The notes: generated by a model not told the origin, from the sequence alone. Counted from the first letter of the stretch, positions 1-32,000 are shown. The stretch is 32,000 nucleotides of DNA from an archaeon (GCA_024275415.1 JAJRZD010000039.1:1-32000), one strand, 5' to 3'. Numbers and translations are program-made.

Positions 1-1
1 C

Positions 2-727
2 GATGGAGATTATATATGTGCTTTGATTACTTTAGATCCAGCAATCTTTGAACTCTCTGGTATGTTGATAAGACTGGACAGTGATGGAAAGTATATGTGG
101 AACAAGAGTTATGAGGATTATCAATGGGAGTCCCTCCACATCGCGCAAACAGTAGACGGAGGCTACATTCTTGCTGGTGATGTATGGTCATCGAATGTGA
201 GCAATGATGGCTGGTTGATAAAGACTGATCCAAATGGGGTCATAGAATGGGCTCAGACTTTTGGGGGAACTGACACTGATAGAGTATATTCGTTCCAGCA
301 GACGACCGATGGGGGATACGTTCTTGCTGGAGAAACAAGATCCTTTGGCGCAGGAAGAGCTGATGGTTGGGTTGTGAAGACAAATGCGAGTGGGTTCATA
401 GAATGGTATAGGACTTTTGGCGAGGCAGACGATGATAGGTTCGTATCAGTCCAGCAGACGACTGATGGGGGATACGTTCTTGCTGGAGAAACAAGATCCT
501 TCGGCGCAGGAAGAGCTGATGGTTGGTTGATTCGGTTGAATGCGCCAGCAAGATCCCCGGGGTTCTCTACTTGGATTCTCTCTTCTGTCGCTTCAGTTGT
601 AATAATCACTGTCGCCATATATCTGATGGAGTATTCAAAGAAAAGGTCACTAGACAAGAAAACTGCTGACTTTTTCTCGTTCGAGGTATTAGGAGTGAAG
701 TACACACGCGCATACCGAGTCCACTGA
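2..727 (+). CDS. TxDGGY-repeat (beta-propeller-like) surface protein with C-terminal membrane anchor, 5'-truncated
   Basis: Frame is open from position 2 (DGDYICALITLDP...). Three ~52-aa repeats of the form (Q)TxDGGYxLAG...DGWxxxxx. Hydrophobic segment WILSSVASVVIITVAIYLM followed by basic residues. Confidence 0.75.
   Translation, partial: DGDYICALITLDPAIFELSGMLIRLDSDGKYMWNKSYEDYQWESLHIAQTVDGGYILAGDVWSSNVSNDGWLIKTDPNGVIEWAQTFGGTDTDRVYSFQQTTDGGYVLAGETRSFGAGRADGWVVKTNASGFIEWYRTFGEADDDRFVSVQQTTDGGYVLAGETRSFGAGRADGWLIRLNAPARSPGFSTWILSSVASVVIITVAIYLMEYSKKRSLDKKTADFFSFEVLGVKYTRAYRVH
295..526 (+). repeat. Near-identical intragenic direct repeat, 76 bp at 295-370 and 451-526
   Basis: 74/76 nt identical; both differences are synonymous (acc/act, ttt/ttc); offset is 156 nt = 52 codons. 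Confidence 0.95.
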
Positions 728-763
728 TATCCGGATCCTAACTAACATACCTGACGAGAAGAT

Positions 764-779
764 AGGCAATTTTTTGCCT
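764..779 (+). terminator. Short hairpin with oligo-T, a possible terminator of the first gene
   Basis: AGGCAA-TTTT-TTGCCT containing a T6 run, 36 nt after the stop codon. Confidence 0.4.
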
Positions 780-807
780 TCTGTAAGCAACAATCGGTTA
801 GCAAGTC

Positions 808-815
808 ATTTAAAC
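808..815 (+). promoter_or_regulatory. Putative TATA box for the dehydrogenase gene
   Basis: ATTTAAAC about 27-33 nt upstream of ATGs at 841/847, the usual archaeal spacing for a short or absent leader. Confidence 0.4.
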
Positions 816-840
816 CGCACGGAGGTTCACTCTTGTGGGA

Positions 841-1893
841 ATGGCAATGAGCCGACGGATGAAAGCCGCACTGTTCTACGATATAGGGGATATCAGATAC
901 GAGGAAATCGACGTACCAAACATCGGTTCTGGAGAGCTTCTTGTGAAAGTGGGAACTGCCCTGACCTGTGGGACGGATGTGAAGACGTACAAACGCGGGC
1001 ATCCGGTACTTATCCAGAACGCCCCAACCGTATTTGGACACGAGTATGCTGGCACGGTCGAAGAGGTCGGAGCTGGAGTGGAAGGATTCGAGGTTGGCAT
1101 GCGTGTAGTAGCGACGAATTCAGCACCCTGCGGTACATGCTTCTTCTGCAAGAGGCAAAGACCAAACCTCTGTGCTCAACTGAAGACCTCGCTAGTCAAT
1201 GGCGCGTATGCTGAATACATCAAGGTTCCTGCACCTGTGGTCAAATGGAACACTCATCCAATTCCAGATAGCCTGTCATTCAGGGATGCAGCCCTCACAG
1301 AACCACTTGCGTGTGTAGTACACGGGATAGAGGAGTCCAACATCCAGTTGGGAGATGTCGTTGCCGTTATTGGCTCGGGCCCAATAGGGCAAATGCTCAT
1401 CATGCTTGCTAAAAAAAGAGGAGCATCCACAGTCATCGCATCAGATCTTTCCAAGCTGCGAAGAGAATACGCGGCAAGAGCTGGAGCAGACATCACGATT
1501 GATCCGACTGAAGAAGATCCCATCCAACGGGTGCGTGACGAAACAGAGGGGTATGGTGCCGATGTTGTCATCGAGGCCGTCGGACTGCCGACAACATGGG
1601 AGCAGGCTGTTGCGATGACCAGAGATGGCGGAACCACTGTCTTATTCGGAGGAGCGGCTTCAGGAACCAAATTCGAAGTGGACACTGTCCGGTTCCACTA
1701 CGGGCAACTTACGATAAAGGGAGTGTTCCATCTGGCCCCAAAGCATGTGGAACAGGCGCTTCGGTTGCTGATTGCTGGTGATGTGGATGGTGACATCCTT
1801 GTCACTCATGAGATGCCACTGAAAGAAGTAGAGAATGCCTTGAAGATGATGATAGCCGGAGAAAGCATGAAGGTTGCAATCACACCGGATTGA
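841..1893 (+). CDS. Zn-dependent medium-chain alcohol dehydrogenase (sorbitol/threonine dehydrogenase-like)
   Basis: Catalytic Zn motifs TCGTD and GHEYAG; structural Zn CGTCFFC...C; Rossmann GSGPIG. Start may be 835 (GTG), 841 or 847. Substrate cannot be determined from the sequence. Confidence 0.9.
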   Translation: MAMSRRMKAALFYDIGDIRYEEIDVPNIGSGELLVKVGTALTCGTDVKTYKRGHPVLIQNAPTVFGHEYAGTVEEVGAGVEGFEVGMRVVATNSAPCGTCFFCKRQRPNLCAQLKTSLVNGAYAEYIKVPAPVVKWNTHPIPDSLSFRDAALTEPLACVVHGIEESNIQLGDVVAVIGSGPIGQMLIMLAKKRGASTVIASDLSKLRREYAARAGADITIDPTEEDPIQRVRDETEGYGADVVIEAVGLPTTWEQAVAMTRDGGTTVLFGGAASGTKFEVDTVRFHYGQLTIKGVFHLAPKHVEQALRLLIAGDVDGDILVTHEMPLKEVENALKMMIAGESMKVAITPD

Positions 1894-1908
1894 TAGACAG
1901 ACGAGGCA

Positions 1909-2340
1909 ATGAGTGTGGGATACAGGAGTGCAAGACCCTTACGTGACAATGAAAGGTCGCTGATAGACGTCCTATGTTCACTTGATGAGAAGTACCCTGA
2001 CATCCTAATCATTGTTGAGGGCAAAAGGGATGTACGAGTCTTGAGAGACCTCGGGGTTACTGCTCAGGTCATCAGAACCCAAACACATCGGACAAGAGAA
2101 GAATTGGTGGAGAAGATTGCCTCCGAGGCTGGAAAGAGAAGAGAAGTTCTGATCCTGACAGACTTCGATGCAGAGGGAACGGAGATTGCAAAGCACCTAG
2201 AAAAAAACCTAGAGCATCATAAGATCAGGATACTGTATCGCTTGAGGACAAGGATTCGGAACCTGATGGGGAACTGGCGATGCATCGAGGAGATAGTGGC
2301 TGTATTCAAACGTCGAGATCTTCCAGAACCCTTGAGATAA
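1909..2340 (+). CDS. Small stand-alone Toprim-domain protein
   Basis: IIVEGKRD and ILTDFDAEG Toprim motifs in a 143-aa protein. Confidence 0.88.
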   Translation: MSVGYRSARPLRDNERSLIDVLCSLDEKYPDILIIVEGKRDVRVLRDLGVTAQVIRTQTHRTREELVEKIASEAGKRREVLILTDFDAEGTEIAKHLEKNLEHHKIRILYRLRTRIRNLMGNWRCIEEIVAVFKRRDLPEPLR

Positions 2341-4141
2341 TCTCTTCCTCCATCGTGGTGTCTTTGGTTGTGGACTCCAGTATCAGCATGACGGGGATTG
2401 CAAAGACCAGCAGATATGCGCCGACGCCGGTATAGATGGTACTCAGCCCACCTGAGATTGCAAAGACACCGGCGAAGAAGATGTGTGCGATAGTGACGAG
2501 GACGAGCATCGGAAACCATACTGCTACGATGACCTTGAATTCTAGCTTGTGACGGACTGTGGCTGATGCGATGATGTAGTAGAAAATGAATAGGGCGACC
2601 GCAAGGAACCATCCAGAAAGCCCCATTGTCATCCCTTGGATCTCAATGAAATTGAGCAGGGATATCTCGACTCGTCCATCGATACCATAGAATGGCAAGA
2701 TGAAACCAAGCGCCACCATTATGATTCCCGCAAAGATAGGCACCTCTCGGATGATGTTCTCCCTACATATCACCCAACTGGTAATCCTCGACAGTTGATA
2801 GACCGCTATTGCAGAGATGAGCGCAGTGATGAACAGAAAAAAACTTCCGCTGTGTCCAACCATCAATTTCGATGACATGAGGATTTCTCCGTCATCCACC
2901 GAGTACACGAAATAAGTGACCTTCCCAATCAAGATAGGAGTGATATCCGCCACATACTCCCCATTCACATAGCTCATTGGTGTGGAAGACCATGTGGCTC
3001 CGGGATTGCCATTGCGCCAACAGACCATAAGACTGGTTGGGGATGTCGTACGGGCCTGTACTCGTAGAGTCCATCCAGATATTGTGAGAAGAGATTTAGA
3101 GGTCACATTAGTGATTTCAGAGAAGGATGCAACCCCTCTAAAGGTCGTATTGAGCCAACGGACAATCAAATCGCTCCATCCTGTATCGACAACGTGTCCA
3201 TAGTTAGGTCTGATGCTCAAGGTGAGAGGAGCTGATATCTCCTCAATAGTCTGCATGAAGCTTGATGCAACAAAGAAGGGATCGTTCGTGCCGAATATCA
3301 TAAAGAGAGGCTTGGTGAGAGACCTATAGTACGCTATCGGGTCGAACCACCGTTGGAGTAAATCCATCTCTTCAGAGCCAATCGTGTAGTCGGGGTCGAT
3401 GAGGCTGTTGATCAAAGACCCCTCCATCAGTGACTCGTACAAATTGCCTCCAGATATCATTGAGATGGAACCATCAACTCGGTTGTCGATTGCTGAAAGA
3501 ATTGCGGTTTCCATGCCACCCATAGAGGCGCCTCCCACTATGGTTGCATTGACAGGTAGGTAGGTTTCGATGAATGTAACGGCACGGACAGCAGACCATA
3601 CAGAATGATAGAGATGTGCCGATTCAGGGCCTTCAGAAACATCAAAGAATGTGTAGGGATTCAGCTGCGGATAGTTGGTTGATTCGCCTGAACCGGGCGA
3701 GTCGATTCCCATCACGATATACCGTTGAGCTGCAATCTCTATCATCATGGGAAGGAACTCCTGCACATTACTGCCGTATCCGTGCAAGAGGAGGACTGCT
3801 GGGACTTCAGTAGAAAGATCGGTACGTTGAATCACATAGGAATTGATTCTGATATCGATGCCATCAAGCGTTTCGCTGTGGTATGAGAACCGGCTGACAT
3901 TCATATCCACAGGCCCAAGAGATGTATCGACCTCACCAATCACTTCTGAGATTGCTTCAACCTGAAGTGGTTCCACAAGAGCGTCAGAGATATCCCAGAA
4001 CGAGGTGTCGTAGAACTCTTTCGATCGAGTTTCAGTTACGGGCTGAGGATACGTGAAGGCAAGCGATATGATGATAGTCCCAGCGCTAGCCACTAGTACG
4101 AATACTGAGAGAACCAGGGCAGTGGAATGGATCCTATTCAT
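2306..4141 (-). CDS. Membrane-anchored alpha/beta-fold hydrolase with C-terminal multi-TM region
   Basis: N-terminal hydrophobic anchor from MNRIH (ATG 4141; the ORF track extends to 4270, overlapping the upstream gene). LLLHGYG, nucleophile GASMGG, candidate Asp (GTNDPF) and His (NYGHVV). Several hydrophobic segments at the C-terminus. Confidence 0.85.
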   Translation of the reverse strand: MNRIHSTALVLSVFVLVASAGTIIISLAFTYPQPVTETRSKEFYDTSFWDISDALVEPLQVEAISEVIGEVDTSLGPVDMNVSRFSYHSETLDGIDIRINSYVIQRTDLSTEVPAVLLLHGYGSNVQEFLPMMIEIAAQRYIVMGIDSPGSGESTNYPQLNPYTFFDVSEGPESAHLYHSVWSAVRAVTFIETYLPVNATIVGGASMGGMETAILSAIDNRVDGSISMISGGNLYESLMEGSLINSLIDPDYTIGSEEMDLLQRWFDPIAYYRSLTKPLFMIFGTNDPFFVASSFMQTIEEISAPLTLSIRPNYGHVVDTGWSDLIVRWLNTTFRGVASFSEITNVTSKSLLTISGWTLRVQARTTSPTSLMVCWRNGNPGATWSSTPMSYVNGEYVADITPILIGKVTYFVYSVDDGEILMSSKLMVGHSGSFFLFITALISAIAVYQLSRITSWVICRENIIREVPIFAGIIMVALGFILPFYGIDGRVEISLLNFIEIQGMTMGLSGWFLAVALFIFYYIIASATVRHKLEFKVIVAVWFPMLVLVTIAHIFFAGVFAISGGLSTIYTGVGAYLLVFAIPVMLILESTTKDTTMEEEIISRVLEDLDV

Positions 4142-4160
4142 AGAAACGGCACCACAGCAG

Positions 4161-5186
4161 TTATACTGTGCTACCGCAGTTCGAGCATATGAATTTGCCC
4201 TGAGCAATCTCCGAGCCACAGACTCTACATGTCCGTGCTTTGCGCTCACGTACTGTATCCACAACATCACCCAATTGGGGCTCTAGGATGAAACGATTGT
4301 TCTCAAAAGAGATCTTGAACTCGGTCGGATTTCCTGCCTTCTCAAGGAGGTCAACAGGCATTGGAAGACGATAGTTGTTGTCCAGCTTCACGATTCGCGT
4401 GCCACCAAGCTCGTCAAGGTCGATGCCTTTCTGATGGAATCCAGACACAATGCCATCTCGGATCTCAATGGTGACATCAGCCATCGAGGCCACCTGCTGG
4501 CTGTGAGTGACTATGAAAAAGGATGTGCCAAGGGTTTCGTTGAGTTCTTTGAATAGTTCCAAAATCCGCTGTGCAGTTTCAGGGTCAAGGTCTCCAGTCG
4601 GTTCGTCACACAGCACTAGTCCCTTTCCCTTGGTATCAATGAGGTTGACGAGTGCACTTGCGATTGCAACACGGGAACGCTCACCACCGGAAAGCGTAGT
4701 CGCCTTGTTATGCTTCCGTTCCTCGAGACCTACCAGTTTGATGAGCCGGTTCACGCGTTCCTGACGGATCTTCTTGGGGACACCAGCAATGCGGGCGGCA
4801 AGCTCGACATTCTGCCATGCATTGAGATGAGGAAGAAGGTTGTTCACCTGGAATATGAAACCGATGAAGCTCCGTCTTGCTTCTGTCAGCACGCGCTCGC
4901 TTTGCTTCGTGATGTCTGTGCGAAGGTTTGCCCAGTACACCTTTCCAACGGTTGCCTTTGTAATGCCCCCGATGATATTGGTCAGCGTAGTCTTCCCAGA
5001 ACCACTTGGCCCCACCACACACATGATCTTTCCTTCAAGGATTTGGAGCGACACACCACTAAGGGCAACGACTTCCAGATCGGATTTCTTGTAGATCTTG
5101 TAGACATTCTCTACGCTGACGACAACATCGTCAGGGTATGCCCCGTATAGGTCAAGGGTTTCTTCAGTGCTGACCATTGTAGTCAC
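4161..5186 (-). CDS. ABC ATPase (LolD/MacB-like) with C-terminal AbrB/SpoVT-like domain and zinc ribbon
   Basis: GPSGSGKTT, LSGGE, CDEPTGDLD, VTHS; then VKLDNNYRLPMPVDLLEKAG...FILEP and CRVC-x10-CSNC. Confidence 0.9.
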   Translation of the reverse strand: MTTMVSTEETLDLYGAYPDDVVVSVENVYKIYKKSDLEVVALSGVSLQILEGKIMCVVGPSGSGKTTLTNIIGGITKATVGKVYWANLRTDITKQSERVLTEARRSFIGFIFQVNNLLPHLNAWQNVELAARIAGVPKKIRQERVNRLIKLVGLEERKHNKATTLSGGERSRVAIASALVNLIDTKGKGLVLCDEPTGDLDPETAQRILELFKELNETLGTSFFIVTHSQQVASMADVTIEIRDGIVSGFHQKGIDLDELGGTRIVKLDNNYRLPMPVDLLEKAGNPTEFKISFENNRFILEPQLGDVVDTVRERKARTCRVCGSEIAQGKFICSNCGSTV

Positions 5187-5260
5187 TAACCTCCGTGCAA
5201 TTGGTGAAGCAAATAAGAGTTGTGAGCTGCGCAGCGGACACGTACCTCATCCTTGACACC

Positions 5261-8173
5261 TCACAGATTCCTCAATGCGGTAGCTGGATTGACAGATCCA
5301 GCACGTTTTGCTGGGATATAACATGCTGCAATCATGACCGCACTTTCGGCAACGATTGTTACAAGCATCATCTGGAACGGATATGCCAGAACCTCATTCA
5401 GCACAGGCGAGAATGGCGATATACCAAAAGTCATGATGCTCAATGCAAAGCCGAAGGCAAAGCCAAGGATCACGCTTATGGAAATGGCTGCAATGATTGT
5501 GCCTGCAAACTCTCCAAAGACCATGGATATGACCTGTCGTTGGGTTCCACCAAGCGCCCTGAAGACAGCATATTCGGATTTGCGTTCAAGGACGGCGGAG
5601 CCCAAGAAGAGCGCAATTGCCATCAGACCCATCGCGGCAGTCAGCAGGTATGCAATCGTAGTCAACCCCTGAATGCCAGAAAGGAATAATCGAATCGATG
5701 ATGATTGTTCATCAATGTTGAAGGTTTCAACCGAGTACACATGTGTGTTCTTTTCTTCCTCAAGACTGTTGATAATAGGTGTCATATCGACATAGCATAC
5801 TGTATCCACAAGAAACAACTCGGCTTCGGTAATTCCAGTGATGCTCGAAAGATAATCAATGTTCACTAATGCAAAGCCACCTTGACCAGCCTGGAACCCG
5901 AACTGAGCAGCAAACGATGCTCCTGCCAAATCATCAGTGGATGCAGCTCCAAAACCTGGTGCGCTGAGGGCAATCCCCACAATCTGAAAAGATGTCACCT
6001 GCGTCGTATTCAACCCACCAAAATAGACGAGAAGGTGGTCACCAATCGTCTTGTTCCATAGGTCAGCATAATACTGACTTATCACTATCCCGTTTGGCAG
6101 AGCATCCAAGGCGGACAGCACAGTGAAAGAGTCATTGTTGACAAAGCTTTGCTCTGAGAACTTCCCTATTTGGGCATATCTCAAAGGGTCTACAGCCTCA
6201 AGGAAAAAGCGATTGTCTGAAACCTGTCCCCACGTTTCGACAACAGGCATCGCATCTACAATACCCGGAAAGCGGAGGAGTGTTTCATTGAAACTGAAAG
6301 GTTTCGGATCACTCTCAATTCGCATATCAGCTCCGATGGCATATGCCAGTTCGCTCTGGAGCGTCGCCTTGAAACTCTCCGTCTGTACCAACATCATCGT
6401 TGTGGTTGTAAGCGTCAGAGTGAGGATGACAAGGAGGGGCATGAATTGCCCTTTTCGTTTTCTCAGGCTTTGGCTCAAATAGAGAGCTTTTTCGCCCAGA
6501 AGGAACGCAGTCCCACCAGAAACCCTTGCTGTTACCAGTCGCATTGTACGAGAGCCTAGATAGGACGCGATGAACAGGATAAGGGTGGTAACCAAGATCT
6601 CTCCCACAGCGGCAAACCCTGTCGGCTCGATGATGATAGGAAGAAGCACAAGGAATGTGAGAACAGAACCCAGACCAAATCCATAGCGTTTGATGCTTCC
6701 GCTCTCGGCACTCTCATCTGCCGAGGTGTCCATAGGCTGCCCTACTTCTGACACATCAATCCTCTGGGCGACATGGAGGAGGTATGCGGCAGGAAGATAC
6801 ATCGCAATCACAGCAGCAATCACTATTGATACCAGAGGAATCGAGATATTGGACAAATAGCGGACAAAGGCGGCCATGTCAAAGACAAAAAGGTCAACTG
6901 TAGAACCAACCAGTGGAGCCAAGATGAACGAAAGCGCGATGCCGGAACCCAGTCCAATTATCGAGAGCATCAGCGATTCCCACATGAAGGTCGAGAATAC
7001 CTGATTGAAAGATGCACCTTTTGCACGAAGCGCGCTAATCTCTCCTTTCCTCCGAGATACTGAGGTTTCAGATGTATAGATTGTCAGCATGAGACTCATT
7101 ATCAAGATGGGGAAAATGATGACAGTGAGTACCTGGCTCTGAATGTATGTGTCAATCGTGGCTTGAAGCTCCCAAATCCCTGTGAGACCTGCTACGCTGT
7201 ATTGTGGGTACTCCTCCTCGAACTGGGACTTGAATGTCACGAGATTGGTGGCCACGTTCGGGGCACCGGCAGCCAGAAGTGCGTCCTGGGATGTTCTGAT
7301 GAGCAGAGGGGAATTGAAATAGCTCCGTTCGGAGATTTCAGTGACATTACCCTTGCCAATATCCTCTTTGAGAACCATGATAGAATCGCGAATTCCGAGA
7401 ACTAGATCGTTAGCAAGCTGGAATGGATCCCAATTCTTTCGTGGGACAGATGGGAATGCATCTGCGATGAGAGAACCAAGGTCGATGAGATCATAGACGC
7501 CTACGATGGTGAAGTTCTCATATGGCAACACATTCATCGTGTTTCTGTCATTACTGCCAGAATACCTTTGCTCATGGGCGATTACATCGAAGTCAATCTG
7601 GTCACCAATCTTCAATTTGATCCCGTGGACTTCCTCGGTGTAATCGATGAATCCTTGAGATACGAGAATCTCACCTGAAGACAAAGTAAAGTCACCCTCG
7701 TAAGTGAAATCTCGAGACCAGTTGCCAAGGAGATTATTGTCCACGAATATAGTCCGCATGTCCTTGATACCATCTCGATAATTGAATCCAAGGATGTCAT
7801 ACGAGTCCCATTCTGGGAGTGTATCGTTTTGCAGTATTCCCACTGTGGAAACCAGTCTATCAAGGTAAGCAACATACGGATGTGCCTCGGCAGCATCGAT
7901 AAGTTCCTGTGTCCGCGTCCAATCGAACAACGCGTTTGGCTTGAGGGTCAATGCGAGTTGATATGTGTTCTCGTCAAAATAGTCGTGAACCACCAGCCGA
8001 GTCCCCGTATCGCTCCAGACAAAGATGGTAGTAGGTAACGATATCCCAATCGCAAGCACAAGGGCGATACCCATGTTCCGAATTGGATAGTTTCTCAGCG
8101 ATGACATTGCGTAGGTCAGGGACCACAGGGAGCTACCCTTCAGCTGGTGTTGTTTTCGTTTCGTCATTATCAT
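5261..8173 (-). CDS. FtsX/MacB-family ABC permease with duplicated FtsX module
   Basis: Two RxxE...xRAxG motifs (RRKGEISALRAKGA, ERKSEYAVFRALGG), two large extracytoplasmic domains and the C-terminal PAKRAGSVNPATALR signature. Start 8173 or 8167. Confidence 0.9.
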   Translation of the reverse strand: MIMTKRKQHQLKGSSLWSLTYAMSSLRNYPIRNMGIALVLAIGISLPTTIFVWSDTGTRLVVHDYFDENTYQLALTLKPNALFDWTRTQELIDAAEAHPYVAYLDRLVSTVGILQNDTLPEWDSYDILGFNYRDGIKDMRTIFVDNNLLGNWSRDFTYEGDFTLSSGEILVSQGFIDYTEEVHGIKLKIGDQIDFDVIAHEQRYSGSNDRNTMNVLPYENFTIVGVYDLIDLGSLIADAFPSVPRKNWDPFQLANDLVLGIRDSIMVLKEDIGKGNVTEISERSYFNSPLLIRTSQDALLAAGAPNVATNLVTFKSQFEEEYPQYSVAGLTGIWELQATIDTYIQSQVLTVIIFPILIMSLMLTIYTSETSVSRRKGEISALRAKGASFNQVFSTFMWESLMLSIIGLGSGIALSFILAPLVGSTVDLFVFDMAAFVRYLSNISIPLVSIVIAAVIAMYLPAAYLLHVAQRIDVSEVGQPMDTSADESAESGSIKRYGFGLGSVLTFLVLLPIIIEPTGFAAVGEILVTTLILFIASYLGSRTMRLVTARVSGGTAFLLGEKALYLSQSLRKRKGQFMPLLVILTLTLTTTTMMLVQTESFKATLQSELAYAIGADMRIESDPKPFSFNETLLRFPGIVDAMPVVETWGQVSDNRFFLEAVDPLRYAQIGKFSEQSFVNNDSFTVLSALDALPNGIVISQYYADLWNKTIGDHLLVYFGGLNTTQVTSFQIVGIALSAPGFGAASTDDLAGASFAAQFGFQAGQGGFALVNIDYLSSITGITEAELFLVDTVCYVDMTPIINSLEEEKNTHVYSVETFNIDEQSSSIRLFLSGIQGLTTIAYLLTAAMGLMAIALFLGSAVLERKSEYAVFRALGGTQRQVISMVFGEFAGTIIAAISISVILGFAFGFALSIMTFGISPFSPVLNEVLAYPFQMMLVTIVAESAVMIAACYIPAKRAGSVNPATALRNL

Positions 8174-8176
8174 CCC

Positions 8177-17168: not shown

Positions 17169-18235
17169 TGCTAGTGACGAAGTTTCGTATTGGGATTCTC
17201 GGAGCGACAGGCATGGTAGGACAGCAGTTCATCAGGTTACTTGATGGTCATCCGTACTTCGAGGTCGGTCACCTGTTCGCCTCGGATCATTCTGCGGGAC
17301 GTCGATATGGGGATGTTACTCGGTGGTCGGTGAGTGCATCCATACCCGAATCTATAGGGGAACTCACCATTGAGAGTATATCTGAAATCCCCACTGATGA
17401 CATCGACATCCTGTTCAGCGCCCTCCCTTCAGACATCGCGGAATCAGTGGAAGAAGATGCGGCTAGAGCAGGCATCCTAGTATTTTCTAATGCTAACTCG
17501 CACAGAATGAAAGATAACGTTCCTATCCTTGTTCCGGAGATCAACTCAGATCATATCCGTCTAGTAGCACAACAGCCCTACGGCAGGGGCTTCATCGTAA
17601 CCAACTCGAATTGCTCGACAGCAGGGCTCGTCTTTGGGCTGTACCCGCTGATACCATTCGGAATCGAACAGGTTGTAGTCACGACTCTGCAAGCAGTGTC
17701 AGGAGGAGGTCTCAAGGGGGTTCCTGCCTTTGATATTCTTGGGAATGTTATCCCCCATATCAAGAATGAAGAAGCGAAAATGGAAACGGAAACAAAGAAG
17801 ATACTGGGGCAATTTACCAAGAACAGAATCGAGCCTTTGAAAACAGACATCAATGCAACATGTACAAGGGTTCCTGTCCTGAATGGGCATCTGGAGAGCG
17901 TTTCCGTAACACTGAAAGAGGAGATTTCTATTGAGGAGGCGGTTCAGCAATTCACCCAGTTCGAGAGCGGTATCATGGATCTGTCCCTTCCCACAGCTCC
18001 AAGGACACCCATCGTTCTCGTGGATGATGAAGACGGCCCACAGCCAAACAAGCATCTCCTCTTACCAGAGGACCCCCTAGGGATGGCTATCAAAATTGGA
18101 AGGATCAGAAGAAAGAGCAAGTCCCTGAGATTCTTGTTACTAGTGCACAATACGATTCGGGGGGCCGCTGGAGCATCAATCCTGAACGCAGAATATGCGT
18201 ATGCCGCGGGATACCTTGAGGGGGTGTCTGCTTGA
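17168..18235 (+). CDS. asd: Aspartate-semialdehyde dehydrogenase (archaeal type)
   Basis: GATGMVGQ, catalytic NCST, TRVPV and HNTIRGAAG. ATG 17168 follows GGAGGTG. Confidence 0.95.
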   Translation: MLVTKFRIGILGATGMVGQQFIRLLDGHPYFEVGHLFASDHSAGRRYGDVTRWSVSASIPESIGELTIESISEIPTDDIDILFSALPSDIAESVEEDAARAGILVFSNANSHRMKDNVPILVPEINSDHIRLVAQQPYGRGFIVTNSNCSTAGLVFGLYPLIPFGIEQVVVTTLQAVSGGGLKGVPAFDILGNVIPHIKNEEAKMETETKKILGQFTKNRIEPLKTDINATCTRVPVLNGHLESVSVTLKEEISIEEAVQQFTQFESGIMDLSLPTAPRTPIVLVDDEDGPQPNKHLLLPEDPLGMAIKIGRIRRKSKSLRFLLLVHNTIRGAAGASILNAEYAYAAGYLEGVSA

Positions 18236-19617
18236 AGGTAGTGAAGTTGGGAGGAGGTTGCCTTCGCGACGGGAGAAGCTTTCTGAGAGCTGCAAACCTT
18301 CTGAAGTACGAGCGGTTCGGTCAGACAGTGGTCGTTGTTTCAGCAGTGAGCGGGGTCACAGATCTGCTGGAATCTGCAATCCAGAGTGCCCTTGCCACGG
18401 AGAATGGAATATCTGACATTATCAAAAGATTGAACGACCTGCATACAGGCATTGTCAGAGATGCCATCATAGATCAGAGCAAATGTGACCATCTTCAGAA
18501 ACTCCTTCAGCCAAAATTCCAAGCTGTCGAAAGGATGCTCTATGGAATCTCATACACAGGGGAAGTAACGGAGTCAGTCCGTGTCACCATATTGAGCCAA
18601 GGAGAAAGGCTGGCGGCAATCATCTTCGCGGCGGTTCTAGCAGAGATTGGCAAGAATGCTAGTGCATTCGAGGCTGACAGAATTGGCATCGTGACCGATT
18701 CAGCGTATGACAATGCCACTGCGATACTCCCAGAGGTCAGAAAGAATATCAAAGAAAAGATTGTCCCGTTGATGCGCAAGGGGATTATCCCCGTTATTAC
18801 AGGGTTCTTTGGTCAGACACGAGAAGGGAAGACCTCATCCTTTGGACGCAACGGCTCTGATTACAGTGCTGCTGTCATCGCTCACGCGCTGGAAGCAAGT
18901 GAGATTCACATCTGGAAAGATGTAGATGGTTTCATGACAGCGGATCCAAAACTGGTGCCTACCTCTCGCTCTATCAAGACCCTTTCTTACTTCGAGGCAG
19001 CCGAACTCTCGTACTTTGGAGCAAGAATCCTCCATCCCCGCACGGTAGAGCCACTTGTAGGAACCAATACCCGAATCCATATCCGCAACATCAATTCCCC
19101 AGAAAACACGGCTACAATCATCGTCGAGTCCGGTAAAGAGGAAGAGGATGTCATCAAGAGTGTGACTTTCAACGGCGATATTTCGGTATTGAGAGTAAGA
19201 GGGGCAGGAGTAGGACACAAACCAGGTATCATTGGTACGATTGGAAGGGCTCTGGCTGACGCTAACATCAACATCTTCTCAGTCCTCACTGCACAGACAT
19301 GCATCAATCTGCTCCTTGACAATAAGGATGCAGTCAAGGGTATCGATGCGCTGAGACCGCATATCGGTGGCGTAATAGACAGCATTGAGCTGCGGACGAA
19401 TGTCGCTCTTATCGCTGTCGTAGGAGAAGGACTGTTGATAAGAGAAGGGTTGGCCGCCCGTGTCTTCTCTGCTGTGGCAAAGAAAAGCATCAATGTGGAG
19501 ATGTTTGCTGCGGGTGCTTCGGATGTGGCATATTATTTCATTGTGGCCCGCGATGACATGGAGAAGGCCGTAACTGCTGTGCATGACTGTTTCTTTGGCG
19601 AAAGGGAATGCAGCTAG
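18232..19617 (+). CDS. lysC: Aspartate kinase with two C-terminal ACT domains
   Basis: KLGG, VVSAVSGVTD, GRNGSDYSAA, KDVDG and EAAELSYFGA. TTG start overlaps the asd stop. Feedback specificity is unknown. Confidence 0.93.
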   Translation: MKVVKLGGGCLRDGRSFLRAANLLKYERFGQTVVVVSAVSGVTDLLESAIQSALATENGISDIIKRLNDLHTGIVRDAIIDQSKCDHLQKLLQPKFQAVERMLYGISYTGEVTESVRVTILSQGERLAAIIFAAVLAEIGKNASAFEADRIGIVTDSAYDNATAILPEVRKNIKEKIVPLMRKGIIPVITGFFGQTREGKTSSFGRNGSDYSAAVIAHALEASEIHIWKDVDGFMTADPKLVPTSRSIKTLSYFEAAELSYFGARILHPRTVEPLVGTNTRIHIRNINSPENTATIIVESGKEEEDVIKSVTFNGDISVLRVRGAGVGHKPGIIGTIGRALADANINIFSVLTAQTCINLLLDNKDAVKGIDALRPHIGGVIDSIELRTNVALIAVVGEGLLIREGLAARVFSAVAKKSINVEMFAAGASDVAYYFIVARDDMEKAVTAVHDCFFGERECS

Positions 19618-19630
19618 TACGTCCCCTCCC

Positions 19631-19640
19631 TCTTTTTTTT
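19631..19640 (+). terminator. Oligo-T archaeal terminator
   Basis: Pyrimidine tract ending in T8 (19633-19640) just after the aspartate kinase stop. Confidence 0.6.
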
Positions 19641-19674
19641 GAGAAACTACGAGTCCGGAAGAGACAGGCAATAC

Positions 19675-21633
19675 CTATTCGCCGAGTTCACGCAGCAGCG
19701 CCTTGTAGTGCTCTAGGACATGAGGGTTGCTGATAGCATCCTTGTTGGAGATGGGTCTGTGATTTGCAAGATTCCATATCGCGCTCTCCACCTTCTTCAT
19801 GCTGAAGGTATAGGGTATCTCAGGAACCTCCAAGATATATGCCGGAACGTGTCTTGGACCTGCTTTGATACGAAGTTCGGACTTGATACGTCCTTTCAGG
19901 TCAGCAGTCAGCTGGACTCCCTCTGCCAGTTTCACAAAGAGGATAATCCGTTGATCGTCCTTCCAGTTCTGCCCTACAACGATGCTATCAGAAACCTCGT
20001 CGAGTTCTTCAACGATGTTGTAGATCTCGGATGGCCCAATCCGCACTCCAGAGGGTTTGAGTGTGAAATCAGAACGCCCAAGGAAGGTCAGACCACCTGT
20101 ATCGTTATGGATGATGACCCAGTCCCCATGATGCCAGACACCAGGATAGACGTTGAAATAAGCATTCTTGTACCGTGTCCCGTCAGGGTCGTTCCAAAAG
20201 TACAGGGGCATCGACGGTGCAGGAGCCTCGCAGACCAGCTCACCCTCACGGTCAACGATGCTCTCGCCATTCTCGTCATATGCATGAATCTTCATTGCCA
20301 GACATGGGCCTTGGAGTTCGCCTGCATACACAGGTTGAATTGGAGTTCCTGCTGCAAAGCATCCGTTGATGTCTGTACCTCCGCTGATAGAGTTGAAATG
20401 GAGATTGTCCCTGATTGCTGTGTAGATATATTGAAATCCTTCAGCAGAAAGTGCAGACCCAGTCTGAGAAATCTCCCTTAGGGAGCTGAGGTCAAACTCA
20501 TTCTTCGGTATCGCGCCAACACTCTTGAGGTAGTTGATATAGGTCGCGCTGCAACCGAAGACAGTGACTTCCTCTTCTTGGATAATATTCCACATAGTAC
20601 GCCAGTCAGGATGGTTAGGATTGCCATCATAAAGAACGATAGTCGCTCCCACGGCTAATGAACTCAACATCCAGTTCCACATCATCCACGATGGCGATGT
20701 AGTGTACAGCATCCTATCTGAGCGCTTCAGGTCAGTGTGAAGCAACAGCTCACACAGATGCTTGAGGAGGACACCGCCTGCACTCTGAACCATGCATTTG
20801 GGCTTGCCAGTTGTGCCGGACGAGAACATGATGTACAGTGGATGGTCGAATGGCAGTTGTTCAAAGTCAATTTCAGTGTGCCCCTTGAGGGAAACGAAGT
20901 CAGGATAAGAAACCGCATGGGGAAGAGAACCCATGTCGAACTCGTCACGAGTGTAGGGTACTATCACGGTGTGTTCCAATGAAGGGATGCCTTTTGCTAC
21001 CACCTCTGCTTTTGAAATCACATCAAAGTCCTTGCCCTTGTAGGAGTACCCATCAACCGTGAAAAGGATGCGAGGTTCTACCTGTTCGAGCCTATCAAGG
21101 ACTGCCTTCGGGCCAAGTCCCGTGCCACATGAGGACCAGACCCCGCCGACGCTTGTGGTCGCCAGCATCGCAATTGCTGTTTCTGGAATGTTTGGCATAT
21201 AGGCGACAACACGGTCGCCGGGCTTGATACCGGATTCGCGCAGCGAACGAGCGACACGGACGACTGCTTCGTAGAGTCCGGCATAAGTTATCCTAGTCAC
21301 CTTTAGCGACTCGTTCCTGAAAATGATTGCATCTTGTGAATCTCGATATCTCAGAAGGTTCTCCGCAAAGTTCAATTTTGCACCGGAGAACCACCTCGCT
21401 CCGGGAAGCTTTGTGAGGTCATCGATCACTTCTGTGAAGGGTGTGGACGACCTGATGTCTGCGAAGTCCCAGAGTGAAGCCCAGAAGTCAGCAATGTTCT
21501 CCACAGACCAAGCGTACAGCTCCGAGTAGTTAGTGATGCCCAGCCCATATCTCCGATTCACGCTCTTGATGAATTGTGTGATGTTGGCGTGTTCAATGGT
21601 TGTGTTGGATGGGATCCATAATGGCGTCTTCAT
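19675..21633 (-). CDS. Acetoacetate-CoA ligase
   Basis: AMP-binding FSSGTTGKPKC, WFSGAKLNFAEN, WMMWNW, ISGGTD, WHHGD, GRSD and KKVE; 652 aa. Confidence 0.92.
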   Translation of the reverse strand: MKTPLWIPSNTTIEHANITQFIKSVNRRYGLGITNYSELYAWSVENIADFWASLWDFADIRSSTPFTEVIDDLTKLPGARWFSGAKLNFAENLLRYRDSQDAIIFRNESLKVTRITYAGLYEAVVRVARSLRESGIKPGDRVVAYMPNIPETAIAMLATTSVGGVWSSCGTGLGPKAVLDRLEQVEPRILFTVDGYSYKGKDFDVISKAEVVAKGIPSLEHTVIVPYTRDEFDMGSLPHAVSYPDFVSLKGHTEIDFEQLPFDHPLYIMFSSGTTGKPKCMVQSAGGVLLKHLCELLLHTDLKRSDRMLYTTSPSWMMWNWMLSSLAVGATIVLYDGNPNHPDWRTMWNIIQEEEVTVFGCSATYINYLKSVGAIPKNEFDLSSLREISQTGSALSAEGFQYIYTAIRDNLHFNSISGGTDINGCFAAGTPIQPVYAGELQGPCLAMKIHAYDENGESIVDREGELVCEAPAPSMPLYFWNDPDGTRYKNAYFNVYPGVWHHGDWVIIHNDTGGLTFLGRSDFTLKPSGVRIGPSEIYNIVEELDEVSDSIVVGQNWKDDQRIILFVKLAEGVQLTADLKGRIKSELRIKAGPRHVPAYILEVPEIPYTFSMKKVESAIWNLANHRPISNKDAISNPHVLEHYKALLRELGE

Positions 21634-21711
21634 TATAACGAATCATCCTGAACGGTTACAGAATGCACCTTGAGAATTCTGCTATTTGACCTTTGGGAAT
21701 TTCCAGCAACC

Positions 21712-22185
21712 TCACGTATGATGCTTCAGTCCGCGAATCGCAACGACGAGTCTGGTCGCACTTGTCGTTGGAATGTACCACGACTTCAGCCAGCCGTTAC
21801 GTTTCTCAACGCGGATCCATTGGGCGTAAGGAAAGAAGTATTGGAAATTCACCCACCAAGGCGGATAATCAAGAATATGGAAGTCAACGACATCGTCCAA
21901 TGCATGACTTGTTGTCCATACCATTCCATGCTTTATCCGCAGTGTGGTTGAGGTCAACTCGATTCTTGTGGGAATTATCAATAGATAGGGGATTGCGAAT
22001 GCAAGTGCAGGCACGAGAAACCAAAGAAGGAGGGCCCATATCCCCCAAGTTGGTTCAGATAGGACTATCAACAGATAGATTGGAGATTGTACAAAGAAAC
22101 ATGCAAAAGCGATTGCTCTGATGAGCGTTCGGTCATAGGGAGGATTGTCACACAGAAGAACGGAGTTGTCATGCATTTTGTACAT
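21712..22185 (-). CDS. Small membrane protein with two TM helices and a C-terminal PH-like domain
   Basis: Two hydrophobic helices followed by PTRIELTSTTLRIKHG...WIRV...WYIP. Likely start is ATG 22185 (ORF track gives 22248). Confidence 0.6.
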   Translation of the reverse strand: MYKMHDNSVLLCDNPPYDRTLIRAIAFACFFVQSPIYLLIVLSEPTWGIWALLLWFLVPALAFAIPYLLIIPTRIELTSTTLRIKHGMVWTTSHALDDVVDFHILDYPPWWVNFQYFFPYAQWIRVEKRNGWLKSWYIPTTSATRLVVAIRGLKHHT

Positions 22186-22344
22186 GTTAGAGTCTGTCCT
22201 TTTTTTTCTTTTATGGTAGCGCCCTCTTGAGGGTCGAGTGTCGTTCATTGTAATTGGGAACTTGTCATAAAGGAAACGCTCCGGATGATGTAATGTGAGA
22301 AGTGACGGAAGATATATCGTACCGAATCAGATTGTCACAATAGG

Positions 22345-23088
22345 ATGAATGAGAAGTCGATAAACTACGAGCGTTTTTCTGCAACATATGATAGTGTGCG
22401 AGATGGGAACTCCGAGATGGTTTCTTGTTTGCTTGAAGGTATCATGCCGACATCATCATTCTTAGCATTGGATATCGGATGCGGAACAGCCAATAACACG
22501 ATCCTCTTTGCTGAGGCAGCAGGTGCTTCTGTGATAGGACTAGATCTCTCACATGGAATGCTGAAGAAGGCGTCCTTGAAAGTGGATAGCCTACCACTGG
22601 TTCAAGCAGACGCCGAGTCACTCCCGTTCTTAAACACATCCTTTGATTTTGTGTTCATGACAGAAGTTATCCATCATATTACGAACGTTGAAACCGCTTT
22701 GTCCGAGATACATCGAGTCCTCAATGACGAAGGCAGAGTATGCATCGTTACGCAGTCGCACAAGCAGATAGAGAGGCGGTTGACTTCGAGGTTCTTTCCA
22801 GACACCATTACTATAGACAAGTCGCGTTATCCGAAAATCACACATCTTGAGAATTACCTTGTAGGAACAGGTTTCTCAAAGGTCAAAAGTAGAACCTACA
22901 CGTTCAGGTCTGTAAGGTTAGGAAGGAACTACCTTGAAACAATTGAGAATAGAGGCTATTCGATGCTCCACAAAATCTCTAATTCTGCATTCAAGGAGGG
23001 TCTCTCAATGCTTCGAAATGCGATGTGGGAGAACGAGTCTTTGGACAACACGGTCGGCTATACCTACGTCTGGGCTAAGAAGTGCTAG
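22345..23088 (+). CDS. Class I SAM-dependent methyltransferase
   Basis: LDIGCGT, GLDLSHGML, ADAESLPF...SFDFV and VLNDEG. Confidence 0.9.
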   Translation: MNEKSINYERFSATYDSVRDGNSEMVSCLLEGIMPTSSFLALDIGCGTANNTILFAEAAGASVIGLDLSHGMLKKASLKVDSLPLVQADAESLPFLNTSFDFVFMTEVIHHITNVETALSEIHRVLNDEGRVCIVTQSHKQIERRLTSRFFPDTITIDKSRYPKITHLENYLVGTGFSKVKSRTYTFRSVRLGRNYLETIENRGYSMLHKISNSAFKEGLSMLRNAMWENESLDNTVGYTYVWAKKC

Positions 23089-23115
23089 TCGTTCATAGTG
23101 ATTAGGAGGCTCCCT

Positions 23116-23463
23116 TCAGGTTACCTTGATAACGACCTTGTACTCGCTTTCTACCTCAAACCGGAAAAGGATTCTGATTGTCAGCGTTGTTTCGCCTGGT
23201 GCGACAGCCTTGAAGTACCAGTAGCCACGCTCTGCATCACCGCCCGTCCAACCGGGCTTCTTCATATGCTCTGGGTGGAGGTACTCTGTCTGAGTGTCCT
23301 CATGGACGAGGACAGAGGTATCCTCAATCTCGAATTCCGTGTCCTCGCCTACAGATCCGTGTCTGTGGAATCTGCACCGGAAAACATCACCAACCGAGAA
23401 TGATGCAGTTTGGTTCTTGCCCTTCCAATCAAGTTCAAGCATTCTCTCTTCAGGAGGCTTCAT
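23116..23463 (-). CDS. Chagasin-like (I42) protease-inhibitor-family protein
   Basis: HGSVGED, PGWTGGD...WYFKAVAPGETTLTI. ATG 23463 follows an AGGTGA SD. Confidence 0.65.
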   Translation of the reverse strand: MKPPEERMLELDWKGKNQTASFSVGDVFRCRFHRHGSVGEDTEFEIEDTSVLVHEDTQTEYLHPEHMKKPGWTGGDAERGYWYFKAVAPGETTLTIRILFRFEVESEYKVVIKVT

Positions 23464-23467
23464 CACA

Positions 23468-24217
23468 TCACCTGCCAAGTTCTGCAGCCAGACCGCGCGG
23501 AGTTTTCGCCCAGCGGTAGACCAAAATTGCGATTATGACCCCAACTGACATGCCCAGCGCCACCATCAGAACCGTGATTAATTGTATCTCACGCGGGAGG
23601 ATAGTGGGATCGCCTTCATGCCATTGAGAGATAATGATATCAATCAGATCTGAGCCCAATGTGGTAACTCGATAGCGACTGTATGCGAGCGTCCCCGTTG
23701 ATTTCTCATATCGCCATTCAAAGAGATATTCGTATATCTGACCACCTAGGCTGAAGGCAGAGTCTTCGATAAGACCCCATTCCTCATCAGTGTCAATGAT
23801 TGTACGCTCGGGATCGTCACTTGAGAAGTTCAGCAACTCACCGTGGAACTCCCAGTCTCCGATCAGAATTGCGAATGCAGTGGAATCTGCAAGCAACGTA
23901 GTATTGTCTTCAAGAACGAGTACTGCATGGGACAAGGGAATCTGGTCTGAAGTCGTGATTGTTTCGGGAATCTCGTCCATCTCTTTGATTGTGGCATTGA
24001 ACTTTGTTCCCTCGTCAATAGATGTGACGAAACTCATCCAATAGGGAAGGAGAGGGGCGTAATTTGTATCGAGAACCTTTCGTTGCAGTGCGTAAGTGAA
24101 TGTGTCGCCAACATCAACACCCCACACGAACGAATGTGCATTGGACATTGTCGGAGTGATTGTAAGTACCACAATGAAGACGAGCACGAGGAGATTCTTA
24201 TCACCATTCAACTTCAT
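23468..24217 (-). CDS. Secreted, C-terminally anchored hypothetical protein
   Basis: Signal peptide, WGVDVGDTFTY motif and C-terminal TM ITVLMVALGMSVGVIIAILVY. Confidence 0.7.
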   Translation of the reverse strand: MKLNGDKNLLVLVFIVVLTITPTMSNAHSFVWGVDVGDTFTYALQRKVLDTNYAPLLPYWMSFVTSIDEGTKFNATIKEMDEIPETITTSDQIPLSHAVLVLEDNTTLLADSTAFAILIGDWEFHGELLNFSSDDPERTIIDTDEEWGLIEDSAFSLGGQIYEYLFEWRYEKSTGTLAYSRYRVTTLGSDLIDIIISQWHEGDPTILPREIQLITVLMVALGMSVGVIIAILVYRWAKTPRGLAAELGR

Positions 24218-24272
24218 CTACTCACTCTCTGTGACTTGTAGTGGCACCATCATGAGTAATGAAGATATTCAT

Positions 24273-25025
24273 TCATGTGATTGACCTCAACTTCTGGTGC
24301 AGATCTTGAATCGTGTCTATGATCAGTGTCCCCTCCGGAGCCAAATGTTGCTGCTCTGGGTCGCACCACGTTATGAGTACAGGGAGCATCCCTGCTCTCT
24401 GCGCGGCTACTACATCATCCCCGACTTTGTTCCCGACGTAGGCACAACGGAACGGATTAGAGCCAAGATCCTTGGCAACCGTAAGGAGCATGTAAGGAGA
24501 AGGTTTTGCATAGCCGGGCACATGAGAATACTCGACTGCCCCGAAGAGATGCCCGATGCCGTCAGCGATAAGATATTTCCGTGGGTCACCAAACCTGTTT
24601 GAGGCGATGCCAAGCTTGTAGCCCAAGGAGTGGAGATATTCCAACCCTTCTTTGCACCCATCCACAAGGTCAGGCTTGATGCGTGACAGATACTCGTCCC
24701 ACTTTGACTGGTATGCCTCAGCAAGCATATCGATATCTCCATCAATGCACAGGGTTTCAAGTAACATCCGGTCATACTGTATCCAAAGATCCCGTGAAGG
24801 TTCCCAGTGCGAATCCACACCATGATTTAGCATGTACTTCACAAGCCAATCGTTGCGTTGCGTGTGCAATGCAGTTTCCATGTCCTCATCGGTAATCCTC
24901 TCGCATTCATGAATCCCAGCATCAATCAGATGCTTCCGTGCTATCTGGACAAGGTGCTCGTGTGACTTGTACAGGGTGCCACCAAGGTCGAATATTATCG
25001 TGTCAATCTCATTTCGTAACATCAT
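24273..25025 (-). CDS. HAD-superfamily hydrolase
   Basis: FDLGGTL, GIASN, KPSP and VGNKVGDDV. Likely start is ATG 25025/25022. Confidence 0.88.
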   Translation of the reverse strand: MMLRNEIDTIIFDLGGTLYKSHEHLVQIARKHLIDAGIHECERITDEDMETALHTQRNDWLVKYMLNHGVDSHWEPSRDLWIQYDRMLLETLCIDGDIDMLAEAYQSKWDEYLSRIKPDLVDGCKEGLEYLHSLGYKLGIASNRFGDPRKYLIADGIGHLFGAVEYSHVPGYAKPSPYMLLTVAKDLGSNPFRCAYVGNKVGDDVVAAQRAGMLPVLITWCDPEQQHLAPEGTLIIDTIQDLHQKLRSIT

Positions 25026-25059
25026 CTTCGCAACACACAGAACACGGTTCCACATTAGG

Positions 25060-25246
25060 ATTTGGGATTGCTAACATCTGCGAGAAAGCTGGACATCTCG
25101 TGGTAGGTGATTCTATACGACCGGACAGTACTATGACACAAGGTCGGACGACACGCGATACTGATCACACGGGGGCGTTACCAGTGCCGTCCTTGGGAGG
25201 ACAAGACTCTGGTGTCCTAATCTGTCCAGATTACAATGAACGGTGA
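25060..25246 (+). repeat. Dispersed ~190-bp structured element, copy 1
   Basis: Aligns with 30873-31068 at 149/179 columns from TTGCTAAC to the end, plus a 10-nt and a 1-nt indel. It lies between divergent HAD and TPR genes. Confidence 0.93.
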
Positions 25247-25293
25247 ATGTGAATCCTTTTGAATAGTCGAGTTAGTATTCCAGTGTGATTGGA

Positions 25294-26442
25294 ATGAGCA
25301 CTCCTGAGCAATCACTGAAGACAGTCGAAGAACACCTGAAGAACCATCCTGATGATGCGTCTGCATGGAACATCAAGGGTGTCATATTAGCAACGCTTGG
25401 CGAGTTTGGTCCTGCATTACGTGCCTTGAATCAAGCAATCAAGCTGAATGCTCAGTTACAAGAGGCATACGCCAACAAAGGAAGGGTCTTGCTGGCTCTT
25501 GGCCCTGACAATGCAACTGAGGCGCTGAAGGCATTCGACAAGGCACTCCATCTGAAGCCAAGCGACTATGGCACGCTGAAGGACAAGGTATTCGCACTAC
25601 GAGCATTGGGTAGGTTGACTGAAGAAAAGAAATGCTTGGAAACCCTTGTACAGGAAATGTCTGATGATTGGAAAGCGTGGATGAGGATTGGCAACATCCA
25701 GCTTGAACAGGGTGATTTCAAGCAGGCTGACGGAAGTTTTGGGAAGGTTCTGGATATCGAGCCAAACCATGCAGGTGCCATGGTTCATCGCGCTATAGCA
25801 ATGTCCATGATGGAAAAGTGGAGCAGTGCCATCAAAATCGCAAAAAGAGCATGCGATGTAGCACCAAACGACGTGGAAGTATGGCGTGTCCTTGGAGATA
25901 TCAATATCAGGGCTGGAAAGTATCGTGCAGCACTCAAGGCTCTCAAAAGGGCCAGTAAAATCAATCCCGAGGATGCTCAAGTCGAACTATTGATGGGAAT
26001 CGTCGAGTACAGGTCAGGACAACTAAGAGAAGCCATCAAGCACTTCAAACGCGCAACAATTCGGGATCGTAAGAGTCATCGTGCCTATCGAAACATGGCA
26101 CTTGTTTCCATGGAGATGGAAGACTGGCAGACTGCAATGAACGCATGGGAGCGATTCATTCGACTTGTAAACAACGATGCTGAGGCATACGACGCCCTTG
26201 CAACAGTCTGTGCTAGGATTGATGATTTCTGTGCTGCTTCTGAAGCATGGGAGAAAGCACGGAAACTATTCAAAAAAAGGAACGACACAGACAATGCATC
26301 GAGGGTCACTGAGCTAGGTCGAGCGGCTCGTATCAATTGCTCCAGACAGAAGAAGGCAGAGAAGGCCAGACGGGAGCACGAGAAAGCTACGAGGAGCTTC
26401 TCAGACCGCCACAGGTTGCGAGGTAAGAAGAAGAAGCGGTAA
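25294..26442 (+). CDS. Tetratricopeptide-repeat protein with basic C-terminal tail
   Basis: Multiple 34-aa TPR units (AWNIKG...AIKLN, AYANKG...ALHLKP, VWRVLG...KINP); ends RLRGKKKKR. Start 25294 or GTG 25285. Confidence 0.9.
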   Translation: MSTPEQSLKTVEEHLKNHPDDASAWNIKGVILATLGEFGPALRALNQAIKLNAQLQEAYANKGRVLLALGPDNATEALKAFDKALHLKPSDYGTLKDKVFALRALGRLTEEKKCLETLVQEMSDDWKAWMRIGNIQLEQGDFKQADGSFGKVLDIEPNHAGAMVHRAIAMSMMEKWSSAIKIAKRACDVAPNDVEVWRVLGDINIRAGKYRAALKALKRASKINPEDAQVELLMGIVEYRSGQLREAIKHFKRATIRDRKSHRAYRNMALVSMEMEDWQTAMNAWERFIRLVNNDAEAYDALATVCARIDDFCAASEAWEKARKLFKKRNDTDNASRVTELGRAARINCSRQKKAEKARREHEKATRSFSDRHRLRGKKKKR

Positions 26443-26463
26443 GCAGGAAAAGAAACAATCGGC

Positions 26464-27273
26464 TCACTCGACAGAGTCGTTGATGAGCGACTCGATGAAG
26501 AACTCGATAGCGAACCTATCCTGGGTCATCTCGATGTACCACGGAGACTTGAAGTTCAACTCGTTCATGATTTCCTTGACATCTAACCCGCGGACATGGA
26601 GTTCACGTACCAACTCGTGTGTTTCTTTCAAGTAGTCGATACGGACTTTGATGTGCTCGTCAGGTGCATGGACAGCACCCTTGTGAGAGTCGAAGAGAAC
26701 CTCTATGTCCAAACACCGAATCCGTTCCATGGTCGCTATCATAAGAGGGATGTTCTCCTCGGGCATTGCTATGTATTTCTTAGATGGGAGAGGGATCGCG
26801 TCTGCTGAAATGAACCATTTTCGATTCGACTCATAGAACCCGATCATGTCCTCGAAGTGACCAGGGAGTTCCACCACCTCGAAATGGAAATCTCCTACTT
26901 CGAACATGCGTGGTGTTTCTGATACGTCATCGATGGGTGAAGGTTGTCCCCATACATACTTGAAAAACTCGCCGAGCTCTGGAGGGTTCCGTAGTAAACT
27001 CATACTGGATCCCCATGCATGAATGTCCGCGTCTTTCGCCAGCACATCAACACATCCGCAGTGATCCTCATGTGCATGTGTGATGTACACATCAGAGATT
27101 TGAGTGGTCTTCAGATAGGCGGCAAACTCATCCCGCGCATTCGCACAGCCTGCGTCGAAGAGCACATTGCCTATTTGATAGCAGTACACCCACAATATCG
27201 GCTTCCCATCGGGACCGGGAGTAGCGGTTCGTATCCCAGTAACTTCATCTCCAAGTGGCTCCAGTTCAAACAT
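26464..27273 (-). CDS. Metallo-beta-lactamase-fold hydrolase
   Basis: THAHEDHCG, PGH, ADA and SHKG metal-binding motifs. Confidence 0.9.
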   Translation of the reverse strand: MFELEPLGDEVTGIRTATPGPDGKPILWVYCYQIGNVLFDAGCANARDEFAAYLKTTQISDVYITHAHEDHCGCVDVLAKDADIHAWGSSMSLLRNPPELGEFFKYVWGQPSPIDDVSETPRMFEVGDFHFEVVELPGHFEDMIGFYESNRKWFISADAIPLPSKKYIAMPEENIPLMIATMERIRCLDIEVLFDSHKGAVHAPDEHIKVRIDYLKETHELVRELHVRGLDVKEIMNELNFKSPWYIEMTQDRFAIEFFIESLINDSVE

Positions 27274-27408
27274 GATAGTATGTGGTAATCCGAAGGGATA
27301 AATGGCTTCTTCGGTGAGCGCGCTGTGCTTTTCTATGCAGTCTAACCGCCGCTTCGCAATATGTAGTAAGAAGACTCAAACCTGTTCGTTTTAGTATCAG
27401 GGACAGTT

Positions 27409-28299
27409 ATGCCCGACAATGACCAACGAATCAGGTATGCTACCAAGGGGGCTGATGGTAAGTTCAAACCACCATTCCCAGTAAGTCCAGTGGAATTGAC
27501 CGAACTGACTCGTAAGATGGTATGCAGAGAGGAGAACGGAACACACCTTAGAAAGTACACTAGCTTTTACGGGGTCGGTGTATATGGGGGGATAGCAACA
27601 GCGTATTCAGTAGGATGTAATTTTCGATGTGTGTTCTGCTGGGTCGACTGGAGCCGAGACTGGCCAGAACGATATGGATCATTCTATACGCCCGGGCAAG
27701 TGTACCAACGACTCCGTGAGGTCATGAGTGGATGTGGTTATAGGCGAGCACGGATTAGTGGGGCAGAGCCCACTCTATGTCCCGAACATCTTTGTTCAGT
27801 CCTTGACCTAGTTCATCGAGAGCGGGAAGCCTTTGATCTATTTGTTATAGAAACCAATGGAGTTGTGATCTCGCAAGAGAGAGGCTTCGCCGAACGACTG
27901 GAAAAATACGCATCCCGTGATAGAACCCGCGGAACAGTAGGACATGTCCGTCTATCGATAAGGGGCGGGCAACCGGAAGCTTTCGAAGAGAAGACCGGAT
28001 GCACGCAAGATTCCATGGAACTCCCGTTCATCGCAGCTCGGAGATTGTGGGATGCTCAAGTCTCATTCCATGTTGCAGTTGTTGTGGATGAACGATTCAC
28101 ATCGCCCGATGAGGAGGAGAGAATCTATGAGAGATTGGCGGACATCGACCAATCGATAGCAAGTTCTGTCGAGCGTGAGATCCTAGACCCATATCCTCAT
28201 GCACTGGTACGTCTTCGAGCAGTAAGAAGAGAAGATATCACAGGGAACAAGATCTCTAGAAAAGAGGAGGCAGTCCTCCGAAAGAAACCTCCTGCATGA
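27409..28299 (+). CDS. Radical SAM protein
   Basis: CNFRCVFC (CxxxCxxC), RISGAEPTL and IETNG. Confidence 0.9.
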   Translation: MPDNDQRIRYATKGADGKFKPPFPVSPVELTELTRKMVCREENGTHLRKYTSFYGVGVYGGIATAYSVGCNFRCVFCWVDWSRDWPERYGSFYTPGQVYQRLREVMSGCGYRRARISGAEPTLCPEHLCSVLDLVHREREAFDLFVIETNGVVISQERGFAERLEKYASRDRTRGTVGHVRLSIRGGQPEAFEEKTGCTQDSMELPFIAARRLWDAQVSFHVAVVVDERFTSPDEEERIYERLADIDQSIASSVEREILDPYPHALVRLRAVRREDITGNKISRKEEAVLRKKPPA

Positions 28300-28301
28300 T
28301 T

Positions 28302-29426
28302 CTAAGGGGCAGCTCGATGGAGAACGGGTGGGGCGAACTTTCGGAGCCTCCGTAACCCCACAACCCGGTCTTTTCTGCCAAGCTTTGCATCCTGAAGGGC
28401 GATTTCCATGAAGCGGATGGCCTCGTCGTATGCCTTTCTCGGTACAGGGAATGGGACGCCATCCTTCCCGCCAAAAGCAAAGGTCATACGAACAGGGTCT
28501 ATCCATGAGGGAGCGTCCCCATAAATCATCTCTGATATCAATGATAGTCCTCTAATGGCAGCAGGGCCAATACCCTGTATGAACAGGAGTTCCTCATAAT
28601 CAGACGGTTGTGTTTCATACGCCTTTCGAACTGCGTTCCAATTCATCCGTTTTGGAATGACCTTGTAGGAAGGAATCTGCCTTTCGGGAGCATGTCCCTC
28701 CATCCACGGGATGAGGGTCGTTTCACCATATGCCTTGATATCATCAAGCATCCGACGGATTCGAATCGGTTCCTCCTTTACGATGTCCAGTGACGTTTTC
28801 CTGCAGTCATAGGACTCCTTTGCTGTCATATCAAGTGCAGCGTTCTTTATCTCCCCCGAAATCATCCCCGAATGAGGTTCATCGATATAGACTCGGAAAT
28901 ATCCCGAGGTCCAGTGGTACCTCCGTGCGTCACCTGCTTTGCTATCCATCCCTTGCTGCACAACTGTCCAGTTCTCTTCGGTATCGACAAAGAACATGTG
29001 CTGATAGAGAGAGTAACCATCCTGTATCGCAGCATTATCGACCTTTGCCACCTTTCGGCTGATCTCTGCTAACTCATTCCCATCAAGACCAAAGTCTGTG
29101 AGGGCATAAAGTTGATCAGGCGTCTTCTTGGATGCCAGACCTTTTCCGCCCGCAGCCACGATGCTGTGTTTCTCCCAAGTCAGGACAGAGCGCAGGACAC
29201 CACAAGTGACAGTAGTACTCCCGCTGGAGTCCCAATCATATCCCAACACATTGGAGAGTGCCTGAAAGTAGACAGGATCCGCTAACCGATGAAGGAGTTC
29301 CTTTGTCCCAAACTCGTCCACTATGAACTGACAAAGCGCATCGGCCATAGGCATCATCCGTTTGACAAGCCAGTGGGGTGCTGTGCCCGGATGTAGCTTG
29401 AGGTCTGCAATCCCGCCTCTTTTCAT
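28302..29426 (-). CDS. DUF763-family protein
   Basis: ADLKLH.G.AP.WL, LGYDWDSSGSTT, GYSLYQH, VVQQGM, ARRYHW, HhH-like IQGIGP and FAFGGKDGVPFPV. Confidence 0.88.
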   Translation of the reverse strand: MKRGGIADLKLHPGTAPHWLVKRMMPMADALCQFIVDEFGTKELLHRLADPVYFQALSNVLGYDWDSSGSTTVTCGVLRSVLTWEKHSIVAAGGKGLASKKTPDQLYALTDFGLDGNELAEISRKVAKVDNAAIQDGYSLYQHMFFVDTEENWTVVQQGMDSKAGDARRYHWTSGYFRVYIDEPHSGMISGEIKNAALDMTAKESYDCRKTSLDIVKEEPIRIRRMLDDIKAYGETTLIPWMEGHAPERQIPSYKVIPKRMNWNAVRKAYETQPSDYEELLFIQGIGPAAIRGLSLISEMIYGDAPSWIDPVRMTFAFGGKDGVPFPVPRKAYDEAIRFMEIALQDAKLGRKDRVVGLRRLRKFAPPVLHRAAP

Positions 29427-29667
29427 CGTTCATTACCTAGTATATGCAGTATGTACCACTGATAATAAGCATGACAGCATTCCGAAACTATTTTTAGCAG
29501 TCCGACACCCAATGAATTGGTAATAGCATTTCTCAATTCGCCGAAATGTCTTTCTTCGATTAACTGATACAGCTGGCAATCTTTTTATCCTAAAGAAGGC
29601 AACAGATACGTAATGTTTTACCGGAAGATTGTCCGGTGGAATTCTGTTATCATCAGAAGTGATACGT

Positions 29668-30204
29668 ATGACTGAGATTGCTGAATGGAATGAAGCCGTG
29701 GATTACAACGAGTTCCTCGAGCAAGCAAGAGAGAACGTAGAACTCATGAGGGCGAGGGTCGATGACCTGTCCTTGACTGAAGAAGAAGAGAACATGATCA
29801 GAAGTATCCAGAACGAGATCAAGATCCTTGTAATTGGAACAGACCGTTGCAATGACAGTGCAGGAGTCTTTCCAGTCCTAGCTCGCATAGCATCGATCGC
29901 TCCAAAAGTAGAGCTTCGAGTCCTTGATAGTGACAAATATGCAAGATTCCATCAGCAGTTCCGGGTTAATGGCAAGCGAAAGACACCAGTAGTTCTCTTT
30001 CTCAGTTCAGAGCTGAACGAACTCTGCAGATGGGTTGAACGGCCAAACGCCGTCTATCAAGTGGTCAATGAGAAGAACCTCTCGATGGACGACCGACGCG
30101 GTACATTGCGGAAGCTGTACAGTGACCCAGAAATATTACGCCAACTGTTTGGTGAGCTCAAATATCTTCTCATCAGAGCAGACTTGTTATTAGGACGCAG
30201 TTGA
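29668..30204 (+). CDS. Thioredoxin-fold protein with CxxS motif
   Basis: ILVIGTDRCNDS...LRVLDSD...NGKRKTPVVLFL...WVERP. Start 29668 or TTG 29629. Confidence 0.75.
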   Translation: MTEIAEWNEAVDYNEFLEQARENVELMRARVDDLSLTEEEENMIRSIQNEIKILVIGTDRCNDSAGVFPVLARIASIAPKVELRVLDSDKYARFHQQFRVNGKRKTPVVLFLSSELNELCRWVERPNAVYQVVNEKNLSMDDRRGTLRKLYSDPEILRQLFGELKYLLIRADLLLGRS

Positions 30205-30205
30205 A

Positions 30206-30862
30206 ATGGGCGAGGATCTTTCCAAGGATAACTGGGAGAATCCTGACAAGGTAAAGGACTTCGCCAGAAACTATGCTGCCAGATATGAGGGTGTGTTCTG
30301 GGAACGGCTTGAAAGCATTGTCCCAGATATGCGCAGTCCTGTAATCGCGGATTTCGGATGTGGCCCGGGGTTATGGCTGGTCGATGCAGCTGCCAGGTTT
30401 CAGGCTACGAAGATATACGGGCTGGACGCGAGTCGGACGATGCTTGAATATGCAGGCACCATCCTCAAGGATAAAGCATCACATATCGAACACGAGCTTC
30501 ACCACGTTAATTTTGATACTGACCCCATACCCCTTGAGGAAAGTATTCTCGACCTTGCCTTCGGTGGTTATATGCTTCACGAGATGGCAGACGCGCTAGC
30601 ATTTCTCAGGAGTATTTTGCTGCACATAAAAAAGGGAGGTATCTGTGTCGTCTTCGATTTTGTTTCAGGGGGCGTAGAACAGTTCGTTCAACAGATGGTT
30701 GCCAGAGGGTGGGATGAAGAGCAGGCCATAAACAGATATCCACATATGTGTAAATACTCTGCTGCAGACATAGAGAGGATGATGAAGGATTCAGGATTTC
30801 GGATAGTAGGAGCCAGTGTCATAGAGAAAGTACGTGCTATCACAGTGGGAGTAAGAGAATGA
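30206..30862 (+). CDS. Class I SAM-dependent methyltransferase
   Basis: ADFGCGPG, GLDASRTML, LHEM and KKGG...VFD. Confidence 0.88.
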   Translation: MGEDLSKDNWENPDKVKDFARNYAARYEGVFWERLESIVPDMRSPVIADFGCGPGLWLVDAAARFQATKIYGLDASRTMLEYAGTILKDKASHIEHELHHVNFDTDPIPLEESILDLAFGGYMLHEMADALAFLRSILLHIKKGGICVVFDFVSGGVEQFVQQMVARGWDEEQAINRYPHMCKYSAADIERMMKDSGFRIVGASVIEKVRAITVGVRE

Positions 30863-30872
30863 AGACTGATGC

Positions 30873-31068
30873 ATTCGGGTTGCTAACATTTGCGAGAGAG
30901 CTGGACAAAGATAGATATCTCGTGGTAAGTGATTCTTTGCGGCTGGACAGTGCTAGGACACAAGGTCGAACGACACGCGATGTTGAACACACAGAGTCGT
31001 TCTCAGTACCTTCTCTAGGAGGGCAAGACTCTGGTGTCCAGACTTGTCCGGGTTACAATGAACGGTGA
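30873..31068 (+). repeat. Dispersed ~190-bp structured element, copy 2; overlaps the 69-aa ORF 30859-31068
   Basis: Same orientation as copy 1, with a 10-nt insertion (AAGATAGATA). It fills the gap between the methyltransferase and priL. Confidence 0.93.
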
Positions 31069-31073
31069 GGAAG

Positions 31074-32000
31074 ATGGCTACTCGGCTTCAGCTTCTCAGA
31101 TATCCATTCTCACGAGAAGCCCGTCAAGCGATGCAACGAGTGGCAAGAGACCTTGGAACGCTTATCAACATTGTCGAGGCACAAGAGGGAAACTATGTTA
31201 TTCGTGAAGCAACAGAAAGAGTCTACGCTGCATTGAATCAGGAAGAGATAGTGACTGTCAATACGAACGACGACAGGGACTTCTTGATCTACTCCACGGC
31301 ACGTCTGATTGTGGAGAAACTTGGCGACAACAGACTGAAAGAATATCAGGCAGAAGCCGAGTCCAAGGCAGTGAACAAGCATCTCGGCAATGAATCGGAC
31401 GACTTTGTGATGCATCTTTGCAGGACAAGCTTTGATTGGGACGTAGAGAGGGTTGGGGGGAGCACAAAGAAGTCCGCCCTTCCGGACTATCTGCAACGAT
31501 TTGACTTCCAAATGTCCTTCATCAATTTCCTTGAGATAGCGCCACGGTTCCATGCGGACGAATGGAAGCTCGTCAATCGCATAGTGGAGCGCGGAAAAGT
31601 TCCAGTGAGGGGGTCAGAACTTCGACGCCTGATATCGGAAAAGTTCAAAATTCTCATCCTCAACAGCACGTTGTCTGTGCCGACTCTACCCCGAAACCTC
31701 AGTCTAGCAGTCCAGCAAATCGAGTCGGATCTCAAGGTCAAGCTGAAACGGAGCGAGCCAATCAAGTTCACAGAAAAGACGGTCACAGCATTCCCACCTT
31801 GCATTACTGCGATGCATCAGACTGCACTTGAAGGGAAGAACCTGTCACATCATGCCCGCTTCACCCTTGCATCGTTCCTCCTGAAGATAGGGATGTCAGA
31901 GGATGAGGTGCTTGGTATCTTCAAATCCGCTCCAGATTTTGTCAGGGGTCTTGCTGAGTATCAGGTCAGGCACATCGCTTCCAAGTCAGGAGGCGAGGGA
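31074..32000 (+). CDS. priL: DNA primase large subunit, 3'-truncated; absent from the ORF track
   Basis: ATG 31074, frame open to the window end: MATRLQLLRYPFS...WKLVNR...FPPCI...NLSHHARFTLASFL...PDF...YQVRHI. Confidence 0.93.
   Translation, partial: MATRLQLLRYPFSREARQAMQRVARDLGTLINIVEAQEGNYVIREATERVYAALNQEEIVTVNTNDDRDFLIYSTARLIVEKLGDNRLKEYQAEAESKAVNKHLGNESDDFVMHLCRTSFDWDVERVGGSTKKSALPDYLQRFDFQMSFINFLEIAPRFHADEWKLVNRIVERGKVPVRGSELRRLISEKFKILILNSTLSVPTLPRNLSLAVQQIESDLKVKLKRSEPIKFTEKTVTAFPPCITAMHQTALEGKNLSHHARFTLASFLLKIGMSEDEVLGIFKSAPDFVRGLAEYQVRHIASKSGGEG

What the first reader, a model, noticed from the sequence alone, without database searches (positions are those of the whole stretch)
25060..31068. 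Unannotated ~190-bp intergenic element present twice, folding into a conserved nested structure
Copies at 25060-25246 and 30873-31068 are in the same orientation, 5.8 kb apart and ~83% identical, with sharp boundaries and unrelated flanks. By-eye pairings shared by both copies: GCGAGA/TCTCGT, with the 10-nt insertion of copy 2 falling in this loop; GGACAG with (C/T)TGTCC; an invariant GACACAAGGTC/GACTCTGGTGTC helix; and ends TTGCTAAC with (G/A)TTACAA. Copy 2 has a perfect inner GAACGAC/GTCGTTC stem that is weaker in copy 1. No transposase, integrase or reverse transcriptase is in the window. It could be a new ncRNA family, a non-autonomous mobile element mobilised in trans, or a recombination site. 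The span between the copies is a patchwork of small unrelated genes.
Basis: partly seen in the sequence, partly recalled or inferred. Interest (0 to 1): 0.75.

Follow-up and report, generated by a model that had tools for sequence, protein, structure and literature searches.

The report
Gene-less transposon carrying guide-RNA scaffold
The two ~185-bp repeats are copies of a miniature, gene-less transposon present about 70 times in this Thorarchaeota (Asgard archaeon) genome; it keeps the ends, a promoter-like box and the folded guide-RNA part of a larger IS607-type element whose gene encodes an unusually large TnpB/Cas12f-like nuclease, so it is a clean new example of an already described kind of element.

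Summary
The two window copies (25064-25244 and 30877-31066) belong to a family of about 71 copies in this 3.5-Mb Thorarchaeota genome, and the same unit occurs in at least 13 related genomes.

It is not a free-standing ncRNA or a recombination site. It is a miniature IS607-type transposon (MITE/PATE-like).
- Its last ~65 nt equal the 3' end and right end of a ~720-aa TnpB/Cas12f-like gene in 21 of 23 related loci.
- Its first ~50 nt resemble left ends that precede serine-recombinase tnpA genes in relatives.
- Empty sites in a same-genus genome show insertion at GG with no target duplication.

The 3' ~105 nt fold into co-varying helices with two pseudoknots. On 95 sequences, 91.6% of cells pair against 29-40% in slid registers. 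One pseudoknot joins the last bases before the flank to a hairpin loop, as in solved TnpB omega-RNA. A conserved TATA-like box sits about 25 nt upstream of this domain.

This assembly has no intact copy of the nuclease. Expression could not be tested. Other agents of this scan noted the same nuclease family with mini-copies in other Thorarchaeota genomes.

Verdict: a new family of a known kind.

The parts
25064..25244 (+). Copy 1 of the miniature element (B-type subfamily), from the GGG of the left junction to ...AACGG(T) of the right junction
   Evidence: nhmmer E 2e-44, model 3-185. Empty site in G005:C33. 18 of 20 tested base pairs intact.
30877..31066 (+). Copy 2 of the miniature element (B-type, with a 10-nt insertion in the 5' half)
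   Evidence: E 3e-36. The empty site in G005:C33 reads ACT-GG-TGATTGA-GATGG; the filled site reads TTC-GG[GTTGC...AAC-GG]TGAGGAA-GATGG. 18 of 20 pairs intact.
25064..25099 (+). Left-end module of copy 1: terminus GGG(A)TTGC, the ACA(G/T)CTG block and the AGCTGGACAT block. Presumed serine-recombinase (TnpA) recognition region.
   Evidence: These blocks are conserved in 88 copies from 14 genomes. Similar blocks lie directly upstream of tnpA in L194, L188 and L186 and at L103:98-155. The function is inferred.
25110..25118 (+). TATA-like box of copy 1 (ATTCTATAC; family consensus TTTATATA). Copy 2 has a degraded version at about 30932-30939.
   Evidence: It is one of the best conserved blocks of the 5' half (model 49-56). 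Promoter function and a start site ~25 nt downstream are inferred from general knowledge of archaeal promoters, not shown.
25142..25244 (+). Structured 3' domain of copy 1 (omega-RNA-like scaffold). P2: 25142-25147 with 25161-25166. P3: 25170-25175 with 25206-25211. P4: 25180-25184 with 25193-25197. Pseudoknot 1: 25199-25203 with 25223-25227. Pseudoknot 2: loop 25186-25189 with terminus 25241-25244.
   Evidence: Covariation test on alignment A2. Per-sequence test of P2. Columns mapped to the window.
30964..31066 (+). Structured 3' domain of copy 2 (same helices)
   Evidence: Row G000_L079 of alignment A2.
25245..25264 (+). Predicted guide-equivalent flank of copy 1 (about 16-20 nt read through from the scaffold). 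It lies in the 5' untranslated region of the TPR-protein gene.
   Evidence: Inference by analogy with TnpB omega-RNAs, whose guide is the DNA just outside the right end (PMC10097598; bioRxiv 10.1101/2023.11.20.567912). Not tested.
31067..31086 (+). Predicted guide-equivalent flank of copy 2. It overlaps the likely ATG (31074) of the DNA primase large-subunit gene.
   Evidence: Same inference. Gene identity. Start codon by comparison with the G005 orthologue.

Best explanation
The repeat is a gene-less miniature derivative (MITE, PATE-like) of an IS607-type insertion sequence of Thorarchaeota. The full-length form of that element carries a ~720-aa TnpB/Cas12f-fold nuclease gene and, in some copies, a serine-recombinase tnpA.

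The miniature has three parts:
1. A left end of ~50 nt with conserved blocks that probably bind the serine recombinase.
2. A TATA-like box, probably the nuclease gene's own promoter.
3. About 105 nt that fold into a hairpin (P2), a helix (P3) enclosing a second hairpin (P4), and two pseudoknots, ending exactly at the right end (...AACGG).

SHOWN:
- Multi-copy dispersal and empty sites.
- GG junctions without target duplication.
- Identity of the 3' module with the 3' end of the nuclease gene.
- A co-varying fold.
- An intact catalytic triad and Cas12f/TnpB fold in the partner protein.

INFERRED:
- The element is cut out and pasted at GG sites by a TnpA serine recombinase supplied in trans.
- It is transcribed from its TATA box into an omega-RNA-like guide whose last 16-20 nt are read from the flanking DNA.
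- In genomes that hold the nuclease, this RNA lets the nuclease cut the empty site after excision, so that the copy is restored by recombination (the homing/retention role shown for other TnpB elements).

This assembly contains no intact nuclease gene. The ~70 copies here, including the two in the window, may therefore be mostly relics that no longer do anything.
For: Copy number and boundaries:
- ~71 nhmmer hits, 52 full length, with sharp ends and unrelated flanks.
- No recurrent neighbouring protein.
- No orientation bias to genes (22 co-oriented against 28 opposite), and mostly intergenic.

Link to the nuclease:
- In this genome the 3' module overlaps the stop codon of a truncated TnpB-like ORF on contig C120 (nhmmer E 4e-13) and two further C-terminal remnants.
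- In relatives, 21 of 23 loci with the ~710-740-aa homologue have the module at the stop codon on the same strand.

Nature of the partner:
- PF07282 51-58 bits, and guided_TnpB NF040570 57-61 bits, which is below its cut-off.
- D486, E595, D688 and four Cys are invariant.
- AF2 model at pLDDT 75; Foldseek top hits are Cas12f, TnpB and Fanzor2 at probability 1.0.

IS607 type:
- The empty against filled site of copy 2 shows GG at both junctions and no duplication.
- The left junction logo is GGG.
- The literature reports a GG target, no TSD and no TIR for IS607 (PMC6188088), and a scaffold ending ...UCGG with a TGGG TAM for an IS607 TnpB (bioRxiv 10.1101/2023.11.20.567912).
- Serine-recombinase genes are preceded by the miniature's left-end blocks in three related loci.
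- The only intact IS607 in this genome (C57) starts GGGTTAACAACAG and ends ...AACGGT, like the miniature.

Fold (95 sequences, 14 genomes, 20 pairs):
- 91.6% of cells pair, against 29-40% when slid.
- 121 double-sided changes against 38 +/- 5 in shuffles, 0 of 500 reaching the observed value.
- P2 has >=6 bp in 58% of copies against 9% of shuffles, with many compensatory variants.
- The pseudoknot adjacent to the flank mirrors the guide-proximal pseudoknot of ISDra2 omega-RNA (PMC10097598).

A conserved TATA-like box lies ~25 nt upstream of P2. Gene-less PATEs that encode omega-RNAs are already described (PMC10055086).
Against: - No RNA data: no RNA run was available, so transcription, RNA ends and the guide are unproven.
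- The pseudoknot that involves the terminal ACGG is almost invariant, so it is supported by pairing (97% of cells) but hardly by compensatory change.
- The wobble bias for the sense strand is modest: G.U 73 against A.C 48.
- Similarity of the left end to tnpA-linked and tnpB-linked left ends is weak for each single case (E 0.003-0.09). In one lineage of full-length copies the shared sequence starts ~68 nt inside the presumed left end.
- The miniature shares detectable sequence with the nuclease gene's 3' region only over ~65-75 nt. The upstream part of its fold (P2, 5' strand of P3) has an equivalent hairpin in the gene but no clear sequence homology.
- This genome (92.9% complete) has no intact large nuclease. 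Its closest pair of copies is only 94% identical, so present-day function here is doubtful.
Confidence: 0.8

Rival explanations
1. Inert relics. The element is indeed a miniature of the TnpB transposon, but in this genome the copies are dead DNA. They are not transcribed into a working guide, are not mobilised any more, and keep the fold only because they were copied from functional master elements not long enough ago for it to erode.
For: - No intact large nuclease in the assembly, only a C-terminal 313-aa piece and a 31-aa piece.
- The best identity between two copies is 94% and the median is far lower.
- Copy 2 has a degraded TATA-like box (compared).
- Both window copies already have 2 of 20 pairs broken.
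Against: - 32 of 38 copies in this genome keep at least 18 of 20 pairs.
- The three subfamilies differ by compensatory changes.
- The assembly is fragmented at repeats (127 contigs, several copies at contig ends), so an intact nuclease copy could be unassembled.
- An intact IS607 tnpA with matching termini is present on C57.
Confidence: 0.3
2. Exapted guides. The dispersed copies act as trans-encoded guide RNAs for another TnpB-type protein of the host: the truncated C120 protein, the 411-aa C57 TnpB or the 563-aa C82 protein. They would bind or cut the DNA next to each copy, for example repressing the downstream gene as TldR-type nuclease-dead TnpB relatives do.
For: - 11 of 52 copies, including both window copies, lie within 100 nt upstream of a co-oriented gene, so the flank-derived guide would match that gene's 5' region.
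- Three TnpB-type ORFs exist in the genome.
Against: - No orientation bias overall: 22 co-oriented against 28 opposite.
- A guide copied from the adjacent DNA would target its own locus. In known systems that locus is protected because the element interrupts the TAM-target junction.
- The C57 element's own 3' region is unrelated to this scaffold.
- The catalytic triad of the cognate family is intact, not dead.
Confidence: 0.05
3. A free-standing structured ncRNA or cis-regulatory leader family unrelated to transposition.
For: - Conserved, co-varying fold.
- No Rfam match.
- Both window copies sit just upstream of genes.
Against: - Empty sites in a related genome.
- About 70 copies with random flanks and random orientation.
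- The 3' module is physically part of a TnpB-like gene's end in 21 of 23 related loci.
- IS607-type junctions.
Confidence: 0.03
4. Recombination sites bounding a mobile 5.8-kb cassette (a composite transposon or integron-like unit between the two copies).
For: Two direct copies 5.8 kb apart with small unrelated genes between them.
Against: - The same gene order is present on G005 contig C33 without either copy.
- The genes are ordinary chromosomal genes.
- About 70 further copies are scattered singly.
Confidence: 0.02

Closest known systems
PATEs / gene-less IS200-IS605 derivatives that retain an omega-RNA (Geobacillus stearothermophilus ISGst family; Meers et al. 2023, PMC10055086)
   Same: - No protein gene.
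- Keeps both transposon ends and the guide-RNA scaffold of a TnpB element.
- Many copies per genome.
- Needs transposase and nuclease in trans.
   Different: - Here the ends and junctions are of IS607 (serine recombinase, GG target, no subterminal Y1 hairpins), not IS200/IS605. No Y1 TnpA is found in the genome.
- The cognate nuclease is ~720 aa, not ~400 aa.
- The miniature carries its own conserved TATA-like box.
Omega-RNA (reRNA) of TnpB, e.g. ISDra2 (116-nt scaffold + 16-nt guide; cryo-EM, PMC10097598), and the IS607-family CboIStron TnpB omega-RNA (bioRxiv 10.1101/2023.11.20.567912)
   Same: - Encoded at the 3' end of the nuclease gene, overlapping the stop codon and ending at the right end.
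- About 105-nt multi-stem scaffold.
- The bases just before the flank form a pseudoknot with an upstream segment.
- The scaffold ends ...ACGG (Cbo: ...UCGG), and the left junction reads NGGG (Cbo TAM: TGGG).
   Different: - No sequence or covariance-model similarity to any Rfam family, including TnpB-linked ones.
- A second pseudoknot (GGACA/UGUCC) crosses P3.
- RNA existence, guide length and TAM are untested here.
IS607-family insertion sequences (IS607, IS1535, ISC1926; Chen et al. 2018, PMC6188088)
   Same: - GG at both junctions and at the target.
- No target duplication and no terminal inverted repeats.
- Short conserved subterminal motifs.
- tnpA (MerR-like HTH + serine recombinase) upstream of tnpB in autonomous-type copies (L194).
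   Different: - Most copies in Thorarchaeota lack tnpA.
- The tnpB partner has ~300-400 extra N-terminal residues.
- Gene-less miniatures outnumber full copies.
Asgard aCas1-associated TnpB groups (Cas1H-Asgard-1/-2; Altae-Tran et al. 2023, PMC10691335)
   Same: Asgard-restricted TnpB lineages with conserved non-coding regions downstream of tnpB.
   Different: - No Cas1 (PF01867) was found in five relatives rich in this nuclease.
- The transposase seen next to it is a serine recombinase.
- The downstream motif described in that paper (GTTCACTCA after a hypervariable region) is not what is seen here.

Membership tests
TnpB omega-RNA (OMEGA guide RNA) | Encoded at the 3' end of a tnpB-type gene, overlapping its stop codon and ending at the transposon right end | tested here: met
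   C120 in this genome. 21 of 23 related loci. The right boundary of copies in different flanks is ...AATGAACG(G).
TnpB omega-RNA (OMEGA guide RNA) | Structured scaffold whose guide-proximal bases form a pseudoknot with an upstream segment | tested here: met
   Loop GCCG with terminal CGG(U): 97% of cells paired, but mostly invariant. The other helices carry compensatory changes. Compared with ISDra2.
TnpB omega-RNA (OMEGA guide RNA) | A transcript exists whose 3' part is a ~16-20-nt guide read from the flanking DNA, and it is bound by the nuclease | not testable with these tools
   No RNA run was listed. No biochemical data.
TnpB omega-RNA (OMEGA guide RNA) | Cognate protein is a TnpB/Cas12-fold nuclease with an intact RuvC site | tested here: met
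   Scores to the curated TnpB models are below their cut-offs, so it is a divergent relative.
MITE / PATE (non-autonomous miniature of an insertion sequence) | Short, no conserved ORF, many dispersed copies with unrelated flanks | tested here: met
   The open frames across the two window copies are shifted by the 10-nt indel.
MITE / PATE (non-autonomous miniature of an insertion sequence) | Both ends shared with a larger, gene-bearing element | tested here: met
   The right end is clear. The left end is weaker but recurs at L103, L194, L188, L186 and C120. One lineage starts further inside.
MITE / PATE (non-autonomous miniature of an insertion sequence) | Presence/absence polymorphism (empty sites) | tested here: met
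   Same-genus genome G005 contig C33 lacks both window copies. The comparison is between species (~70% DNA identity), so only copy 2 gives a clean junction.
IS607 family | Insertion at a GG dinucleotide, GG at both ends, no target duplication, no terminal inverted repeats | tested here: met
   Terminal pairing is not above shuffles. Rule taken from PMC6188088.
IS607 family | Autonomous members encode a serine-recombinase TnpA with an N-terminal HTH | tested here: met
   A 201-aa TnpA (PF00239 78-88 bits) between left-end blocks and the large tnpB in G051:C24, and two more loci with left-end blocks. Not met inside this genome for this element: the only tnpA is in the C57 IS607, with a different interior.
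IS200/IS605 family (Y1 transposase) | Y1 TnpA in the genome and a TAM-specific insertion 3' of a tetra/pentanucleotide | tested here: not met
   No PF01797 match in the genome. The left flank is random beyond GGG.
Rfam RNA families (all 4227, including TnpB-associated motifs) | Covariance-model match at or near the gathering score | tested here: not met
   No match at gathering thresholds in the window. Only chance-level hits at E 6-8 on copy 1.
Asgard aCas1-associated TnpB elements | A Cas1-like gene adjacent to tnpB | tested here: not met
   No PF01867 match in five relatives that hold 4-15 copies of the nuclease. Divergent Cas1 could escape this model.

The most novel reading that the evidence does not exclude
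The ~720-aa Thorarchaeota protein, found so far only in one taxonomic family, may be a distinct enlarged branch of TnpB with an added N-terminal helical region and a compact ~105-nt double-pseudoknot guide scaffold. The promoter-bearing miniatures would be its natural stand-alone guide-RNA genes. If so, a genome with about 70 such genes would hold a large array of trans-acting guides: a CRISPR-array-like repertoire made of transposon copies, which some hosts might use for regulation or defence rather than only for transposon retention.
Probability: 0.1. Interest if true: 0.7.

Novelty: new member of a known kind. Interest (0 to 1): 0.35.

Why it matters
- It explains an abundant, unannotated repeat of Thorarchaeota genomes (about 13 kb in this genome), which otherwise invites over-interpretation as a new regulatory RNA.
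- It gives a well-delimited natural guide-RNA candidate (~105 nt, with a defined 3' end and a probable NGGG-type target-adjacent motif) for an enlarged, catalytically intact TnpB/Cas12f-like nuclease of Asgard archaea. This makes that nuclease's RNA and target rule directly testable.
- It adds an archaeal, IS607-type case to the picture that guide-RNA modules of TnpB elements spread on their own as gene-less miniatures. That picture bears on how transposon guide RNAs and CRISPR-type arrays may have separated from their nucleases.

Tried and rejected
- Rfam at gathering thresholds on the whole window, and at E <= 10 on copy 1: nothing meaningful.
- RNAalifold on the mixed-subfamily MAFFT alignment gave almost no structure, because the divergent middle part is misaligned. 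Minimum-free-energy folds of single subfamilies disagreed with each other. I therefore used column-pair statistics and per-sequence stem tests.
- Search for a recurrent neighbouring protein around the 71 copies: none.
- Y1 transposase: none in the genome.
- IS110-type DEDD transposase: only one sub-threshold match.
- Public RNA runs: no RNA holder was listed for window 24700-25600. This says nothing about expression.
- Sequence search of the N-terminal 470 aa of the nuclease in the ESM Atlas gave only unreliable hits at 0.90-0.93 with low shared-feature counts. PDB sequence matches cover only the C-terminal part.
- Cas1 next to the nuclease: not found.
- I considered that the motif IIVTHRDRLARF in the C120 ORF was a serine-recombinase remnant. 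I rejected this because it aligns to residues ~400 of the intact ~720-aa proteins, which have no Resolvase match.
- I considered that the C57 IS607 is the parent of the miniatures. I rejected this because only the terminal ~13 nt and the last 6 nt agree.
- A covariance model was not built, and complex prediction was not used.

Full report
OBSERVATION

The two copies exist as described. Junction analysis places them at window 25064-25244 and 30877-31066, both on the + strand and 5.8 kb apart. They are 78-81% identical, and copy 2 has a 10-nt insertion in its 5' half.

They are not a pair. The window is contig C16 of a 3.53-Mb, 127-contig assembly (92.9% complete). A BLAST-type search finds 35 matches there, and iterated nhmmer finds about 71, of which 52 are full length at 170-225 nt. 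All copies begin GGGTTG(C/A).AAC and end TACAAT(G/A)AACGGT, and the flanks are unrelated. At least three subfamilies are present; the window copies are 'B-type'.

Record titles of related contigs name the organism group as Candidatus Thorarchaeota, Asgard archaea.

WHAT IT IS ATTACHED TO

No protein family recurs beside the copies. However, some hits cover only the last ~65 nt of the model. One of these overlaps the stop codon of a TnpB-type ORF on contig C120, on the same strand (nhmmer E 4e-13). Two more lie on short C-terminal remnants of the same protein.

In other genomes of the same taxonomic family, this protein's homologues are open frames of ~710-740 aa. In 21 of 23 fetched loci the module sits exactly at their stop codon, on the same strand. 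The C120 copy is only the C-terminal 313 residues, and no intact copy is in this assembly.

The large protein:
- It matches TnpB/Cas12f models only in its last ~230 residues, and below the curated family cut-offs.
- It has an invariant D-E-D triad and four zinc-ribbon cysteines.
- Its AlphaFold model (pLDDT 75) hits Cas12f, TnpB and Fanzor2 structures at Foldseek probability 1.0.
- Its N-terminal half was found in 27 of 59 other genomes of the family and in none of 191 genomes from 27 other families of the phylum that were searched.

MOBILITY AND TRANSPOSON TYPE

The whole ~190-nt unit, not just its 3' part, occurs in at least 13 other genomes of about 11 genera.

The same-genus genome G005 has the flanks of both window copies contiguous, with only 70-78 nt between them. 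For copy 2 the empty site reads ACT-GG-TGATTGA-GATGG, and the filled site reads TTC-GG[GTTGC...AAC-GG]TGAGGAA-GATGG. This is an insertion at GG with GG at both junctions and no duplication. Across copies, the left junction is GGG preceded by random sequence.

This is the IS607 signature: a GG target, no target duplication and no inverted terminal repeats (PMC6188088). For an IS607-family TnpB the target-adjacent motif is TGGG and the guide scaffold ends ...UCGG (bioRxiv 10.1101/2023.11.20.567912).

Further support for the IS607 type:
- No Y1 transposase is in the genome.
- The one serine-recombinase gene belongs to an intact IS607 on contig C57. Its termini (GGGTTAACAACAG ... AACGGT) match the miniature's, but its interior does not.
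- In relatives, three serine-recombinase genes are directly preceded by the miniature's left-end blocks. In G051:C24 the order is left end, tnpA, C-terminal 514 aa of the large TnpB, right-end module.
- Cas1 was not found in five nuclease-rich relatives.

The copies show no orientation preference towards neighbouring genes (22 co-oriented against 28 opposite) and avoid coding sequence. The genes around the two window copies are ordinary: HAD hydrolase, TPR protein, MBL-fold, radical SAM, DUF763, thioredoxin-like, methyltransferase, primase large subunit. They are syntenic in G005 without the copies.

ANATOMY OF THE MINIATURE

Across 88 distinct copies from 14 genomes, the 5' half has four conserved blocks:
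- GGGTTG
- ACAGCTG
- AAC(C/T)TGGACAT
- A TATA-like box, TTTATATA, at model positions 49-56

The 3' ~105 nt are a structured domain. On a MAFFT alignment of 95 3' domains (77 miniature or partial copies and 18 nuclease-linked ends), I tested an explicit structure of 20 pairs:
- P3: CAGAGU/ACUCUG type
- P4: CCCAG/CUGGG hairpin
- Pseudoknot 1: G(G/U)ACA with UGU(C/A)C downstream of P3
- Pseudoknot 2: P4 loop GCCG with the terminal CGGU

Results of that test:
- 91.6% of cells pair, against 29-40% with the 3' partners slid by 1-3 columns.
- 121 cells have changes on both sides, against 38 +/- 5 in shuffles (0 of 500 reach the observed value).
- The covariation score is 0.262, against 0.03-0.07 for the slid registers.
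- P3 shows CAGAGU/ACUCUG, GGAGU/ACUCC, CAAAGC/GCUUUG and CAGAGC/GCUCUG.
- Pseudoknot 1 switches GGACA/UGUCC to GUACA/UGUAC in 25 sequences.
- Pseudoknot 2 is nearly invariant, so it rests on pairing rather than covariation.

A further hairpin, P2, lies just 5' of P3. It has at least 6 contiguous pairs in 58% of miniatures against 9% of shuffles, with many compensatory forms. The nuclease-linked copies have an equivalent 9-10-bp hairpin laid over the codons D-V-N-A-A-R-N-I-I-H-V.

Wobble pairs outnumber A.C mismatches 73 to 48, a modest sign that the sense strand is the folded one.

The pseudoknot formed by the bases immediately before the flank is the hallmark of the solved ISDra2 omega-RNA, and that paper calls it conserved among Cas12 guide RNAs (PMC10097598). 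Serine-recombinase transposition acts on double-stranded DNA, so the co-varying fold is best explained as RNA (inference).

ORIGIN (INFERENCE)

B-type miniatures share GGACAG...ATGACACAAG with the leader and first codons (M-T-Q) of many nuclease genes. Those genes carry a second, co-varying P4-like hairpin right after the start codon.

The miniature therefore probably arose by internal deletion that joined left end, promoter and leader to the last ~110 nt. The TATA-like box would then be the nuclease gene's own promoter, now placed ~25 nt before P2.

STATE IN THIS GENOME

- Copies keep on average 18.5 of the 20 tested pairs. Both window copies keep 18.
- The copies here may therefore be old and inactive. 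The fragmentation of the assembly at repeats leaves this open.

The hairpin of CCAG/CTGG type, the GACUCUG strand and a GGAC/GUCC pairing are real parts of the fold. The 5' GCGAGA/TCTCGT hairpin, the GGACAG(5')/CTGTCC pairing and the terminal pairing are subfamily-specific or at shuffle level.

COMPARISON WITH WHAT IS KNOWN

Gene-less PATE-type derivatives of TnpB elements that still encode omega-RNAs are described (PMC10055086). This is a new family of that kind, with three differences:
- It is IS607-type rather than IS200/IS605-type.
- Its cognate nuclease is enlarged and confined to one Thorarchaeota family.
- It carries its own promoter-like box.

There is no Rfam family for it.

Other agents of this scan described the same nuclease family with small guide-RNA-like copies in other Thorarchaeota genomes. 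I reached the same reading from this genome's data before seeing those notes. I did not test one note's claim of a paired giant gene.

VERDICT

The 'mobile element mobilised in trans' reading is right. The 'new ncRNA' reading holds only in the sense of a transposon guide-RNA module. The recombination-site reading is wrong.

Interest is moderate (0.35). The value lies in the clean definition of a candidate guide RNA and target rule for an unusual Asgard nuclease, not in a new kind of system.

Noticed in passing
G000 contig C57:14319-16150 (locus L087/L088), outside the window: An intact IS607 element: a 192-aa serine-recombinase TnpA plus a 411-aa canonical TnpB. Its termini (GGGTTAACAACAG ... 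GGCAACGGT) match those of the miniature family although its interior is unrelated. It could be the trans-acting transposase source in this genome.
   Followed up: partly
Related loci L091, L097, L098, L100, L102, L103, L105-L108: first ~15 codons of the ~720-aa ORF: A second hairpin of the same type as P4 (loop YGCCNNYC; stems UCCAG/CUGGA, UCCGG/CCGGA, GCGG/CCGC, so it co-varies) lies right after the start codon. The first ~87 residues of the protein are predicted disordered. The 5' end of the mRNA may be an RNA element, for example an autoregulatory nuclease-binding site, more than a protein-coding part.
   Followed up: partly
G000 contig C82:5252-6943 (locus L033): A 563-aa TnpB/Cas12-like ORF (PF07282 46 bits) with a long low-complexity C-terminal tail. 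It is only 25% identical to the C120 protein and not linked to the miniature family.
   Followed up: no
L114:2838-2905 versus L115, L116, L117: In one lineage of full-length elements, copies in three different flanks share sequence only from a GG ~115 nt upstream of the ATG. One copy (L114) has the miniature-type left end 68 nt further out. So either the left boundary differs between lineages, or a truncated master copy has spread.
   Followed up: partly
G000 contig C9:58939-59106, just upstream of the copy at C9:58543-58753: A 116-aa open frame with a sub-threshold match to the IS110 DEDD (RuvC-like) transposase domain (21.9 bits) lies directly 5' of a miniature copy on the same strand. It may be a remnant of a nuclease or transposase gene.
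   Followed up: no
window 205-516: Two tandem 156-nt units at 79% identity, with a related 26-nt motif also at 155-180 (families D2 and D3 of the repeat scan). This is probably a repeated protein domain. Not examined.
   Followed up: no
C-type copies, e.g. G000 C6:387-601, C56:6317-6531, C94:11420-11633: The C subfamily carries a ~25-nt insertion in the 5' half (...GGACA(C/T)TCGAAGTAAT.TATAG...). It also has two short direct repeats, AGACG/AACG, that change together to AGACT/ACTT in some copies. Unexplained.
   Followed up: no
window 31067-31086: Copy 2 sits in a ~30-nt spacer between a methyltransferase gene and the DNA primase large-subunit gene, apparently inside an operon. Read-through from the element would run into the primase start codon (ATG at 31074).
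   Followed up: no
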